This document shows positions 1-64,000 of a stretch of DNA of 64,000 bases, one piece after another. The notes below the pieces were generated by a model. The model did not search any database, was not told the DNA's origin, and saw only the letters and a program-made list of their open reading frames with translations. How positions within the stretch are numbered: the stretch's first letter is position 1; each line of letters begins with the position of its first letter. A program made the translations under genes and the position numbers. The stretch is from Desulfurococcaceae archaeon (GTDB lineage: Archaea > Thermoproteota > Thermoprotei_A > Sulfolobales > NBVN01). The stretch is taken from contig JAJHQR010000001.1 of NCBI GenBank assembly GCA_020833255.1, forward strand, positions 7,359-71,358. Reading direction: 5' to 3'.

Positions 1-803
1 CTGGGAGGATAGAGAACGGGTCAGCCCTCTTTAAAAGGAGGAATAATGAGGTAGTAGATCTACTTAAGGTTCCTGAGGAAGTCATCAGGGATATTAGAGG
101 TAATGAGATAGCCTACGTATTTCAGGACCCTACGTCAGCGTTAGACCCACTCTACACCGTTGGTACGCATATAGTGGAGACGGTGACCAATCATAGGAAG
201 GTTAAGGCTAAGGAGGTTTTGAGGGATGCTATCAGACTCTTAAAGGAGGTTGTCATACCGAGTCCTGAGCTAAGAGTTAAGAATTACCCGCATGAATTGT
301 CGGGCGGCATGAGGCAGAGGGCAGTAATAGCTACTAGTTTATCTAACAGTCCTAAGCTACTTATAGCTGATGAACCCACTACGAACCTAGACGTGACTAT
401 TCAGGCACAAATCCTCGAATTACTCAAAAACTTGCAAGCGAAGTATAAGATGAGCTTGATCCTCATAACACATAATCTAGGCATAGTAGCTGAAATCTCG
501 GACAGGGTTTACATAATGTATGCTGGTAAGATAGTTGAGGAAGCTCTCACTACCGACTTATACTACAAGCCTCTACATCCATACACGCAATTACTACTTA
601 GGTCTGTCCCAAACCCGCTCAAGAGGATTGAGAAACTCGAGTCTATACCTGGCGTGGTCCCCTCCTTAATAAACCCGCCCCCTGGTTGCAGATTCTATCC
701 TAGGTGTCCTTACGCGACCGACGTATGCAGGCGTGAGGAACCGTCTATGATAGAGGTGGAACCTCGGCATAGGGTTGCGTGTTGGCTTTATTTAAAGAGG
801 TGA
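1..803 (+). CDS. ABC transporter ATP-binding protein, oligopeptide/dipeptide type (OppD/DppD-like), 5'-truncated by window edge
   Basis: Frame 3 is open from nt 3 (GRIENGSALF...IRGNEIAYVFQDP), so the GTG at 174 is internal. ABC signature LSGGMRQR, Walker B LLIADEPTTNLD, Opp-type C-terminal PPPGCRFYPRCPY. Confidence 0.9.
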   Translation, partial: GRIENGSALFKRRNNEVVDLLKVPEEVIRDIRGNEIAYVFQDPTSALDPLYTVGTHIVETVTNHRKVKAKEVLRDAIRLLKEVVIPSPELRVKNYPHELSGGMRQRAVIATSLSNSPKLLIADEPTTNLDVTIQAQILELLKNLQAKYKMSLILITHNLGIVAEISDRVYIMYAGKIVEEALTTDLYYKPLHPYTQLLLRSVPNPLKRIEKLESIPGVVPSLINPPPGCRFYPRCPYATDVCRREEPSMIEVEPRHRVACWLYLKR

Positions 804-808
804 TCTAG

Positions 809-1774
809 ATGTCATCGCCTCTACTCGAGGTGCTTGATCTGAAAGTCTATTTTAGGGTGAGGGGTTCCTTATTCGCTAAAGTTAAAGCTGTTGATAATGT
901 GAGTCTCAAGGTATTCAAAGGAGAAACTCTGGGCATTGTTGGGGAAAGCGGTTGCGGGAAGACTACTCTAGGCAAGACGATACTCTTACTTAACAAACCC
1001 ACGTCCGGCAAAATATTATTTGAAGGCCTAGACGTAGTTAAGCTGAAGGGCAGGAAATTACTTGAGTTCAGAAGAAACGCACAGATGGTTTTTCAAGACC
1101 CTCACACATCATTAAATCCTAGAATGACTATAGCAGAAACTTTGCTAGAGCCGTTAAGGGAACATAAAGTCCAGTTAAACGATTACGAAGAGTATTTAAT
1201 TAAGGAGATGGAGAGTGTTGGTTTAGGCTCAGAACACCTATACAGATACCCGCACGAGCTTTCAGGAGGTCAGAAGCAGAGGGTCGCGATATTAAGAGCC
1301 ATAATCTTAAGACCTAAATTAATAGTGCTTGACGAACCTACTTCGGCTCTAGACGTATCTGTTCAGGCGCAAATCCTTGAATTGCTGAGGGATCTACAAA
1401 GAAATCATAACTTAACCTACGTATTCATATCACACGATATCTCAGTAGTTAAATACATGAGTAACAGAATAGCGGTAATGTACTTAGGGAAAATAGTGGA
1501 GATAGGGAACTCGCAAAAACTTTATGAAAAACCTCTCCACCCCTACTCAGTTATGTTGCTCTCATCAATTCCAATACCGGACCCGTTAGTCTCCCGAAGC
1601 AGGAAGAAGGTAATACCTCAAGGCGAGCCACCATCCCCAATAAATCCGCCTCCTGGATGCAGGTTTCACCCCAGGTGCCCTTACACCATGGATATATGCA
1701 AAACCAAAGAACCTCCTTTAACGGAAGTTGAGCCAGGATATTACGTAGCTTGCTGGCTCTACGCACACGGCTAA
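809..1774 (+). CDS. ABC transporter ATP-binding protein, oligopeptide/dipeptide type (OppF/DppF-like)
   Basis: Walker A GESGCGKTT, signature LSGGQKQR, Walker B LIVLDEPTSALD, C-terminal PPPGCRFHPRCPY. Starts 6 nt after the upstream stop. Confidence 0.92.
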   Translation: MSSPLLEVLDLKVYFRVRGSLFAKVKAVDNVSLKVFKGETLGIVGESGCGKTTLGKTILLLNKPTSGKILFEGLDVVKLKGRKLLEFRRNAQMVFQDPHTSLNPRMTIAETLLEPLREHKVQLNDYEEYLIKEMESVGLGSEHLYRYPHELSGGQKQRVAILRAIILRPKLIVLDEPTSALDVSVQAQILELLRDLQRNHNLTYVFISHDISVVKYMSNRIAVMYLGKIVEIGNSQKLYEKPLHPYSVMLLSSIPIPDPLVSRSRKKVIPQGEPPSPINPPPGCRFHPRCPYTMDICKTKEPPLTEVEPGYYVACWLYAHG

Positions 1775-1858
1775 TTACGTATCGAAATATTGTGGGTCCC
1801 CTATAGTCAAATAACGTTATTATTATATCGTACATATAACATTATTAGGTGGTTAGTA

Positions 1859-2566
1859 ATGAACGCACTGGTTACAGGTGCTTCATCAGGTATTGGGAGG
1901 GCTTTAAGTATTGAGTTCTGTAGGGAGGGTGGTAAGGTTTTAGGGGTTGGGAGGAGTGTTGAAAGACTTGAGGAAATTAAGAACGCTTACAATAATTGTT
2001 TCGATTACTTAGTTCTTGACTTAAGTGATGTTAGGAGTGTGAGGTCCGTCGTCGCCGAGGTTGCGAGGAGGTTTGAGGTTTTGGATGTGTTGGTGAATAA
2101 CGCGGGTTACGGATTATACAGAAACTTACTTGATTTAAGTATTGACGAGATTGTTAGCATGACTTTAGTGAATTTCGTTACGCCTTTAGCGTTAGTTAAT
2201 GAGCTCTTACCTCTCATGAGGAGGGGGTCCACGGTAGTCAACGTAATAACTGCGGGGGTGCATGTCTTAATGACTAAGCTACCTCTTTATGGCGCGACGA
2301 AGATAGCGTTGCATTATGCTTCAGAAGCTCTACGCAGGGAGCTTAGAGCTAAGGGAATACACCTACTCAGCGTTTATCCAGGCGTTGTCAGAACTAGCTT
2401 TCACTCCAGAGCCGGCTTAAGTGATGTTAGAGGTGGTGTGTCTCCTGAGGAGGTAGCTAAGAAGATAATTAAATCTGTTAAGTCTAGGAAGAAGCGTGTC
2501 TACATACCTGGCTATTTAGAGGTAGCGCGTGTTTTCCTAGGTCCTCACCTACTAGCTCTATACTAA
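1859..2566 (+). CDS. short-chain dehydrogenase/reductase (SDR)
   Basis: N-terminal TGASSGIGRA cofactor motif, NNAG, YGATK active-site motif. ATG 1859 (MNALVTGASSGIG) preferred over the track start 1790. Confidence 0.85.
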   Translation: MNALVTGASSGIGRALSIEFCREGGKVLGVGRSVERLEEIKNAYNNCFDYLVLDLSDVRSVRSVVAEVARRFEVLDVLVNNAGYGLYRNLLDLSIDEIVSMTLVNFVTPLALVNELLPLMRRGSTVVNVITAGVHVLMTKLPLYGATKIALHYASEALRRELRAKGIHLLSVYPGVVRTSFHSRAGLSDVRGGVSPEEVAKKIIKSVKSRKKRVYIPGYLEVARVFLGPHLLALY

Positions 2567-2580
2567 TACTTGCTTCACGC

Positions 2581-3504
2581 TCATCGCTTGTGAATAAAGC
2601 CGACAGCTTCTTCCAGAGTTGAGAAGCCTTTCCTCTCAAGCCAGTTCTCAAGCTCCTTCAGCAAGTTACTCACGTGTTCTCTAGGGTTCCTAGCGGTCAT
2701 CAAAGAAGTCACTAACTGGACCGCCCTAGCCCCGGCTAGTATGTAGGAAGCTATGTCGCTCCAGTACCTGATACCGCCGCAACCTATTATCTCCGCTTTA
2801 TACTCTTTGTAAGCGTCGTGAACAGCTCTTAACCCGATGTAGAGTATCGGCGCCCCGGAATACCCCATATTACTGGATGAAAGACTGTAAGAGAGTTTCT
2901 CAGGATCTATGGAGACTACCTTAACGGAGTTTATCAGGGTCACGGCCCTAGCCCCGCCCTCAAGAGCTTTCCCCACCATTTGGATCAAGCCGTTCCTGAA
3001 GTCAATCCCTAACTTAGCTATGACAGGTAGTCTCACAGTGCTTGAGACTCCTCTCACCACCTCATACATTGTTTGCAGGTCCGTCAGTGAGTTAAGTCCG
3101 TAGCCTGACGTGGTAGGACAACTCAAGTTAAGCTCGACGGCGCTAGCCCCAGCCTCCTCAGCTATGGATGAAACCTCCAGATATTCCTCCAGCGACCTAC
3201 CCCCAACACTAACTATTACTGGCACGCCGCAACCTCTCGCTTCCTGAACTAACTCGTAGATATGCGTAGCTCCCGGGTTAGGCAAACCCATAGAATTGAT
3301 GACCGCTCCTAAATCACTCAAGTATAGAATATTCGGTGGTTTATTCATGACTCTCGGATAACGAGTGATCGTTTTAGTGACTATCGCCGCCAGACCCCAA
3401 GAACACATTATGCTTACCTGCTGCCTACTACTACCTAAAAGACCGCTACCGTTCATCACGGGATGACGCAAACTTAATCCACACACCCTACTACTTAACC
3501 TCAC
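2581..3504 (-). CDS. pyrD: dihydroorotate dehydrogenase family protein (class 1-like TIM barrel)
   Basis: HPVMNGSGLLG N-terminus, ELNLSCP active-site loop, GCGGI FMN-phosphate motif. GTG start. No pyrK neighbour seen. Confidence 0.65.
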   Translation of the reverse strand: MRLSSRVCGLSLRHPVMNGSGLLGSSRQQVSIMCSWGLAAIVTKTITRYPRVMNKPPNILYLSDLGAVINSMGLPNPGATHIYELVQEARGCGVPVIVSVGGRSLEEYLEVSSIAEEAGASAVELNLSCPTTSGYGLNSLTDLQTMYEVVRGVSSTVRLPVIAKLGIDFRNGLIQMVGKALEGGARAVTLINSVKVVSIDPEKLSYSLSSSNMGYSGAPILYIGLRAVHDAYKEYKAEIIGCGGIRYWSDIASYILAGARAVQLVTSLMTARNPREHVSNLLKELENWLERKGFSTLEEAVGFIHKR

Positions 3505-3687
3505 CTAAAATCACCTCAAGCCAACGAACGTTATAGTAAACTCAACGAAGTCTTATAAAGCTTTCTACGCTCCTCGAACATCACCCTCAAAATAACATGG
3601 CTTAGTAACCATAACGATAATCCCTTGAAGTAATGGTTTAGGAGTGGTAGATATTTGCGGGATTTATTTTTCTTGAGTAAGTATTCT

Positions 3688-6600
3688 ATGATGAAGGTGT
3701 GTGCGGTGAAGGAGAAAATCTTGTTAGTGGTTTTGATTGGTTTAGTCTTCGTCAGCGTCTTCTCAACCCCGTTAGGTTTGGTGAGGGCTGAGAGGAAGCC
3801 TCTTAACGTGATCATAGTTTGGCATTATCATCAACCATGGTATTACGGGAGCAACGATTCTTACTTCATTCTGCCTTGGGTTAGAATGCATTCGGTAGGT
3901 AATTACTATAAGATGGCTTTAATACTGAGTAAGTATCCTGAAGTCAAAGCAACCTTCACGTTCTCCGGCTCACTCCTCCACCAGTTGCTGAGCGCGGTGA
4001 ACGGCGTCATGGACTTAAGGCAGATAATATCTTGGAAGATAGTTAATGGGACAGCAACTACTAAAGAGCTTTTCGAGATGTTGAGGATACCGGGGGGTTT
4101 CTTCGACATTAACTGGGCTAACATACTGGAGCTCTCGCCTAGATTCAAGGAGTTGAGGAGTAAAGCTCAAGCAGCTTTCACGAAATACTCGGGTCTTCCT
4201 GAGGAGGATATGATGGTTAAGGTGGTTAACGAGTTTACTAGGCAGGACTTCATAGATCTAGCGACTCTCTTCAACCTACTCTGGATAGATCCGGAGGTGG
4301 TGGGTAGTGAGTACCCTGAGTTAATGTCTTTGAGGGAGAGAGCCTTAACCCAGACAAGCCCTTCCTACACTGAAAGCGAGCTAGCTTTGGTTCTCAATAA
4401 GCACGTGGAGATAATGAGTAAGATAATACCTAAGTATAGGGAATTGCTTAACTCAGGTCAGGCAGAGCTTATCCCAGTACCCTACTCACACCCTATAGCT
4501 CCGCTCCTAGCCGACCTAGGCTGGTACGACGATCTAAGACTACATGTTAGGAAGTCGTTAGAGCTCTTCAAAACCTACTTCAACTACACCCCCTCAGGCG
4601 TCTGGCCAGCGGAGCAGGCGGTCAACGAGGAAGCGCTGAGAGTGTTTAGTGAGCACGGTATCTCGTGGTGTGTGACTGACAGGAACGTGCTAGAGTTAAG
4701 CGGTGTTGACGTAACGAAACCGGAGAATTACTTGAGGCCTTGGAGAATAGACTTCAACACCTCATCCTTCTACGTGTTCTTCAGAGACCCTGACCTAAGC
4801 AATAGGATAAGCTTCTCGTACTCGGGGATGGAGACTAGCGCGGCTATCGAGGATTTAAGGAATTACCTACTGAGCATAGCTTCCGAGAACACTGATGAGA
4901 GCAACGTCATAGTTGTGGCTTTAGACGGGGAGAACCCGTGGGAGAGTTACAGAAACTTCGGCGACGACTTCTTAAACTCTCTTTACTCAACCCTCACAGA
5001 ACTGCAGGAGCAAGGCTACATAGTCACCTTAACCCCTTCCGAGTACTTGAGTCTGTATAGGGGGAGAAGCCCTCAACTACCGCTAACTACCCAGAAATAC
5101 CTTGACTTAGCAGGGAAAGACATATCTCATATAACGGCTTACGAGTCACTACCTACCAGGGAGCTTCAAGCAAGGATAGCTGAGAGTTCTTGGAGCGGTA
5201 AAGACGCTAGATTAAGTACTTGGATAGGTGATAAGCAGGAAAATATCGCTCTGATGTGGTTGGTTAAGGCTAGGAACGACGTGATATCTAGGTACGGCGT
5301 CTCAAGCCTTAGTGAGTTAGCTGAGGTGAATCCAGCGGCTACGGAAGCTATCTTAAGAGCTCAGGCAAGTGACTGGAATTGGTGGTATGGTGGGGAGTGG
5401 GGTCCTGTAGGAAGGTTCGACATAGTATACAAGTATTACTTGACTGAAGCTTACGAGTCCTCAGGCATTCAGCCACCGCCGTACCTAAACGCTACCTTCC
5501 TCCCCGACGGCGTTCCCGCAGGATTAATCAACGCGCAATCACCGCCGTCCTTAAAGACCAAGCCGGTGAATTACTTAATACCTGAGTCAGAGCTAGACCG
5601 TGTGTTGGAGGTTATCGTAGCTCATGAAGTGCTAGATAAGGTTATCGTAGGGGTTGATAGTGATTATATGTACGTGAATTTCCGGATTAAATCACCTGGT
5701 GATTCACCGTACTCGGTAGTTCTCTACTTGAGTAATCCTAGAAGGAGTTACTCGCCGTGGGTCAGGGGCTACAACGTGTTCCCGATAAACGCTACGAGGG
5801 ATTTAGGCGTAGCCATAGCTAGTGCGGTGGTTATCAAAGTATCTAGAGAAGCTTTAACGGATCCTCTCAGAAGGGTGGTCATCACCTACCAAGCAAGCGG
5901 TAACGAGTCGTACTATCCTTCCTACGTTGACTACTACAACGTGTTGGTTAGCGATAGCGATATCTACGTAGCGCTAGGCGTTAAGTGGGTTAATCTAGGC
6001 TTGGAAGTTGGTGACGTAACTTACTTGGCGGCGGCACTCTACGCTAACAACACCTTAGAAGCTTACTCGAGTAGGTTAGGGAGTGTTTACTTCGTTAGGG
6101 TGCCTAGACCCCCGGTAGCTCCTGGAGCTAACTTAATAGCGGAATTCACGGACCCCGAGAAAGACGATAAAGGTACTGGAACTTACGTCTACCCGTTAAA
6201 TAAAGTGTTCGTGCCCGGAGTCTTCGACCTACTTAAGTTTAGCGTGCTCGACGCCGGCGATAAATACATCCTAACTTTTGAGGTTAGGGAGTTAGGCGGT
6301 AATCCGTGGGGAGGGCCTAACGGCTTCAGCATGCAGTTCTTCCACGTATACTTAGACACCGACAACGTTCCAGGTAGCGGCAACATAACCACCTTCGGGT
6401 TATGGGTTAACGTAGACCCAGAGTATGCTTGGGAAGTAGCGCTACTCATAGGTCCTGGATGGGCCGGAGGCAATAACGTGATATACCCTAACGGCACGAA
6501 CGTAGCTAACGCCATGAGTATCTACGTAGAGCAACCAAACAAGATCGTGGCGGAGGTACCTAAGCAGTTGATACCTGCGATCAAACAGCCTAACGAGTGG

Positions 6601-7062
6601 GGGTGGATCGTGGCACTGACTTCATGGGACGGTTATGGAACCAACAACATAAGGTCTTTCTCCATAGACCCGAGCGAGTGGAACTTTGGCGTAGGAGCGC
6701 AGAACGCTGTAGGGGTTGCCGCGGGAGTCATACCAAGAATAGTAGACCTACTAGCACCAACACCTGAAATCCAGTACGCCCAACTCTCCTCCTACAGCGT
6801 GGACGTGAACACGTTAGTCGGGACCCCTGCTAAAATTAAGGGAGTCAGGCCGGCGATGCAAGCCCCGCAACAACCAACGACCGTAACGGAGACCGTTACG
6901 AGGACGGAGGTGTCGAGTACTACGTTCACGCTAACGGAAACCGTGACAACCCCGCAACTGATTACCGACTGGAACGCGGTGGTTTTAGGGGTGGGTGCAA
7001 CAGCGATAATCTTAGGCGTAGTGTTCTTTATGTTGGTTAGGCTCTTCTTCAAGAAGAAATAA
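3688..7062 (+). CDS. surface-anchored GH57 alpha-glucan hydrolase (amylopullulanase/alpha-amylase-like)
   Basis: GH57-type N-terminus VIIVWHYHQPWYY. Signal peptide follows ATG 3688 (MMKVCAVKEKILLVVLIGLVFVSVFS). Large C-terminal extension, Thr-rich stretch, C-terminal TM helix plus KKK. TATA-like TTTATTTTT lies about 20 nt upstream. Confidence 0.8.
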   Translation: MMKVCAVKEKILLVVLIGLVFVSVFSTPLGLVRAERKPLNVIIVWHYHQPWYYGSNDSYFILPWVRMHSVGNYYKMALILSKYPEVKATFTFSGSLLHQLLSAVNGVMDLRQIISWKIVNGTATTKELFEMLRIPGGFFDINWANILELSPRFKELRSKAQAAFTKYSGLPEEDMMVKVVNEFTRQDFIDLATLFNLLWIDPEVVGSEYPELMSLRERALTQTSPSYTESELALVLNKHVEIMSKIIPKYRELLNSGQAELIPVPYSHPIAPLLADLGWYDDLRLHVRKSLELFKTYFNYTPSGVWPAEQAVNEEALRVFSEHGISWCVTDRNVLELSGVDVTKPENYLRPWRIDFNTSSFYVFFRDPDLSNRISFSYSGMETSAAIEDLRNYLLSIASENTDESNVIVVALDGENPWESYRNFGDDFLNSLYSTLTELQEQGYIVTLTPSEYLSLYRGRSPQLPLTTQKYLDLAGKDISHITAYESLPTRELQARIAESSWSGKDARLSTWIGDKQENIALMWLVKARNDVISRYGVSSLSELAEVNPAATEAILRAQASDWNWWYGGEWGPVGRFDIVYKYYLTEAYESSGIQPPPYLNATFLPDGVPAGLINAQSPPSLKTKPVNYLIPESELDRVLEVIVAHEVLDKVIVGVDSDYMYVNFRIKSPGDSPYSVVLYLSNPRRSYSPWVRGYNVFPINATRDLGVAIASAVVIKVSREALTDPLRRVVITYQASGNESYYPSYVDYYNVLVSDSDIYVALGVKWVNLGLEVGDVTYLAAALYANNTLEAYSSRLGSVYFVRVPRPPVAPGANLIAEFTDPEKDDKGTGTYVYPLNKVFVPGVFDLLKFSVLDAGDKYILTFEVRELGGNPWGGPNGFSMQFFHVYLDTDNVPGSGNITTFGLWVNVDPEYAWEVALLIGPGWAGGNNVIYPNGTNVANAMSIYVEQPNKIVAEVPKQLIPAIKQPNEWGWIVALTSWDGYGTNNIRSFSIDPSEWNFGVGAQNAVGVAAGVIPRIVDLLAPTPEIQYAQLSSYSVDVNTLVGTPAKIKGVRPAMQAPQQPTTVTETVTRTEVSSTTFTLTETVTTPQLITDWNAVVLGVGATAIILGVVFFMLVRLFFKKK

Positions 7063-7107
7063 CAAATTCAATCAATTTTTAAGCTTGTTGTCGTATTTTT
7101 TCTTGAG

Positions 7108-8520
7108 GTGATTTGCTTGGGTAGTGGTATTAGTAAGACTCTCGCCATAGTTATAGGTGTCGTGATTTTAATCGCTGTTGTAGGGATCATAATCTACATG
7201 ACTAGCTTACCACCCGCACCCACAACAACACCAACAACCACACCCACAACCACACCAACCACAACACCAACAACCACACCAACTACAACGCCTACCACGA
7301 CAACACCTATTACGTATAAGTTGAAGTTTGGTGATTTGGAGGTAACGGTTACTAAAGAGATTTACGAGGTGGCTCAGAAGGCTAAGAATGGACAGATAGA
7401 CGTTACGATTACTTTCTGGGTTTCTATGATGCCTTTTGAGGAGGACGTGATTAGGAATATTATCGCGAACTTCACTGCCGAGTATCCCGGTATAAAAGTT
7501 AACTTAGTCCACCAGGATAGTATGAAAGACGTTTACCAAGCTCAAGTAGCTATCGGGAGAGGCCCTGACTTACTTACTTGGGCTCATGACTGGACCGGAG
7601 GGTTTGCTGACGCTAACATGATCGTTCCCTTAGACCAGTACTTAACTACCGATATACTGAATCAATACGTTGACTCCGCGCTTAAGGCGGCGTCTTACAA
7701 TAACAAGATATGGGGCTTGCCTTGGGCAGCTGAGACAGTCGCTCTAGTATGTAATAACGCGTTAGTGAGTAAGATCCCGGAAAGCTTTGATGAGTTAAAG
7801 AGCATAATGCAGCAATACTATAGCCCTACTGCAGACATGTACGGTATTTCCTACCAAGTCGATCCTTACTTCGTTTCCGCATGGGCTCACGCCTTCGGAG
7901 GTTATTACTTTAACGACACCACCAAGAAGCCGGGGGTTAACTTAACTGAGACGGTGACTGGGATAAAGTTCTTCTACGAGAATATTTACGTGTACTTATA
8001 TCAAGGCGATTTAGGGCATGACGCGCAACTAAACTTATTCTTGAACGGTAAAACGCCGTGTATAGTGACCGGTCCTTGGGATATTAAAGCTATTAAGGAT
8101 GCAGGCATAAACTTCACCGTGACGCCGTTGCCTAAAATATCTGAGACCGTGGTGCCGAAGCCTTATTCAGGCGTTAAGCTAATATGGCTTAATCCAAACT
8201 CTCAGAATAAGGAGGCTGCAGTACTCTTCGCTCTATGGTTCACGCTGAATAATAGGGTCATACAGAAACTAGCTGAGACAGCCGGCTTCGTCCCAGTTCT
8301 TAAAGCCGTTCTTGGGTGGGAAGGCTTATCCAGACTTCCTGTAGTATATGGTTACGCTAGGGCTGTGGAAGGAAGTATTCCTATGCCTTCCAGCCCTGAG
8401 ATGAACTACGTGTGGGGTCCCGTCAGCGACGCGTTAACCGCTATAAACCAGGGCGTGCAGACAGTGGAGCAAGCGCTCAATTACGCTCAAGCAGAAATAC
8501 TTAAGAAGCTTCCAGGATAG
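7108..8520 (+). CDS. sugar (maltose/maltodextrin-type, CUT1) ABC substrate-binding protein, membrane-anchored via N-terminal TM and (TTTP)n linker
   Basis: N-terminal TM helix, seven TTTP repeats, then a MalE-like body (WAHDW, GLPWAAETVALVCN). Directly followed by two CUT1 permeases. GTG start. Confidence 0.8.
   Translation: MICLGSGISKTLAIVIGVVILIAVVGIIIYMTSLPPAPTTTPTTTPTTTPTTTPTTTPTTTPTTTTPITYKLKFGDLEVTVTKEIYEVAQKAKNGQIDVTITFWVSMMPFEEDVIRNIIANFTAEYPGIKVNLVHQDSMKDVYQAQVAIGRGPDLLTWAHDWTGGFADANMIVPLDQYLTTDILNQYVDSALKAASYNNKIWGLPWAAETVALVCNNALVSKIPESFDELKSIMQQYYSPTADMYGISYQVDPYFVSAWAHAFGGYYFNDTTKKPGVNLTETVTGIKFFYENIYVYLYQGDLGHDAQLNLFLNGKTPCIVTGPWDIKAIKDAGINFTVTPLPKISETVVPKPYSGVKLIWLNPNSQNKEAAVLFALWFTLNNRVIQKLAETAGFVPVLKAVLGWEGLSRLPVVYGYARAVEGSIPMPSSPEMNYVWGPVSDALTAINQGVQTVEQALNYAQAEILKKLPG
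7210..7310 (+). repeat. (TTTP)n-coding low-complexity repeat
   Basis: ACA/ACC/CCA-rich 12-nt periodicity encoding PTTTPTTTPTTTP... Confidence 0.85.
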
Positions 8521-8534
8521 GGTGAATTAAGGGT

Positions 8535-9488
8535 ATGGCGAAACCTAAAGGTAAAGAAGAACTCCTTTTTCCCGCTAAAATAGCTCTCCTCCTCACGATC
8601 CCGTCGCTCTTCCTCTTCATATTCTTTAATATATGGCCGATAGCTTTCTCAGTATACCTAGCGTTCACTAACGCTAATCAAATAAACGTGTACAACCCGG
8701 AGTATCCCGCTAGACCGCTCAGATTCATAGGCTTAAGCAACTTCGTCCAGTTATTTAATGACCCGGCTTTCTACTACTCACTACTGAAAACCTTGCTATT
8801 TCTTGGGACTTCAGTCCCTCTCAAGATGTTGGTTGGGGTAGGCCTTGCTTTCCTCTTCTCATCGCCCCTGATCTACGGGAAGAGGGTGATGAGGGGGTTA
8901 CTGCTAACGCCTTGGGCTCTGCCCGCCATACTATCCGTCATGATATGGAGGGGTGCTCTCGACCCTAGATACGGGCCTATGACGCCGTTCTTCTCGTTAA
9001 TTGTTGGGAGGCCTTTTCAGGCAGTAGGTACGACGATGAACGAATGGGATTCTTTCCTCGCGTACAACATCATAGAGATGTGGTTGGCTTACCCATTCGT
9101 AATGACCGTGGTAGGCGGGGCTATCTCAGGCATCCCTAAGGAGATTATTGAGGCTTCCATAGTTGACGGGGCGGGCGTGTTCTCAAGAACCACTAAGGTA
9201 GTCTTGCCCCTAATTATGAGGACGGTGGCTTTCGTGGCGGTCCTTACGTCAGGCGCTTCCTTACAAGCGTTTCTAATACCTTTCGTTCTCAACGACGGAG
9301 GTCCTATGAAGATCTTCGCAGGTAAATTAATCTCCAGTAATGATTTGCTACTCCTCTACGGGTATCACAGGTTTATGAGAGATTATGAGTGGGGTTACGC
9401 AGCGGCTTTCTACCTGATAGTCGTCATGATCCTCTCCGTATACGTATACATATGGTTTAAGTTCGTCTTCCAGAGAGGTGGTAAGTGA
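8535..9488 (+). CDS. sugar ABC transporter permease (MalF-like)
   Basis: Six predicted TM segments. EAA loop EASIVDGAGVFSRTTKVVLPL. Confidence 0.85.
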   Translation: MAKPKGKEELLFPAKIALLLTIPSLFLFIFFNIWPIAFSVYLAFTNANQINVYNPEYPARPLRFIGLSNFVQLFNDPAFYYSLLKTLLFLGTSVPLKMLVGVGLAFLFSSPLIYGKRVMRGLLLTPWALPAILSVMIWRGALDPRYGPMTPFFSLIVGRPFQAVGTTMNEWDSFLAYNIIEMWLAYPFVMTVVGGAISGIPKEIIEASIVDGAGVFSRTTKVVLPLIMRTVAFVAVLTSGASLQAFLIPFVLNDGGPMKIFAGKLISSNDLLLLYGYHRFMRDYEWGYAAAFYLIVVMILSVYVYIWFKFVFQRGGK

Positions 9489-10303
9489 GTATGGCAACAC
9501 TCAAGCTCTACCTCCTCAAACTGTTTTTAACGGCGGTAGCTTTCTCCATAACCGCTACACTGCTTTACCCGGTGGTCTACATTTTCCTCACCGCATTCTC
9601 GAGACTGCCCACGCTATCACTCGATATCTCATACTTCACTATAGAGAATTTCGTGTCCGTCATCAACGACGCAGACTTCAGGAACTCACTAATTCTAAGC
9701 TCTCTGGTTTCCGGGGCTACGGTGTTTTTAGCGTTGCTCTTCATAACGCCGGCAGCGTACGCTTTCTCTAGATTCAAGTTTAGAGGTAAGAGCACGGCGC
9801 TTTACTCCTACCTGATATTCAGTCAGGTTAGCGGCGGTTTCGGGGTGGCGTCACTAGTAGCTCTCTTCGTTTTCTTAGGTAAGCTTAACTTAGTCAGCAT
9901 ATACGTCTTACCGTTCCTGTACGTCTCAGGCATGGTCCCCTTCAATACCTGGCTCCTCAAAAACTACTTCGATAACATACCTAGAGAATTAGATGAGGCG
10001 GCTTTCGTAGACGGCAGTAGTTGGTGGACACTCATATTCAGGGTTATCCTACCATCCTCTAAAGCACCAATACTAGTGCTAGCTATATTCGCCTTCATGG
10101 GCGCGTGGTCTGAGTTCATCCTAGCCAACCTCTTCGGCTTCAGGACCTTGCCTGTCTTAATGTATAAGTACGTGGGAGCGTACACCACGTACTGGAATAT
10201 GTTCGCGGCTACGGCAATCCTCTACGCAATACCGATAATAATCATGTACATGACGGCGCAGAGATTCATAGGAGAAGCAGTTAGGATGGGTGTTAAAGGC
10301 TGA
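9485..10303 (+). CDS. sugar ABC transporter permease (MalG-like)
   Basis: EAA loop DEAAFVDGSSWWTLIFRVILP. GTG 9485 overlaps the upstream stop (GTGA); ATG 9491 is an alternative start. Confidence 0.85.
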   Translation: MSMATLKLYLLKLFLTAVAFSITATLLYPVVYIFLTAFSRLPTLSLDISYFTIENFVSVINDADFRNSLILSSLVSGATVFLALLFITPAAYAFSRFKFRGKSTALYSYLIFSQVSGGFGVASLVALFVFLGKLNLVSIYVLPFLYVSGMVPFNTWLLKNYFDNIPRELDEAAFVDGSSWWTLIFRVILPSSKAPILVLAIFAFMGAWSEFILANLFGFRTLPVLMYKYVGAYTTYWNMFAATAILYAIPIIIMYMTAQRFIGEAVRMGVKG

Positions 10304-10362
10304 AAACTTGTCAGACCTCCTGGGAACATCACCCCTCAGACGGTTGATCCCTCATCACTACA
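10303..10362 (-). ncRNA. C/D box sRNA (dual guide)
   Basis: Minus strand reads GUGAUGA-12 nt-CUGA-GGG-GUGAUGU-11 nt-CUGA-CAAGUUUU. C box is at 10352-10358, D' at 10336-10339, C' at 10326-10332, D at 10311-10314. TATA-like TTTAAACC/CTTAAAAC lies 23-30 nt upstream of the C box. Confidence 0.8.
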
Positions 10363-10517
10363 GTATAGTAAAGCTAGCCACGTTTTAAGGTTTAAAGAAC
10401 TCTCAGAACGGCCGGAACGCTTTGATGAGGGTTGTGCTGAGTTCAAGACTGCTTGAAAACACGGCCTCAGAACTTATAAGCTCCCTCACTCATGGATTTG
10501 TGGGGGAGCGGGTATTG

Positions 10518-10577
10518 AGGACGTGATGAGAGTTCCCCTTCCTGAGTCAATGATGTGTCCGACATCAACTGATTAGT
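10518..10577 (+). ncRNA. C/D box sRNA (dual guide)
   Basis: GUGAUGA (10523-10529), 12 nt, CUGA (10542-10545), GUCA, AUGAUGU (10550-10556), 12 nt, CUGA (10569-10572). TATA-like CTTATAAG at 10472-10479. The 3' end overlaps the stop codon of the convergent GT2 gene. Confidence 0.75.
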
Positions 10578-11727
10578 TCTTGTCGATTACGTAGAAGTCT
10601 TTTATAGTGGGTGCTCTGAGGATTGATGTGGCCTCGATTAACCAGGCTACGGGAGTTACCAGGAAGTATCTTAACTTCCCTGATTTGTAGGCTCCGTACA
10701 TATACGCTAGCCAGTGATATAGTGAGTTGATGATTATGAGGTAAATGACTAATGAGTTGTAGTAACCGCTCATCACCACCGTAATGATCACTAACGTGAG
10801 AGCGATCCAGAGGAAGGACTTGATAGTTATTATAGCTTTCATCAGGTTTGGGGCACGTCTCAAGTCTCTTAAGACTCCCTTAAACCACCTAGCCCTCTGT
10901 TTCTGGAGATCACTTAAGCTGTTAGGTGATTTAATGCTTACGGTAGTCTCAGACTGCCACGTCTTATAACCCCTCTTAACTAACTCAACGGCTAAGCTGA
11001 AGTCCTCGGCAATCGACGTTAAGTCGATATCGAGTTCCTTCAGGACATGACCTTTGATACCCAGTAACTCGCCGTGTAGTCCTAGGAGAGGCTTTCCTAA
11101 GAAGCCCGTGAAAAACCTGTATAAGGTTAGGTCGTTAAAATACCTTATCCAGTCGATTACGTAAGCCGTGACCGAGTTCCCTTTCCTAGGCTTTAGCACG
11201 GGGTTGAACGCGACGTAACCGAGTTCCTCGTAGTAAGGTATTTCATAAAGAAAACGATCATCTAAAACTATGTTGTCGTCGTCTAAGAAAACGTACCAGT
11301 TATCAGGTTCCACGAAGTAATCGATGAAATACTTCATAGCACGCGCCTTACCTTTACGAAACCTCGCGTATTCCTCAGGAACTACTACGAGCCTTAGATA
11401 AGGATCCGAGAAACTCATCTCACTCAAGTAATCCACTAGCTCAGCCCCCTCATCCACCACGACCCACACTAGGTAATCTCTAAACCTACTGCGCAGATTC
11501 TCTAAAGACTCTCTTAAAGCGTTCTTAACTTTGTTGTTCGCCACGGTTACTAAGACAAACTCCACCTTATCACTCTTGTAAGACTTCCTCTTAGGTTTGT
11601 AAACCATATACCCTACCGACCCGGCGATCAAGAACACGTACGTGACGGATAGGGTTATGTATATGGGTATCATGATGATTGGCTCGCTAGACAATAAGTT
11701 AGTGCCCTCATCCACCATTAACACCAT
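10573..11727 (-). CDS. membrane family-2 glycosyltransferase (processive type)
   Basis: VVVDEGAE, DxD-type FLDDDN, and QRARW (QxxRW) motif. TM helices at both ends. Confidence 0.75.
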   Translation of the reverse strand: MVLMVDEGTNLLSSEPIIMIPIYITLSVTYVFLIAGSVGYMVYKPKRKSYKSDKVEFVLVTVANNKVKNALRESLENLRSRFRDYLVWVVVDEGAELVDYLSEMSFSDPYLRLVVVPEEYARFRKGKARAMKYFIDYFVEPDNWYVFLDDDNIVLDDRFLYEIPYYEELGYVAFNPVLKPRKGNSVTAYVIDWIRYFNDLTLYRFFTGFLGKPLLGLHGELLGIKGHVLKELDIDLTSIAEDFSLAVELVKRGYKTWQSETTVSIKSPNSLSDLQKQRARWFKGVLRDLRRAPNLMKAIITIKSFLWIALTLVIITVVMSGYYNSLVIYLIIINSLYHWLAYMYGAYKSGKLRYFLVTPVAWLIEATSILRAPTIKDFYVIDKN

Positions 11728-11970
11728 ATAAATATCTAGAGATTAAAAACTTAATAATCTTCCTAGTGATTTATAAAAGCAGGTGAGTAGAGTGGGTGGC
11801 AGGCAGAGAACAACGCTTTTCATGATTAGCGAGTCTAAAGAAACTCATAAAGCTAAGAGTACCGGCACCGAAACCCAGGAGAAAGCTAAGGGTAAGAAGT
11901 GATTTTCTATTTTTGCAGAAGCGTGCAAGACTTATTAATCTACGCGTCATAATGTATTTGGCGTTAAACA

Positions 11971-12603
11971 ATGTCATCGAGTAAGGATAGTCTCGGGTCT
12001 ATCTTAGGGAAGCTGATAATCTACATAATAATCGCCGTGGTGGTCTTAGGAGTTCTTAACTGGTTCTTCAATTACTTCATACCCGACCTAGTAGAGAAGA
12101 ATAAGGCGTTGGAAGGACTGCTAGTATTGAGAGATTACCAACCATACGTGTACGTCTTAGTAGCGCTGGTGATCGGTTGGCTGATTGTCTCCTCAATAGC
12201 TTCGATGTTCTACGCCCTGCTCTCCCCACGCTACGGCCCCTCCGCAGCGGCCGCTGTAAGGAGTCTCGTTAAGATCTTGGGTTTAGGCGCTTTGCTAGCC
12301 GGTATAGCTGGCGGGGTTGCCGGCGGCGCTGCCGGCGTAGCTTTAGGAGGCTTCATAGGGTTGGTCATAGGCTTCGCTACACAGCAGGTTCTCGGTCAAG
12401 CGGTTGCGGGGATGTTCCTGCTTCTCGCAAGACCCTTCAAGATAGGTGATGTGATAGACGCTGCCGGGGAGAGCGAGGTGGTCGTGACCGATATAGGAAC
12501 TCTCTTCACGATAGCTAAGAGAAAAGACGGTAACTTGGTGTTAATACCTAGTTCCGCTCTAGTAGGCCAGAAGATAGTCATAAGGAAACAAACTCAAACA
12601 TAG
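11971..12603 (+). CDS. small mechanosensitive channel (MscS family)
   Basis: TM helices followed by the MscS core LGQAVAGMFLLLARPFKIGDVI and a beta-domain. Confidence 0.7.
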   Translation: MSSSKDSLGSILGKLIIYIIIAVVVLGVLNWFFNYFIPDLVEKNKALEGLLVLRDYQPYVYVLVALVIGWLIVSSIASMFYALLSPRYGPSAAAAVRSLVKILGLGALLAGIAGGVAGGAAGVALGGFIGLVIGFATQQVLGQAVAGMFLLLARPFKIGDVIDAAGESEVVVTDIGTLFTIAKRKDGNLVLIPSSALVGQKIVIRKQTQT

Positions 12604-12647
12604 ACCAACTTTTTTAACCTTACCCCCATAAAATATTAGGGGTTTGT

Positions 12648-13142
12648 ATGAAGATATGGATACTAAGAGATTATTCTAGGTGTGTAGGGTGTAGGCTATG
12701 CGAGATCGAGTGCTCGCTGAGGCATGAGGGTCTCGTCTGGCCCGCGGCTTCAAGGATAAGGATTTACGAGTCCGTGTTCGGGTTCCCGATACCCTACACA
12801 TGTGTTCAGTGCGATGATTACCCTTGCGTGGCCTCATGCCCTACTAAAGCCTTAAGCGTTGCTGAGTCCGGCGCGGTATTAGTGGATGAGTCTTCATGCA
12901 TACTGTGCGGTTCCTGCATAAACGCTTGCCCGGGAAGAATACCTAGGATAGTGGAGGGTAAGAGAGCCGTCATAATATGTGATTTATGTGGCGGGAATCC
13001 GGTGTGCGTTGAAGCGTGTGAGTCAGCAGGGTTTAACGCGTTGAGACTAGTCCGTAAGCCTGGCGGGGAGGTCGTTAAAGCATACTTAAGAAACCCAGTC
13101 AAGGCTTCGGAGGATTTAGCTAGGAAACTATGCGTGTTTTAG
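12648..13142 (+). CDS. 4Fe-4S dicluster ferredoxin-domain protein (putative electron-transfer subunit for AOR)
   Basis: Multiple Cys clusters (CVGCRLCEIEC, CILCGSCINACP, CDLCGGNPVCVEAC). 13 nt upstream of aor. TATA ATAAAATATTA about 25 nt upstream of the ATG. Confidence 0.8.
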   Translation: MKIWILRDYSRCVGCRLCEIECSLRHEGLVWPAASRIRIYESVFGFPIPYTCVQCDDYPCVASCPTKALSVAESGAVLVDESSCILCGSCINACPGRIPRIVEGKRAVIICDLCGGNPVCVEACESAGFNALRLVRKPGGEVVKAYLRNPVKASEDLARKLCVF

Positions 13143-13155
13143 GGGGTGTCGCTAG

Positions 13156-15021
13156 ATGTTCGGTTTCTGGGGGAAGCTCCTCGACATAGACTTGAGTAGG
13201 GGTGTTACGAGAGTGGTTGACGTGCCTGAGGAGGTCTTCAAGAAATTCATAGGGGGTAGGGGCCTCGCTACCTGGGTATTGTGGAGGGAGTTGGGGTCTA
13301 GGTGGGAACTCATCGACCCGTTAAGTCCTGAAAACCTACTCCTGATCCTCACAGGCCCTCTCACAGGCTACTACCCGGGAATAAAGATAGTTGTTTCCGG
13401 TAAGTCACCTCAAAGCAACGGTGTAGTCGGGTCTACACTATCTAGCGAGCTAGGTGTTGAGCTTAAGTCCGCAGGATATGACGGGTTAATATTGAGGGGT
13501 GTCTCCAGGAGCCCCGTATATATCTACGTGGACGACGCAGGGGTTCAGATACGTGACGCCACCCCTCTATGGGGTTTAGGAGGTCTTAAACTCGTTAAAG
13601 AGTTAAACAGGTTGCTTTACGAGGACGTCAGGGTTGAGCGCGGCCTTGACACCCTACCTAGCTATATCTACATAGGACCTGCTGGCGAGAACCTCGTCAG
13701 AACCTCAGTAGTTATGAGTAAGCTCGCGCACGCCGCCGGGTACGGGGGTTACGGCGCGGTGATGGGGTCGAAGAAGGTTAAGGCTATAGTAGCTAAGGGG
13801 TACGGGCCCTTACCTAAGGTAAGTGACGAGAGCGGGTTCATTAAGTTGAGGAAGGAGGTGCTGAGCGAGCTTAGTAATAGGATGAGGGTATTCAGGTATT
13901 GGGGCACGACTGAGGGGCTTTGGTACACGGGCTACGTCACTAGCTCGGAGCCTGTGAGGAACTGGACGGAGGAGTGGCATGACGTGAGGACATTTACGCA
14001 TGAGGAGGTTGAGAGGAGGTGTTGGATCAGGAATTTATGGAGTGACTGGGGATGCCCCACCTCATGCATGAAGGTGAGCAGGGTTTTCGACGGCGCGAGG
14101 TCTTACGTGACTGACGGGCCTGACTACGAGATGGGGGCTTATTTAGGGAGTAACTTAGGGGTGTTTGACGCGGTATCCATGGTTAAGCTATCGGCGTTAG
14201 CTGACGAGCTAGGTCTTTGCGGTATTCAGACAGGTAATGTGTTAGGGTTTGCTATAGAGCTTTTCGAGAGGGGTTATTTGACTGAGGCCGATGTAGGCTG
14301 TGATCTTAGGTGGGGGAACGCGGACTGCATCATGAAGGTACTCCACGACATAGCTTACAGACAAGGTATTGGGGCCGTGCTAGCTGAGGGGACCTACAGA
14401 GCGGCCTTAAAGCTTGGTGAGAGAGCCGGGACCGACCTACTGAAGTACGCTGTTCAAGTTAAGGGTGTGGCGGTAGGGGCTCACGGCATAAGAAGCGGTT
14501 TAGACTACCCTCAGAAAATCGCTTACGCCGGGTCCGTTCAAGGAGGGGATCACACGTCGACTGCCGGCAGACCGCTTAAGTCAACAGAGTCTGAGGCATT
14601 CGCCGCCTTCCTAGACAGCGCCGTAATCTGCCTCTTCAACACCGTAGACACTAAGAAGCTAGTGGATTACCTCAACGTAGTGACTGGGTGGGGGTTTAGC
14701 GAGGAAGACGTGTATATGGGTGGTGCGAGGATACTGACGGTTCAACGAGTACTCCTACTACTAGGAGGACCCGACGTCTTCTGGGATCCTAGAGAACACG
14801 ATGAGAATCCTGAAAGGTTTTACGAACCCCTCACTTCAGGACCTAAGAAGGGTGAGGCACCTAAGAGAGAAGAGGTGAGGAAAGATTTAATCAGTTACTA
14901 CGAGGAGCTGGGGTGGGATGAACTGGGGATACCCAGGGAGGAAACTTTATCGAGGCTAGGAATAGAAGAGTTGGCTAGAGAAGTTGAAAGAATTAAGCGC
15001 AGGGTCACCCCTAATGCATAA
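13156..15021 (+). CDS. aor: aldehyde:ferredoxin oxidoreductase family (tungstopterin enzyme)
   Basis: 621 aa. AOR-type N-terminus MFGFWGKLLDIDLS...GGRGL. Overall length and Cys/Gly-rich cofactor region typical of the AOR family. Ferredoxin and MoaD-like neighbours. Confidence 0.85.
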   Translation: MFGFWGKLLDIDLSRGVTRVVDVPEEVFKKFIGGRGLATWVLWRELGSRWELIDPLSPENLLLILTGPLTGYYPGIKIVVSGKSPQSNGVVGSTLSSELGVELKSAGYDGLILRGVSRSPVYIYVDDAGVQIRDATPLWGLGGLKLVKELNRLLYEDVRVERGLDTLPSYIYIGPAGENLVRTSVVMSKLAHAAGYGGYGAVMGSKKVKAIVAKGYGPLPKVSDESGFIKLRKEVLSELSNRMRVFRYWGTTEGLWYTGYVTSSEPVRNWTEEWHDVRTFTHEEVERRCWIRNLWSDWGCPTSCMKVSRVFDGARSYVTDGPDYEMGAYLGSNLGVFDAVSMVKLSALADELGLCGIQTGNVLGFAIELFERGYLTEADVGCDLRWGNADCIMKVLHDIAYRQGIGAVLAEGTYRAALKLGERAGTDLLKYAVQVKGVAVGAHGIRSGLDYPQKIAYAGSVQGGDHTSTAGRPLKSTESEAFAAFLDSAVICLFNTVDTKKLVDYLNVVTGWGFSEEDVYMGGARILTVQRVLLLLGGPDVFWDPREHDENPERFYEPLTSGPKKGEAPKREEVRKDLISYYEELGWDELGIPREETLSRLGIEELAREVERIKRRVTPNA

Positions 15022-15244
15022 GGTATGTGTTAAAGCGATCGGGATTCTCGACGAGGCCGTGTGCTTGGAGGTGGAGGAGTGCGTTAGCGTGGGAGACTTA
15101 ATAACCAGGGTTTTCGACCTGAAGGGGGTTAAAGTGAATCTAGAAGCTATATCCGTGAGTGACGGGTCTAGAACACTGAAGCTCTCTGAAAACGTGTGCT
15201 CCTATAACGAGCTCCTGGTCTTCAGGCTCTTCCGCGGCGGCTAA
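15014..15244 (+). CDS. MoaD/ThiS/SAMP-like beta-grasp protein with C-terminal Gly-Gly
   Basis: 76 aa ending RLFRGG-stop. ATG 15014 overlaps the aor stop codon (15019-15021) by 8 nt. Confidence 0.6.
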   Translation: MHKVCVKAIGILDEAVCLEVEECVSVGDLITRVFDLKGVKVNLEAISVSDGSRTLKLSENVCSYNELLVFRLFRGG

Positions 15245-15246
15245 GA

Positions 15247-15251
15247 TTTTT
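15247..15251 (+). terminator. oligo-T tract after the aor operon
   Basis: T5 run 3 nt after the TAA stop at 15242-15244. Confidence 0.4.
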
Positions 15252-15328
15252 CGGGGAGGTGGCGCGACCCGCTGAACGTTTCGTAAAGCTTATTTTATTA
15301 ACGCTCAGTATATCCGGTAGGGACTTTT

Positions 15329-16852
15329 ATGTACGTGAGCGTGACTCCTGAAATAGCTGTTGAGGGGCTAACGAAGTTTGCTGGCGGTTTAGGGGTTCTT
15401 GAGGGTGATAAGCTTATTGAGGCTAGGTCTATGGGCATAGACTACGCCGTGATCACGTTATATCACCCCGGTGGTTATGCTTCGTATGAGGTGAGTGACG
15501 GGGATCTCGCCGAGGTTGGTGATGACTGGGTTTTATCTGGCGAGAGTAGGTTAGGTTCCTTCACTATAGAGGTGAGGAAGGAGCCCGTATCCTTAGAGTC
15601 CGTGATGTTCGAGGTATCCGGGTCTAAACTAGTCTTGCTAAGGGTTCTGGAGCCTCACTGGGCTGTGGAGCTTACTAAGAAGCTGTACGTGGATAAGAAC
15701 GCTGAGGAAATGTTCCTGAAATACCTCATCTTGAGTAAGGGTGCGGCGAAACTAATCGAGTCTGGACTGTTGGGGCGTGTTGAGGAGATACACCTTCAGG
15801 AGAGTTTCGCCGGTATGGCGGCCTTCGCTCTCAAAGACATATCTAAGGTCAAGTTCGTGACACACTCACCCGGACCCTGGGCACACCCAGTAGTTCATAA
15901 GGAGTGGCTGATTTCAGAGTTCGGCTTGGAGAGACTTAAGGATTGCGTCGGGGACAACTACGTAAACCTAACTGAGTGTATAATCAAGTTAGTGCCTAAG
16001 AGCTATGTTGTGTCGAAGAAGCAGTTGAGGATAATGAGGAACGTATTACCTAGCGTTGCTGAGAGGCTCGTCGACGCAACTAACGGCGTTAGTTTGAGTA
16101 GGTGGTGTGATAAGGAAATACTCAACTACGTTTTGAGGGATAGCGAGGATCTCGAAGAATACGCGAAGATTAGGGGGAGGCTTAGGGAAGAGTTAATCAC
16201 GTATCTTAAGAAGTTAGGCGTTAAGAAATTGCCCGAGCCCGGAACCCCCGTAATCACTTGGGTTAGGAGAGTGGTTAAGTATAAGAGACCCTACTTCATA
16301 ACGAGGTTTATAAAAGATAACAAAGACTTGAAGGCATTCTACGTCTTAGGAGGCAAGCCCCACCCCCAAGACATTTACGGGAAGATGTACGCGAGGGAAT
16401 TCCTCAGATTATCTAGGGAGTACGAGAACGTGGTGTACGTGAATAACTACGGCTTAGAAGACGCTAAGTACTTGCTGAGAGGCTCTGACTTACTGCTATT
16501 CACGCCCTTCCCGGGTTGGGAAGCGTCAGGCACTAGCTTCATGAAGGCAGGGATTAACGGAACTCCCACGCTAGCGTCTAGGGACGGCGCGGTTCTAGAG
16601 ATGATTAAGGACGGATATAACGGCTGGCTTTTCGGGAAAGACATTTCCGAGTTCATAGATATTTACACTAACCCCAAAGCCGACGAGGTGGATGAGGAAG
16701 AATACGAGGAATTCAGCAAGAAATTAAGTGAGGTGGTTAGCATGTACCTCAGCGAGCCCGAGAAATACTTGAGGATTTCCGTGAACGCCGCTAAGACGTT
16801 CGTTAGATTAGCTGATATCAGAAACACTTTATTCAGGCTAATCTCAGGTTAA
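15329..16852 (+). CDS. glgP: alpha-glucan (glycogen/maltodextrin) phosphorylase, short archaeal GT35 form
   Basis: FAGGLGVLEGDK near the N-terminus, and GWEASGTSFMKAGINGTPTLASRDGAVLEM, which matches the GT35 PLP-lysine region (EASGTxxMK). Confidence 0.7.
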   Translation: MYVSVTPEIAVEGLTKFAGGLGVLEGDKLIEARSMGIDYAVITLYHPGGYASYEVSDGDLAEVGDDWVLSGESRLGSFTIEVRKEPVSLESVMFEVSGSKLVLLRVLEPHWAVELTKKLYVDKNAEEMFLKYLILSKGAAKLIESGLLGRVEEIHLQESFAGMAAFALKDISKVKFVTHSPGPWAHPVVHKEWLISEFGLERLKDCVGDNYVNLTECIIKLVPKSYVVSKKQLRIMRNVLPSVAERLVDATNGVSLSRWCDKEILNYVLRDSEDLEEYAKIRGRLREELITYLKKLGVKKLPEPGTPVITWVRRVVKYKRPYFITRFIKDNKDLKAFYVLGGKPHPQDIYGKMYAREFLRLSREYENVVYVNNYGLEDAKYLLRGSDLLLFTPFPGWEASGTSFMKAGINGTPTLASRDGAVLEMIKDGYNGWLFGKDISEFIDIYTNPKADEVDEEEYEEFSKKLSEVVSMYLSEPEKYLRISVNAAKTFVRLADIRNTLFRLISG

Positions 16853-17599
16853 GTCGCCGCACGCGCAGAATACCTCGTGAATAACTGTGTAGAGGGATTG
16901 GAAACCTTCCATCGTTACTGCCGACACAGCTATCATGCGTGTCGGTATCGCGTACATCTCCAGAATCTTAGCAAGCTCGCTCGTTAACTCGCTGAGCAGC
17001 CCGCCCTGGCCGGTCCTCCCCACCAAGCTACTCACCTCGTCCAGGAACGTCTTCTTTAATTGACGTTTAAGAAGGTCTGACTTACTGAGGACAGGGATTA
17101 CCGGAACGTCAAGCCTTAAACGCGCTACTAAGCTCATCAAGTAAGCCACTACGGTTTCGCTTACCGACTTGCTTACCGTCACGTCGTTTAAGTAGATGAC
17201 TAAAGGCAACGCCACCCTCTTAAGCACCTTAATCACTTTAGGTCCTGAATCACGTAGCAAGAATAACTCGCTCAATCCAGGAGTGTCTACGAGGACGTAA
17301 TCAGCTCTCAGCTTCCTCAACCTATTGAGTAGGTCCCTGCTCTTCCCCGCTAACATATCGACGGCTTTAATCATCGCCCCGTTAGGGCCTAACCCTTCCT
17401 CACTCATCAACTTCCTGAAATCTATTAATTCACGCACGTCAAGGTCCGGAACGTAGGGGAGCCTCTCCACCGCCGGGTCCAGATTTACTGTTTTGACGTC
17501 TGCGTTAAGCTCTCTCACCAACCAATCACTGAAAGCTGCTGTGAGGGAGGTCTTGCCTGAGGCGCCGGGACCCACGAACACCACTATCCTCGTGTTCAC
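16844..17599 (-). CDS. GPN-loop GTPase
   Basis: P-loop GPGASGKTS, GPN motif LGPNGAMI, DTPG. GTG start. The 3' end overlaps the glgP 3' end by 9 nt. Confidence 0.8.
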   Translation of the reverse strand: MNTRIVVFVGPGASGKTSLTAAFSDWLVRELNADVKTVNLDPAVERLPYVPDLDVRELIDFRKLMSEEGLGPNGAMIKAVDMLAGKSRDLLNRLRKLRADYVLVDTPGLSELFLLRDSGPKVIKVLKRVALPLVIYLNDVTVSKSVSETVVAYLMSLVARLRLDVPVIPVLSKSDLLKRQLKKTFLDEVSSLVGRTGQGGLLSELTSELAKILEMYAIPTRMIAVSAVTMEGFQSLYTVIHEVFCACGDLT

Positions 17600-17676
17600 G
17601 CCACCATCCTCATAATAGAAACTTAACTTACCGGGAAGTTAAGCTTATCTTCTCCGGTAAGGATTTTGTTAGGGGG

Positions 17677-17982
17677 TTGGAGTTGGGGAGTGTGGTTGGG
17701 GTGAGTATTAAGGAGGTTAAGAAGTCTGAGGGCTTGTATGAGGTAACGCTTTCTGTCAGGTATGCTGGGAGGAGCTATGATTTATGTCTCCACAGAATTA
17801 CTCAAAATGTTGCTAGGGTGGAGGCGGACTTGAGGGGGGAGTACCTCTACGTAAAGCTTGTTAACGAGAGGGATGAGGGTTTTGCTACGTGCTGTATACA
17901 CGTGAAGCACTTAGAGAGCGGTTGTATGGAGTGTCCCTCACTACTCTTACCTCCTTCTAAGACAGGCTGCGAGAGTTCTTGA
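17677..17982 (+). CDS. hypothetical Cys-containing small protein
   Basis: ORF only, TTG start, no recognisable motif. Confidence 0.35.
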   Translation: MELGSVVGVSIKEVKKSEGLYEVTLSVRYAGRSYDLCLHRITQNVARVEADLRGEYLYVKLVNERDEGFATCCIHVKHLESGCMECPSLLLPPSKTGCESS

Positions 17983-18041
17983 ACAACACTTAAGACCTTA
18001 CCACACACCATTTAAAGTTGTTTAACCTATTTTTGTCGGGG

Positions 18042-18953
18042 ATGGTGTTGCTACCGCACGACTTAGTTAGCGAGCTCGTGATTCCTGAGCTGAGGGGTTT
18101 GCTAGCTCATAAATTAAGTGAGAAGGGCTTCGGCCAATTACGCATATCTAAGCTACTAGGCATTTCTCAACCGATGATAAGTAAGTACATGAGCGTGAGC
18201 CACACGGAATACCTGAAGAGGCTTGAGGAACTAGGCTTAGACGCGGACGAGGTTTCAAGGGTTGTTGAGATTTTAGTGGAGAAGCTGGCTAACAATAACC
18301 AACGCGAGTATCTAGAGTTGTTGAGTAGCTTCCTAAACTCTATCTTGAGGAGGGGCTTGCTCTGCGAGACTCATAAGAGGGTATCGCCCACGGTCCCGGC
18401 GAACTGCGACGTTTGCTTCAAGCTGTTCGAGGAGGTTAGGGATCCTTACGTGGAGGAGGTTAGGGCGGCCTACGAGATCCTGTGCCTCCACCCCAAAGCC
18501 TCTGAGATAATCCCTGAGGTAGGCATGAACATAGTCTCAGCACCTCCTAACGCGAAAAGCTTTCGAGACGTAGCCGGCTTCTCCGGGAGGATAGTCAAGT
18601 CGGATAATAGGGTGGTCGCGGCCGGGGAGCCTGTTAAAGGCGGTAGTAAGCATACGGCCAACGTACTACTTAAGGTGATGAGCAGGTTCCCGAAGGTTAG
18701 GTCAGCTATAGCGATCAAGTACGACGAGAGATGCATTAATAAGTTGAGTTCCGCTAATCTAAAAGTAGTGAGGACAGGCCCTCATAAATCAATTGATGAA
18801 TTCTTCAAATCCTTAGAGAAGGTCGTTTCAGAGTTGGGTGAAGAACCTGACGTGATAGCTGACGCCGGCGGGCTAGGCATAGAACCAGTACTCTACGTTT
18901 TTTCGACGAGCGCTATTAAAGCTCTTGAAAAAGCTCTTATTTGCGTTGAGTGA
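18042..18953 (+). CDS. thiR: ThiR-like regulator: N-terminal HTH fused to ThiN-type (thiamine-phosphate synthase-like) domain
   Basis: HTH RISKLLGISQPMISKYMS. C-terminal IPEVGMNIVSA...GFSGRIV...GGSKHTANVLL...AIAIKYD resembles the ThiN domain. ATG 18042 preferred over TTG 18018. Confidence 0.6.
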   Translation: MVLLPHDLVSELVIPELRGLLAHKLSEKGFGQLRISKLLGISQPMISKYMSVSHTEYLKRLEELGLDADEVSRVVEILVEKLANNNQREYLELLSSFLNSILRRGLLCETHKRVSPTVPANCDVCFKLFEEVRDPYVEEVRAAYEILCLHPKASEIIPEVGMNIVSAPPNAKSFRDVAGFSGRIVKSDNRVVAAGEPVKGGSKHTANVLLKVMSRFPKVRSAIAIKYDERCINKLSSANLKVVRTGPHKSIDEFFKSLEKVVSELGEEPDVIADAGGLGIEPVLYVFSTSAIKALEKALICVE

Positions 18954-18975
18954 TTCCAAACCCTGCATTCAAAAA

Positions 18976-19500
18976 CTATTTTCTCAGGCTTAGGGCCGCG
19001 GCCGAGACCACTGCACCGTAGATAGCTCCGCTAACGCACGCGGCTATAACCCATAAACTCATTTCCAGAGGTGTCCCTACCACGCCGAAGAGTTGCGCGT
19101 CCAAGCCTACCGCAGGGAGACCGGCTAACGCCCCGGCAAGAGCTCCTGAGATTATGTCCCAGCGCCTATACCTGAACGTGAGGTACCCTAACTCTGAAGC
19201 AAGTCCTTGAGCGAACCCGTAAATCACGTTCGTGATACCGCCTGCAGGAGCTATTAAGGTCTCGACTAGAGCGCCCAGGAACTCCCCTAAGAAAGCTGAT
19301 AGAGGTTTCTTCAGGAGTGAGGCTGCTAAAGGAGCTCCCATAAACCACAAACCATAGCTAATTATCCTAGCTCCCACAGGTCCTGCGAGGACTTCCGACA
19401 CGTTATATATAGTCCAAGCAGCAGTGAATATGACGCCGCTTATGACCCCTGCAACCGCTAGTAAAGCTAAGTCTATACTCGTAAACCTAGAGGCCCTCAC
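18976..19500 (-). CDS. ykoE: ECF-type S component, YkoE-like (HMP/thiamine precursor)
   Basis: 174 aa Gly/Ala-rich polytopic membrane protein with a QGLASELGYLTFRYRRW segment. Sits in an operon-like array with T and duplicated-A components. GTG start. Confidence 0.55.
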   Translation of the reverse strand: MRASRFTSIDLALLAVAGVISGVIFTAAWTIYNVSEVLAGPVGARIISYGLWFMGAPLAASLLKKPLSAFLGEFLGALVETLIAPAGGITNVIYGFAQGLASELGYLTFRYRRWDIISGALAGALAGLPAVGLDAQLFGVVGTPLEMSLWVIAACVSGAIYGAVVSAAALSLRK

Positions 19501-19512
19501 ATGACCTCACCG

Positions 19513-19524
19513 CTATACTATTAT
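19513..19524 (-). promoter_or_regulatory. candidate operator 12-mer ATAATAGTATAG upstream of ykoE
   Basis: Read on the minus strand, 12 nt upstream of the ykoE GTG and downstream of the TATA CTATAAATATTTTTAT. Confidence 0.3.
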
Positions 19525-19581
19525 AATCAGAGAATAAAAATATTTATAGCTTTGTAATATCAGGGCAACACCCCTCCGACG

Positions 19582-20289
19582 TCAGGAGTAGAGGGAGATA
19601 ACCCATTGCAGGGCTAGGGCCGACAATATGATGACGTCCCCGAGCCCCAGGGGTTTCCTCCCAGACACCTTCCTAAGTCTTAAGCCTCTGAGTTCTGCGG
19701 AGATACCGCCCCACACAGCTCTCTCATAACTTATATTGAGCATCGGGAGTAGGATGCTTCTTAAGTGTTTAGGGCTCAACACTACTGAGGTAAACCCTCG
19801 TTCCTTTCTGGCGATGCGGATCTCGCTTAAATCCTTACTCAGTAAGGGGAATAACCTGAACGCGTACGCTATCGAGAAAGCTATTCCTGATGGAACCCTC
19901 AAATCCCTCTCCAGCGATCTTATTAAGTCTCTCACGTTAACTAAGCCTAGCATGAGTAGGGTGGAGCCAACTATAAGAAAGAATCTCAGGGTAAGTATTA
20001 GGAAGGACTCCACAGCGCCACTCCTGATAGTTACTGCTTGAATAGACACGATCTCATCACCAACGTTGTGGAAGTAGAGCCCGTTAATGAACGCTCCCCA
20101 CGCGTTAAGCACTAAGAGCGCCGCCAACAGTTTTTGAGGTATCTTCTTACTCCCTGAAGCGAAACCTAGGATTCCGTTAATTAGTGAAGGAAGTATTAAC
20201 GACTTCACGGAGTTAGCTACGAACGCTAGTAGTGAGGCTCCTAAAGCGTATAAGAATAGCGTTGATTCCCTATACCTAGCCCTCATCAA
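19582..20289 (-). CDS. ykoC: ECF transporter T component (CbiQ/EcfT family, YkoC-like)
   Basis: 235 aa polytopic protein. Conserved ARxxRG-type motif IARKERGF. Overlaps the upstream ATPase gene by 4 nt. Confidence 0.7.
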   Translation of the reverse strand: MMRARYRESTLFLYALGASLLAFVANSVKSLILPSLINGILGFASGSKKIPQKLLAALLVLNAWGAFINGLYFHNVGDEIVSIQAVTIRSGAVESFLILTLRFFLIVGSTLLMLGLVNVRDLIRSLERDLRVPSGIAFSIAYAFRLFPLLSKDLSEIRIARKERGFTSVVLSPKHLRSILLPMLNISYERAVWGGISAELRGLRLRKVSGRKPLGLGDVIILSALALQWVISLYS

Positions 20290-21731
20290 TAAACACCCGC
20301 TATACTCTCAAGCATTAAAGCCGCTTTACAGGGTTCTAACTCCTTAACTCTGCCACCCTCAATTATTAGGGATCTATCAGCTAGCCCTAAGAGGACTCTC
20401 GGGTCGTGAGTGGATATTATGAAGGAAACACCTCCCTCACTCAACCCTCTCACGTGCTCGAACAGGGAGTTAAGCAAGCTTAAGTCCAGTCCTGCCGTAG
20501 GCTCGTCCATCAATATTATGTCAGGCTTATGAGCCCACGCAATAACTAGCGTTAGCCACCTGCGCTGACCCAGGCTCAGTCTGTACGGGGGGTAGTGCTT
20601 CCTCTCCTCATAAAAAGGCACCTTACCCGCCACCACCTCAAAACTGCGTCCCGTCTTAGAAGCGGCTAGTCTCAACTCTCCCTCAACGCTATTCTCGAGA
20701 AACATGTAATCAGGCGTTTGACTAACGTAGAAGGCCTTCCTAACGCCGCCACGAAAAACTATCTCCCCCGAGTAACCCTTATGAAACCCTGCTATAGTTT
20801 TAAGTAGGGTGGTTTTACCCGAGCCGTTCGGGCCTACTAAAGCTAGAACCTCACCCCTCCTCAACTCGAAAGAAACGTCTTTGAGGAGAGGTTTTTTACG
20901 TTCATGCCAGCACTCAAGCCCCTCAACAGTGAGTATGACTTCACCGATTCTCCGCTCCTTACAGCCCGGTGATTCAGGCATTTCGTGAACAGGCTCAACG
21001 TCTAGGCCAGCCCCCCTGAGTTTCTTGAGCAGATCTCTTGACGCGAGCTCGTTCCTAGAATATTCTGAGACCTTCCTACCCGAACTCAACAGCACTAGCT
21101 TATCAGCCATGTCTAGGAAATACTTAATCTTGTGCTCAACAATCAAGACAGTCTTACCCTCCTTAATTAAGTCAGTCACGAACCTCCTAACCTCCCTTAT
21201 GCCCCAGGGATCCATGGAGGCCGTGGGTTCGTCGAGCATGACTAGGTACGGCTTATGAGATATCGCTGAAGCAAGAGATAGCCTCCTCTTCTCACCCCCT
21301 GATAGGGTCTCCACGTGGTCAAGCCTCTTATCAAAGAGCCCGAAGCTCCTCAATAACTCAGTCGCTCTAGTCAGGGCCTCACTCTCGTCAAACCCTAAAT
21401 TCTCCAGCGTGAAGAGAACCTCGTCTAACGGGGTAGGCATCAAGACCTGCTTCTCCGGGTCCTGAAGTACTAGGCCGACAAGTCTTGAAGCGGGAGAATC
21501 CCCTCTAAGCAGGTCCTCACCCCCGATAAACACTGAGCCATCGACCCAGCCACCCATAAGAGAAGAGAGGATTCCTGAAATAGTGAGTAGTAGCGTGGTC
21601 TTGCCGGATCCTGAAGCCCCGCCGACAAGTATCAACTCACCCTCACCACCATCAAACCCGGTCTCTCTCAGCACGGCCTCACCCACCTTATAACCAGCGG
21701 ATCTCACATCAACCCTCAGCATCCTGCCCAT
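20286..21731 (-). CDS. ykoD: duplicated ECF/ABC ATPase (YkoD-like)
   Basis: Two cassettes: Walker A GASGSGKTT and GPNGSGKTT, signatures LSGGEKRR and LSLGQRRW, Walker B LVMLDEPT and IILMDEPT. Confidence 0.8.
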   Translation of the reverse strand: MGRMLRVDVRSAGYKVGEAVLRETGFDGGEGELILVGGASGSGKTTLLLTISGILSSLMGGWVDGSVFIGGEDLLRGDSPASRLVGLVLQDPEKQVLMPTPLDEVLFTLENLGFDESEALTRATELLRSFGLFDKRLDHVETLSGGEKRRLSLASAISHKPYLVMLDEPTASMDPWGIREVRRFVTDLIKEGKTVLIVEHKIKYFLDMADKLVLLSSGRKVSEYSRNELASRDLLKKLRGAGLDVEPVHEMPESPGCKERRIGEVILTVEGLECWHERKKPLLKDVSFELRRGEVLALVGPNGSGKTTLLKTIAGFHKGYSGEIVFRGGVRKAFYVSQTPDYMFLENSVEGELRLAASKTGRSFEVVAGKVPFYEERKHYPPYRLSLGQRRWLTLVIAWAHKPDIILMDEPTAGLDLSLLNSLFEHVRGLSEGGVSFIISTHDPRVLLGLADRSLIIEGGRVKELEPCKAALMLESIAGVY

Positions 21732-21740
21732 CCACGATAA

Positions 21741-21752
21741 CTATATTATTAT
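21741..21752 (-). promoter_or_regulatory. candidate operator 12-mer ATAATAATATAG between TATA and the ykoD start
   Basis: Read on the minus strand, 9 nt upstream of the ykoD ATG. 11/12 identical to a 12-mer upstream of ykoE. Confidence 0.3.
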
Positions 21753-21824
21753 GGTATTAATAAAACCATTATGATAGCTAAGCACTTATTACTGTTTTAC
21801 GGTATTACTACGTAGGTAGTCGAG

Positions 21825-22085
21825 ATGAAGGTGAGGTTTTTCGGTATACTGAGAGATTTCGCAGGGGTTGAGTCTGTGGACGTCGTGTTAGGGGGTTCTG
21901 TGAAGGTTAAGGAATTACTGAACCTCTTATCAAGTAAGCTCAGCTGGTTTAACGATTTTCTTAAGAATGTGGAGAAAGCTAACATCTCAATCATAATATT
22001 AGTCAACGATCACTTAGTTAACGAGGAGTACCTACTTAATGAGGGGGATGAGGTTACTTTATTACCGCCAGCCGCTGGTGGTTAA
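21825..22085 (+). CDS. moaD: molybdopterin synthase sulfur-carrier subunit
   Basis: 86 aa, ends PPAAGG-stop. Immediately upstream of moaE. Confidence 0.8.
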   Translation: MKVRFFGILRDFAGVESVDVVLGGSVKVKELLNLLSSKLSWFNDFLKNVEKANISIIILVNDHLVNEEYLLNEGDEVTLLPPAAGG

Positions 22086-22089
22086 CGAG

Positions 22090-22545
22090 ATGGTTGTTGA
22101 AGCGTTAATAACGAGGAGTGAGCTAAACGTTAACGAATATCTCGAGAAATTATCCAGGGCTTCTTCTAGAGACGGTTGCGGAGCGTTAGTCATGTTCATG
22201 GGTTTTGTTAAGGGGTTGGTTGGTGAGGGATCCGTTAACGAGCTGATTTACGAAGCCTACGAGAACTACGCGTTAAGTAAGATGAGGGAGATCGGTGAGG
22301 AGGCTGTCAAGAAATTCGGGGTTAGGGACGTGGTAGTGGTTCATAGGGTGGGTAACTTAAGGCCGGGTGACCCGACAATATACATATTCGTCACCGCTAA
22401 GAGTAGGGGTGAGGCCTTTAAAGCAGCTGAGTACGTGTTAGAGAGGGTTAAGCACGAGGTACCTATATCAAAGCTTGAGGTCAGGAGTGACGGGGAGTTC
22501 TGGGTCTTAGGTGATGGGCGGAGAATAAGAAGACCGAGGACTTGA
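22090..22545 (+). CDS. moaE: molybdopterin synthase catalytic subunit
   Basis: MoaE-sized protein in moaD context. ATG 22090 lies 4 nt after the moaD stop; the track start 22039 would overlap moaD. Confidence 0.75.
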   Translation: MVVEALITRSELNVNEYLEKLSRASSRDGCGALVMFMGFVKGLVGEGSVNELIYEAYENYALSKMREIGEEAVKKFGVRDVVVVHRVGNLRPGDPTIYIFVTAKSRGEAFKAAEYVLERVKHEVPISKLEVRSDGEFWVLGDGRRIRRPRT

Positions 22546-22995
22546 TTAAGTCTCCTTCGTCTTCCTAACAACCCTCACGTTACTTATTACTGTCTCAGGG
22601 TACTGACCGTTCTCGTCTTTCTCATACTTCTTAACCATATCCCATATGTTTAGCAGTGCTGACATAACCCCTGCGAGAGCCTCCATCTCAGCCCCTGTCT
22701 TCGCTGTGGTTCTCACCACCACAGTAACCTTTACCCCATCATCTAGCACCTCATACGAGGTGGAGACGTGTGTTATCGGTATGTTGTGTGTTAGTGGTAG
22801 TAACTCAGGTGTTTTCTTAACGGCTAGTAAAGCAGCTACTGAAGAGACCGTCAGAACATCGCCTTTCTCTACCAAGCCCTCCCTAACGAGCCTCACCGTC
22901 TCTTTCTTAAGCTTTATGAAGCCCTCGGCTACAGCCTCCCTGAACACCTCCGGTTTGGAGGAGACGTCGACCATCCTAACACTCAACGCGAGCAC
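22546..22995 (-). CDS. moaC: cyclic pyranopterin monophosphate synthase accessory protein
   Basis: 149 aa. LTHNIPI and TTAKTGAEMEAL motifs typical of MoaC. Adjacent to moaA. Confidence 0.85.
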   Translation of the reverse strand: MLALSVRMVDVSSKPEVFREAVAEGFIKLKKETVRLVREGLVEKGDVLTVSSVAALLAVKKTPELLPLTHNIPITHVSTSYEVLDDGVKVTVVVRTTAKTGAEMEALAGVMSALLNIWDMVKKYEKDENGQYPETVISNVRVVRKTKET

Positions 22996-22998
22996 CCC

Positions 22999-23919
22999 CT
23001 ACCTAAAATACGGCTCTCTTAATAAAGTAGCTTTCTTAAGCGCTTCCTCTAAGGCTGCGGAATCCCTGTTCTTTATAGCGTCCTTAACATCAACGAACGC
23101 ATCCTCCCTGAAAATACATATCTTGATTTTCCCGCTGGGTGTGAGTCTTAAGCGCGTACACCCACTGCAGAGGTATGGGTTTCCGTAACCCCTAATCAAA
23201 GTGATTTCCGTACCGTTATCTAACACATAGGTCGGTCTATTCTGGAAGTCTTTATAGTACTTCCTGACGGCTCTCCGCTCCACCAAACCCTCCACCCCGT
23301 TAAGGCTTACATACTCTTTCTCATACACGTGTTGAGGGGTTCCTAAAGGTATTAACTCTATTAGATTCACGGAAACACCCGAGCTAGCCGCGAAGTCAAG
23401 TAGTCTCGGGATTTCGTTAACGTTGGACCTCATGACGACGAAGTTTATCTTCACGTTAAGTCCTGCGTCAAGAGCTTCGGTAAGACCCTCCATAACAGGC
23501 TTTAAAGGCGCTCTAGCGATGTAGGCGAACACGTCATCCCTGAATGAGTGGAGACTTATGTTAAGTCTGTCTAGCCCGGCATCCGCTAGGGAGCGCGCTT
23601 TATCCTTAAGTAATGAGCCGTTGGTCGAGAGCGAGACCTCGTCAGCGTAAAACTTCAACTCCCTGACGATCTCCGCTATATCGTTCCTTACTAGGGGCTC
23701 GCCGCCCGTCAACTTATACCTACTTATGCCGAGGGCTTTAGAGACTTTCGCTAGGAAGCCGTAATCACCCGGATCTAGGGCCTCCTCCTCAAACCTGAAA
23801 ATCCCTTCCCTATGGCAGAATATGCAGGCATGATTACATCTCTGGGTAACGCTCACCCTGAACCTGTCTACGGCTCTCCCGTACCTGTCTTTAAGGATTG
23901 GTGAAGGACTCAACGCCAA
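22999..23919 (-). CDS. moaA: GTP 3',8-cyclase (radical SAM)
   Basis: CNHACIFCH radical-SAM cluster, GGEPL, C-terminal cluster CSGCTRLRLT. Confidence 0.9.
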   Translation of the reverse strand: MALSPSPILKDRYGRAVDRFRVSVTQRCNHACIFCHREGIFRFEEEALDPGDYGFLAKVSKALGISRYKLTGGEPLVRNDIAEIVRELKFYADEVSLSTNGSLLKDKARSLADAGLDRLNISLHSFRDDVFAYIARAPLKPVMEGLTEALDAGLNVKINFVVMRSNVNEIPRLLDFAASSGVSVNLIELIPLGTPQHVYEKEYVSLNGVEGLVERRAVRKYYKDFQNRPTYVLDNGTEITLIRGYGNPYLCSGCTRLRLTPSGKIKICIFREDAFVDVKDAIKNRDSAALEEALKKATLLREPYFR

Positions 23920-24926
23920 CCCCTGCCCTTAAGGAACTCGTCCGTCAAACCACCCTCACCTAAACCAACCAAGTATTTCCTATCTATTCTTTCCTTAGCC
24001 ATCACCCAAGGTAATAACACGTCCAGTATGTTCCACCTACTATAATATATTATCGCCGAAGAAACCCCTATTATCGGCTTTCCCTGAGCGTAGGCTACCA
24101 TACTCATGGTGTTGGGTTTGATGGGTATCCCGTACATAACGACCTCATCAGCTACCTCAGCGATAGACTTAGGTGTTAGGTCTGTTGGATCCACACTCAT
24201 CCCTCCCGTCACGATCACAGCGTCGTATTCTCTTAAAAACCTTGTTATGGCTTCCTTAATCCGTGTCGAGTCGTCAGGAACTATAGCGATCTCCGATACC
24301 AACCCACCATACTCTAAGACCTTACTCTTAACCACTGGCGAAGCCTTATCCTCTATCAAACCCTCGAAAACTTCCGTACCAGTGATCACGACACCCACCC
24401 TCAACTTATTGAAAGGACTTACCTCAATAACCGGTCTGCAACCTCCTAACTCAGCGAGTAGGTTGCTTAAGTAGTCCTTAGGCACGGTGAGCGGTATTAA
24501 GTCAACGATGCCGACGACGCTGCCTGCGTCAACTGCCACGCCCTTACGCCTAGTAACGACCACGAAAACCCCTGTGGAGTTCACCCTCTCCAAGCAAGAA
24601 CTGTTAATTTTTAGGAGGCCCCGGACGGTGGATTTAAGGATTGCCTTACCCTCATCACCTAAGGAAACCTCAACGTTACCGCCCGCTAAATACTTACCGA
24701 GCTCAACCACCGCCTCCTCCTCATGCAAGTCGTTTACCGCGCTCCCTAAACTATCGTAAACGTAAACGTAGTTATGTCCTGCTTTCTTAAGCACTTCAAC
24801 GTCCGAGCTAGTTATGACGTGTCCGCGCCTCAGGAGAGCCCCCTTAAAAGACTCAGTCACTAGAGAAACGTCGTACGCGAGAATCTTGCCGACGGCTTCC
24901 TCAGCTTTAAGTATTCTTAGCAACAC
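23910..24926 (-). CDS. molybdopterin-binding (MoCF_biosynth/MoaB-MoeA-like) domain protein
   Basis: VGVVITGTEV...IVPDD...VIVTGGMSVDPTDLT core. Overlaps the moaA start by 10 nt. Confidence 0.6.
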   Translation of the reverse strand: MLLRILKAEEAVGKILAYDVSLVTESFKGALLRRGHVITSSDVEVLKKAGHNYVYVYDSLGSAVNDLHEEEAVVELGKYLAGGNVEVSLGDEGKAILKSTVRGLLKINSSCLERVNSTGVFVVVTRRKGVAVDAGSVVGIVDLIPLTVPKDYLSNLLAELGGCRPVIEVSPFNKLRVGVVITGTEVFEGLIEDKASPVVKSKVLEYGGLVSEIAIVPDDSTRIKEAITRFLREYDAVIVTGGMSVDPTDLTPKSIAEVADEVVMYGIPIKPNTMSMVAYAQGKPIIGVSSAIIYYSRWNILDVLLPWVMAKERIDRKYLVGLGEGGLTDEFLKGRGWR

Positions 24927-25089
24927 TTGAATCCCCCCAACAGCGTAATTTACCTAGTTAACATAGTTATTTTAGGTAATAAGCATAACGTAAACACACT
25001 TATTTACGTTCGACGTCGCTATTCCCCGCAAGAGGGACGCATTGAATAGAGCTTATATTCGCTAGCTAATTAATTTAGAGGGATCTACT

Positions 25090-25659
25090 CTGAGCAAATC
25101 CCTTACTAAATACCTCCGTTACAACGGTTTACTAGCTTTCATTATCGCGTACGTATTCATATTCGCTTCAATCTTAATCAACCCATGGTTCAACGTGTTC
25201 AAGAACGCGTTAAGTGACTTAGGTAGGGTGGGCCTCGAAAACAATTACGTGTTTAACACGGGCTTAATACTCGCCGCTCTCGTAGCACTAACGTACATAC
25301 CGAGCTTGCTAGACTTCTTTAAGTCTAGGATCGGTTTCATGAGTCTCGGCATCTTCTTAATCGCTATCCTACACCTACTACTAATAGGTGTCTTCCCGGA
25401 AGGCACGAAACCTCACGGATTTGTCTCCTACGAGTTCTTCGCTTTAATGACTATAAGCCTACTGTTCATAGGGATCTCACTAATCGCGGAGGGGATGAGT
25501 AAGTATGGGGCTTCCCTCCTACTGCTCTTCATTCTCAGCTTGGGCGGATCACTCCTAATCAAGTGGCCTTCCATAGCCTTGCTAGAACTATACAACATCG
25601 TGTTATATAATGCAGGGGTGGCTGTCTTAACATACCTTCAACATAAAAAACAACCCTAG
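25090..25659 (+). CDS. DUF998-like polytopic membrane protein; start codon unresolved (possible CTG 25090; track start GTG 25195)
   Basis: The frame is open from 25066 and encodes a full first TM helix (NGLLAFIIAYVFIFASILINPWF) ahead of the conserved NALSDLG. No ATG/GTG/TTG occurs in that stretch. Confidence 0.5.
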   Translation: MSKSLTKYLRYNGLLAFIIAYVFIFASILINPWFNVFKNALSDLGRVGLENNYVFNTGLILAALVALTYIPSLLDFFKSRIGFMSLGIFLIAILHLLLIGVFPEGTKPHGFVSYEFFALMTISLLFIGISLIAEGMSKYGASLLLLFILSLGGSLLIKWPSIALLELYNIVLYNAGVAVLTYLQHKKQP

Positions 25660-25687
25660 ACTTCAGGTGGGAACCTAAGTAGTTAGG

Positions 25688-27778
25688 TTATTTACGTCCC
25701 CTAACCATTACTAAGATAATTACTACGGCCACTACCGCGATCAGAACTCCTGCCAGCAACCACCACTCAATGACAGGTCCCGGCAATTGCGTGGGTGAGG
25801 TAGTTGTCGGTGTCGTGGTCGGTGTGGTAGTAGGTGTTGTAGACGTTATCGTAGGAGTGGTTGTGGGCGTTGTAGTTGGTGTGGTTGTGGTCGGTGTGGT
25901 AGTAGGTGTTGTTGTCGGGCTCGTGGTTGTAGGTGTTGTGGTCGTAGGGGTGGTTGTTGGTGTTGTTGTAGGTGTTGTCGTTACTTCCACGTAGTTTATG
26001 GTTACTTCCTGAGTCTCTGTCACGTGTCCGGCTATGTCGGTAGCTACTGCTTTTATTATTACTTGATTAGTTGTTAGTTGAGGTATTTGAGCTATGTAGG
26101 TTCCTTGAGATTCTTGAACAGCTGCTTCACTCCATTCAGGGTCTCCGGGCTTCTTATAGAGTAGCTTGACTGTGTCGAGACCCCAGCCAGGATCTGACGC
26201 GGTTATGTATACGGTCACCACGCTTTTTCCTGAGATAGGTTTTGTGGGGGTGTAGTACGTTATTTGGACTGAGGGCGGTGTCTCGTCCGGGTATGATGAG
26301 TAAATCAAGTATAGCTTCATGTTCTGTTTCAACGGCACGCTGCATTTAGCTAGCCATAAGTCTCCGTATGTTGTGTGCTCACAGCCTACGTTGGTCGTGT
26401 TATATCTTGCGTAGAGCTTGTATGACGGCATGTCAAGCGTCTTATTTAAGAAGAAGTAGAGTGTGAAGTTATCGGTTGTGAGCGGTAATTGTGAAGTAGT
26501 TGATATTAGGTTAGCGTATAGTGTTAAGTTAGCGTCAGCAACCACCTTAAGATTGAAGCCGTCAGCGGGGTATGAAGCGTTCTCGGAGTATGTTCCCCCA
26601 CCGTAGTTAATGGCTCTCACAGTGCCGTTGACGTAAACCTGGTAAAGCCTGTAACCCCTGTACTGAGACGTACCGCCGTCAGCCGTTGTCACGGTCATGA
26701 ACCACGTCCTGTAAGCGTATAAGCGCGTTGAGTCAGCGTGTATATGTCCTGAGAAGACGCCTATGATGTTGGGGTAGCGGTCTATGATCTGAAGGAAGGC
26801 GAGCGCCACACCCAAGTTCTCGCGCCAGCTAGAGTACATAGAACCCAGCAATGACTGGTAACTCGAGGAATTACCTGATAGTATGCCGAAACCTGTGAAG
26901 AGCGGGTGATGCATTAGTATGAGTATCTTCTTCTCGGACGTGTTGTAGACGCTTAACGTAGTGTTAAGCCAGGTCAGCTGTTCCGTGTCTAGAACCCCGC
27001 CATAACCCGTGTCCAGCCCTACTAAAACGAAGTTCCCTACCTCCCTAACCCAGTAGCGAGGACCTACGTACGTGCCGTAAAGCTTGTAGAAACTGCTTAA
27101 ACTACCTACCTGAGACCAATCGTGGTTGCCGGGGACGCAGAAGGTCGGTTTCATGAATTTGTTGGTGATCCTCATGAAGTCTCTGTACGAGTATACGTCG
27201 CTACCCACGTCAGCGATATCGCCGGTAATTAAGACTATGTCCGGCTCGATATAATTTGCTAGAGCCACGTACCTCTCGTACCTGTCGGAAGCCCACCAAT
27301 TATCCATGGATATGCCGATGTGGATATCGCTGAGATGCATTATCTTAAGCGACGCGGGGTATTCGTCAACAACCCACAAACTCCTAGGGCTGACCACCTC
27401 ATATTTAGTGCCGTCAACCAACGCCTCAACCAATACTGTGTAGAGCCCTGACTCCATATCCGGAAGTAACGCCTCAATAGTTGCTGTGCCAGGCCCTGTA
27501 GTAACGGTTAAGCTACCTACCTCGTACTCTTTGCCCACACCGTACAACCTAACACTCAATACCTGGATTTCCTGACCCGAATACTTCATGGATATTTTGA
27601 GTGTTGAACCCTTCGTAAGCACTGCCGGGAGGCAGTACGTGGGGTCATCAATCCTTATAATGTCTGGCGGCGCTCCAGTATCGAAATACGCTCTGCTTAA
27701 GTTCGTAGTAGGTAGTTCAAGCTGTATTAGAACGCTTAAAATCAGGAGACCTACCAGTATTGAAGTGAGTTTCCTCAA
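25688..27778 (-). CDS. secreted, C-terminally anchored calcineurin-like metallophosphoesterase
   Basis: Signal peptide. Motifs MHLSDIHIG, GDIAD, GNHDW, MHHP, GHIHAD. Long (TTTP)n linker, then a TM helix plus RGRK. Confidence 0.8.
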   Translation of the reverse strand: MRKLTSILVGLLILSVLIQLELPTTNLSRAYFDTGAPPDIIRIDDPTYCLPAVLTKGSTLKISMKYSGQEIQVLSVRLYGVGKEYEVGSLTVTTGPGTATIEALLPDMESGLYTVLVEALVDGTKYEVVSPRSLWVVDEYPASLKIMHLSDIHIGISMDNWWASDRYERYVALANYIEPDIVLITGDIADVGSDVYSYRDFMRITNKFMKPTFCVPGNHDWSQVGSLSSFYKLYGTYVGPRYWVREVGNFVLVGLDTGYGGVLDTEQLTWLNTTLSVYNTSEKKILILMHHPLFTGFGILSGNSSSYQSLLGSMYSSWRENLGVALAFLQIIDRYPNIIGVFSGHIHADSTRLYAYRTWFMTVTTADGGTSQYRGYRLYQVYVNGTVRAINYGGGTYSENASYPADGFNLKVVADANLTLYANLISTTSQLPLTTDNFTLYFFLNKTLDMPSYKLYARYNTTNVGCEHTTYGDLWLAKCSVPLKQNMKLYLIYSSYPDETPPSVQITYYTPTKPISGKSVVTVYITASDPGWGLDTVKLLYKKPGDPEWSEAAVQESQGTYIAQIPQLTTNQVIIKAVATDIAGHVTETQEVTINYVEVTTTPTTTPTTTPTTTTPTTTSPTTTPTTTPTTTTPTTTPTTTPTITSTTPTTTPTTTPTTTSPTQLPGPVIEWWLLAGVLIAVVAVVIILVMVRGRK
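25795..25995 (-). repeat. (TTTP)n-coding low-complexity repeat
   Basis: Encodes about 66 aa of TTTPTTTP. The mirror strand gives the spurious poly-Val/Gly ORF 25770-25994. Confidence 0.85.
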
Positions 27779-27823
27779 AGCGGACCCCTCACATACTATA
27801 TTCGAGGAAGCTAAAATAAGTGG

Positions 27824-28918
27824 TTATGCTACCTCGAGAACTTCCTCACTCCTGGGGAACACCAGCACGTCATCTATTTTAACGTATATAACGAATTTAC
27901 TGCCTGGTTTAACCTCTTTCTTCGGGTCGATGAAGACCTTCAAGTTCTGGTTAGCGACCGACATCCTTAATTGAGTGAATGAGCCTAGGAACATGGAGAA
28001 CTCCACCACACCCTCGATCGCGTTATAGGGTTCCTCAGGGGGATCCACCGTGAAGTCCTCGGGCTTGATGACGAGCACCGCGTCATCCCCTTCCTTAATC
28101 CCTGAATCACTCGCTAGTTTCCCGGCAATCCTCGCTTCACCGCCTACATCAACCACCACTCTATCAGCGTCTTTCTTGACTACCTTACCCTGGAGTAGGG
28201 TTGACTTACCTATGAATGTCGCGACGAAGATGTTCTTGGGTCTAAAGTAAATGTCTTGAGGAGTCCCTACCTGGAGTATCCTCCCTTGATTCATGACTGC
28301 AACCCTGTCGGAGATGCTCATGGCTTCCTCCTGATCATGCGTTACGTAGATAGTCGTTATGTTTAGCGTTCTCTGTATTTTCTTGATTTCCTCCCTCATC
28401 CTAATCCTCAACTTCGCGTCAAGGTTGCTCAAAGGCTCGTCTAGTAAGAGGACCTTAGGCTCTACTACGAGAGCTCTAGCTAACGCAACCCTCTGTTGCT
28501 GACCGCCCGAGAGTTGTAGGGGGTACCTATCCTCCAGCCCCCTCAAACCAACTAAGTCGAGAACCTCTAAAACCCTCCTCCTAATATCTTCCTTAGGTAG
28601 TTTCCTAACCTTAAGCCCGTAAGCTACGTTGTCGAAGACGCTCATGTGAGGCCATAGAGCGTAGTTCTGGAAAACCATCGCGGTACCTCTCTCGTAAGGC
28701 TTAGTGTACGTGACGTCCTCTTCGTCGAAAAACACCTGTCCTGAGTCAGGGTACTCGAAACCAGCTATTATTCTTAGAGTGGTTGTCTTGCCGCAGCCTG
28801 AGGGCCCTAACAACGCGAAGAACTCGCCCTTAGCGATGTCTAGCTCTACGTCTTTAGCCGCGTACACGTTACCGAATCTCTTCACAACCCTCCTCAAGCT
28901 GACTCTAGTCATTCTCAC
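27824..28918 (-). CDS. ABC importer ATPase with C-terminal TOBE-like domain (Fbp/Pot/MalK class)
   Basis: GPSGCGKTT, LSGGQQQRVALARAL, LLLDEPLSNLD. About 120 aa C-terminal regulatory domain. Confidence 0.85.
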   Translation of the reverse strand: MRMTRVSLRRVVKRFGNVYAAKDVELDIAKGEFFALLGPSGCGKTTTLRIIAGFEYPDSGQVFFDEEDVTYTKPYERGTAMVFQNYALWPHMSVFDNVAYGLKVRKLPKEDIRRRVLEVLDLVGLRGLEDRYPLQLSGGQQQRVALARALVVEPKVLLLDEPLSNLDAKLRIRMREEIKKIQRTLNITTIYVTHDQEEAMSISDRVAVMNQGRILQVGTPQDIYFRPKNIFVATFIGKSTLLQGKVVKKDADRVVVDVGGEARIAGKLASDSGIKEGDDAVLVIKPEDFTVDPPEEPYNAIEGVVEFSMFLGSFTQLRMSVANQNLKVFIDPKKEVKPGSKFVIYVKIDDVLVFPRSEEVLEVA

Positions 28919-30741
28919 ACACCTATGAACGCGTACCTCTGCTTCAAGAATACATTGGTCACGAAGATTATTAATAATTGCGTCACCACTATTAAGACAG
29001 CCATGGCGGCAGCTAACTGAAGCCCTGCTAAGCGCCCGCCGGTCAGGAAGTCAAGCATGACGGCGGTGAGGGGTTTTTGACCTGCTACTATAGCCCCCAC
29101 AGTAACTGAAACGCTTGTCTCAGCTATCGAGTACACGAAGGCTAGTAAAGCGCCGCTGAGGATGTTGAGACCTAGTAGCGGTATGACTACGGTTGCTAAG
29201 GTCCTCAGCCTCGAAGCACCTAAGTTCATCGCTGCTTCCTCGTAAGCCACGTGTACTTGCTGTAAGCCCGCGTAAATCACTCTAGTAGCGAACGGCGATC
29301 TCCTAACCGTGTAAGCTAGGACGACCAGCAACCACGGACCGTAAATTGAGAGGGGGTCTAGGAAAGTGTCTTTGAAAGGCCATGAAGTAAACATTACTAT
29401 GTATCCGGAAGCTATCGCCAGCCCCGGTATGGCTAGTGGTGATGTGCTGATCATGTCTAAGACCTCGTTCAGTGTCTGAAGCCTGCTCCTGGCTGCAACG
29501 TAAGCTGATGAAAGACTTAACACCGTTATTATGGTCGTGGCAATCGCCGCATACTTGAGACTGTTACTTAAGCCCGTTATCACGTCCGGGTTCTTGAGTA
29601 TGCTCGCGAAGTGGTCTAGGGTGAAGCCCTCCGGGTACGCTTTAGACCACCTAACACTGAAAGCAGTTATGAAAACACCTATCTGAGGCATAGCGGTGAA
29701 CACCATCACGGGGAGCACTACCAAGTATATTATCAAGCTACCGACTAGCTTAGGCTTCCTAACCCTAGGTATCCACCTACCGCCTCTGCTCAACATAGCG
29801 TACTGCCTCAGCGACACGTACCTCTTAATCCCGAAGAATATGGCTAGCGCGAGAGCCAGCAAGACTATGGATAAGGCGCCGACATAAGCCCCGACCTCAC
29901 CTATGTTTTGAGCGGCTTTAATGTTGCTGTAGATGCTGTAGGAAAGCACGTCGTAGAAGCCGTAAGCTATTGGGCCGCCCAAATCCTCCATAGAGAAAAT
30001 GAAGACCACCGCAGCACCGGCCGCTAGACCGGGTAGTGAGAGGGGTAACGTGACGCTCCTGAAGAGCTTAAAACCCCTAGCCCCTAAGTTCTCGGCCTGC
30101 TCCTCCAGACTCGGATCTATCAACATCATGCTTGAGTACACGTTTAAGTATACTATAGGCCAGAAAGCCATAGACTGAGTTAATACGACGCCGAACATCC
30201 CGTCCACGTTGATCTTGAGAGGCAAGCCGATCACCGAGTTAATGATGTATGAGAAGAGCCCGTCAAACGAGAACAGCTTCTTTATGACGAACGCGTTAAC
30301 GAACGGGGTCATTAATAACGGCATGTAAGCTAGGACACGCATGAGCATCTTACCCCTAAAATCGTAACGAGCCATTATGAAAGCCACGACCAAGCCTAAC
30401 ACTGTAGTGTTTAACGTGACTAGAGAAGCTATTATTAGAGTGTTAGGTATGACCCCGAAATTCCATCCTATGAAATTAACTAGCGTGGCACCACCTAACT
30501 GAGAAATCTTCACAGGCTCCGTGGTTGAGTACGTCCTGAAGAGTCTGGGATCACTAAATAACTCGATAAGTGAATAACCTGTTTTAGTACCGCTAACCAA
30601 TCTCTCCAGCGTGAAAGCTAGTGGGAGTGAGATCATGTCAGCTAAGGGCAGTATGAGGAAGAGGGAGAATAAAGCAAGGGAGAAAACAATCATTAGAATC
30701 AGCACGTTATCTAAATACCTGAGACTACCCCTTATATCCAA
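28915..30741 (-). CDS. fused two-domain ABC permease (FbpB/ThiP-like, iron(III)/small-solute class)
   Basis: 608 aa, about 12 TM helices, two permease repeats. Overlaps the ATPase gene by 4 nt. TTG start; start uncertain. Confidence 0.75.
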   Translation of the reverse strand: MDIRGSLRYLDNVLILMIVFSLALFSLFLILPLADMISLPLAFTLERLVSGTKTGYSLIELFSDPRLFRTYSTTEPVKISQLGGATLVNFIGWNFGVIPNTLIIASLVTLNTTVLGLVVAFIMARYDFRGKMLMRVLAYMPLLMTPFVNAFVIKKLFSFDGLFSYIINSVIGLPLKINVDGMFGVVLTQSMAFWPIVYLNVYSSMMLIDPSLEEQAENLGARGFKLFRSVTLPLSLPGLAAGAAVVFIFSMEDLGGPIAYGFYDVLSYSIYSNIKAAQNIGEVGAYVGALSIVLLALALAIFFGIKRYVSLRQYAMLSRGGRWIPRVRKPKLVGSLIIYLVVLPVMVFTAMPQIGVFITAFSVRWSKAYPEGFTLDHFASILKNPDVITGLSNSLKYAAIATTIITVLSLSSAYVAARSRLQTLNEVLDMISTSPLAIPGLAIASGYIVMFTSWPFKDTFLDPLSIYGPWLLVVLAYTVRRSPFATRVIYAGLQQVHVAYEEAAMNLGASRLRTLATVVIPLLGLNILSGALLAFVYSIAETSVSVTVGAIVAGQKPLTAVMLDFLTGGRLAGLQLAAAMAVLIVVTQLLIIFVTNVFLKQRYAFIGV

Positions 30742-30905
30742 ACTCCCTTAACCCCCTAAACCTAAGATTAATTCCAGAATTTAAAGAAACAACTTAATAT
30801 GCGGTAGCACGCTTCCCTGGGGTAGGGAGGTGTTTTAAGCATTCACGGTATTGGGTGTGAGCATAGCGAGCTATGAACTCCCAAACCCGCGGAAAACTAC
30901 TCCAC

Positions 30906-31250
30906 TCACTTAGGGTTCTTACGTAGATTTATTTTCGCGACGCCGTTCTTTACCTTTATCTCGTAATTATCTAGGCTGACGTCGGTCGTGAGCGTTATTA
31001 GCTTCTTGATATTACGCCCCCTATATCTAAAAAGTATCTCTATTCTTGAAGTATCGACGGGGCGTACAATCACTGAGCTAGGGTCTTGATCCGAGACCTC
31101 CGCCAGTATCCTTACGTGATCTGAGTATTCCCTCACCTCGATTAGCGGGTCCTGCATCAAATACTTGCTGTGGTTCTCGTAGGGTTCGAATATCTTGTTC
31201 TTATGGGTTTCCCTCTTCTCCTCTCCAGTCACTCGCCTAACCTCCCACAT
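30906..31250 (-). CDS. Hsp20/alpha-crystallin-like small protein
   Basis: PLIEVREYSDHVRILAEV...YEIKVKNGVAKINLRK resembles an ACD beta-sandwich pattern. Weak call. Confidence 0.4.
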   Translation of the reverse strand: MWEVRRVTGEEKRETHKNKIFEPYENHSKYLMQDPLIEVREYSDHVRILAEVSDQDPSSVIVRPVDTSRIEILFRYRGRNIKKLITLTTDVSLDNYEIKVKNGVAKINLRKNPK

Positions 31251-31350
31251 TATACTAGACTCAGGTATTTTAAACAGAGTTCTTGTTAGTCCTCGGTCAT
31301 AAAGTTAATAGTTGAGCTGTTAATATAGGTGTGTAGGTAGTTAGGATGGT

Positions 31351-32703
31351 ATGGTGAAGGAGCCTTACGAGCTTGAGTGGGTGGACGTAGCTGCTTTGAT
31401 TAAGGCTGTGAAGCTAGCTGAGAGTATCAAGCCTTCACAGCAAGCTAAGAGGAACGCTTTCAAGGAGTTCGGCGTTCTCGGGACTAGGCGTGACCCCCCT
31501 CTCACCGCCATATTCTACAACATAATGTTGAGGCTGGGTATCATAGACAACTTAATCAAGGAATTCTCAGGCGTTACCAACCCGCTACTCCTGGAAGCTA
31601 ATCTCAGGGCAGCTCTCAGAGTCTTTATTGGTTTGATGGTCTTCAGCAGGGATAGGGTCAGGTTCAGGGATCTCGATAAGATCAAGAATAAGGTTTCCCA
31701 ATATCTTTCGGAAGCTTCCCACCCGTTCGTCGGTATGTGGTTCTGGGACTTGATAGATAGGTTAGTGAGTTTCGAGTACAGGCCTAAGACGCCTGAGGAA
31801 GAGCTTACCTTGAAGTACTTGCTGCCGGCATGGTATATCAAGAAAATAAGTGAGTTGATCGGTGCGGACGAGGCGGCAGAGCTATTCAAGAGCTTCTTAA
31901 AGACCCCTAAAATATCCGTGAGGGTAAACACTCTGAAAGCCACTGTCGAGGAGGTTCTTAAGGAACTTGAGGAAAGCAAGGTTAAGGATCTTGAGGTATC
32001 TCAGGTAGTTCCTACGGTGATAAAGTTTAAAGGGCCTTACAACTTCGATAGGTCCAGACTCTTAAGAGAGGGTAAGATAGTTATTCAAGACGAGTCAGCC
32101 GCGTTAGCCGCCATACTGCTTGATCCTAAACCAGGTCAGGTAGTGGTTGATTTAGCTGCAGCTCCCGGAGGTAAGACGGAACTCATCGGTGAGTTAATGA
32201 GGAATGAGGGGGTCATCCACGCTTTCGACGTGGATGCTAAACGTATTAGTAGGATGCGGAGATTGCTTGAGAGGGCTGGGATAACTATAGTTAAGATTTA
32301 CGAGAGGGACGGGAGGGAAGCGCCTAGAATAGTTGGTGAGAACGTGGCTGACAGAGTCCTCGTAGACCCTCCGTGCAGTTCCGACGGAACCTTGATGAAG
32401 AACCCTGACTTGAGGTGGAGACTCTTGGAAGAGGAGGTTCCTAAGCTAGCGCAACTCCAGTACGAGCTCTTACTAGCTGGTCTGAAGATGCTTAAGCCCG
32501 GCGGGTACCTACTATACTCGACGTGCTCACTCCTTAGAGAACAGGGTGAGGACGTGATACAGCGCGTCATCAAGAAGAAGAAAGCTAAGATAGTGCCTAT
32601 TAAGGGACCCTACGAGGAGGGCTTCCTACCTGGCACTATGAGAGCGTGGCCCCACAAACATAACACGACAGGCTTCTTCTACGCTCTCCTCACTAAGGGG
32701 TGA
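31351..32703 (+). CDS. RNA cytosine-C5 methyltransferase (NOL1/NOP2/Sun family)
   Basis: SAM motif DLAAAPGGKT. Catalytic DPPCSSDGT and YSTCSL cysteines. Confidence 0.88.
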   Translation: MVKEPYELEWVDVAALIKAVKLAESIKPSQQAKRNAFKEFGVLGTRRDPPLTAIFYNIMLRLGIIDNLIKEFSGVTNPLLLEANLRAALRVFIGLMVFSRDRVRFRDLDKIKNKVSQYLSEASHPFVGMWFWDLIDRLVSFEYRPKTPEEELTLKYLLPAWYIKKISELIGADEAAELFKSFLKTPKISVRVNTLKATVEEVLKELEESKVKDLEVSQVVPTVIKFKGPYNFDRSRLLREGKIVIQDESAALAAILLDPKPGQVVVDLAAAPGGKTELIGELMRNEGVIHAFDVDAKRISRMRRLLERAGITIVKIYERDGREAPRIVGENVADRVLVDPPCSSDGTLMKNPDLRWRLLEEEVPKLAQLQYELLLAGLKMLKPGGYLLYSTCSLLREQGEDVIQRVIKKKKAKIVPIKGPYEEGFLPGTMRAWPHKHNTTGFFYALLTKG

Positions 32704-33419
32704 TGGCCGTGGGTCCCGTGCCGCGCCACAAGATCCAGAGAATCCCTGAGTTCAGGGAGGTCGTTTATGATGAGGGGAGATGGGATTTACTAGCTAGGCT
32801 GAGGTCGAGGGCTACCCGAATAGTTGAGGATTTAGGTAGTTGCGGCGTGAGCGCCGCCGTACACGGCTCCCTAGCAAGAGGGGACGTAACCCCGACCAGT
32901 GACATAGACGTGGTCATAACGTATCTAACACAGCCCTACAGGATCGTGTTCTGTTTAGAGAGACTTAACTACATCATACATAAGCAGTACATAGTTAAGG
33001 CAACACCTGCTTCAACCCCTAAAGCCTATATAGAGTTGGATCCGGAGGGTAGGGAGGTGGTGTCCTTCCCTCTCAAGGAGACCAACCCGACGGAATGGGA
33101 ATTCTATAAGTTCGGAGGGCTCGTGACTCTCGAAGAGTTGAGGAGAAACGTTAGGAAGCCGGGCGTGAATAAAAACCTGGTGTTAATCATCCCGACTGAG
33201 AGAGGACATCTTGAGGCGCCCGTCATTAACTACGAGGGTTATGTAGCCTCAGTTCTGGGGGTCTCAATAAACGTAGTTAATGAGAGGGTTAGGCTTCTCA
33301 GCAGGCGAGACGAGGTCGGCAGGACCGGGACATACCTCAAGTACGTGTTAAAGATCGGGGAGAGTTTTGAGGAGGCTCTGGCTAGGTTAGCTAAGGAAGG
33401 GAAGCTAAGACTAAGCTAG
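32700..33419 (+). CDS. Pol-beta-superfamily nucleotidyltransferase domain protein
   Basis: GSLARGDVTPTSDIDVV (GS...DxD). Start overlaps the methyltransferase stop (GTGATG). Confidence 0.65.
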   Translation: MMAVGPVPRHKIQRIPEFREVVYDEGRWDLLARLRSRATRIVEDLGSCGVSAAVHGSLARGDVTPTSDIDVVITYLTQPYRIVFCLERLNYIIHKQYIVKATPASTPKAYIELDPEGREVVSFPLKETNPTEWEFYKFGGLVTLEELRRNVRKPGVNKNLVLIIPTERGHLEAPVINYEGYVASVLGVSINVVNERVRLLSRRDEVGRTGTYLKYVLKIGESFEEALARLAKEGKLRLS

Positions 33420-33423
33420 GGAT

Positions 33424-34269
33424 CTATCCCAGCTTCCGTATCACCTCGTTAAACTTACTTATGAATCTCCTAGCTCTCTCGAAATCTACGGGATTGCCTG
33501 CCTTGCCGTCCGCCTTAATGTATGAGCCGACTATCACGCCGTCAGCTCTCCTCAGCAATGCCTCTAGATTCTCCGGCGTCGCGCCACTACCTACTAAGAC
33601 GGGAACTGGTGAAACACTCTTCACCTTACTTAAGAACTCCACGTCAGGTTCCTCCCCTGTTCTAGTCCCCGTCACTACTAACGCGTCAGCTCTCCCCCTC
33701 TCCACGGCATCGGCGACTAGATCTTCCAGAGGTTCCGTACCGCCTTTAACGAGGCTTTGTTCTCTGTAAGCTAGGTAACTCAGGCTACTCCCGTGCTTAC
33801 AAACGATGTCAGCGAATATCTTCACCCCCGGATAGTTAAACCTGACGTTTCTAAGCCTCGGCGCCTCAGGCCCCACAACCCCTGAATCCGTTAGCAATGT
33901 CTCAATCAGCGAGTTCACTCTAATAAACTTGGCTCCCGTGGCTAAGGCTATGGAGTAAGCTTCAAGACCTGAATTCCTTAAGAGGTTAATCCCTACATCA
34001 ATCCTCACAGACTTAACGACTTCCCTAGCTACGACCGTGAACGCCGCCAGCGTTAGAGGGTCCCTAACCCTCTTCAGGAAAGGCGCGTCACCAAAGTTTT
34101 CCACTATAATCCCGCCATACCCTAACTCCTCAAGTATTCTAGATTCCTTAACAGCTCTCTCAACAACTTCCTCCACCCCTACCTCACCAACGTAGTGGGT
34201 GCTAGGCAGTCTAGGAAGGTGTATCACGCCAACCAACAACTTCCCCGAAGTCCCTACACTCGACAACAC
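33424..34269 (-). CDS. BtpA-family TIM-barrel protein
   Basis: LVGVIHLPRLPS N-terminal motif and overall 280 aa barrel pattern typical of BtpA/SgcQ. Confidence 0.55.
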   Translation of the reverse strand: MLSSVGTSGKLLVGVIHLPRLPSTHYVGEVGVEEVVERAVKESRILEELGYGGIIVENFGDAPFLKRVRDPLTLAAFTVVAREVVKSVRIDVGINLLRNSGLEAYSIALATGAKFIRVNSLIETLLTDSGVVGPEAPRLRNVRFNYPGVKIFADIVCKHGSSLSYLAYREQSLVKGGTEPLEDLVADAVERGRADALVVTGTRTGEEPDVEFLSKVKSVSPVPVLVGSGATPENLEALLRRADGVIVGSYIKADGKAGNPVDFERARRFISKFNEVIRKLG

Positions 34270-34299
34270 TCTTAAACCCTACCGTAAGTATGGTTACCT

Positions 34300-34315
34300 A
34301 AAATAATATTATTTT
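34300..34315. promoter_or_regulatory. perfect 16-bp A/T palindrome AAAATAATATTATTTT, probable bidirectional TATA element
   Basis: Centred 38 nt from the btpA start and 45 nt from the divergent DUF1464 start. Confidence 0.45.
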
Positions 34316-34352
34316 AATGACTACGAGACGAAAGTGTTTTCGGTGTGTGTAG

Positions 34353-35501
34353 TTGGTTCGTGTTGTGGGGATTGATCCGGGAACCAAGACTATGGATCTA
34401 TGCTTGCTGGAGGATGGGGTGGTTAAGAGCGAGGTAGTCCTCGAGTCTAGCGAGGTAGCGTTTAAGCCTGAGCTACTCGTGAAAGCTGTTGAGAAGTTAT
34501 CTCCTTACGACCTCATCGTAGGTCCTTCAGGTTACGGGGTTGAGGTAACCTACATTGATGAAATACCTGACGACGTTTTCGAGGATTGGTACTACACCTA
34601 CATACTCTTAACGACTAAGGAGGAGATCGAGCGCGGCGTTGCTGAGGGAGACGTAGGTTCCTACATTTACTACGCGATGGCTAAAACGATGATTGAGTTT
34701 AAGAAACGCCGGCTTCCAGTAGTCTTCATACCCGGCATCATAAACCTCCCCACAGTGCAGGGATTCAAGAAGCTGAACAAGATTGATTTAGGGACAGCGG
34801 ATAAGTTGGCGGTCGCCGTCCTCGCAACGCACCTACAAGCTGAGAGACTCAGGATACCTTACGGCGAGGTCTCCTTCATCTTATCCGAGCTAGGCTTCGG
34901 ATACAACGCCGTCGTGGGGGTTAGTAAGGGTCTTATTATGGACGCGTTCGGCGGGACCACGATGCCCGGCCCGGGTTTCTTATCGATGGGTTGCGCCGAC
35001 TTAGAATTGGTTCAGTTAGTTAGGAACTGGTCGAAGACAGACGTGTTTACCGGCGGGCTCTCCTACGTTTCCGGTTGTAGGACTCCTGAGGAGCTGGCGG
35101 AGTGTTCTACTACTAGGCCCGAATGCCTTGAATTACTAAACGCTATGGTTGACGGGATCATGAAAGCCGTTCACGCCCTAACGTACAGTGTGGGGGTGCC
35201 TAAGGAAGTGCTTTACTCTGGAAGACTATCTAGAATCAATCTCATCAGGAACTTACTGATAAGCAGTATTAAAGACTCCGCGGTTTTGGGTTCCGTGAGG
35301 GTTGCGCCTGTAGGGAGTCTGCCGGGAGCTAAAATAACTAAGGAGACCGCGCAGGGCTACGCGTTGGTTGGGGACGGCGTGGCCGGCGGCTTTTTCAGGG
35401 GGTTAATTAACCACATGCGTGTTGCGGAAGCTAAGGGGAGCGCGCTCGATTACGTGAAGCATCCTAAGTTTGATAAGAGGAAGCTTGTCAGGTTTAAGTG
35501 A
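34353..35501 (+). CDS. ASKHA-fold DUF1464-like protein (predicted butyrate-kinase-like)
   Basis: VVGIDPGTKTMDLCLL phosphate-1 motif, GTADK. TTG start. Confidence 0.5.
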   Translation: MVRVVGIDPGTKTMDLCLLEDGVVKSEVVLESSEVAFKPELLVKAVEKLSPYDLIVGPSGYGVEVTYIDEIPDDVFEDWYYTYILLTTKEEIERGVAEGDVGSYIYYAMAKTMIEFKKRRLPVVFIPGIINLPTVQGFKKLNKIDLGTADKLAVAVLATHLQAERLRIPYGEVSFILSELGFGYNAVVGVSKGLIMDAFGGTTMPGPGFLSMGCADLELVQLVRNWSKTDVFTGGLSYVSGCRTPEELAECSTTRPECLELLNAMVDGIMKAVHALTYSVGVPKEVLYSGRLSRINLIRNLLISSIKDSAVLGSVRVAPVGSLPGAKITKETAQGYALVGDGVAGGFFRGLINHMRVAEAKGSALDYVKHPKFDKRKLVRFK

Positions 35502-35669
35502 CTGGGCCTCACCCAGGTTTCTGCATACCCGTATTTCGTTTCATTAGAGATAATTAAGTGTTTGAGGGTGGTGCTTAGTTGACGTACGGACTGACGGTGG
35601 ATTTTTTGTTTTGTTTACGTAAATTCTATGTTTTAATCCTTTACGGTAGGGAGATTCGGTGATTAAGTT

Positions 35670-37016
35670 TTGTGGGATTATAAGAGGCCTTCGATAGTTG
35701 TCCCACCTCCCGGTCCTAAAGCTCTTGAGTGGATTAAGCGTGATGAGGCGTTGCTCTCGACTTCCTTGACTAGGACAGCCCCCCTGGTTCCTGCGGAGAC
35801 TGGTTACGTCTGGGTTAAGGATGTTGACGGCAACGTATTCCTTGATTTCGGTTCCGGGATAGCTGTGACGAACGTTGGTCACAGGCATCCGAGAGTCGTT
35901 AAGGCTATAAAAGAGGTTGTTGACTTACTTGACCACACGAATTCCTGCGATTTCTACAGCCACCTACAGGTAGTTTACGCTGAGAAGCTGCTCTCGCTAA
36001 CGCCCGGGGATTTTAAGAAGAGGGTCTTCTTCGGTAATTCAGGAACTGAGTCTGTGGAGTGTGCTTTAAAGGCTGTTAAGTGGCATTCCCCCGGCAAGCC
36101 GTACGTGCTGGGTTTCGTGCCAGGCTTCCACGGAAGAACCATGGGTTCCCTATCCTTCACCACGACTAAGCTCAGTGCTAGGAGGAGGTTCTTCCCGTTC
36201 ATGCCGGGGGCCGTGCACGTGCCGTTCCCCAACACTTATAGGTGCCCGTTCAAAGGACTTGAAGGCGATGAGTGTGTTGACGCTGTCTTATCCTACATGG
36301 AGGACTTCTTATTCCAGCACGTGGTCCCGCCGGATGAGATCGCTGGAGCGATAATTGAGCCCATACTGGGTGCCGGGGGTGTTGTGCCGGCGCCTGAGAA
36401 ATTCCTGAGGGAACTCTATAGGATGAGCAGGAAGTACGGGTTCTACTTGATAATAGATGAGGTTCAGACAGGTTTCGGCAGGACAGGTAAGTTGTGGGCG
36501 GTGCAACACTACGACGGCGTTATACCTGACGTGATGACCATGTCTAAGGCGGCCGCGAACGGCTTACCTTTCGGCCCCTGCGTCGCTAGAGCTGAGTTGC
36601 TTGAGTGGGAGCCGGACGCGCACGAGAACACGTTGGGCGGTAACCCTATAGTGGTCGCCGCCGCGATAGCTGTCCTGGACGTGATTTTAGAGGAGAAGCT
36701 TCCTGAGAACGCTGCTAAGCAAGGCGAGTACTTGATGAAGAGGCTGAACGAACTCAAGGACAGGTATGAGGAGGTAGGGGACGTGAGGGGTAAGGGGTTG
36801 ATGGTCGGTGTCGAGTTCGTTAAGAGTAAGGAGACGAAAGAACCTAACAAGAAGTTCAGGGAGAAGGTTATAGAAGAAGCTTTTAAGAGGGGCTTAATAC
36901 TGTTAGGTGCTGGCACCTCCTCACTGAGGTTGCAGCCGCCTCTCGTTATCAAGGAAGAACACGTTGACGTAGCTGTCGAGATATTGGAGGAATCTATTAA
37001 GAGTGCTAAAGCTTAG
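35670..37016 (+). CDS. class-III PLP aminotransferase (GabT/ArgD-like)
   Basis: GSGIAVTNVGHRHP, DEVQTGFGRTG, PLP-lysine TMSKAAANG. TTG start. Confidence 0.85.
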   Translation: MWDYKRPSIVVPPPGPKALEWIKRDEALLSTSLTRTAPLVPAETGYVWVKDVDGNVFLDFGSGIAVTNVGHRHPRVVKAIKEVVDLLDHTNSCDFYSHLQVVYAEKLLSLTPGDFKKRVFFGNSGTESVECALKAVKWHSPGKPYVLGFVPGFHGRTMGSLSFTTTKLSARRRFFPFMPGAVHVPFPNTYRCPFKGLEGDECVDAVLSYMEDFLFQHVVPPDEIAGAIIEPILGAGGVVPAPEKFLRELYRMSRKYGFYLIIDEVQTGFGRTGKLWAVQHYDGVIPDVMTMSKAAANGLPFGPCVARAELLEWEPDAHENTLGGNPIVVAAAIAVLDVILEEKLPENAAKQGEYLMKRLNELKDRYEEVGDVRGKGLMVGVEFVKSKETKEPNKKFREKVIEEAFKRGLILLGAGTSSLRLQPPLVIKEEHVDVAVEILEESIKSAKA

Positions 37017-37033
37017 ATTACGAGAGGTTAGGC

Positions 37034-38401
37034 ATGAGCTCAGCAATAAGACTGTTTTTCGAGCCCGAGTCCGTGGCAGTCATAGGAGCTTCCAGAGACC
37101 CCTCGAAGACGGGTCACGTGATACTTAAGAATATTGTTGAGGGAGGGTATAAGGGGAGGATATACCCAATCAACCCCTCAGCCAACGAGATTCTAGGCCT
37201 GAAATGCTATAAGTCTGTTCTGGAAGTCCCTGAAAACATAGACTTAGCCGTCGTGGTAGTCCCTGCCAGGTTAGTGCCTAGCGTAATCGACGAATTAGGT
37301 GTTAAGAAGGTTAAGGCGGCCGTGATAATCTCCGGCGGTTTCAGGGAGACCGGGACTCAGGAGGGTCGCAGGCTAGAGGAGGAGCTCAAGAATAAAGCTA
37401 TCAGTAATAACGTAAGGGTTTTAGGGCCTAACTGCCAGGGCGTGAATAACCCGCACGTCGGGTTATGCGCTTCGTGGCCATTGATAAGGAGTAGAGGGCC
37501 TCTAGCCATAGTTTCCCAGAGCGGTACCATAGCGGCCGCTTTCGAGTTATGGGCTGAGGAGGAAGGTATCGGGGTGAGTAAGATGGCGGCGTTAGGGAAT
37601 AAGATAGACGTGGACGAGACCGACTTACTGGAGTACTTGAGGGATGACGCCGAAACGAGAGCTATCGCCATGTACATAGAGAGCATTAGGGACGGCAGGA
37701 GGTTTTTGAGGGTGGCTACGGAGACCAGCCTTAAGAAGCCTGTGGTAGTCCTCAAGTCCGGCAGGACCCCCTCAGGTGTGAGGGCGGTAGCTTCACACAC
37801 GGGCTCGCTAGCAGGTTCTTACGCCATCTACTACTCAGCTTTCAGGAAGGCGGGCATAGCAGTTGCCGACACCATAGAAGAACTATACGATATAGCTAAG
37901 GGTCTGGCCCTACTGCCCAGGACAGACGGTGAGAGGATTCAGATAGTCACTTCCTCAGGTGGTTCAGGGATAGTCTCCGTGGATTACGCTGAGATGCTCG
38001 GGCTGAGGCTAGCTAGCCTAGAAGAGTCTTCTAGAGAGAGCTTACGTAGTGAGTTACCGACTCACTGCATAGTGGGTAACCCGCTGGATCTTACGGGGGA
38101 TGCTGACGCGGAAAGATATGATAAAGTCTTGAAGGTTTTGGTTAAGGATCCTAACATAGACGTAATCCTAACCATATTCGGCGACCCGATACCGGGAGCT
38201 AGTGAAGTCATTAAGAAATGGTTTAACTCGGGGAAGACTATAGTTCCCGTATACATAGGCGGAGGTTCTGTGGAGGTCGTTGAGAGGAGGAAAATGCATG
38301 AGTCCCGGATCCCTACGTTCAAGACTCCTGAGCGGGCGGTTAAGGTCGTGAAGGCCTTAGTAGACTACACAAGGTTTTTAAGGATGCATCAAGCTTCATA
38401 A
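37034..38401 (+). CDS. ADP-forming acyl-CoA synthetase, alpha subunit
   Basis: CoA-binding VAVIGASRDPSKTGH. Phosphohistidine loop VASHTGSLAGS. 455 aa. No beta (ATP-grasp) subunit adjacent. Confidence 0.85.
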   Translation: MSSAIRLFFEPESVAVIGASRDPSKTGHVILKNIVEGGYKGRIYPINPSANEILGLKCYKSVLEVPENIDLAVVVVPARLVPSVIDELGVKKVKAAVIISGGFRETGTQEGRRLEEELKNKAISNNVRVLGPNCQGVNNPHVGLCASWPLIRSRGPLAIVSQSGTIAAAFELWAEEEGIGVSKMAALGNKIDVDETDLLEYLRDDAETRAIAMYIESIRDGRRFLRVATETSLKKPVVVLKSGRTPSGVRAVASHTGSLAGSYAIYYSAFRKAGIAVADTIEELYDIAKGLALLPRTDGERIQIVTSSGGSGIVSVDYAEMLGLRLASLEESSRESLRSELPTHCIVGNPLDLTGDADAERYDKVLKVLVKDPNIDVILTIFGDPIPGASEVIKKWFNSGKTIVPVYIGGGSVEVVERRKMHESRIPTFKTPERAVKVVKALVDYTRFLRMHQAS

Positions 38402-38459
38402 GACTTTATTAAAGCTTCACCCACTCGTCACCTGCACGCCTTGATAATAATTTACTAGA

Positions 38460-38473
38460 ATGGATTAATCCAT
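38460..38473. promoter_or_regulatory. perfect 14-bp palindrome ATGGATTAATCCAT between TATA and the iorA start
   Basis: TATA-like TTGATAATAATTTA at 38441-38454. The palindrome starts 6 nt later. A further TAATCC half-site lies at 38488-38493. iorA GTG at 38513. Confidence 0.4.
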
Positions 38474-38512
38474 GCTTAAAACGTAGGTAATCCGTTACTT
38501 ACTCGTGGTGTT

Positions 38513-40561
38513 GTGGTAGTGCATATTGTTGGTTTAGATAAGCCGGGGAGCAGGTTCCTCCTTCAAGGAAACGAGGCAGTAGCTAGAGGTGCTTTAGAGG
38601 GAGGGGTTCAAGTAGCTACGGGCTATCCTGGCACACCCTCATCTGAGGTGATCGAAACACTAGCTGAGATAGCCAAGGATCACGGCATCTACGTGGAGTG
38701 GTCGGTTAACGAGAAGGTAGCTTTCGACGTCGCTGTCGGTGCTGCCAGTGTTGGCGCTCGCGCTCTAGTGACGGCTAAGAACGCCGGGGTTAACTGGTAC
38801 ATGGATATGTTTGCTACGGTGGTTTACGGAGGGCTTCCCGGAGGTCTCGTAGTGTACGCGGCTGACGACCCAGGAGCTTTCTACAGTTCCACGGAGCAGG
38901 ACACGAGACCCTTAGCTAGGAGTGTCGGCGTGTTGATATTAGAGCCTGCCGATCAGCAGGAGTCTAAGGAGATGGTGAGGCTAGGTTTTGATTACTCAGA
39001 AAAGTTTGAGTTACCGGTTTTCGTAAGGTCTGTGACCAGGATCAGCCACTCAACAGGTGACGTGACGTTCGGCGAGATTAGGAGGGAGAGGAATAAGGTC
39101 TTCTTTAACAGGCATTACGGGCTGCCCTTCAGGTACAACGTTTACGGCCCCTACAAGTATGGGGGTGAGGTAGGTCCCTCGGCTAAGCACGCGTGGCAGC
39201 TGGAAAGACTAGACAGTATTAAGGAATTCGTTGAGGAAGTGCCTCTTAACTGGGTTGAGGAAGGCAACGTGGATGTGGGTGTGGTGGCTTCAGGTATAGG
39301 GTACTCCTACGTTAAGGACGCTTTAGCGAGGCTAGACAGCGGCGTCAAGCTCTGGATCTTCAAGGTAGGGACTCCCTACCCGCTCCCGACCAAGAAACTA
39401 TCTAAGTTCTTAAGTAACTTAAGGGAGGTCTTGGTCGTTGAGGAAGGGGACCCTCTCGTTGAGGAGCAGGTCAGGGCTCTAAGCAAGGATTGCTGTCCTG
39501 AGGTTAAGGTGTTAGGTAGGGGATCAGGCACTATAAGGAGCTTCGGTGAGTTAGGGCTCGCGCAAGTTTTAAGAGCTGTCTCTAATTTGGTGGGTTCTAA
39601 ATATTATGAACCTAGTGATGAGAGGAGGAAGGTTAAAGCCGAGGTAAGGAAGATCATAGCCCCGAGATCCTCGATGATGTGTGCTGGATGCCCTCACCTA
39701 GGGACTTACTGGGTGCTTAGGTTCGCTCTACATAAGACGGTCAACAAGTATAGGGATAGGTTTAAGGGTGCTTGGATAGTTAACGGCGACATAGGTTGTT
39801 ACGAGATGGGGGGTTACGGACTCTTCGCTAAGGAGATAGAGCCTTCAAAGGAGAAAGTCACCAAGAGAGTGAGTTTCGATAACCCGTACGAAATACTCGA
39901 TACTAACTACATCATGGGCGGGGGCATAGGCGTTGCTCAAGGGCAGTACCACGCCGGTTACTCGGAGGGCCCTATAGTAGCTGTGGCAGGGGACTCAACG
40001 TTTTTCCACGCGTGCATGCCCGCACTACTCAACGCAACCTACAATAAAGCAGCCATAACCTTCTTAGTGTTAGATAATTCTTGGACGGCCATGACGGGAC
40101 ATCAACCAGCGCCGACGACCGGGGTTACCGCCACGGGCTCGCCGAGCAGGGTCTACAAGATCGAGGAGATCGCTAAAGCTTTAGGTGTGGATGACGTGTG
40201 GGTTGCTGACCCGTACGACTTGAAGAGCGCTGAGGAATCGTTATTGAAAGCGATCGACAAGACCGTGAACGAGAATAAAACCACCTTAGTTATCTTCAGG
40301 CGGGAATGCGCTCTGCAGGTAGTCAGGAGGCTTACTAGGGAAGGTAAGGTAATAACCCACTACGTGGTCGACACCGGTAGATGCGTGGGTTGCAGACTAT
40401 GCGTTCAGTTAGGTTGCCCAGCTATAGGTTGGGATAAGAACGCTAAGAAAGCCTTCATAGACCCCACCCTCTGCGTCTCATGCACCCTCTGCGCTCAGGT
40501 ATGCCCCGTGAAAGCGATAAAGCCTTCAACCGAGGAGGTAGTGGGGGTTAAGGGGGTGTAG
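38513..40561 (+). CDS. iorA: indolepyruvate:ferredoxin oxidoreductase alpha subunit
   Basis: 682 aa. TPP region GDSTFFH. C-terminal ferredoxin domain CVGCRLCVQLGCP / CVSCTLCAQVCP. Confidence 0.88.
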   Translation: MVVHIVGLDKPGSRFLLQGNEAVARGALEGGVQVATGYPGTPSSEVIETLAEIAKDHGIYVEWSVNEKVAFDVAVGAASVGARALVTAKNAGVNWYMDMFATVVYGGLPGGLVVYAADDPGAFYSSTEQDTRPLARSVGVLILEPADQQESKEMVRLGFDYSEKFELPVFVRSVTRISHSTGDVTFGEIRRERNKVFFNRHYGLPFRYNVYGPYKYGGEVGPSAKHAWQLERLDSIKEFVEEVPLNWVEEGNVDVGVVASGIGYSYVKDALARLDSGVKLWIFKVGTPYPLPTKKLSKFLSNLREVLVVEEGDPLVEEQVRALSKDCCPEVKVLGRGSGTIRSFGELGLAQVLRAVSNLVGSKYYEPSDERRKVKAEVRKIIAPRSSMMCAGCPHLGTYWVLRFALHKTVNKYRDRFKGAWIVNGDIGCYEMGGYGLFAKEIEPSKEKVTKRVSFDNPYEILDTNYIMGGGIGVAQGQYHAGYSEGPIVAVAGDSTFFHACMPALLNATYNKAAITFLVLDNSWTAMTGHQPAPTTGVTATGSPSRVYKIEEIAKALGVDDVWVADPYDLKSAEESLLKAIDKTVNENKTTLVIFRRECALQVVRRLTREGKVITHYVVDTGRCVGCRLCVQLGCPAIGWDKNAKKAFIDPTLCVSCTLCAQVCPVKAIKPSTEEVVGVKGV

Positions 40562-40564
40562 GAC

Positions 40565-41179
40565 TTGAGGTACTACCATATAATGATAGCTGGTGTCGGG
40601 GGTCAGGGTAACCTACTCCTCTCGAGGATCATAGGCGACGCCGCCCTCTCTAAGGGATTGAGGGTTAGGTTGGGGGAGACCTTCGGTGCTGCTCAGAGAG
40701 GCGGGTCAGTACATTCTCACGTAAGAATAGGTAAGGAAGTTTACGGTCCTTTAATGCTCGAGGACGAAGCAGACGCTCTACTAGCTTTAGAACCTTTAGA
40801 AGGGTTAAGACGAGGTGTTCAGTACTTAAAGGAAGGAGGTCTCGCGATCTTGAATACCAGGAAGGTGAGCTCGATCGACGTTAATGTGGGCGTAGCCGAA
40901 TACCCTAGCATTGAAGAAATAATAGAGTCTTTCAGAAAGTTAAAGGCTAGGATAGTGTATCATGACTTCACGAAGATCGCGGAGGAGATTGGGTCCCCGA
41001 GGCTAATGAATGTAGTTGTTTTAGGCGTGTTCGCTGGCATTGCGGAGAGAGAGCTTCCCTTCACTTTAGAAGACCTGAAAACCGCTATAAGGGGTAGAGT
41101 TCCTCAGAGGTGGGTTGAGTTAAATCTGCGTGCTTTTGACGTGGGTTACGAATTTTCTAAAAATTATATTATGAAGTAG
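40565..41179 (+). CDS. iorB: indolepyruvate:ferredoxin oxidoreductase beta subunit
   Basis: IMIAGVGGQGN motif. 4 nt after iorA. TTG start (ATG 40583 possible). Confidence 0.85.
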   Translation: MRYYHIMIAGVGGQGNLLLSRIIGDAALSKGLRVRLGETFGAAQRGGSVHSHVRIGKEVYGPLMLEDEADALLALEPLEGLRRGVQYLKEGGLAILNTRKVSSIDVNVGVAEYPSIEEIIESFRKLKARIVYHDFTKIAEEIGSPRLMNVVVLGVFAGIAERELPFTLEDLKTAIRGRVPQRWVELNLRAFDVGYEFSKNYIMK

Positions 41180-42140
41180 CTTTTCCTAGGAAAAGTCTAG
41201 TACTGAAGTACCTTGCTGCATAGTCTGGGAGAACAGTAACTATTTTCTTTCCCTCACCAATACCAAATCTTTTGGCTATCTTAATAGCCGCCACTACGTT
41301 AGCTCCTGAGGATATACCTACCGCAAGTCCTTCAAGTCTTGCTAACCTCCTAGACATCTCTATTGCTCTCTCTGAATTAACTACCTCGAAATGGTCTATT
41401 AGGTGTTTGTACTTCCTAATTATGTTTGGCACGAAACCGTCCCCGACACCCTCTATCTCGTGCCTGCCCCACGGACCTTCAACGCCTGTGTAGAACCAAT
41501 TATAAGCAACAGGGCACTCAGCAGGTTCCGCGCCAACGATTAAGGTTTTGGGGTTAACCTCCTTAAGTCTCTTAGCAACCCCTACTAAGGTTCCTCCAGT
41601 GCCTACGTGAGCCACGAAAGCGTCAACAGTACCCAGCTGCTCTATTATTTCCTTCCCGGTAGTCTCGTAATGTGCCTCAACGTTCGCTTCATCATCCCAT
41701 TGATCTAGGAAAACGTATTTGTCAGGGTATTTCCTCTCAAGTTCCTTGCCGTACTGCAGGGCTTTGAAAGCGTCTGACTCACCTCCAGGCACCCTAATTA
41801 TTTCAGCGCCATAATGCTCAATCAATAAAAACCTCTCTCTACTCATTTCCTCCGGTATCACTATGACTACCTTATAACCTAGCGCTGCCCCTAAAGCAGC
41901 GAAGGCTATTCCAGTGTTACCAGTAGTTGCCACTACTATAGCTTTGTCCTTACTTAACCTACCCTCCCTCTCAGCCTTCTTAATCATGTAGAGAGCCATC
42001 CTATCCTTAACACTACCTGAGGGGTTCATGAACTCTAACTTAACCCAAATCTCAGCCTTCACATCCTCAGGTACCACCCTCCTGAGCCTTATCAAAGGAG
42101 TCTCACCAACCACATCCGCTATTGACTCACCAACCTTCAT
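41169..42140 (-). CDS. PLP-dependent cysteine synthase / cystathionine beta-synthase family
   Basis: PLP-lysine SGSVKDR, HVGTGGTLVG, GISSGAN. The 3' end overlaps the iorB 3' end by 11 nt. Confidence 0.85.
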   Translation of the reverse strand: MKVGESIADVVGETPLIRLRRVVPEDVKAEIWVKLEFMNPSGSVKDRMALYMIKKAEREGRLSKDKAIVVATTGNTGIAFAALGAALGYKVVIVIPEEMSRERFLLIEHYGAEIIRVPGGESDAFKALQYGKELERKYPDKYVFLDQWDDEANVEAHYETTGKEIIEQLGTVDAFVAHVGTGGTLVGVAKRLKEVNPKTLIVGAEPAECPVAYNWFYTGVEGPWGRHEIEGVGDGFVPNIIRKYKHLIDHFEVVNSERAIEMSRRLARLEGLAVGISSGANVVAAIKIAKRFGIGEGKKIVTVLPDYAARYFSTRLFLGKATS

Positions 42141-42265
42141 TCGCCGATACCACCGAAATTCTAGGGAAAACCACCCCTTATATAAAATATTTCAAGAATT
42201 CTGAAGAAAAATTATGGGTGAATACATGACTTAACGTATATTTTTATTTACTCACATTAATTGAA

Positions 42266-43300
42266 ATGGGGGTGTATGGCTTGACGTATCCAATCGTAGA
42301 TCTACATGAAGATATCTCGTTATATTTTTTAACGTTTGGCGGGGGACAACCCTTAGCAGATTTCAGAGATGACTTGAGTGGTAGGGACGCAGATATACCT
42401 AAGTACGTTCGCGGCAATGTGAGGTTAGTGTTCTCATCGATTTTCCCGGGCACGCACACCTTCGACGTGAAATTACTTGATCAGAGGGAGAAGGATAGGT
42501 GGTTACCCAGAGTTATCATGAGGTACCCACAACTACAGGTTTTCGAGCATCTTAAGATCTATTACTCACTTTCCGAAGCTTACAACGTGAGAATAGTTGA
42601 GTCTTTAAAGGATGTTGAGGACGTTATTAAATCTAGTGATTACAGGTTAGGGTTCCTTATTCACGTAGAGGGTGCTGACGCGATCGACGACCCTTACGAC
42701 CTAGTACTCCTCAAGAAGCTTGGGGTTAGGTCTTTAGGGCTGACCTGGAACTACAATAATAAGTGGGCGTCTTCCTGTGCTTCAAATAAGGACTACGGGT
42801 TAACTCCTGAGGGTGAGGAACTCGTTAAGTACGCTAATAAGCTAGGCATAATAATAGACTTAGCTCACGCAAGCAAGAAGACAGTGGTCGACGTACTCCA
42901 AATATCTAGGAAGCCCGTCATGATAAGTCACGCTAACGTTAAGTCAGTGCATGATCATAGAAGAAACGTTGACGACGAAGTGCTGGAACTCCTCTCATCA
43001 AATAATGGCTTGATTGGGATGTCTTTCGTGAGTTCCTTCATATCACCTAAGAAGAGGGCTAGCGTTAACGACTTAGTTAATCACTTCATGCACGTCTACG
43101 AGAGGTTCGGCTCGGACATATTAGCGATAGGCACTGATTTCCACGGCCTCCTAGGTCTTCCAGGTCCTGAGGGGCTTGAGTCTATTGATAAGGTGCAGAC
43201 ACTCTTAAACGCGTTGAGGGATAGAGGCCTTAAAGAATCTGATGTTAGGAAGATAGCTTTCGAGAATGCTCTCAGACTACTAGAGAACGTCCTTGGTTAA
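42266..43300 (+). CDS. membrane (renal-type) dipeptidase, peptidase family M19
   Basis: DLHEDI, HVEGADAI, GLTWNYNNKWASS, DLAHAS, SHAN. Confidence 0.8.
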   Translation: MGVYGLTYPIVDLHEDISLYFLTFGGGQPLADFRDDLSGRDADIPKYVRGNVRLVFSSIFPGTHTFDVKLLDQREKDRWLPRVIMRYPQLQVFEHLKIYYSLSEAYNVRIVESLKDVEDVIKSSDYRLGFLIHVEGADAIDDPYDLVLLKKLGVRSLGLTWNYNNKWASSCASNKDYGLTPEGEELVKYANKLGIIIDLAHASKKTVVDVLQISRKPVMISHANVKSVHDHRRNVDDEVLELLSSNNGLIGMSFVSSFISPKKRASVNDLVNHFMHVYERFGSDILAIGTDFHGLLGLPGPEGLESIDKVQTLLNALRDRGLKESDVRKIAFENALRLLENVLG

Positions 43301-44820
43301 AGCAATCCTAGAGCGAGACCGTCTCCTCTGACGTCCACGTAACCGGCCCTAACACCCTCTTTAATTTCCGCTACGGCCGCTACGCCGAGTCTCGCAGGGT
43401 ATTTGACTCTGCGTAGCACGTGACCTTCGATAACCCCTTCCTCAAAACCCTCCTCAAATTCTACGAGGTTGGTTCCAGGGTACCATACAAACCTAGGGTA
43501 TTCTATTGCTTCCTGCGGGTTCATCCTGTACTTGAAGATGTTTTGAAATATCTCCGCATGCAGTTGCGGCCTGAAGTGGCCTCCCGACAACCCTATAGCC
43601 ATCTCCCTATCCTTAGTTACCACTATCATAGCGGAAAGAGTGTGTAGGGGTTTCTTCAAAGGCGCTAGCGAGTTCGGATGGTTCGGGAGTAGGTTAAAGG
43701 AGGAAGCTCTGGAGTTTAAGGTTATGCCGTACGTAGGTTCCGTTATCTTGGAACCGAAAGGATAGAAGAGGGACTGAATCCCCGAGACTATGGTGCCCTC
43801 ACTGTCTACGACGGCGAAGTACGTTGTGTCCCCGCCACCGCCGTGACCTACTGACTGCCCTGGATCACTACCGCGTAGTAGGTCCGTGCTCAATAGCTTG
43901 TCTACCCCGATACTCATGTAACGCGGGTCCCCAACGTAGGAATCCCTAATCTTATACACAGTCTTAAACAAATTAACGTATGTCCTCAGCCTATCTATAG
44001 AGTTCGGCTTAGTCTCTCGTTCCCCCTCAAGAAGCTTCAGTAGTTGCAGGGTCGTTATACCCTGGGTGTTGGGAGGCATCTCATACACTGTGACGTCGCC
44101 TAAGCATAGCTTAATCGGGTCCCCGATCTCCGCTCTGTAATTCCTCATATCCTCGTAACTCAACACCCCGCCGACAGACCTAACATACTCTGAAATCTTG
44201 ATAGCTATGTCCCCCTCGTAGAACTGCCTGGGGTCATCCCTGATAATCTCTAACGCTTTAATCATCCCGTCAAACCTGACGAGCTGTCCCGGCGTGTAGT
44301 AGTTAACGTTGCTGTAGTACGTTTTCCTAGAGCCCTCATCCTTAACTAGCATGTCCCTGAGGTTGTTGAGGGCTGTAGCGAAACTAGGTGAGATCGGGAA
44401 CCCGCTCCTCAACGCACCTACTACCAGGTCAACGATCTTCCCCCACTCAAGAGATCCTAACCTCTCCCACATTACTCTGAGACCGTCAATCATTCCCGGC
44501 ACCACGATCGAGAGAGGCCCCTCCAGCGGGACCTCCTTAAGTCCTGCAGACTTAATAAACTCTATAGTCATCGCTGAAGGTGCGTAGCCCGAGCCATTAA
44601 CGAACGTGATCCTCCCATTAGGATCCTTAATCAAGGCGAAGAAATCCCCTCCTAAACCGCCTAAGTGCGGTATACTAACCGAGAGCGCTAGTGACGTAGC
44701 TACTGAAGCGTCTACCGCGTTACCCCCCATCTCAAGAATCTTAACCCCCACAACGGAAGCCAGGGAAGTCTCGCTAGCTACAACACCCTTAGAAGAATAG
44801 AAAGGGATTCTAAGCATCAT
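43297..44820 (-). CDS. ggt: gamma-glutamyltranspeptidase
   Basis: Autoprocessing/catalytic Thr region GGGDTTYFAVVD, GGLGGDFF. ATG 44820/44817 (MMLRIPFYSSKG) preferred, with TATA TATTTATTA about 28 nt upstream; the track start 44871 would run into the RNase P RNA flank. Confidence 0.85.
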   Translation of the reverse strand: MMLRIPFYSSKGVVASETSLASVVGVKILEMGGNAVDASVATSLALSVSIPHLGGLGGDFFALIKDPNGRITFVNGSGYAPSAMTIEFIKSAGLKEVPLEGPLSIVVPGMIDGLRVMWERLGSLEWGKIVDLVVGALRSGFPISPSFATALNNLRDMLVKDEGSRKTYYSNVNYYTPGQLVRFDGMIKALEIIRDDPRQFYEGDIAIKISEYVRSVGGVLSYEDMRNYRAEIGDPIKLCLGDVTVYEMPPNTQGITTLQLLKLLEGERETKPNSIDRLRTYVNLFKTVYKIRDSYVGDPRYMSIGVDKLLSTDLLRGSDPGQSVGHGGGGDTTYFAVVDSEGTIVSGIQSLFYPFGSKITEPTYGITLNSRASSFNLLPNHPNSLAPLKKPLHTLSAMIVVTKDREMAIGLSGGHFRPQLHAEIFQNIFKYRMNPQEAIEYPRFVWYPGTNLVEFEEGFEEGVIEGHVLRRVKYPARLGVAAVAEIKEGVRAGYVDVRGDGLALGLL

Positions 44821-44876
44821 ATCCCACCACATTAAAAACCACACGAAATAATAAATATGAAACCCCCGCACTGTTA

Positions 44877-45204
44877 GGGGGCGGTGCCGACTATAGCCCG
44901 TCTTCAGTACTACGGCGGCATTGAGCTTAACGGCCTACCCGCGCCTCACGCGGCTCTCATCGGCGCTGCTTGGCCTTGCTCCCGAGGGGACAGCCGTTTC
45001 AACGCATCCGCTCCCATACTCGGCGGGTTACTGACGCTTCGTTACCGAAGCGTCCTCACCGCGTCATCGACATCCGGGAGCGGCCGTGTCGTTTCTGTGC
45101 TGTTGCCGCGGGTCTCCCCGCACCCCTTACGGGGTCCTCGCGCCGCGAGGAGGACGGTGCTTCCTCAGGGGATTACCCCCGTAGCCGCCAGTCGGCTCCG
45201 CCCC
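44877..45204 (-). ncRNA. rnpB: RNase P RNA (archaeal type A)
   Basis: Minus strand: 14-bp P1 (GGGGCGGAGCCGACU / AGUCGGCACCGCCCC). GAGGAAGCACCGUCC corresponds to CR-I. GUAAGGGGUGCGGGGAG, GGGAGCAAGGCCAAGCAG (E. coli GGAGCAAGGCCAAAUAG), CGGGUAGGCCGUUAAGCUC, and ACUGAAGACGGGCUAUAG (CR-V, ACAGAAxCCGGCUUAU). About 66% GC. Confidence 0.9.
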
Positions 45205-45226
45205 GAAATCATATCGGTTGCGAAAC

Positions 45227-45235
45227 TTTTAAAAA
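45227..45235 (-). promoter_or_regulatory. TATA box of the RNase P RNA gene (TTTTTAAAA on the minus strand)
   Basis: Centre lies 27 nt upstream of the first G of P1. Sits inside the last codons of the upstream CDS. Confidence 0.6.
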
Positions 45236-45528
45236 CTTCCCTTCACATCCACTGAAACAATCTTGAAATAACCAAATCTGCGAGGTTCTGTAGGGTCTTC
45301 CGGCTCAACGAATCTCACCAACTTAGTCTCCAGCCCTACTTCCTTAAAGACGTAGACGAGATCCTCAACCCAGTCGTATATACCGCACCACATACAGAAA
45401 CTGCCTGAGAAGCTGACAACGATCGTGTCCCCCTCAACACCGACTAGTTCTGCGATTGCTTCAGGAGCTCTTCGCTCGTTATAGAGCTTAATGCCTTCCC
45501 TAACCAAATGAAGTAACTCGCTACTCAT
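45229..45528 (-). CDS. hypothetical 99-aa protein with CxxC (SFSGSFCMWCG)
   Basis: ORF with coding-like composition. No firm family assignment. Confidence 0.45.
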   Translation of the reverse strand: MSSELLHLVREGIKLYNERRAPEAIAELVGVEGDTIVVSFSGSFCMWCGIYDWVEDLVYVFKEVGLETKLVRFVEPEDPTEPRRFGYFKIVSVDVKGSF

Positions 45529-45583
45529 TGAGACTCCCTGAATAAATTATTTTAAACCAAAAATTAGTGATTAAAAACGAGGC

Positions 45584-46930
45584 CTACTTTTTCTTCATGA
45601 AAGCTAGCGCTAAAGAGATTAATGCCAGGACTAGAGCCACACCGCCTAAAGCTAGTGAGGTCGTGATGTTCGTTGCGGCGCCTTCAAGACTGGAGACACG
45701 CGAATCTAACTTGCTGGCAGTGTCCTCAAGCGTTGTAACGCGGTTGCCTACGTTACTTAACGTTCCTTGAATACTTGTAACAGTGTTTTGTATTGAAGAC
45801 ACGGTATTACTTAAACCGCTAACACTCGAACTCAAGCTGTTAACGCTTGAACTTAAGCTACTAACACTTGACGACAGTTGCTCTAAGTTAGATCTTAGGT
45901 ACTGAATAGCTTCTGTGACATTCATTAAGATCTCCTTACCTTCGAGTAATTCCTTGTAAGCCAGTAACTCACCGTAATATCTTGTGGCCCACAGTACTAG
46001 GTTCCTGAATAGCCTCATACCCTGCATGACGACGCCGTAGTATACGTAGGTTAGTCCGGACTGGTAGCCTCCGTAAGGTGACTCACCGCTAACGATTATC
46101 CTGTTCCCGTTAGGCAGGATCTCCACAGCTAGCAGGGGGAACACTCCAGTATCTCCTGGCGAGTAGAGTTGGTGGATCATGCCCGGAGCTCCCGGCGCGG
46201 AGGGCTGGTACTCGTTTATCTTACCTCCCTCAGTCGTTCTAGCGACTATGTAAACGTTAGGTATCTTAACTTTTATCGGGTTAACCCATGTCCCGTTATC
46301 TAATACCGCGGCGAGAGGGCCTGGGCCGTGGAATAGAGCTACCTCAACACCGTAGCCTAGCTCAGCGACTTCAGGGTCTGGGTCAACGATCCCCACGACT
46401 CTGTAGGTTGCTTTAGCGTTTGAGATCGTGTCATCTACTGCGACGTAATCTATCCTTAGGTGGGAACCTACAGCCTCCGCAACCATGTTGACTACTTGCT
46501 GAGCTATCTCGTTACCTTGCGCCGGGTAATCACTATCCCCAGCTACCCATATAGCTTTGGGCGTGCTACCAAACCATGATACTAAAGCGCTGATTTCCTC
46601 TGGCGTAACTAACCTCAGCGCCTGACCTATTATAACCATGTCAACATCCCTCAGAGTGGTTGAGGTAAACCCGCCGTACCTAATCTCAGCATTATTCTTA
46701 ACGTAGTCTGGGAGGGTCGCTAAGTCTGCCTCACTAGATAGCAAAACCACCCAGTTAGCTTCAGGAACCATCTTCATCATCTCAACCACCCCGCCGACCG
46801 TCTGCCCGTGAGATAAGTCTATCAATATACCTATCCCGACCTTAGCGGCCTTAAGCGGTTGAGGAGTCATCAAACCCGCAACCGACATAAAGAGCAAGAC
46901 TACTAAAGCTACGGTAGCTAATCTACGCAT
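45584..46930 (-). CDS. secreted surface protein: globular N-domain, Ser/Thr-rich heptad coiled-coil stalk, C-terminal TM anchor
   Basis: Signal peptide MRRLATVALVVLLFMSVAG. At least 10 consecutive heptads (SSSVSSL SSSVNSL SSSVSGL SNTVSSI QNTVTSI QGTLSNV GNRVTTL EDTASKL DSRVSSL). TM helix plus KKK at the C-terminus. Confidence 0.7.
   Translation of the reverse strand: MRRLATVALVVLLFMSVAGLMTPQPLKAAKVGIGILIDLSHGQTVGGVVEMMKMVPEANWVVLLSSEADLATLPDYVKNNAEIRYGGFTSTTLRDVDMVIIGQALRLVTPEEISALVSWFGSTPKAIWVAGDSDYPAQGNEIAQQVVNMVAEAVGSHLRIDYVAVDDTISNAKATYRVVGIVDPDPEVAELGYGVEVALFHGPGPLAAVLDNGTWVNPIKVKIPNVYIVARTTEGGKINEYQPSAPGAPGMIHQLYSPGDTGVFPLLAVEILPNGNRIIVSGESPYGGYQSGLTYVYYGVVMQGMRLFRNLVLWATRYYGELLAYKELLEGKEILMNVTEAIQYLRSNLEQLSSSVSSLSSSVNSLSSSVSGLSNTVSSIQNTVTSIQGTLSNVGNRVTTLEDTASKLDSRVSSLEGAATNITTSLALGGVALVLALISLALAFMKKK
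45656..45930 (-). repeat. 21-nt periodic coding repeat (heptad stalk)
   Basis: Visible tandem units such as ctgttaacgcttgaacttaag / ctactaacacttgacgacag on the + strand. Confidence 0.7.
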
Positions 46931-47062
46931 GTAGACACCTCAATAACATCTACTACGGCAAGGTTAATAAATTAAAAACATGAAGTAATCCGTAGCGTTG
47001 CATCAGCGGATTGAAGAATAGTTTATTTTGTTAGAAGGAGCTAGTTTTAATTGGGGGTAAGT

Positions 47063-48622
47063 ATGAAGTATTGTAAGGCTCTCTCCAAATTAGGTGTCGC
47101 GGTCATTGCCTTCATAGTCTTGGTAGCGGTCGCCGCTTTACTGCTTACGTTACCTAGTCTGCAAGGACCCGCAACTACGACGCCCACTACTACCCCTACG
47201 ACCACGAGCCCGACAACCACTCCTACAACAACCCCTACGACCACGCCTACCACTACGTCAACCACGACCACAACAACCCCGACGACAACACCTACCACGA
47301 CAACACCTGCTACGGAGGGTATTGTGTTGTATGTGGTTACCAGGCATTCAGGAGATATCCAGGAGGTAGCGAGGAGGGAGTTTCTGAATTCCGAGATTGC
47401 GAGGAGATATAACATTAAGGACGTTGTTTTCGTGTATTTAGAGGCTGGTTGGTGGGTGCCGATTATCCAGCAGAAAAACTACGATGTTGGGTGGGGCGGC
47501 GGCCCCACACTATTTGATACGCTTTATCAAGCAGGGCTCTTAGCGCCCCTAACTTCTCAGGAAGTCTTAGACGCGGTGAGTCAGATACCGGACTACATAG
47601 CTGGTGCTCCGATGAAGAGGTTCGGCCCGGATAACAAGATATATTGGGTTGCGGCCGCGATGTCTTCCTTCGGGTTTACCGTGAACCTAGCTACTCTAGA
47701 GTCTTACGGGTTGCCTCAACCGGCTAAGTGGAGGGATCTAGGTAGTGTAGACTACGCTCGAAAGCTCATCTCCCTAGGTAAGCCGGCGGTAGGTATAGCG
47801 GACCCAACTCAATCAACCAGTAACACGAGGATGTATGAGATAATCCTGCAGGCTTACGGATGGGATGAGGGCTGGAAAGTGCTGACCACTATGGCTGCTA
47901 ACGCCAAAGTCTACCAAGGATCAGGGGATGTGAGGGACGGCGTCATAGTCGGTGATATAGATGTCGGCATCACCATAGATTTCTACGGGTACATAGCTCA
48001 GTCGCAAAACCCTGACTGCAAATACGTGATCCCGGCGGGCGAGACTATAGTCAACGGCGACCCTATAGCGCTCTTAAAGACTTCGCGCAACCCTGAAGCC
48101 GCGCAAGCGTTTATAGCCTGGGTCCTAACCGAGGGTCAGTGGAAGGTCTGGTTCAAGCCCGACATAAACAGACTCCCAGTAAATCCGAGAGCTTTCGAAA
48201 CCCCTGAAGGGAGGGAGAGGCAAGACCTTTACCAAGCCTTCTTAGAGATAAACAGAACTGAGGGCATACCCTTCGACGACAACCTAGCGCTATCCTACGA
48301 GAAAGCAGTCATATACTACTTCAAGGCGGTGCTGGTAGAGCTTAATAGTAATTTAAAGCAGGTCTGGACCACGCTAGTCAGCAAGTATTTGAACGGGCAG
48401 TTAACTCAAGAACAGTTCGGGTATTACGTGGGACTACTAAGCAAGCCGCTAACATACGTTGACCCTAAGACAGGACAGACCGTTACGTTCACTCAAGAAG
48501 ACGCTATAAGAGTGACTAGCATAATAGGGAGTGAGCCTCAGTTAATAGATCTCTACACGCTTGCGTGGAGGCAGGCAGCAACCCAGAGATACAACCAAAT
48601 ACTCAGCGAGCTCGGAGGGTGA
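47063..48622 (+). CDS. ABC substrate-binding protein (iron(III)/small-solute PBP2 class), N-terminal TM anchor plus Thr/Pro linker
   Basis: ATG 47063 (MKYCKALSKLGVAVIAFIVLVAVAALLL), about 48-aa T/P linker, then a periplasmic-binding-protein-like body. No permease or ATPase adjacent. Confidence 0.65.
   Translation: MKYCKALSKLGVAVIAFIVLVAVAALLLTLPSLQGPATTTPTTTPTTTSPTTTPTTTPTTTPTTTSTTTTTTPTTTPTTTTPATEGIVLYVVTRHSGDIQEVARREFLNSEIARRYNIKDVVFVYLEAGWWVPIIQQKNYDVGWGGGPTLFDTLYQAGLLAPLTSQEVLDAVSQIPDYIAGAPMKRFGPDNKIYWVAAAMSSFGFTVNLATLESYGLPQPAKWRDLGSVDYARKLISLGKPAVGIADPTQSTSNTRMYEIILQAYGWDEGWKVLTTMAANAKVYQGSGDVRDGVIVGDIDVGITIDFYGYIAQSQNPDCKYVIPAGETIVNGDPIALLKTSRNPEAAQAFIAWVLTEGQWKVWFKPDINRLPVNPRAFETPEGRERQDLYQAFLEINRTEGIPFDDNLALSYEKAVIYYFKAVLVELNSNLKQVWTTLVSKYLNGQLTQEQFGYYVGLLSKPLTYVDPKTGQTVTFTQEDAIRVTSIIGSEPQLIDLYTLAWRQAATQRYNQILSELGG
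47171..47315 (+). repeat. (TTTP)n-coding low-complexity repeat
   Basis: Encodes ATTTPTTTPTTTSPTTTP... The mirror strand gives the spurious ORF 47047-47415. Confidence 0.85.
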
Positions 48623-48668
48623 GTCGAGAACTACGTGCATAGGACAACCCTTAAGCAAGTTAAAGACG

Positions 48669-48673
48669 TTTTT
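48669..48673 (+). terminator. oligo-T tract downstream of the binding-protein gene
   Basis: T5 within CGTTTTTATT, 47 nt after the stop. Confidence 0.35.
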
Positions 48674-48733
48674 ATTAGGCTAAACTAAAAACCTAGCCGT
48701 TCACGGCGAGGATGACGGGAAAGACTTTTTAAC

Positions 48734-48968
48734 CCACCACTACTGAGCTAGGTCTTGAGATGTTCCCTTTACGGTAGGAAGTTCGTGTATGCGTCATAGC
48801 CCGCAGGGTAGTGAGCTCTGCGGGATGGGGGCGTCTTCGGCGGAGGGAGGGTGGGATGAGCCGCTAGGCGACTAGTGGCGACCGCTCCCGTAGCACGGGG
48901 ACGGCCTCAGAGGAAGCCGTTGAGAAGTAGGTGGTGGAGAACAAACAAATGAACCACCATCTACTGAG
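48734..48968 (+). ncRNA. unclassified structured RNA candidate containing a K-turn/GNRA hairpin
   Basis: Strand-specific K-turn hairpin at 48845-48889. 7-bp hairpin at 48800-48824. A 12-nt segment at 48926-48937 can pair with either of two direct repeats (48734-48747, 48954-48968). GC-rich island in a 359-bp convergent gap. Confidence 0.45.
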
Positions 48969-48981
48969 AAACGGTAGCTCA

Positions 48982-50490
48982 CTAGCTGTGAATCATTTCC
49001 TCAAGTTTAGGTCTCAGATTATCGACTTTGTGCTTCACGTACCTCATGAAGGCTTTTAAGAGTATTCTGGCGGGTAGGTACCTAGCTCCTCTCATGTAGA
49101 ACCTGTTCATTATGTCCTCAGCCCAGTAGAGGGAGTGGTAGAGGGTTTTGAGCATTACGTCTACGTGTTCCCTCCTGACGGCGTTTCTCCTGAACCAATC
49201 CCTATCTTTTAGGGCGCCCATCGGGACGAAGAACATGGGTACTATGAGGCTCCTGTACTGACGTATCCTGTCCAGGAGTTCCGAGGTCTTCACTAGGTCG
49301 TCAGGGGTTTCCTCAGGTATTCCCAGGATTAAAGTCACGGCAGGGACCACCCTGTTCTCGTGAAGTATTTTAAGCGCTTCCTCAACTACCTCAGGCCATT
49401 TCTCGGGCGGGTATGGCGCGGACTTAGCCGGCATGATTTTCTTAGCTAGGTTCGGGCTGCCTGTCTCAAGACCTATCTCAACACCTAGGTAGTCTTGCTT
49501 GTCATGCAGTACCTCGTTCATTATCTTAGACACTAACCTGTAGTTATCCTCAGCGAACTTGACTGCGGCGAAGCTTGTGTGCGCCCAAGCTATGCTCTCA
49601 GGGGTTAATTCCTTAACTAGCTTATGCAGCTTGATTAAGGGTTCTTCCCTAGGCTTAATACCGTCAGCGCCGTAGAGCAGGACGTCCTCGCTGTGAAGTA
49701 TCGTGTTCTTAACTCCGCTACGTACGTTAATCTCTACCTCAGCCCTTATCTTCTCTAAGGGCATGTACCTAAGAGGTCTCAGAGTCACTGAGCAGAATTT
49801 ACAGCCTCTGGGGCAACCGCGCATTATCTCTACTAAGCCGTTCACGCTCGCGCCCTTAATCACAGGTATCTCGCTGACTTGCGGGACCTCGTGAGGTCCT
49901 ACGAAAACGTATTGAGGTAACTCCTCATTATTTAAGGCTTTCTCAACCAACTCACCGATCACTAACTCGGCCTCGCCGTCGACGACTGTGTCAACGCCGA
50001 ACTCACGCATTAGCTCCACCTCCCACAACCATTGCCACGCCGCCGGCCCGCCGACAATTATCTTCACGCCCCTCTCCTTAGCTTTACGTACCGGCTCACT
50101 CCTCATGAACTTTATGAAGGACTTCCTGTTCACCGGCTCCTTACCAGTTATGAACCACCACTCACTGCTCGGGGGTCCGTAAGCGAAGTAGTCATGATGT
50201 CCTATCATGAGGATCTTCATGCTGTTTAAGTGCTTGCTTATGTGGTCGGGGTCTATGATCGCCGCCCTATAACCCAGGTCCTGCAACCTCGCCTCAATCT
50301 TCCTCAACCCGTAAGGGGCTTCAACAGGCCTGCCCAACTCATCGACCCTCATCTTAGGAGCGGCGATCCACATCCACAGAAACTCAGGGATGCCTATGGC
50401 CGGGCCCGTGGTCATGAATCCCAGGAATTCCTTCCCCCTATGATTCGACATCATCGTCCTATCGCTGGTTATGACTATCTCGAAGCTCAC
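48982..50490 (-). CDS. radical SAM protein with N-terminal B12-binding-like domain
   Basis: CxxxCxxC cluster in MRGCPRGCKFCS. N-terminal Rossmann-like region (KILMIGHHDYF...VKIIVGGPAA). Confidence 0.75.
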   Translation of the reverse strand: MSFEIVITSDRTMMSNHRGKEFLGFMTTGPAIGIPEFLWMWIAAPKMRVDELGRPVEAPYGLRKIEARLQDLGYRAAIIDPDHISKHLNSMKILMIGHHDYFAYGPPSSEWWFITGKEPVNRKSFIKFMRSEPVRKAKERGVKIIVGGPAAWQWLWEVELMREFGVDTVVDGEAELVIGELVEKALNNEELPQYVFVGPHEVPQVSEIPVIKGASVNGLVEIMRGCPRGCKFCSVTLRPLRYMPLEKIRAEVEINVRSGVKNTILHSEDVLLYGADGIKPREEPLIKLHKLVKELTPESIAWAHTSFAAVKFAEDNYRLVSKIMNEVLHDKQDYLGVEIGLETGSPNLAKKIMPAKSAPYPPEKWPEVVEEALKILHENRVVPAVTLILGIPEETPDDLVKTSELLDRIRQYRSLIVPMFFVPMGALKDRDWFRRNAVRREHVDVMLKTLYHSLYWAEDIMNRFYMRGARYLPARILLKAFMRYVKHKVDNLRPKLEEMIHS

Positions 50491-50918
50491 GAACCCTCAC
50501 CCACCACGACCGGGTTAATACCGAATTGCTTGATTACCTCCAAGTACTCGCTCCCTAAACCACGTGTGGAATACACCCTGACACTACTGCCTGACTCAAC
50601 AAGCTTCTGCAGCAACGCCTTCAGCGAGTCAGGGCCTTGGCCAGCGTATTTGACGACTATACTCACGTGTATGTTAGATAGGAGCAAGTCCCTCACCTGC
50701 TTAAGGTATAGGGGTGGGGGGAGAGGGCTCATGACGTGTAGCTCGATCTTCTTATACCTACCTCTCAAACCCTCCCTCACGAGCTCGTACACTAAGTAGC
50801 GATTCATGGAATCATCCTGACTACATAAAATAACCACCGCACTCAACACTTTATTAACGCCGGTCACGCCCCCAGATCTTGAAGGGGTAGCTGTGCTGGG
50901 GGGTTGCCCGTAACTCAT
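50487..50918 (-). CDS. hypothetical small protein translationally coupled to the radical SAM gene
   Basis: 4-nt overlap with the downstream gene. The start is ambiguous: ATG 50918 or internal MNRYLVYEL. Confidence 0.45.
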   Translation of the reverse strand: MSYGQPPSTATPSRSGGVTGVNKVLSAVVILCSQDDSMNRYLVYELVREGLRGRYKKIELHVMSPLPPPLYLKQVRDLLLSNIHVSIVVKYAGQGPDSLKALLQKLVESGSSVRVYSTRGLGSEYLEVIKQFGINPVVVGEGS

Positions 50919-51027
50919 TCATCGCGCCTCATTAAATAAATTAAATCATGATAAATAAGTATTTGCTTTCATCGACGAGTAGCTTAGGCAAGCTGACCAC
51001 TAGTTAATATTTATAATCAGCTTAAGC

Positions 51028-51429
51028 GTGGATTTAAACGGTGGTCTTCAAGTGAAGTATATTTATACGGAGAAAGCGCCTAAGCCCGTAGGGCCTTACT
51101 CGCAAGCGGTTTTAGTCGGTAACCTCCTGTTCGTCTCAGGTCAGTTACCCATAAACCCTTCAAGCGGTGAGTTAGTGAGGGGTGACTTTAAGGAAGCCGC
51201 TAAGCAAGCGTTAAATAACGTGATCGAGATAGTTCGTGCGTCGGGAGGTGATGTGAGGAATATAGCTAAGGTTACCGTATACTTGAGAGACATAACCAGG
51301 TTCAGCGAGTTCAACGAGGTCTACAGTGAGTTGATGGGTGGTCATAAACCTGCTAGAGCGGTGATAGCTGTTTCCTCAATACCTAGAGACGCTGACTTAA
51401 TGGTTGAGGCCATAGCTTACCTAGAATAG
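51028..51429 (+). CDS. ridA: RidA/YjgF family reactive-intermediate deaminase
   Basis: KAPKPVGPYSQAV N-terminal motif, about 125-133 aa. GTG start uncertain (51028 or 51052). Confidence 0.8.
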   Translation: MDLNGGLQVKYIYTEKAPKPVGPYSQAVLVGNLLFVSGQLPINPSSGELVRGDFKEAAKQALNNVIEIVRASGGDVRNIAKVTVYLRDITRFSEFNEVYSELMGGHKPARAVIAVSSIPRDADLMVEAIAYLE

Positions 51430-51467
51430 CTCGGGTCGTCCCCGAACGGGGAGTAACGTAGCTGTTT

Positions 51468-52643
51468 TCACTTAATCTTGCTTGATAAGTGATTGCTTAT
51501 CTCCCGGAGCATCGCTCTATACATGTCTACGGCTTTCCTCAACTCAGCAACCTCAACGTACTCGTTAGGTTTATGAGCTAAGGTTTCCTCCCCCGGACCT
51601 AAGCCGAGACCCGCTGCGTTGAACTCGCTCACAACAACTAAATCCGTTGAGAACCTCCAGTAATGTCTTGAAACACCGTCATACATCTTTTTAAGAGTCC
51701 TCATAAGAGGCTTAATCAATCCCTCATCCTCGTTTATCCAGCCGGGGAATAACTCCTTAGTACGTAGGGGGTAATCCCTCCAAGACCTAACCTCCTCCTC
51801 TCTTAAAGAAGGTCTGCACCCGGCGTTCTTCAAGTTCTTGACTTGATTACACACGTCCTCATAAAACCTCAATACGTCCGCCTCACCCCTGCCCGGCAAC
51901 ACCCTGTGATCCGCCGTGACCAAGCACTTATCAGGTATTTGAGGCTGTATCTTGGGCTGGCAATCGATGAGCGTTGCCGTAGCAGACTCACTACCGAGTA
52001 GCTCGTGTGCGGGCAGGTTACCGGACGCCTCAGCAACCTTCAAGATAGCTAGGGCAGCGCCCTCAAGAGCGTTGATGCCCTCGCCAGGCATTGACGCATG
52101 GGCCGAAACCCCTGAAATCTCGAGGTCTACGACAGCCCTACCCCTATGTCCTAGACCGAGCTCGAGTGAAGTGGCTTCACCCGTCACCACCACGTCAGGC
52201 CGTACCCTCAGGGAATCCCTTAAAGCGTGTCTTAACGCAACGCCCTCGATTATCTCTTCGTGAACAGTGTACACTACGTAGAGATCGCTCTCCAAAGTCT
52301 TCAAGTCCTCAAGCGCTTTTATCTGAGACGCGATCGAGCCCTTCATGTCAACAGCCCCCCTCCCGTACACCCTACCGTCGATTAAAGCGCCTGAGAAGGG
52401 GTCGACGACCCACTGCCTTAAATCACCTACGTCCACCGTGTCTAGGTGTCCCTCAACCACTATTATCCCTAGACCGCCGCCCCTCACGGGAGCGATCACG
52501 TTCCCCACACTATCTATGAAGACCTTATCAACCCCTGCGTGACCCAGAAACTCCTTAACAGCGTTTGCTAGGTCCCCCTCACCGCCCGGTAAGCTCTTTA
52601 TCCTCACGAGTTCCTTGAGTAGCTCGACTACGTCCAACCTCAT
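51468..52643 (-). CDS. M20-family metallopeptidase/deacylase (ArgE/DapE/LysK-like)
   Basis: HLDTV, GRGAVDMKG, HEE. ATG 52643 overlaps the cysS stop (ATGA), which favours it over the track start 52667. Confidence 0.75.
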   Translation of the reverse strand: MRLDVVELLKELVRIKSLPGGEGDLANAVKEFLGHAGVDKVFIDSVGNVIAPVRGGGLGIIVVEGHLDTVDVGDLRQWVVDPFSGALIDGRVYGRGAVDMKGSIASQIKALEDLKTLESDLYVVYTVHEEIIEGVALRHALRDSLRVRPDVVVTGEATSLELGLGHRGRAVVDLEISGVSAHASMPGEGINALEGAALAILKVAEASGNLPAHELLGSESATATLIDCQPKIQPQIPDKCLVTADHRVLPGRGEADVLRFYEDVCNQVKNLKNAGCRPSLREEEVRSWRDYPLRTKELFPGWINEDEGLIKPLMRTLKKMYDGVSRHYWRFSTDLVVVSEFNAAGLGLGPGEETLAHKPNEYVEVAELRKAVDMYRAMLREISNHLSSKIK

Positions 52644-54076
52644 CCCCTCACAACCCTGACTACCCACTTAGTACCTGACGGGGTGTCTTGTAGTTCCACA
52701 CCCAACCTCCTCAACTCATCCCTTATCTTATCTGACAACTCCCACATCTTCCTCTTCCTTAGCTCAGACCTGACGTCAACTAATAACCTGATTAAGTCGT
52801 TCGTTAATCCTTCCGCAACACCCGGTCTTAACACGAAGCCTAGAACGCTGTTCATGTAGTTCAGCGCTTCAATAACTAGCCTATGCGTGTCCGCGCTAAT
52901 ATCGCTCCTCTTATTGGTGTAGTCGTTGATAGCTGATATCAGGTCTAGGTAGCTAGCTATAGCTTCAGCTGTGTTGAGGTCGTTGTTCATGGCTTCCTCG
53001 AACCCCTCCCTAGCTCTCACAGCCTTCTTCCTCAGTTCTACCTCCACATCACTAACAGCGCTAACCTCCCTGACCTCAAGCTGTTCCAGTCTTGAGTGAG
53101 CTACCTCGACCTTAGAGAATGTCTTGTGCGCGTTCTCAAGCGCGTCCCAAGTGAAGTCTATCGGGGATCTGTAGTGTGTCTGCAGTAAGTAGAGTCTGAG
53201 GGTGTTAGCGCCGTACCTACTCACCGCCTCCCTTATCGTGACGTAATTACCTAGAGACTTACTCATCTTCTCACCGCCTACCGTGAGAAGACCTACGTGA
53301 ACCCAGAAATTAACGAAGGGCTTCACGCCCGTGAAAGACTCGGCTTGAGCGATCTCAGCCTCATGGTGAGGGAATATCAACTCCACCGCGCCGCCATGTA
53401 TGTCGTATTGAGGGCCGAAATGCCTTATAGTTATCGCGGTATCCTCGATATGCCATCCCGGCCTGCCGTAACCCCAGGGCGAGTCCCAGCCGAACTCGTG
53501 CTTGGGCCTAACCCTCCATAAAGCGAAGTCCCCTGGATTCCTCTTAGTCGGGTCTGGCTCAATCCTGTGAACGACCAATTCCCTAGGATCCCTACCGGAT
53601 AGCTTCCCGTAATCGTTGAAAGTGGTTATGTCGAAGTAGACCCCTGTTGGCGTGACGTACGCGTGCCCCCTCTCCAAGAGCTTCCCTACCTGCTCGAATA
53701 TCTCCCTCAAGTAGTCGGAAGCCCTGGCGTAGAGATTCGGCGATACCACGTTGAGAGACGCCATATCCTCGAGGAAATACCTCTCATACTTCCTGGCGAG
53801 ATCCAGCGGGTGAACCCCTTCCTCAGCAGCCCTACCGACGATCTTGTCGTCAACGTCCGTTATGTTGACTATGTAGAATAGCGAGTACCCCAACCTCCTC
53901 AACCAACGCGCGACGACGTCGAAGAACACGAAGACCCTCGCGTGACCTATGTGGGAGTAGTCGTAGACTGTCGGCCCGCACACAAACATGAATACCCTGT
54001 TACCGTTAAGAGGCTTGAATACCTCTAAAGACCTGGTCCTGGTGTTGTAGATCTTAAGTCCCGCAAACGTGGCCAC
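52640..54076 (-). CDS. cysS: cysteinyl-tRNA synthetase
   Basis: HIGHAR and KMSKS class-I signatures, 478 aa. Confidence 0.93.
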   Translation of the reverse strand: MATFAGLKIYNTRTRSLEVFKPLNGNRVFMFVCGPTVYDYSHIGHARVFVFFDVVARWLRRLGYSLFYIVNITDVDDKIVGRAAEEGVHPLDLARKYERYFLEDMASLNVVSPNLYARASDYLREIFEQVGKLLERGHAYVTPTGVYFDITTFNDYGKLSGRDPRELVVHRIEPDPTKRNPGDFALWRVRPKHEFGWDSPWGYGRPGWHIEDTAITIRHFGPQYDIHGGAVELIFPHHEAEIAQAESFTGVKPFVNFWVHVGLLTVGGEKMSKSLGNYVTIREAVSRYGANTLRLYLLQTHYRSPIDFTWDALENAHKTFSKVEVAHSRLEQLEVREVSAVSDVEVELRKKAVRAREGFEEAMNNDLNTAEAIASYLDLISAINDYTNKRSDISADTHRLVIEALNYMNSVLGFVLRPGVAEGLTNDLIRLLVDVRSELRKRKMWELSDKIRDELRRLGVELQDTPSGTKWVVRVVRG

Positions 54077-54145
54077 CCACTAACACGCACCTCGCACATA
54101 TATCTAATCATAAAAACGATATTTAAGCTTCTTAAGGTGTTGTCG

Positions 54146-55672
54146 CTACATGTAGTGCCAGATACCGGCCCCCCTATAATTGTAGATTATTGTTTTGAGT
54201 GCGGTGACTTGCTCTATGCTGTAACCTATCCCCTCCCTCCCAATACCGGATTCCTTCCTGCCGCCGAACGGGTAGTAGCCTATGCCGTGTCTGGGAAACT
54301 CGTTAACGTATATGACCCCTACCTCCAAGTACCTCACGAGTTTCCTGATCTTGACTATGTCGTGGCCGAATATGGCTGCGTCCAGCCCGTACCTCCTCCC
54401 GTTAGCTATTCTTATAGCTTCGTCAACGTTCCTGAAACTAGTTATTAGCGCTACGGGCCCGAAAACCTCGTCTTTATAGAGCTTGGCTTTCTCGAGAGCT
54501 TTCTTATCGGTGAACTCCACCAGCGTTGGTTCTACGTAAGTAGGCCCTAGCCTCCTACCCCCGTATAAGATCCTCCCACCCAATCTCAGAGCGTCGTTCA
54601 CGGCCTCGATGACATCATCCACGGATTTCTCGTCTATTAAAGGACCCATACCAACCCCCTCACTTCTCGGATCGCCGACCCTCACCTTACTCAACTCCGT
54701 CACGAGCAGTTTCTTTAAATCTTCGTAGACGGGTTCCTCAGCGATAACTATCTTTACCGCGTCACACCTCTGGCCAGCATAACTAGTTATCCCCGTAGCT
54801 ATTTTCTGTGAAGCCGTCTCTAAATCAGCGTCGCTCAAAACTATCACCGGGTCCCCTCCACCCAACTCCATTATGAATTGCTTCACCCCAGCGTTCCTGA
54901 GCACCTCCTTACCCGTCTCGGTACTGCCGGTAAAGCTCACGACATCTATTCTGGGATCCGAAACCAACCTACTCATTTCCCTACCGGACAACGTTAACAC
55001 ACCGATAGATTCTGGGGGTACCCCGGCGTCAAGCGCTGTCTTAACGAACATCAGGACTGGTAGGGGGTCTGCTGACGGGGGCTTTACTAAGACAGCGTTC
55101 CCGGCAACGAATGAGTAGGTGAACTTATTGACTGTGTCGAAGAGCGGGTAGTTGTAAGGTATTATTGAGAGAACCACGCCGTAAGGCTCCCTACGAACTA
55201 TAGCCTCGCTCTCAAGTGTCTGCGAGCTCCAGTCTCCGGGCACGTAATCACCGTAAATACCCTTCAAGTCTAGAGGGGCTTTCCTCAACCTCTCAACAGA
55301 AGCCATGACCTCGCCTCTCGCCTGACTCCTCAGCTTCCCAGCATTCACCACGAGAACTTCCGTGAAGTCATCGATCCTAGACTCAAGTAAGTCAGCCGTC
55401 TTAAATATTATCTCAAGCCTCTCATCCCCCGGCAATTCCCTAACCCTCCACCTACCTACCTCACGCACCATACTCAGAGAGTCTTCTACTAAGGACCAAT
55501 CAGGTTTGCTAACCCTAGCTATTAAAGACCCGTCGATAGGTGTTTTAACGTCGAAAGTCTCGCCACTCAAGAACCACCTACCAGATAGGAAGGTCTTGAA
55601 GACCGGGACTTCGTTGATCGTGTATATCTCCCCGAACACCGAGGAAATACTGAGTCTAACACCGCCCAACAA
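54146..55672 (-). CDS. gapN: aldehyde dehydrogenase, non-phosphorylating GAPDH (GAPN)-like
   Basis: ELGGGDP, catalytic Cys in YAGQRCDAVK, C-terminal PRHGIGYYPFGGRKESG. TTG start. Confidence 0.7.
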   Translation of the reverse strand: MLGGVRLSISSVFGEIYTINEVPVFKTFLSGRWFLSGETFDVKTPIDGSLIARVSKPDWSLVEDSLSMVREVGRWRVRELPGDERLEIIFKTADLLESRIDDFTEVLVVNAGKLRSQARGEVMASVERLRKAPLDLKGIYGDYVPGDWSSQTLESEAIVRREPYGVVLSIIPYNYPLFDTVNKFTYSFVAGNAVLVKPPSADPLPVLMFVKTALDAGVPPESIGVLTLSGREMSRLVSDPRIDVVSFTGSTETGKEVLRNAGVKQFIMELGGGDPVIVLSDADLETASQKIATGITSYAGQRCDAVKIVIAEEPVYEDLKKLLVTELSKVRVGDPRSEGVGMGPLIDEKSVDDVIEAVNDALRLGGRILYGGRRLGPTYVEPTLVEFTDKKALEKAKLYKDEVFGPVALITSFRNVDEAIRIANGRRYGLDAAIFGHDIVKIRKLVRYLEVGVIYVNEFPRHGIGYYPFGGRKESGIGREGIGYSIEQVTALKTIIYNYRGAGIWHYM

Positions 55673-55784
55673 GTCATCCCCTCAATACTAGAACTTATCA
55701 CAGAGTTATTAAGTGTGTTAAGCCGCCGCAGAAGCATCGATTAATTAACTCTAACAACGTTATCTCTGGTGGAGGTGCTCGCGT

Positions 55785-57107
55785 TTGTCCGAGGAGTTTG
55801 AGTGGTATAAAGCCTTCGTTAAGAGTGATTACTCCCCAGACCCGGATAAAGACTTGATAGTGTCTTTCAAAGTCACTCCCTCAGAAGGCTTCAGCATCGA
55901 GGACGTTGCCGGCGCCATAGCTTCGGAGAGTAGTGTGGGTACCTGGACCACCCTCGCGACACTACCTGATAGGATTTGGAGGTTGATGGGTAGGGCTTAC
56001 GAGATAAGGGATTTAGGTGATAGTTCTTGGTTAGTTAGGGTTGCTTACCCCGTGGACTTATTCGAGGAAGGTAATATGCCTGCTTTCCTAGCGTCAGTCG
56101 CCGGCAACATATTCGGTATGAGGAGGGTTAAGGGTCTTAGGATCGAGGATATCGCGATGCCTAGGGAGTTCCTGAAGTACTTTAAAGGGCCTGTGAGGGG
56201 GCTTGCCGGCGTGAGGGAGTTGTACGGGGTGTATGATAGGCCGATAGTCGGGACCGTCCCGAAACCTAAGGTAGGCTTCACGCCTGAGGAACTGGAGGCA
56301 GTGGCTTACGAGATTTTGGTTGGGGGGATGGATTACGTGAAGGATGATGAGAACCTCGCTTCACCATCGTTCTGCAGGTTTGAGGGGAGGGCTAAGGCCG
56401 TCATGAAAGCTATAGACAGGGCTGAGAAGGAGAGCGGGGAGAGGAAGGCTTGGCTAGCTAACATAACGGCCGACGTGAGGGAGATGGAGAAGAGGCTTAA
56501 GCTAGTAGCTGATTACGGGAACCCGTTCGTCATGGTTGACGTGGTGATCGCGGGCTGGTCTTCCCTGACGTACATCAGAGACCTGGCTGAGGAGTACGGC
56601 TTAGCGATACACGCTCACAGAGCTTTCCACGCAGCCTTCACCAGGAACCCCGCACACGGCCTCTCAATGTTTGCTTTAGCTAAGCTCCTGCGCGTTGTGG
56701 GCGTGGATCAACTACACGTAGGCACCCCGGAGGTGGGTAAGCTGGAGGCTAAGGCTAGGGACGTCATAAACATAAGTAGGGTGTTGAGAGAGTCTGTCTA
56801 CGTTCCTGAAGGAGACCCGATGAGGTTGAGGCAGGAATGGCACCATATCAAGCCAGTGTTCCCCACGTCCTCCGGGGGACTGCATCCAGGCACTCTACCT
56901 GAAGTCATCAAGTCTTTAGGCGTTGACGTAGTGATTCAGGTTGGTGGAGGGGTGTTGGGACACCCCGGAGGTCCTAGGGAGGGCGCTGCGGCGGTGAGGC
57001 AAGCTATTGAGGCTTTCCTGAAGGGGGTTCCGCTCGACGTATACGCTGAGACACATAAAGAACTTAAGAAAGCCCTGGAGAAGTGGGGATATGTGAGACC
57101 CGCTTAA
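55785..57107 (+). CDS. rbcL: ribulose-1,5-bisphosphate carboxylase/oxygenase, form III large subunit
   Basis: ESSVGTWTTL, GGMDYVKDDENL (carbamylated Lys), HRAFHAA, SSGGLHPG. TTG start. No small subunit. Confidence 0.92.
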   Translation: MSEEFEWYKAFVKSDYSPDPDKDLIVSFKVTPSEGFSIEDVAGAIASESSVGTWTTLATLPDRIWRLMGRAYEIRDLGDSSWLVRVAYPVDLFEEGNMPAFLASVAGNIFGMRRVKGLRIEDIAMPREFLKYFKGPVRGLAGVRELYGVYDRPIVGTVPKPKVGFTPEELEAVAYEILVGGMDYVKDDENLASPSFCRFEGRAKAVMKAIDRAEKESGERKAWLANITADVREMEKRLKLVADYGNPFVMVDVVIAGWSSLTYIRDLAEEYGLAIHAHRAFHAAFTRNPAHGLSMFALAKLLRVVGVDQLHVGTPEVGKLEAKARDVINISRVLRESVYVPEGDPMRLRQEWHHIKPVFPTSSGGLHPGTLPEVIKSLGVDVVIQVGGGVLGHPGGPREGAAAVRQAIEAFLKGVPLDVYAETHKELKKALEKWGYVRPA

Positions 57108-57159
57108 AACACTTAACGGGGTTCACGAAAGCGTTGATCTAGGCGTGCTTAAGAAACGG

Positions 57160-57861
57160 TCAGGTAACCCACTCGTCCAATACATGCGTTAAGTGTTTTA
57201 TGCTCGGTATGATAGCGAATTCCTCGGTCTTGATTACGCTACCTAAGTTTTTGATTAGAACTGCTTTAAGACCTGCTGCTAGAGCGCCAGCGAAGTCCTC
57301 GCGCACGCTATCCCCTACGTGCACCGCTTCATCAGGCTTTAAGTTGAAGTGCCTTAACACTGACGCGAAAGCCTCGAACTCAGGTTTCTGAATACCTGAA
57401 ACGTCTGAGAAGAAGAGCTTGTCTACGTAGTTGCTTAAGCCTGAACTCCTCAAGATACCTAACGTTATCGAGGAATCCCAGAATAAGACGTTACCGAGTA
57501 TCGCGGTCTTGAGCCCTCTGCTCTTAACGTAGGGTAGGACCTCCCTAACACCTTCAACAACTAGATACCCTAGCCTACCCTCCTCAGCCTCCCTCCTCAA
57601 CTCCTCGTGAACCAGCATGAATTTATCCATGCCTAGACCTAGCTTCTCGCAAAGCCTTCTCCTAGACTCTTCCAAGACCTTGCTAGCCGGGACCTTATTT
57701 ATCCTCAAGCTCCTGACGTCGGCTTGAACCCCCCTCAAAACGCTTAAGACGCTGCCTGAGTCTAGGCTTAGTTGTTTAGAGAGCTTGAGCGCGAGCAGCT
57801 CGTGCATCTTCTCTAAAGACAGCAACGTATCCCACACGTCGAAAATAACTAACCTTATCAT
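57160..57861 (-). CDS. HAD-superfamily hydrolase
   Basis: Motif I FDVWDTL, motif IV GDSVREDF. Confidence 0.75.
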   Translation of the reverse strand: MIRLVIFDVWDTLLSLEKMHELLALKLSKQLSLDSGSVLSVLRGVQADVRSLRINKVPASKVLEESRRRLCEKLGLGMDKFMLVHEELRREAEEGRLGYLVVEGVREVLPYVKSRGLKTAILGNVLFWDSSITLGILRSSGLSNYVDKLFFSDVSGIQKPEFEAFASVLRHFNLKPDEAVHVGDSVREDFAGALAAGLKAVLIKNLGSVIKTEEFAIIPSIKHLTHVLDEWVT

Positions 57862-57933
57862 GTTTGAGCACCCTCCTTAATGAATCAAGTAAGGCATTAT
57901 AGGTTTTGATCTCTAGGGCTTCAAGGCTTGACC

Positions 57934-58746
57934 TCACAACTTCCTCAGAACCTCTATTAAATCAGGTGTTAGACCCCACTCCAACGTCTGAGCTATTTCC
58001 TCGAGGTGTTTCACGTTCTCTGTTTTAACGACCGCTGCTAGGTAGGGTTCGCGTATCACGTAATTCAGCGCTATCTGAACTACGGGTTTGTTTATTCTCG
58101 TAGATATCTCAACTAGCTTAGGGTGTCTCAGTACCTCACCCCTCTCCAGTGGTGTGTAGGCTTGAATAGTTACGTGGTGTTTCAGCGCTGTAGGGAGTAG
58201 GGCTTCCTCGATCTCTTTCCTTAACACGCTGTAGTGTACTTGATTAAGGACTATGTCAGCTTTCTTAGTCGAGTTTATCGCTTCCACCAACTCCGACTCG
58301 TCGAAGTTGCTCACGCCTATGTACCTGGTAAGCCCTTCATCAATTAAAGACTCGAAATTCTTTACTTGTTCTTGAATACTTAACGTCGGGTTAGGCCAGT
58401 GAATCAAGTATAGGTCGACCTCGTCAACCCCCAGCCTCCTGAGCGCTGCCCTACCGTGCTTAAGTACGTCGTACCTGCTCTTCAGCCTATCCGGGAGCAT
58501 CTTAGTTATTAAGAAGACTGAGTCTCTACCAACATGCTTAACCACCCTACCCACCAACTCCTCAGCCCTCCCGGAGCCGTACATCTCCGCAGTGTCTATC
58601 GTGTTAAGACCTAACTCAACGCCCTTAACTAACGTCGTGAAAGCGTCGTTCTCGTTCCTTATACCCCACGTGCCTAGAGCGATCGCCGATATCGTTTCCC
58701 CCGTGTTCCCTAGAGACCTCCTCTTACTGAGGACCGCCTCAACCAA
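57934..58746 (-). CDS. aldo/keto reductase
   Basis: ALGTWG, IDTAEMYG, LIHWP, GVSNF. Confidence 0.85.
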   Translation of the reverse strand: MVEAVLSKRRSLGNTGETISAIALGTWGIRNENDAFTTLVKGVELGLNTIDTAEMYGSGRAEELVGRVVKHVGRDSVFLITKMLPDRLKSRYDVLKHGRAALRRLGVDEVDLYLIHWPNPTLSIQEQVKNFESLIDEGLTRYIGVSNFDESELVEAINSTKKADIVLNQVHYSVLRKEIEEALLPTALKHHVTIQAYTPLERGEVLRHPKLVEISTRINKPVVQIALNYVIREPYLAAVVKTENVKHLEEIAQTLEWGLTPDLIEVLRKL

Positions 58747-58801
58747 ACGCGAACACCAAGATTAATATTATGTCTTGGAAGATATTTTTGTGGGTAGCTG
58801 A

Positions 58802-59452
58802 TTGAGTGAGGGTGTTGAGATCTCGGTCGCTGAGTGGAGGGCTAGCCTAGAGAAGTTAGGTGAGGTCTTACTAAGTATTTCGAGAGAGATAGGGTTGGAG
58901 GGGGTGGTTAATTCCTTGAGCAAGAGGGTTAAGAACGCTTCAGAACTCCTAGACGCTGACAGGATTAAGGCTTTGATAATTAAGAACGAGCACGCGCTAG
59001 CCTTCATAGCCGCGAGCCCGGAAGAATCTAAGAAGATCGTTTCCGTGAGGACAGGGGCAGGCTTAGTCAGGATACCTATATACCCTAGGGAATTCTACGT
59101 AACTCAAGCAGGTCCTTACGGCATTAAGTGTACGTGTGAGGACGCCTTAATGACCTCAGCTAAAGCCGATAAAGCTTTGATGAGTATAGCCAAGGTCTTA
59201 GAAGCAGACCTCAGTGAGGTGAGGCCCCTACCTATATCGAGTAAGTACATCATATGCAAGCACACGCTAGCCCTAACATCACTCCTGAATAGGCTGGGCA
59301 TCGTGAGACTTGATGACAGCAGGTTCGCGAAAGTGCTGAGGCTAGGTGTCGTGGTCTTAGCTTTGAGGGAGGGTTTAATCAACCAGAACACGCTTAAGGA
59401 ATCGGAAAACCTGACCACACTCCTCAGCGAGTTAATTGAGGTCGGAGATTAG
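58802..59452 (+). CDS. hypothetical protein with SWIM-type zinc-finger signature
   Basis: CxC...CxH pattern (KCTCEDA...ICKHTLA). TTG start. Confidence 0.45.
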   Translation: MSEGVEISVAEWRASLEKLGEVLLSISREIGLEGVVNSLSKRVKNASELLDADRIKALIIKNEHALAFIAASPEESKKIVSVRTGAGLVRIPIYPREFYVTQAGPYGIKCTCEDALMTSAKADKALMSIAKVLEADLSEVRPLPISSKYIICKHTLALTSLLNRLGIVRLDDSRFAKVLRLGVVVLALREGLINQNTLKESENLTTLLSELIEVGD

Positions 59453-59574
59453 CTCGCCGGAAGATTCTTCCAGGAGACTCGCAACAGTCTCCATCATCCC
59501 GATTGGAAGCCTCGCTCTTTAGGGTGGGAGGTGGTCAAAAGTTTTAAGATGGTTCTTCGTTTAAGGCATTGGTG

Positions 59575-59725
59575 TTGGGTGAGTCTAGCGAGCGATGAGC
59601 CCGCACCTCCCCGGAGCTGGCGGCGGGGCCTGAGCAAGTGATGCAGCACCCGTGAGGGGCTCTGAAAGATGAGGGAAAGCCCCAGAGGGTGCAGAACCCC
59701 CGCCATGAATAGCGGGGAGCGTCAG
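59575..59725. ncRNA. GC-rich structured island, unclassified RNA candidate
   Basis: About 66% GC in a 278-bp convergent gap. Nested helices GCACCC/GGGUGC (59646-59651/59687-59692) and GGGGCU/AGCCCC (59656-59661/59678-59683). Hairpin CCCCGC/GCGGGG (59698-59717). C/D-like pair GCGAUGA (59592-59598) and CUGA (59630-59633). Confidence 0.3.
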
Positions 59726-59730
59726 CGTAA

Positions 59731-60333
59731 TCATTGCTGAGTCTTAGAACATCTCTTCTCTAGCACGTCGCTGAAGAGGAACCATAGCGTGAAGATCCCT
59801 AGAGATAGCCCGACGCCTATGGCTATCCCCCAACCGAGTGAGGACCTTATCTCAGGGCTTAAACCAGTTAAGTCGACTATCATTGAGAGTCCGAAGAAGA
59901 ACATGAGTATGAATAGCAAGCTCTCAACCTTCTTCTCGAAGACTACCGCCTTGCTAAGTATGTCTAGAGCTAGCATCAAGATCAGCAACATTATGACGAC
60001 GCTCGTCACGCGCGTGACGTACGTTATCAGCTCCGTGTATGTTCCGGAGGTCGCTAGAGCGAACACCCTGATAATCATCGTTATAGCTAGTAACGCGATC
60101 CCTATATCGGCTATCATGATCGTTATCGTTGCTACGGAGAATCTTAGACCGCCCGGCACCAGCTCCTTAACGAGGTCTTCGAGGTTGCTCACCCTCACGA
60201 CCCACCTAATAGCCTTATTTATTAGCTTAGCTAGGAGGATTGAGAGCAGGATTATGCCTACAGCTACCACCACGTAGGGGATTAACCTAACGGTGCTCCT
60301 CAAGACCTCGTATAAGATGTCCGTTAACTCCAC
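59731..60333 (-). CDS. polytopic membrane protein, function unknown
   Basis: 200 aa, 5-6 hydrophobic helices. Confidence 0.5.
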   Translation of the reverse strand: MELTDILYEVLRSTVRLIPYVVVAVGIILLSILLAKLINKAIRWVVRVSNLEDLVKELVPGGLRFSVATITIMIADIGIALLAITMIIRVFALATSGTYTELITYVTRVTSVVIMLLILMLALDILSKAVVFEKKVESLLFILMFFFGLSMIVDLTGLSPEIRSSLGWGIAIGVGLSLGIFTLWFLFSDVLEKRCSKTQQ

Positions 60334-60343
60334 CGCGAACCAC

Positions 60344-61669
60344 CTACACCCATGAGAGCCTCATGATTAATTCATACAACAACAATATTAAGAATGAGAG
60401 GAACGCCAGAGCTACTAACTGTATGAATAGTCTTAAGACCCTCTTAGAGGTCTCTACGGTGAACGTGTAGCCTATAGTGCTTATCGAGTAGACTAGCTTG
60501 CCGTAACCGTAGGCAGTCCTCGGGGGTACTACCGAGGTCTCGGGAATCGCTAGGACACAAACGAATAAAGCGAGTAACTTGAGGAGTGTTGCGATACTGA
60601 ATACCAGTAGTGGGGCGTCAGGCAGGTATCTCCCGAGAACGGACGCTATGAGTAAGCCGACGGCGCTGGATGAGGTCAGGAACGTGGATGCCTTAATCAC
60701 CCCTAGAGACTCAACGTACTTAGAGTATATCGCCGAAGCTATTAAGTTAGCTCCTATGAAGGTTGCTGAGAGGATCGCTGAGACCAAGACGTGCGTTAGC
60801 GGGTTGCCGAGGAACGGTATTGAGGATGTGAAGGCTACGTTGAGAGCTACTGCGAGGACGTACGCCTTATACCCTCTCCACAGGTAAGGACCTACCACAC
60901 CGCCCAGATTACCGGCTATGTTGAGGGCTATGGTGATGTAGAGCGGTGAGTTCATAGACTTAAGTAGTTGAGGCCATGCAAGACCTATCAGGTTACCCCC
61001 GCTCATCATGAGGATCAGCATTAAGAAGGTGTTCGCTTTCCTCACCTCAACCTCCTCTATCTTTCTAGACTCCCTCAACTCCCTGAAGTCTTTGGGCATG
61101 TCGTAGTATATGAGGGCGGCGGTCGAGAACAGCCCCACCACCGAGGACGTTACGTATGCTACGTAATACGATGTTGGGGCGTCGATGAACGCCGTTATCA
61201 GCATCGAGTATATAGATCCTAGGAGTGAGGACGCCGCACCTAAGGCAGACCTCAAAACACTTATCTCAACGAATTCTTCCTGGACGAAGACGTTGAGTAG
61301 AGCGACGTTTAGTAAGACCCCTACAGGTATTGTCACGGTCAGGGCTACCCCGTAAACAATTATGAGTATGTCCGGGAACCCGATCAGGAAGGGTAGCGTA
61401 GCGAATAAAAGCCTCTCAAGCCCGTGAACCAGCAGTAGCTTCGTCTTTATGTTCCTGGCTAGGGCTTCCGGGTAGTTATAGATTAGGTACGATAAGATGA
61501 CGTTCATTAAAGCCGCGAAGAAAGTCACTTGAGATAACGCGTTGAGTGTGTAGCCTGAGTAGGTGAGCATGGGGACGAAGAGTCCTCTAGTCACCGCTAC
61601 GTAGAAACCGCCGAAAAAAGCTTCCAAACCCATCAAGATCTTCGCGATGTTCTTCCTCACCGCTCGCAC
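60344..61669 (-). CDS. MFS-like 12-TM transporter
   Basis: 441 aa, about 12 TM helices with a central charged loop (DFRELRESRKIEEVEVRK). Confidence 0.55.
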   Translation of the reverse strand: MRAVRKNIAKILMGLEAFFGGFYVAVTRGLFVPMLTYSGYTLNALSQVTFFAALMNVILSYLIYNYPEALARNIKTKLLLVHGLERLLFATLPFLIGFPDILIIVYGVALTVTIPVGVLLNVALLNVFVQEEFVEISVLRSALGAASSLLGSIYSMLITAFIDAPTSYYVAYVTSSVVGLFSTAALIYYDMPKDFRELRESRKIEEVEVRKANTFLMLILMMSGGNLIGLAWPQLLKSMNSPLYITIALNIAGNLGGVVGPYLWRGYKAYVLAVALNVAFTSSIPFLGNPLTHVLVSAILSATFIGANLIASAIYSKYVESLGVIKASTFLTSSSAVGLLIASVLGRYLPDAPLLVFSIATLLKLLALFVCVLAIPETSVVPPRTAYGYGKLVYSISTIGYTFTVETSKRVLRLFIQLVALAFLSFLILLLYELIMRLSWV

Positions 61670-61695
61670 CAGTCACATAAGATTTAGCGGCGGCT

Positions 61696-62619
61696 CTATA
61701 TAGGTTTGGAATCCTTCATGGATCCGTAAACGGTTACCGCGATACCTACCAGAGCTAACGCCATCCCTTCCAGGGTCTCCGCCTGCACTCGCTGACCTAG
61801 TATGAGGGTTGCTAGGAGGGTGGCTCCGGGAGGCTCCCCTAAAGCTATTGATGTGACTACGTAAGACTTCATCCTCTTTAGTAGGTAGTTCATCAAAGTG
61901 TGACCGCCTAACATAGGTATCATAGCTAGTAGGAAGACGTAGGTCCATGAAGTGGTTGTGGCCGGGAGTATGCTTGACTTAGTTATTAGGGCGTAGGCGA
62001 GGAGCGTTATCGAGGCTGACGTGTACGCGGCTATGGTGTAGTTGGTTAGGGGCATGCCGGCCTTCCTGGAGACCCTGCCTAAGTAGAAGTAGCCGGCAGC
62101 GCACAGCGAGCCTACGAACGCTAGGGAAACCCCCTGAACGCCTGCCTCACTACCTAGCTGAGGCCTCGTCGCTATGACGACCCCTGCGAAAGCTGTGGCA
62201 AGCCCCAGGATCTCGGCACTCCTTATATTCTTGTGTGCGATGCCCTCGAGTAGAGCGTTTATTAAGGGGTACATGACCACTACGGTGGTGGAGAGCGCTA
62301 CAGGTATTAAGAAGAGGGACTCCATCCAGGTAAGGAAGTGTAGGCCTAGCAAGACGCCCGCTACGGCGGGCCATAAGTACGTTGACGGGTTGGTAGTGCC
62401 TGAACCGGAACGCTTGGCAACCCCCTCGAAGATCTTGTAGGATAGTATGAGAACAGAACTCACGAAAACCCTCCAGAAAGCGCATACTAACGCCGTAGTG
62501 CCTGAGAGAATCACGAGGACTGAAGCAGAGGATATACTCACCCAAGCAATAATCATTAACGCGACGTCAGCGAGGGATGCCCGCTTCCCCGCACTAGCCG
62601 GGCCGCCGACCCCTCCCAA
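61696..62619 (-). CDS. EamA/DMT-family transporter
   Basis: About 10 TM helices in two 5-TM halves. TTG 62619 or ATG 62556 start. Confidence 0.65.
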   Translation of the reverse strand: MGGVGGPASAGKRASLADVALMIIAWVSISSASVLVILSGTTALVCAFWRVFVSSVLILSYKIFEGVAKRSGSGTTNPSTYLWPAVAGVLLGLHFLTWMESLFLIPVALSTTVVVMYPLINALLEGIAHKNIRSAEILGLATAFAGVVIATRPQLGSEAGVQGVSLAFVGSLCAAGYFYLGRVSRKAGMPLTNYTIAAYTSASITLLAYALITKSSILPATTTSWTYVFLLAMIPMLGGHTLMNYLLKRMKSYVVTSIALGEPPGATLLATLILGQRVQAETLEGMALALVGIAVTVYGSMKDSKPI

Positions 62620-62670
62620 GCAACTCAGTACCTCGTCAAGCGGTGTCCGGGGGCGCGGTTAAAGGATTCG

Positions 62671-63435
62671 TTAAACGGAGGCTTCCCTCATCACCTTAGC
62701 TAACTTCCCGTAAATGACTTGATCATCTATTAACTCACGCAACTTCCTCAACACTTTCTCGACGTCGTACTTGACTCTGTAGAAACTCACGCTATTGTCT
62801 GAGGTATCGTATATCGCGTACGAGGCCCTGACATCCCCGTCTCTGGGCTGGCCAGCGCTCCCAGGGTTTACCACGGTTGCTTTCCCAACCTTCCTCAGGA
62901 ATTGGTGGTGGGTGTGCCCCACGAAGTACGTCAACACCCCTAACTCACACCCTTTCCTCCCGGCGCTTAACCTGTAGGACTTCCTTTCTTGGAGTAGGAA
63001 GCATATCTCCTCGTTGCTTAGCCATGGGTATAGGTACCCGTAGAGCGGTTGCTGCAGTGTTCCGTGCACGAGTATTATCGCGGGTTCGGCTGACTCAATC
63101 TTAAGTGTTTCAGGTAGGTCGCTCAGGAATTTCCTATCATTATCTGATAATTTCCTCATCGATATAGCGTTCCTCGTATACTCGCTCACGTCATGTAGTT
63201 CGTGGCCGCACCTGCAGTCCACGTTCTTACCTACCGCCTCGTCGTGATTCCCCTTTATTATCTTAGCGCCGGCCCTCCTCACCTCGTCTAGTACTAGGTC
63301 TGGGTCGGGGCCGTAATCAACTAAATCACCTAACACCACGACCTCGTCGTAATTCCTGGCTACCTCCAGGATAGCTTTCAGTGAGTCGTGGTTTGCGTGT
63401 ATATCTGAGATCAGGAGTATCCTACTCATACTCAC
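62671..63435 (-). CDS. cytoplasmic metallophosphoesterase (YfcE/MJ0936-like)
   Basis: LLISDIHAN, GDLVDYGPDP, GNHD, GHTHH. Confidence 0.8.
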   Translation of the reverse strand: MSMSRILLISDIHANHDSLKAILEVARNYDEVVVLGDLVDYGPDPDLVLDEVRRAGAKIIKGNHDEAVGKNVDCRCGHELHDVSEYTRNAISMRKLSDNDRKFLSDLPETLKIESAEPAIILVHGTLQQPLYGYLYPWLSNEEICFLLQERKSYRLSAGRKGCELGVLTYFVGHTHHQFLRKVGKATVVNPGSAGQPRDGDVRASYAIYDTSDNSVSFYRVKYDVEKVLRKLRELIDDQVIYGKLAKVMREASV

Positions 63436-64000
63436 TCACCTACTAAAGCGTATTCCTTCTCCTTAATAAAGACGACGAGTAAAGCTCCAGCAGCTATTAT
63501 CACTGAAGCGTAACCCACGTTCCTAGTCACCACACTTAAGTCGGTTGTCTCAGAGCTTATCGTGAATTGGTATACCACGTTATCCACTAAATATGCTTGA
63601 GTCTCCTGCACTACCAAGACCTGAGTCGTTATCTTGCCGTAACCATACGCTAGGAAGCCTTCCGAGTCGTAGTACCCCTTGAAGTAATTGATTAGTAAGC
63701 TGACGTTACGCCTCACGTTCCCAACCCTTAAGAGGATTGTGTAGTGCTGGTTCTCTAACTCTACGTTCTTGCCCGCGTAACCCTCACCGTATATTAGTTT
63801 AGCGGCGTTAAGCCTGCTCAGCAATATCCTGGTAGTGTCTAGGGGGGTTTCCGCGATGTAGTTCTGGACGTTAGGTAATTGAATCACCGCGTAATCCCTG
63901 TACGGGGTTCCGTCGTAGGTGTACTGCAGGTTCACGACCTTCACGCTACCTACCTCGGGCAATGCCGTGAGTATGTAGAAACCCCCTAGAATAATCGATA
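63432..64000 (-). CDS. membrane-anchored hypothetical protein, 5' end probably beyond the window
   Basis: The frame stays open upstream of TTG 63962 to the window edge (…SIILGGFYILTALPEVGS). C-terminal TM helix. 4-nt overlap with the phosphoesterase gene. Confidence 0.5.
   Translation of the reverse strand, partial: SIILGGFYILTALPEVGSVKVVNLQYTYDGTPYRDYAVIQLPNVQNYIAETPLDTTRILLSRLNAAKLIYGEGYAGKNVELENQHYTILLRVGNVRRNVSLLINYFKGYYDSEGFLAYGYGKITTQVLVVQETQAYLVDNVVYQFTISSETTDLSVVTRNVGYASVIIAAGALLVVFIKEKEYALVGE

Follow-up and report, generated by a model that had tools for sequence, protein, structure and literature searches.

Can a single small RNA hold both ends of 16S rRNA? This question is raised by a short element on the minus strand of the window (the whole 64 kb stretch of DNA analysed here). 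The first-pass annotation read the element as a box C/D sRNA with one guide antisense to the extreme 5′ end of 16S rRNA and a second guide antisense to the anti-Shine-Dalgarno sequence at its 3′ end.

A box C/D sRNA gene in an intergenic gap

Two genes flank the intergenic gap that holds the element, a convergent ABC permease gene, which ends at 10303, and a GT2 glycosyltransferase gene. Letter by letter, the minus strand reads as the annotation had it, with C, D′, C′ and D boxes, spacers of 12 and 11 nt and a linker of 3 nt. The complementarities that it derived from this reading (ACGGUUGAUCCC for the D′ guide and ACCUCCUGGGA for the D guide) are arithmetically correct. The features of the locus are as follows.

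10383-10397, minus strand: A/T-rich TATA-like element CTTTAAACCTTAAAA, a putative promoter
about 10366 to about 10303, minus strand: probable extent of the sRNA transcript
10311-10358, minus strand: 48 nt core of the box C/D sRNA, boxes C and D included
10358-10352, minus strand: box C, GUGAUGA, unchanged in all six orthologs
10351-10340, minus strand: D′ guide GGGAUCAACCGU, a 12 nt spacer
10339-10336, minus strand: box D′, CUGA, unchanged across orthologs
10335-10333, minus strand: linker GGG between D′ and C′, 3 nt (3-4 nt and variable in sequence among orthologs)
10332-10326, minus strand: box C′, GUGAUGU, its UGAUG part unchanged across orthologs
10325-10315, minus strand: D guide UCCCAGGAGGU, an 11 nt spacer
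10314-10311, minus strand: box D, CUGA, unchanged across orthologs and followed by CAAGUUUU
10303-10306, minus strand: U4 tract after box D that may act as a terminator
10523-10572, plus strand: second, divergent box C/D sRNA, GUGAUGA GAGUUCCCCUUC CUGA GUCA AUGAUGU GUCCGACAUCAA CUGA
10573-11727, minus strand: GT2 glycosyltransferase gene, the other flank of the sRNA gap

The terminal C (RUGAUGA) and D (CUGA) boxes, the internal D′ and C′ boxes, the short linker and the symmetric spacers of ~12 nt are those of archaeal box C/D sRNAs. With related operons taken as targets, the guides also pair as expected of this class (at least 8-9 bp to rRNA or tRNA, with the N+5 nucleotide paired). The complete C/D′/C′/D pattern has one match in the 64 kb window and none in 100 dinucleotide-preserving shuffles. 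Box C is preceded, at a distance of 25-38 nt, by the blocks TTTAAA (10396-10391) and TTAAAA (10388-10383) of the TATA-like element. There are no tRNA genes within the 64 kb window. Rfam gave only sub-threshold matches, all to archaeal C/D families, including sR14 (RF01145; 26.9 versus 38 bits) and snoPyro_CD (RF00095; 22.7 versus 45).

Orthologs preserve the boxes and guide cores

Through the glycosyltransferase gene we located six syntenic orthologs, which share its genomic position across six related lineages. In their alignment the boxes and guide cores are constant and the flanks are scrambled, the pattern expected of a genuine box C/D gene. An A/T-rich block is found at the matching distance upstream in all six despite the divergence of the flanks; the region of the U4 tract is T-rich, yet not conserved. 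Conserved boxes in six lineages and a pattern absent from shuffles bear out the proposed identity. By these sequence features, the element is a genuine, canonical archaeal box C/D sRNA gene. Homologs of the encoded proteins point to a Zestosphaera-like crenarchaeon (Desulfurococcaceae) as the host.

The first-pass annotation had proposed examining whether both guides are conserved in relatives, and the answer differs between them. The D′ guide core GGAUCAACCG is unchanged in the six lineages. In the D guide, only positions 4-11 (UCCCAGGA) are conserved, and the L181 ortholog carries a change inside this core (UCUCAGGA). Positions 1-3 read GGU, AAU, UGU, GGU, AUU and UAA across the orthologs. 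These bases, which pair with the ‘ACC’ of ACCUCCU, show less conservation than any others in the sRNA. The GGU variant is present in two separate lineages, that of the window and L184, the latter from Logan SRR25243437. A naive model of independent draws gives such a recurrence a probability of ~5%.

The D′ guide matches the 5′ end of 16S rRNA

Targets were inferred from five related operon types that are 95-100% identical to one another; these stand in for the window organism's own operon and are tied to the sRNA lineages only through co-occurrence in the same metagenomes. Searching through flanking proteins gave five matches for a VirB11-like ATPase (on short contigs) and six for a UPF0148 protein. 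These matches yielded the complete related operons L169 and L171-175; in L171-L175 the gene order is TGT, 16S, 23S, SRP RNA and UPF0148. No operon from samples 3300045883 or 3300045887 was among the flanking-protein matches, and a blastn comparison of the window with all operon loci found no overlap. A metagenome scan for the A variant returned at least 120 operon loci, and the window's samples are not among the matches listed.

The complement of the D′ guide is the 16S rRNA 5′ end CCGGUUGAUCCU, at about nucleotides 4-15, where the N+5 rule selects the first U of GGUUGA (U8 in Ignicoccus hospitalis, U13 in E. coli); positions in 16S and 23S rRNA are numbered after the alignment in PMC4644070. 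Within L165, L169 and L171 this is the single best site, with 10 Watson-Crick pairs and one G-U pair (11 bp). The next-best sites score 7 or less, apart from a lineage-specific site in 23S rRNA of the L171 type. Furthermore, the D′ guide of the L182 ortholog (AGGAUCAACCGG) is a 12/12 Watson-Crick complement of the 16S 5′ end. The string GUUGAUC occurs only at this end; the published alignment of 23S rRNA from seven archaea and E. coli does not contain it.

The constant core, its best target in related operons, the perfect complement in L182 and the occurrence of the same guide in sR155 of I. hospitalis (see below) all uphold the earlier proposal that the D′ guide is antisense to the extreme 16S 5′ end. 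On sequence grounds, these RNAs represent a conserved guide family against the extreme 16S 5′ end that is common to Zestosphaera and Ignicoccus.

The conserved core of the D guide fits 23S rRNA

For D-guide positions 4-11 the complementary sequence is 23S UCCUGGGG (E. coli 2519-2526), which puts C2520 at N+5. Each operon has one perfect site for this core, 23S CCCAUCCUGGGG in domain V, which is identical in the five operon types and forms 8 bp with a G-C pair at N+5. The L002 variant extends the pairing to positions 2-11 (nine Watson-Crick pairs and one G-U pair), and four of five D-guide variants energetically prefer the 23S site. The D guide of the window has a G × A mismatch at position 3, followed by seven Watson-Crick pairs and one G-U pair that are contiguous. 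This still satisfies the published prediction rule, which allows at most one mismatch, at most two G-U pairs and no bulge (PMC4644070). Duplexes of 8-10 bp gave high methylation in vitro, as far as the work of Yang et al. (2016) is reported in PMC7089733.

Two scans addressed 23S sequences that would compensate for the mismatch. The variant GGCTYTYCCCCTCCTGGG had no matches in the metagenome scan, which is weak evidence given that the collection may not hold the window's metagenomes. A scan of genome contigs with the pattern GATGTCGGCTCN{2,8}CCTCCTGGG, for 23S rRNA carrying the compensatory A-to-C change, matched bacteria and Aenigmatarchaeota only; I. hospitalis reads GGCUUUUCC there, outside the scan pattern, and the missing Desulfurococcales matches are therefore not a reliable negative. 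Two other candidate targets of the D guide were rejected. A site in 16S helix 23 (ACUCCUGGGG) is missing from the related operons. At 23S ACCUGCUGGGA, 10 Watson-Crick pairs are possible, yet the mismatch falls on the N+5 nucleotide.

The junction at the 16S 3′ end takes one of two forms in the five related operon types, ACCUCC-UU-GGGAGG or ACCUCC-UUU-GGGAGG. The annotation had asked whether GGGA follows the mature 3′ end; it does in the related operons, but out of register by one or two U. The D guide consequently pairs with this junction over 7 contiguous bp, or at 10 of 11 positions with a mismatch or a bulge. The sequence ACCUCCUGGGA is found in none of the five operon types, and it follows no 16S 3′ end in those retrieved operons that include one. 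A junction with a single U would read ACCUCCUGGGAGG; the related operons have two or three. The notion that the RNA reads across the ligation junction of circular pre-16S rRNA fits poorly with the position of the BHB-like motif, which lies ~27-35 nt out in the leader/trailer stem, so that the two target sites do not directly flank the junction.

Competing explanations

The element is probably an ordinary double-guide C/D sRNA whose D′ guide is directed to the 16S 5′ end and whose D-guide core is directed to 23S C2520, the likeness to an anti-Shine-Dalgarno complement having arisen by drift. A pairing of one 16S guide with one 23S guide is rarer than two guides with nearby targets. It is very improbable that the element is a chance or decaying C/D-like sequence that yields no functional RNA. 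All Rfam scores do fall under their gathering thresholds, as is expected since Rfam C/D models are guide specific, but shuffles never reproduce the pattern, and six lineages retain intact boxes with a promoter-like A/T block at a fixed distance. We also consider it unlikely that the D guide of the window has decayed so far that it directs efficient methylation nowhere, the sRNA being kept for its D′ guide alone (for methylation, chaperoning or both at the 16S 5′ end). Consistent with such decay, the mismatch at position 3 leaves eight contiguous pairs at a growth temperature of at least 80 °C, where the predicted duplex with 23S rRNA is weak (−6.6 kcal/mol for the window and −3.3 kcal/mol for L181). 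Moreover, positions 1-3 drift in every lineage, L181 is altered even within the core, and reviews hold that orphan guides arise as mutations accumulate (PMC7994747). However, 8 bp lies within the range that suffices in vitro, and an 8 nt core kept in six lineages amid scrambled flanks indicates selection.

A rather improbable alternative is that in the lineages of the window and L184 the D guide has moved from 23S rRNA to the 3′ end and trailer of pre-16S rRNA (ACCUCCU-GGGA). One sRNP would then grip both pre-16S ends at the base of the leader/trailer stem as a chaperone or processing cofactor, perhaps methylating C1538 (E. coli numbering). We give a similarly low probability to the fuller version, in which the D guide was captured in this way, both termini are bound by one sRNP and the 5′-end guide is a functional analogue of U3 box A, holding helix 1 and the pseudoknot open in early 30S assembly instead of, or besides, directing methylation. 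The D guide of the window is an exact 11 nt complement of ACCUCCUGGGA, and GGGAGG follows the 16S 3′ end in relatives, albeit shifted by one or two U. A UU trailer allows 10 of the 11 positions to pair, with a mismatch at position 8, which satisfies the published rule. In free-duplex terms, pairing at the pre-16S 3′ junction found in relatives, which leaves a U bulged, equals or surpasses that at the 23S site (−18.7 or −17.1 versus −16.8 kcal/mol). The presence of GGU in two lineages and the adjacency of both target sites at the foot of the processing stem point the same way. Against this, the pairing is impossible in four of the six lineages; the three critical bases evolve like unconstrained flanks; the in-register sequence occurs in none of the five related operon types; and standard guide-target models do not tolerate bulges. 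A chance match of 7 nt is expected ~0.3 times per guide in a 4.7 kb operon by our own arithmetic. In addition, one U-to-G or A-to-G change from AGGA[U/A]GU yields the anti-Shine-Dalgarno likeness, which is thus cheap by chance. The drift of the ACC-pairing bases and the fit of the core to 23S rRNA lead us to abandon the proposal that the D guide is a conserved guide for the anti-Shine-Dalgarno sequence at the 16S 3′ end.

A proposed mode of action

If the element is an ordinary double-guide sRNA, it would be transcribed from its own promoter and, by analogy with its family, would assemble with L7Ae, Nop5 and fibrillarin. Its two spacers of 11-12 nt would serve as independent guides. The D′ guide is predicted to cover the 5′ strand of 16S helix 1 together with the loop nucleotides engaged in the central pseudoknot, and to set E. 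coli U13 at N+5 for 2′-O-methylation. While bound, it would have to stop helix 1 and the central pseudoknot from closing, which makes a transient chaperone role on nascent pre-16S rRNA plausible. Such a step would resemble the pairing of U3 box A′/A with 18S nucleotides 6-22. Positions 4-11 of the D guide would pair with 23S UCCUGGGG beside the peptidyl-transferase centre. Positions 1-3 would be unconstrained, and in the window the GGU found there may simply have turned an ancestral AGGA-NNN into AGGAGGU, the anti-Shine-Dalgarno complement.

The neighbouring, divergent sRNA shows like drift, at guide positions 1-2, and both of its guides match the peptidyl-transferase region of 23S rRNA. Drift at guide positions 1-3 can yield striking complementarities that are not conserved, here one to the anti-Shine-Dalgarno sequence.

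Comparison with known systems

On the best-supported reading, the large C/D sRNA repertoires of hyperthermophilic crenarchaea gain a further double-guide member. Its closest known counterpart is sR155 of I. hospitalis, a member of the same order (Desulfurococcales), which is expressed with an RNA-seq coverage of 1200 (Dennis et al., 2015; PMC4644070, Additional file 1). The sR155 guide GGGAUCAACCGG is essentially identical to the D′ guide described here and is a perfect complement of I. hospitalis 16S nucleotides 4-15. The two RNAs differ in that sR155 carries this guide in the D position, and its partner guide CGUGCUUUAGGUCG is unrelated. Both sR155 guides are listed as ‘NP’ (no predicted target) in PMC4644070, and our analysis offers a target for one guide left without a target in that catalogue.

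Guides against 16S helix 1 or the 5′-terminal region (the first ~20 nt) have been published for Methanopyrus kandleri sR23 (D guide, predicted target 16S U12) and sR31 and for Pyrobaculum calidifontis sR19, so guides of this 5′-terminal 16S kind have precedents. These RNAs come from other phyla or orders and use other registers, target nucleotides and backbones. The Rfam families sR14 and snoPyro_CD share the box architecture and spacing of the window sRNA, and the sR14 D′ guide is partly similar (CGGAUCUACGG versus GGGAUCAACCG). Both families derive from Pyrococcus (Euryarchaeota), and the window sRNA falls below their cut-offs.

The eukaryotic U3 RNA is also of the box C/D class, and it pairs with 18S nucleotides 6-22 (GGUUGAUCCUGCC...) in a manner that is mutually exclusive with the central pseudoknot (PMC4340053). 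U3 directs no methylation; it contacts the 5′ ETS and 18S nucleotides 1139-1143, possesses B/C boxes as well as specific proteins, and is indispensable for cleavages. The ~55 nt sRNA has only the C/D′/C′/D core, and the U3-like features sought (a 5′ domain with box A′/A, a 5′-ETS hinge and B/C boxes) are absent from it. Whereas U3 uses a dedicated 5′ domain, the archaeal RNA uses the spacer next to box D′. The 18S segment bound by U3 box A′/A is nevertheless homologous to the 16S 5′ segment bound here, and U3 and the D′ guide presumably have the GGAUCA complement in common. The guide spans exactly the small-subunit segment that is masked by U3 in eukaryotes, and it provides a testable candidate for an sRNA-assisted step in the formation of the archaeal central pseudoknot.

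A canonical box C/D sRNA gene and its orthologs

Re-reading of the window reproduced exactly the minus-strand sequence and the C/D′/C′/D layout that the first-pass annotation had assigned to this guide RNA, which lies in the intergenic gap between an ABC-permease gene and a family-2 glycosyltransferase (GT) gene. Searched as a pattern, the whole arrangement occurs once in the 64 kb and never in 100 dinucleotide-preserving shuffles. An Rfam search of the sRNA gave nothing above threshold; below it, similarity is confined to archaeal C/D families (sR14, 26.9 bits; snoPyro_CD, 22.7 bits). The window contains no tRNA or rRNA genes.

Features in the window
End at 10303: ABC-permease gene, convergent
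10358-10311, minus strand: box C/D sRNA, GUGAUGA-GGGAUCAACCGU-CUGA-GGG-GUGAUGU-UCCCAGGAGGU-CUGA, then CAAGUUUU
10523-10572, plus strand: second box C/D sRNA, GUGAUGA GAGUUCCCCUUC CUGA GUCA AUGAUGU GUCCGACAUCAA CUGA
10573-11727, minus strand: family-2 GT gene
44882-45200, minus strand: archaeal RNase P RNA (Rfam RF00373, 203 bits, full length)

Homologs of the flanking GT carry the names Zestosphaera sp. or Desulfurococcaceae, and a JGI hot-spring metagenome contig holds an identical copy of the sRNA locus; together they identify the host as an uncultured Zestosphaera-like crenarchaeon. Synteny with the GT gene recovered the same sRNA in six lineages.

Guides of the orthologs (L-handles, retrieved metagenome loci; percentages, GT protein identity to the window)
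Window, L001, L168: D′ GGGAUCAACCGU; D UCCCAGGAGGU
L181 (93%): D′ GGGAUCAACCGU; D UCUCAGGAAAU
L002-L011 (81%): D′ GGGAUCAACCGU; D UCCCAGGAUGU
L184 (81%): D′ GGGAUCAACCGC; D UCCCAGGAGGU
L182, L183 (79%): D′ AGGAUCAACCGG; D UCCCAGGAAUU
L015 (77%): D′ GGGAUCAACCGC; D UCCCAGGAUAA

Invariant in this alignment are the boxes, ten D′-guide bases (GGAUCAACCG) and seven of the eight D-guide positions 4-11, while the flanks are mostly unalignable except for an upstream A/T-rich, TATA-like block. This contrast is characteristic of functional guide RNAs. The sRNA is missing at this position in two more distant lineages (L012-L014, GT identity 63-66%).

Ribosomal RNA operons of related lineages

Targets were read in rRNA operons of five types from related lineages rather than in the window organism's own operon, using a scan pattern designed from Ignicoccus hospitalis rRNA in the alignments of the Dennis et al. 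2015 supplement (PMC4644070). Among the matches listed, operon locus L119 and sRNA locus L004 share a metagenome of origin, and L165, L058 and L155 belong to the clade of L119 and are 95-100% identical to one another. Complete operons (L171-L175 and L169) were reached via the conserved UPF0148 gene downstream of 23S. L176 shares its sample series with the window, and L169 its sample with L014 and L182. In all five types the 16S 5′ end reads ...AAAACCGGUUGAUCCUGCCGG and its 3′ end ...GGAUCACCUCC, with UU or UUU between the latter and GGGAGGUACGG; 23S has GAUGUCGGCUCUUCCCAUCCUGGGGGUG. GGGA, whose presence after the 16S 3′ end had been raised as a check, thus does follow in these relatives, but behind one or two extra U residues (ACCUCC-UU/UUU-GGGAGG).

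Several other features adjoin these operons. A structured stretch of ~300 nt resembling SRP (7S) RNA follows 23S (L165 ~5300-5700; also L058, L155 and L171), and beyond it, in the Zestosphaera-like clade, the opposite strand carries the conserved gene for the UPF0148 Zn-ribbon protein. Upstream of 16S, L171-L175 have an archaeosine TGT gene. An AT-rich block (L058 6246-8637; L155 5195-8481; L171 2485-5678) carries genes for a VirB11/T2SSE-type ATPase and a TFB-like Zn-ribbon protein besides small ORFs. For this block the protein database yields very few homologs (five matches). Transposase fragments lie close by, and the block resembles a mobile or viral element that has integrated.

The D′ guide matches the 5′ end of 16S rRNA

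The proposed complementarity of the D′ guide to the 16S 5′ end is real and conserved. In a scan of whole operons, leader and spacer included, this site pairs through ten Watson-Crick (WC) pairs and one G-U over positions 2-12 and is the single outstanding match, the next-best site scoring ≤7. In published alignments GUUGAUC occurs at the 16S 5′ end only; the 23S sequences of E. coli and seven archaea lack it (PMC4644070). In the L182 ortholog both end positions of the guide are altered, creating a perfect 12/12 complement of CCGGUUGAUCCU, which is what a real target predicts. By alignment, the N+5 rule predicts modification of the first U of GGUUGA (I. hospitalis U8, E. coli U13).

The sole competitor is a lineage-specific 23S sequence of the L171 type, GUGGUUGAUCCA, which could pair via nine WC and two G-U pairs and is missing from the other four operon types. 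It represents a second GGUUGAUCC, inside 23S, ~870 nt past the 16S 3′ end (L171 position 4097; L171-L175, L179).

The conserved core of the D guide fits 23S rRNA

Conservation of the D guide is limited to positions 4-11 (UCCCAGGA; UCUCAGGA in L181). Positions 3-2-1 read GGU, AAU, UGU, GGU, AUU and UAA across the six lineages, and these drifting bases are exactly those that would pair with the 'ACC' of the anti-Shine-Dalgarno ACCUCCU, itself invariant. In each operon the 8-nt core finds a single perfect complement, 23S UCCUGGGG, which aligns with E. coli 2519-2526 and puts C2520 at the predicted N+5 position. The L002 guide pairs with CCAUCCUGGGG over positions 2-11 (nine WC and one G-U), the unique best match of that variant. 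The window guide carries a G × A mismatch at position 3 yet stays within the published limits, which allow one mismatch and two G-U pairs but exclude bulges (PMC4644070); an in vitro optimum at duplex lengths of 8-10 bp has been reported (Yang et al. 2016, as cited in PMC7089733). 23S A2518 is invariant in an eight-species alignment, and metagenome scans, of a collection that may not include the window's own samples, matched the wild-type 23S pattern in at least 120 operon loci and a variant with the compensatory A-to-C change in none.

The second C/D sRNA, 165 nt away, divergent on the opposite strand and adjoining the GT stop codon, is predicted to be directed at the same 23S region. Its D-guide core is complementary to 23S GAUGUCGG (predicted N+5, E. 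coli U2504) and its D′-guide core to AAGGGGAAC (predicted N+5, E. coli position 2568). It is kept in all eight lineages compared, including L012-L014, with a conserved TTATAAG ~45 nt upstream. Its guides drift likewise at positions 1-2 and the distal end, a kind of variation that seems to be usual for this genus.

Conservation does not support a D guide directed at the 16S 3′ end, as first proposed: from sequence comparison, it is best read as a conserved guide to 23S, and its last three bases, free to drift, complete by chance a Shine-Dalgarno-like AGGAGGU in this lineage. We regard it as improbable that the sRNA clamps both 16S ends in the window lineage, even though free-duplex energies of the window guide are stronger at the pre-16S 3′ junction (-18.7 kcal/mol for the UU form, -17.1 for UUU) than at the 23S site (-16.8). 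At the UU form 10 of 11 positions pair, position 8 being a C × U mismatch unless one U bulges out; a hypothetical single-U junction would give -22.5 kcal/mol. The other four D-guide variants clearly favour the 23S site. GGU does recur in the window and L184, non-sisters on the GT tree; under naive independence GG would turn up twice in six draws with a probability of ~0.05, which is not compelling for six related taxa and fast-evolving positions.

Nor would the sRNA read across a ligation junction. Cofolding of the relatives' leader and trailer forms a long processing stem with a BHB-like irregularity ~27-35 nt from the mature ends, which would place both 16S sites at the stem foot. There, 16S 5′ UGAUCC and 3′ GGAUCA can pair and extend the stem (L171, L165 and L169 cofold), and its GGAUCA core makes the D′ guide a mimic of the 3′ strand in this pairing. 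Of the original reading, the 5′-end half stands, whereas the 3′-end half is less likely than a 23S target.

Comparison with known guide RNAs and U3

Earlier work records guides against the first 20 nt of 16S in Methanopyrus kandleri (the sR23 D guide, predicted at U12, and sR31) and P. calidifontis (sR19), so the kind of guide is known. I. hospitalis sR155, supported by RNA-seq, is listed without a predicted target ('NP NP') in Additional file 1 of PMC4644070; its D guide GGGAUCAACCGG is nevertheless a perfect match to nucleotides 4-15 of I. hospitalis 16S, a pairing that the paper's own prediction rule allows. The main value of the sRNA lies in this conserved family of guides to the extreme 5′ end of 16S, for which no target had been assigned.

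The RNA combines canonical C/D architecture, conservation and unique complementarities. As in its family, it would assemble with L7Ae, Nop5 and fibrillarin and may direct methylation of 16S U13 and 23S C2520 (E. coli numbering). The D′ duplex would span the 5′ strand of helix 1 and the pseudoknot-forming loop; being incompatible with the mature fold, it would have to act on nascent 16S rRNA. Chaperone roles of archaeal double guides have been proposed earlier (PMC4644070; PMC7994747). Box A′/A of U3 pairs with 18S nucleotides 6-22, excluding the central pseudoknot (PMC4340053), and shares with the D′ duplex this incompatibility with the mature small-subunit fold. Unlike U3, the sRNA has none of U3's other defining parts, and the likeness is thus an analogy of action, not membership.

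Follow-up and report, generated by a model that had tools for sequence, protein, structure and literature searches.

A candidate mobile small-RNA gene cassette with a K-turn hairpin in a Desulfurococcaceae genome

What occupies the GC-rich gap between two convergent genes of a Desulfurococcaceae archaeon? The window analysed here, a stretch of 64,000 nucleotides from a Zestosphaera-like archaeon (Desulfurococcales), carries a plus-strand gene for an ABC solute-binding protein (SBP; 47051-48622, stop codon at 48620-22) and a minus-strand radical-SAM gene (48982-50490, stop codon at 48982-84), the product of which is 95-96% identical to Zestosphaera/Desulfurococcaceae MAG proteins. Between the two stop codons lie 359 bp (48623-48981), for which an earlier note, made from the letters of the window, had proposed an orphan RNA with a K-turn hairpin and two mutually exclusive closing helices. 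The gap and its island are as that note described them, with a GC peak of 0.71 over 48800-48899 against ~0.49 for the whole window, and each motif that it named lies where it had been placed. Archaeal K-turn RNAs are almost all housekeeping molecules, namely rRNA, C/D, H/ACA, RNase P and SRP RNAs, and a K-turn RNA outside all of these classes offers a concrete lead on the mobility and diversification of archaeal small-RNA genes. A scan for tRNA and tmRNA genes returned none, and rRNA is missing from the window and from every fetched locus. The Rfam scan of the window places an archaeal RNase P RNA at 44882-45200 on the minus strand; an origin of the inserted sequence from this RNA was considered and rejected.

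For the plus strand of the gap, the folding energy is -139.4 kcal/mol (z -5.1), and none of 100 shuffled sequences folds as well, whereas the minus strand has a z of -2.3. The strand specificity claimed for the signal is borne out by this difference and by eight G.U pairs that are exclusive to the plus strand, the only strand on which the GNRA loop and the GA steps exist. The K-turn/GNRA hairpin at 48849-48887 reads as first described. Specifically, it consists of a 6-bp C-stem (GGGUGG/CCGCUC, 48849-54/48882-87) with a GG/CC extension, the bulge GAU (48855-57), the tandem G.A/A.G pairs of the K-turn (48858-59/48880-81), an NC helix of 8 bp (48860-67/48872-79) and a GCGA loop of the GNRA type (48868-71). 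Written out as GGGUGG-GAU-GA-GCCGCUAG...CUAGUGGC-GA-CCGCUC, the hairpin has the make-up of a simple K-turn on one strand. A scan of both strands of the 64-kb window required a C-stem (4 bp or longer), a bulge of 3 nt, GA, an NC helix (5 bp or longer), a loop, a second GA and the returning strand of the C-stem, and this site was its only hit; Markov simulations give 0.78 expected sites for the loose pattern and 0.01 for an NC helix of at least 8 bp with a C-stem of at least 6 bp. The K-turn hairpin is a real observation, beyond chance.

This hairpin forms the upper part of an 84-nt plus-strand rod (domain 1, 48826-48909), on which the MFE structure, the centroid and RNAalifold agree. From base to tip, the rod comprises a lower stem of ~13 bp and a small internal region rich in purines (48842-48/48888-92), above which come the C-stem of 6 bp, the K-turn and the NC helix with its GCGA loop. 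It is followed by a second plus-strand domain of 60 nt (domain 2, 48916-48975), for which the same three predictions agree as well and which contains a basal helix of 6 bp (48916-21/48970-75), a symmetric GAGA/GAGA internal loop (48922-25/48966-69), a helix of 12 bp (48926-37/48954-65) and an A-rich loop in which AAAUGAA (48947-53) is conserved.

The idea of a conserved RNA that is resident in this gap did not survive comparison with relatives. Five relatives that have both flanking genes, fetched by the radical-SAM protein (L030, L002, L001, L003 and L004), lack the island in the syntenic gap without exception. In L030 and L002, the counterpart of position 48680 of the window is joined directly to that of 48983-48988, with flanks of 88-92% nucleotide identity; the same gap holds 36 unrelated bases in L001 and ~100 in L003 and L004. 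The window reads TAT-TAG at the left junction, continues with GCTAAAC...GCTCAC and returns to TAG-CTG at the right one, as against TAT-TAG-TTG, with one TAG, at the empty sites of L001 and L002. Its absence from the relatives, together with TAG at both junctions, thus identifies the extra segment of ~304 bp (48679-48982, read on the plus strand) as a lineage-specific insertion, the boundaries of which are ambiguous by 3 nt because TAG stands on either side. The left TAG (48676-48678) and the junction TAG on the right (48983-48985) may represent a 3-bp target-site duplication, or may be chance microhomology. C48982, the last base of the insertion, completes the radical-SAM stop codon as its third base, so that this codon is TAG here where the relatives have TAA, and the protein is left intact. 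The element is present once in the 64-kb window: blastn found no further copy in the window and none in 47 related loci, the covariance model R1 detected no copy in the 47 related loci fetched by the radical-SAM gene, and blastn of the insertion against plasmids and phages gave no match.

Related sequence does recur elsewhere. A search pattern for the K-turn hairpin, made degenerate to purine/pyrimidine, retrieved two JGI metagenome contigs, L053 and L054, to which positions 48828-48978 of the window are 81% and 93% identical, respectively, the rest of both contigs being unlike the window. The two contigs in turn have ~285-287 nt in common, ~95% identical outside two indels, and this common stretch takes in an A/T-rich CTTATTAAG box together with ~60 nt upstream of the box. 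They have nothing else in common. Their flanks have a GC content of 42% and 50% and carry unrelated genes, with a kinase and membrane proteins beside one copy and a peptide ABC transporter operon beside the other. The copy in L054 lies between convergent 3' ends, as does that of the window; the copies in L053 and in the more distant L014 do not. The 3' domain is conserved in L053, L054 and L050. Further copies were sought with three pattern scans of viral_contigs and with spurious-ORF queries (a chimeric six-frame peptide, an 83-aa antisense ORF of L053 and a 36-aa ORF of the window), and none of these searches returned one.

Since the 3' 150 nt (48826-48978) recur and the 5' halves are unrelated, the conserved unit is a 150-nt 3' module that sits on different 5' modules; its boundary is sharp at ~48978, with variable flanking DNA beyond. 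The 5' module of the window (48679-48825, plus strand) occurs in this copy only and has no significant similarity to the 5' halves of L053 and L054 in either orientation, except for the 10-mer UGAGCUAGGU (48744-53), which both contigs also have; the moving unit is therefore not cleanly defined. The same comparison led to rejection of the notion that the 5' modules are reverse complements of each other. On its plus strand, the 5' module of the window holds GGAUGA (48711-16), the TATA-like CTTTTTAA (48725-32) as a candidate promoter, the segment CCACCACUACU (48734-44), and a hairpin (48800-24) that is genuine and longer than the 7 bp first given, reaching 10 bp. A T-rich TATA-like element on the plus strand (48669-48679) belongs to the pre-existing flank, where relatives have it too, and may be an alternative promoter or an old bidirectional terminator.

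Public sequencing runs add further evidence. Five Logan assemblies, from independent runs, contain an identical radical-SAM gene followed by the same insertion sequence, and the insertion is therefore not an assembly artefact; one of them has the variant C48958U, which turns a G-C pair into G-U. All five contigs stop inside the element, with their leftmost bases at 48908, 48948, 48832, 48878 and 48914. Logan contigs are built on a k=31 de Bruijn graph. Assuming this k, a contig ends where its terminal 30-mer has two extensions, so that a differing base is to be expected at left-1 or left+30. In five of five contigs, left-1 and/or left+30 is a site that differs between the copies or is the first base past the conserved core, an agreement that random contig ends give in 0.2% of trials (p ~0.002). 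This coincidence of contig ends with copy-differing sites indicates that diverged copies of the core coexist in those samples, whether they share one genome or belong to neighbouring organisms. The SBP gene (with two start codons) was looked up for contig breaks from the left and yielded no record, and the upstream gene led to a 2-kb contig only.

More distant kin may exist in L014, a Thermoprotei MAG of 39% GC, where R1 gives weak matches at 1438-1581 (L014a; 21 bits, E 0.13) and at 4246-4376 (L014b; 13.8 bits, E 3.7); with such E-values, kinship with the element is suggestive but falls short of statistical significance. Both matches are GC-rich intergenic islands ~25-30 nt downstream of a TATA-like box, in a stretch rich in toxin-antitoxin genes. 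L014a contains AUGAGCCCCUAGGCAACUAG (L014 1463-1482), which is identical to the K-turn/NC/GNRA segment of the window at 18 of 20 nt, on a C-stem that differs but is still paired; its bulge is UAU, and its tandem pairs are G.A/A.A where the window has G.A/A.G. L014a also has GAGAGGAAGC and AAUGAACC, arranged in the order seen in the window. L014b has ACCGCUCCCGUAG, GAUGAACC, a long hairpin and GAACGGUAG in common with the element and is without the apical K-turn hairpin. Further R1 matches, at position 7352 of L014 and in L040 and L035, as well as a blast match in L038, fall in coding regions and were set aside as noise.

How the sequence varies between copies bears on what it might do. Across the three close copies and the Logan variant, canonical pairs fill 97.9% of pair cells, and four cells lack a pair; seven pairs show a one-sided change with pairing kept, and there is no double-compensatory change. 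Pairing is lost in two cells of the 12-bp helix, through an A.C in L053 and through loss of the terminal A-U in both L053 and L054. Given the small number of copies (three close and two doubtful distant ones) and the lack of double-compensatory changes, structure conservation rests mainly on sequence conservation. The variable sites are unevenly spread: the rod has two among the three copies (48863 and 48874, within 48832-48905), as against 21 in the other ~80 nt of the core. At both of the rod positions the pair is kept, with G63A giving A-U and A74G giving U-G, and the K-turn motif itself is invariant between the window copy and L053/L054. The 3' domain retains its pairs at U75C (which gives G-C), U60C and C58U, and an 18-nt insertion in the L053 copy is confined to its loop. 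Such uneven variation is more in keeping with a surface recognised by its sequence than with a neutral repeat. An ORF conserved among the copies does not exist, as no frame is open across all of them. A protein-coding reading was rejected: a conserved AUGAAC follows a purine-rich stretch, and the resulting peptides of 14-36 aa run into unrelated flanks and have only Met-Asn in common.

The proposal of mutually exclusive closing helices stands in part. The 12-mer at 48926-37 can indeed pair either with 48734-44 (11 bp and one bulged G) or with 48954-65 (12 bp), and the local 3' hairpin formed by the second pairing is found in all copies; the upstream partner CCACCACUACU is found in the window copy only. 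That partner sits between the TATA-like box at 48725-32 and the start predicted from this box, and, because it is upstream of the predicted start, it may go untranscribed. In L053 and L054, the purine strand has a further copy upstream, GUAGGUAGUGG, that is able to pair with the 3' arm and is seen to do so in the MFE structure of L053; as this copy could compete for the 3' arm, some form of alternative pairing may occur. As a conserved feature, a switch between alternative helices is not supported by the comparison of copies. Both of the unrelated 5' modules hold a segment related to one arm of the 3' hairpin.

Absent from the gap in the closest relatives and recurring at unrelated sites in other archaea of hot springs, the element looks like a small mobile RNA-gene cassette. 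The explanation that we favour, with somewhat better than even confidence, is that an sRNA gene is carried on a mobile cassette and that L7Ae binds its RNA. The cassette, ~290-305 bp long, ORF-less and probably furnished with its own promoter, would have entered the gap between the two convergent genes in this lineage and spread among different Thermoproteota genomes. Its cargo would be a structured RNA of the plus strand, in which the 84-nt rod is followed by the 60-nt hairpin with the GAGA/GAGA loop, and transcription would start from an A/T-rich box within the cassette or just upstream of it. L7Ae on the K-turn, and possibly on other tandem G.A motifs too, would then nucleate a stable RNP, with the near-invariant rod sequence as the putative protein-recognition surface. 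As to a downstream role, our best guess, by analogy with the architecture of the sR666 RNA of S. islandicus, is a pocket-less H/ACA-like or L7Ae-Cbf5-associated scaffold RNA, and not a modification guide. A bolder version, which we offer as a long shot, sees in the cassette a novel type of mobile element in archaea, with a K-turn RNP gene as its sole cargo and an RNA that would recruit host L7Ae and perhaps Cbf5/Nop10 or a Nop-domain protein. Such an RNP might act as the specificity or guide part for a trans-encoded recombinase, or as a selfish sponge or regulator of host K-turn RNPs, and the element might spread horizontally between Thermoproteota of different GC.

The main rival to the RNA-gene cassette, which we regard as unlikely, is an ordinary MITE-like non-autonomous transposon that is moved in trans, with hairpins that act at the DNA level or arose by chance and a K-turn without RNA function. 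Much of what speaks for mobility would be explained in this way: the insertion relative to the relatives with TAG on both sides, its presence in the window and absence from intact empty sites (L030, L002 and L001), the unrelated insertion contexts of copies that are, two indels aside, ~95% identical in genomes that differ in GC, the breaks of assemblies within the element and the lack of an ORF. L053 and L054 also have short inverted termini, GCYGTTTC...GAAACRGC, but these are only ~8 nt long and imperfect (7/8 match), and the left end of the window copy differs. More generally, a transposon of this type would be expected to conserve its termini, whereas the window copy has a left half that bears no relation to L053/L054 and an internal rod that is near-invariant. 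The helix variation, in addition, is mostly pair-preserving on the plus strand, and the strong strand asymmetry in G.U pairs, GNRA loop and GA steps argues against hairpins that matter only as DNA.

An RNA-based alternative starts from the H/ACA class. The rejection of a canonical H/ACA RNA in the earlier note was sound, as there is no open pocket and no ACA 14-16 nt 3' of the pocket top. An atypical member would carry L7Ae, Nop10 and Cbf5 on the K-turn and the 6-bp helix 2, and either its internal loop (48842-48/48888-92) would open as a pocket or the RNA would be a Cbf5-bound non-guide like sR666. Helix 48849-54/48882-87 places exactly 6 bp between the K-turn and the internal loop, in keeping with the 5- or 6-bp helix 2 that lies between K-turn and pocket in archaeal H/ACA motifs (PMC2651775). 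An ANA triplet follows the rod immediately (48909-48911, plus strand) in every copy, as AGA in the window, L054 and L014a and as ACA in L053. Crenarchaeal H/ACA RNAs, furthermore, are often atypical, with sR666 as a precedent (PMC11077068). The Rfam scans gave no match to any crenarchaeal H/ACA family. We nonetheless hold this reading to be improbable. The internal loop, of ~7 and 5 nt, is largely self-paired, with 3-5 of its positions paired in the MFE, centroid and alifold structures, and does not provide a pocket; ACG (48901-03) occupies +14 to +16, where it is buried in the helix, and the ANA lies ~21-22 nt from the loop (~+22) in place of the usual 14-16. The lower stem, moreover, has ~13 bp as against ~9, and the helix beneath the K-turn of L014a has ~10 bp.

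A guide or scaffold akin to an omega-RNA or bridge RNA, serving a nuclease or recombinase that is encoded elsewhere and also moves the cassette, would suit the conserved structured scaffold with its sharp 3' boundary (~48978) against variable DNA, the variable 5' module and the evidence for mobility. The genes beside the three copies, however, encode SBP, radical SAM, ABC ATPase, kinase and membrane proteins, and no TnpB, IscB, IS110 or other transposase gene adjoins any of them. Rfam gives no HEARO or other omega-RNA match, and we know of no K-turn reported in omega-RNA or bridge-RNA scaffolds, all of which makes this reading very unlikely. We give just as little credence to a cis-acting 3'-end element (a terminator, insulator or mRNA stabiliser) for convergent genes, comparable to bacterial REP or Correia elements. 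The location between convergent 3' ends in the window and L054, abutting the radical-SAM stop, and the very stable hairpins would agree with it, but the relatives function without the insertion, the L053 and L014 copies are arranged otherwise, and the sequence-level invariance of the rod, the K-turn and the GNRA loop exceed what a terminator needs.

The first proposal of an orphan element is supported by Rfam, which gave only noise on the window gap both at the gathering threshold and at E<=10 (the best Rfam 15 scores, 14.2 and 12.8 bits, have E-values above 1). L053, L054 and L014a likewise match no Rfam family, SRP, RNase P, HEARO, Pyrobac-1 and HgcC included. A C/D RNA is rejected on boxes and spacing, again in line with the first reading. 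GGAUGA at 48711 is a C box with one mismatch, and the distance from C to D' is 28 nt, against a guide spacing of ~12 nt; the 'CUGA' at 48964 is, on correction, a U or C followed by GAGA, that is, half of the symmetric GAGA/GAGA loop, and it reads CCGA in L053/L054. The best C/D match in Rfam, to sR43, lies upstream and scores 12.8 bits, where the gathering threshold is 45. The element belongs neither to the C/D RNAs nor to the canonical H/ACA RNAs. A degenerate RNA that combines an H/ACA-like hairpin with a C/D-box sRNA, the latter in the 3' domain with box-like GAGA, AGAA, AAUGAA and YGAGA and two 12-nt 'guides', is scarcely credible: the domain does have 60 nt, a 6-bp terminal stem and 12-nt arms, Sulfolobales do have H/ACA motifs with a C/D motif directly after them (PMC2651775) and there is the weak sR43 match, but the boxes are unlike RUGAUGA/CUGA, with CCGA for CUGA in L053/L054, the GAGA/GAGA loop is symmetric and has no 3-nt bulge, the two 'guides' pair with each other and the sR43 score is far below threshold.

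The reading of the element as a mobile cassette for an L7Ae-bound RNA can finally be set against known systems. The hairpin resembles the K-turns bound by L7Ae/15.5K (Kt-7, box C/D and the U4 5' stem-loop) in its C-stem, its 3-nt bulge ending in U, its sheared G.A/A.G pairs and its NC helix, and it has the same orientation and the same G-C pair at -1b/-1n as simple K-turns. In the K-turns of U4 and C/D RNAs, stem II has 2 bp, whereas the NC helix here has 8 bp, is of regular Watson-Crick/G.U type and is capped by a GNRA loop; secondary binding of the Nop5/Prp31 type is therefore not expected. With archaeal H/ACA sRNAs, the candidate RNA has in common the K-turn in the upper stem, the 6-bp helix that leads to an internal loop and the single hairpin followed by ANA, and it departs from them in its closed pocket, its distant ANA and its long lower stem.

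To our knowledge, the only small-RNA genes known on archaeal mobile units are those of the MITE-like C/D elements of Pyrobaculum. In Pyrobaculum calidifontis, MITE-like elements carry C/D-box (K-turn) sRNAs (Lui et al. 2018, PMC6009581), and the element described here is likewise a small, ORF-less repeat or mobile unit of a crenarchaeon with a K-turn small RNA as its putative cargo, lineage-specific and located in DNA that does not align with relatives. The P. calidifontis elements have clear, conserved terminal inverted repeats around the C and D boxes and at least 15 copies in a single genome. The cassette here, in contrast, would carry a non-C/D RNA and has a conserved internal rod and 3' hairpin with poorly conserved termini.

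The element is relevant, too, to guide-less K-turn hairpins with affinity for L7Ae and Cbf5, a class as yet unexplained, and the covariance model R1, built in this analysis, provides a direct handle for finding its kin in surveys of hot-spring genomes. Among such hairpins, sR666 of S. islandicus is a K-turn hairpin RNA without guide regions that binds L7Ae and Cbf5-Nop10 (PMC11077068). The candidate RNA, likened to it by description and not by sequence, is also a crenarchaeal K-turn hairpin RNA without a single-stranded guide region. Unlike sR666, it has an extra 3' domain of 60 nt and lies on an insertion, and the binding of proteins, which is established for sR666, is a prediction here.

The hexamer AUGAAC, located within 48936-48968 of the window, is conserved between the window element, a candidate K-turn RNA island, and its equivalents in the JGI metagenome contigs L053 and L054, which carry non-syntenic copies, and in L014a and L014b, the two weak covariance-model matches in the Thermoprotei locus L014. 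A purine-rich, SD-like stretch (GGAG/GAGG) lies 7-11 nt 5' of the conserved AUGAAC, and in the window copy this stretch is sequestered within the 12-bp helix of the 3' domain. A translated product was rejected, as the ORFs initiated at AUGAAC in the window, L053, L054 and L014a/b extend into unrelated flanks, with no conservation beyond Met-Asn.

In L014, two GC-rich structured RNA candidates (1430-1600 and 4243-4385, both on the + strand and each preceded by a TATA-like box) lie about 2.8 kb apart within a toxin-antitoxin-rich island of PaREP1, PIN/VapC-like and RHH ORFs. Each has several boxes in common with the window element; neither candidate is in Rfam. A further GC-rich island (GGUGGGGGUGUGAGGGUCGCCGCG...) occupies L014 3290-3390 in ORF-poor, AT-rich surroundings, and Rfam at the gathering threshold gives no identification for it.

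Among known RNAs, an archaeal RNase P RNA (Rfam RF00373, 203 bits; 44882-45200, - strand) is encoded in the window. It lies 3.5 kb upstream of the K-turn element and has no sequence relationship to it. ARAGORN found no tRNA genes in the 64-kb window. The same program missed a tRNA that Rfam detects in L014 (5877-6049, + strand; 51 bits) and that contains a roughly 100-nt intron, and intron-bearing archaeal tRNAs may therefore escape the scan.

The right end of the insertion carrying the element falls inside the radical-SAM stop codon (window 48982-48984), which is retained as TAG in the window versus TAA in relatives with the same flanking genes. The terminator-like AAAGACGTTTT (48662-48672) belongs to the pre-existing flank, is shared by the relatives and is repeated within the insertion as AAAGACTTTTT (48720-48730). 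This repeat could act as a box for promotion or termination of transcription, or could have been left behind when the insertion occurred. Elsewhere in the window, ACC/ACG repeats with a 12-nt period (7189-7338, 25791-25985 and 47168-47326) code for Thr/Pro-rich linkers close to the N-termini of secreted solute-binding-type proteins; a 122-aa ORF at 47047-47415 (- strand) is spurious, arising from one such repeat read on the antisense strand.

Within the element itself, a linker, CUCAGAGGAAGCC (window 48905-48919), has a counterpart in L014a, CCCGAGAGGAAGC (L014 1509-1523). The linker has the same sense as the rRNA that it resembles and is therefore not a guide. Both versions resemble the 23S sarcin-ricin loop read in the sense direction (CGAGAGGAAC), a likeness that is probably coincidental.
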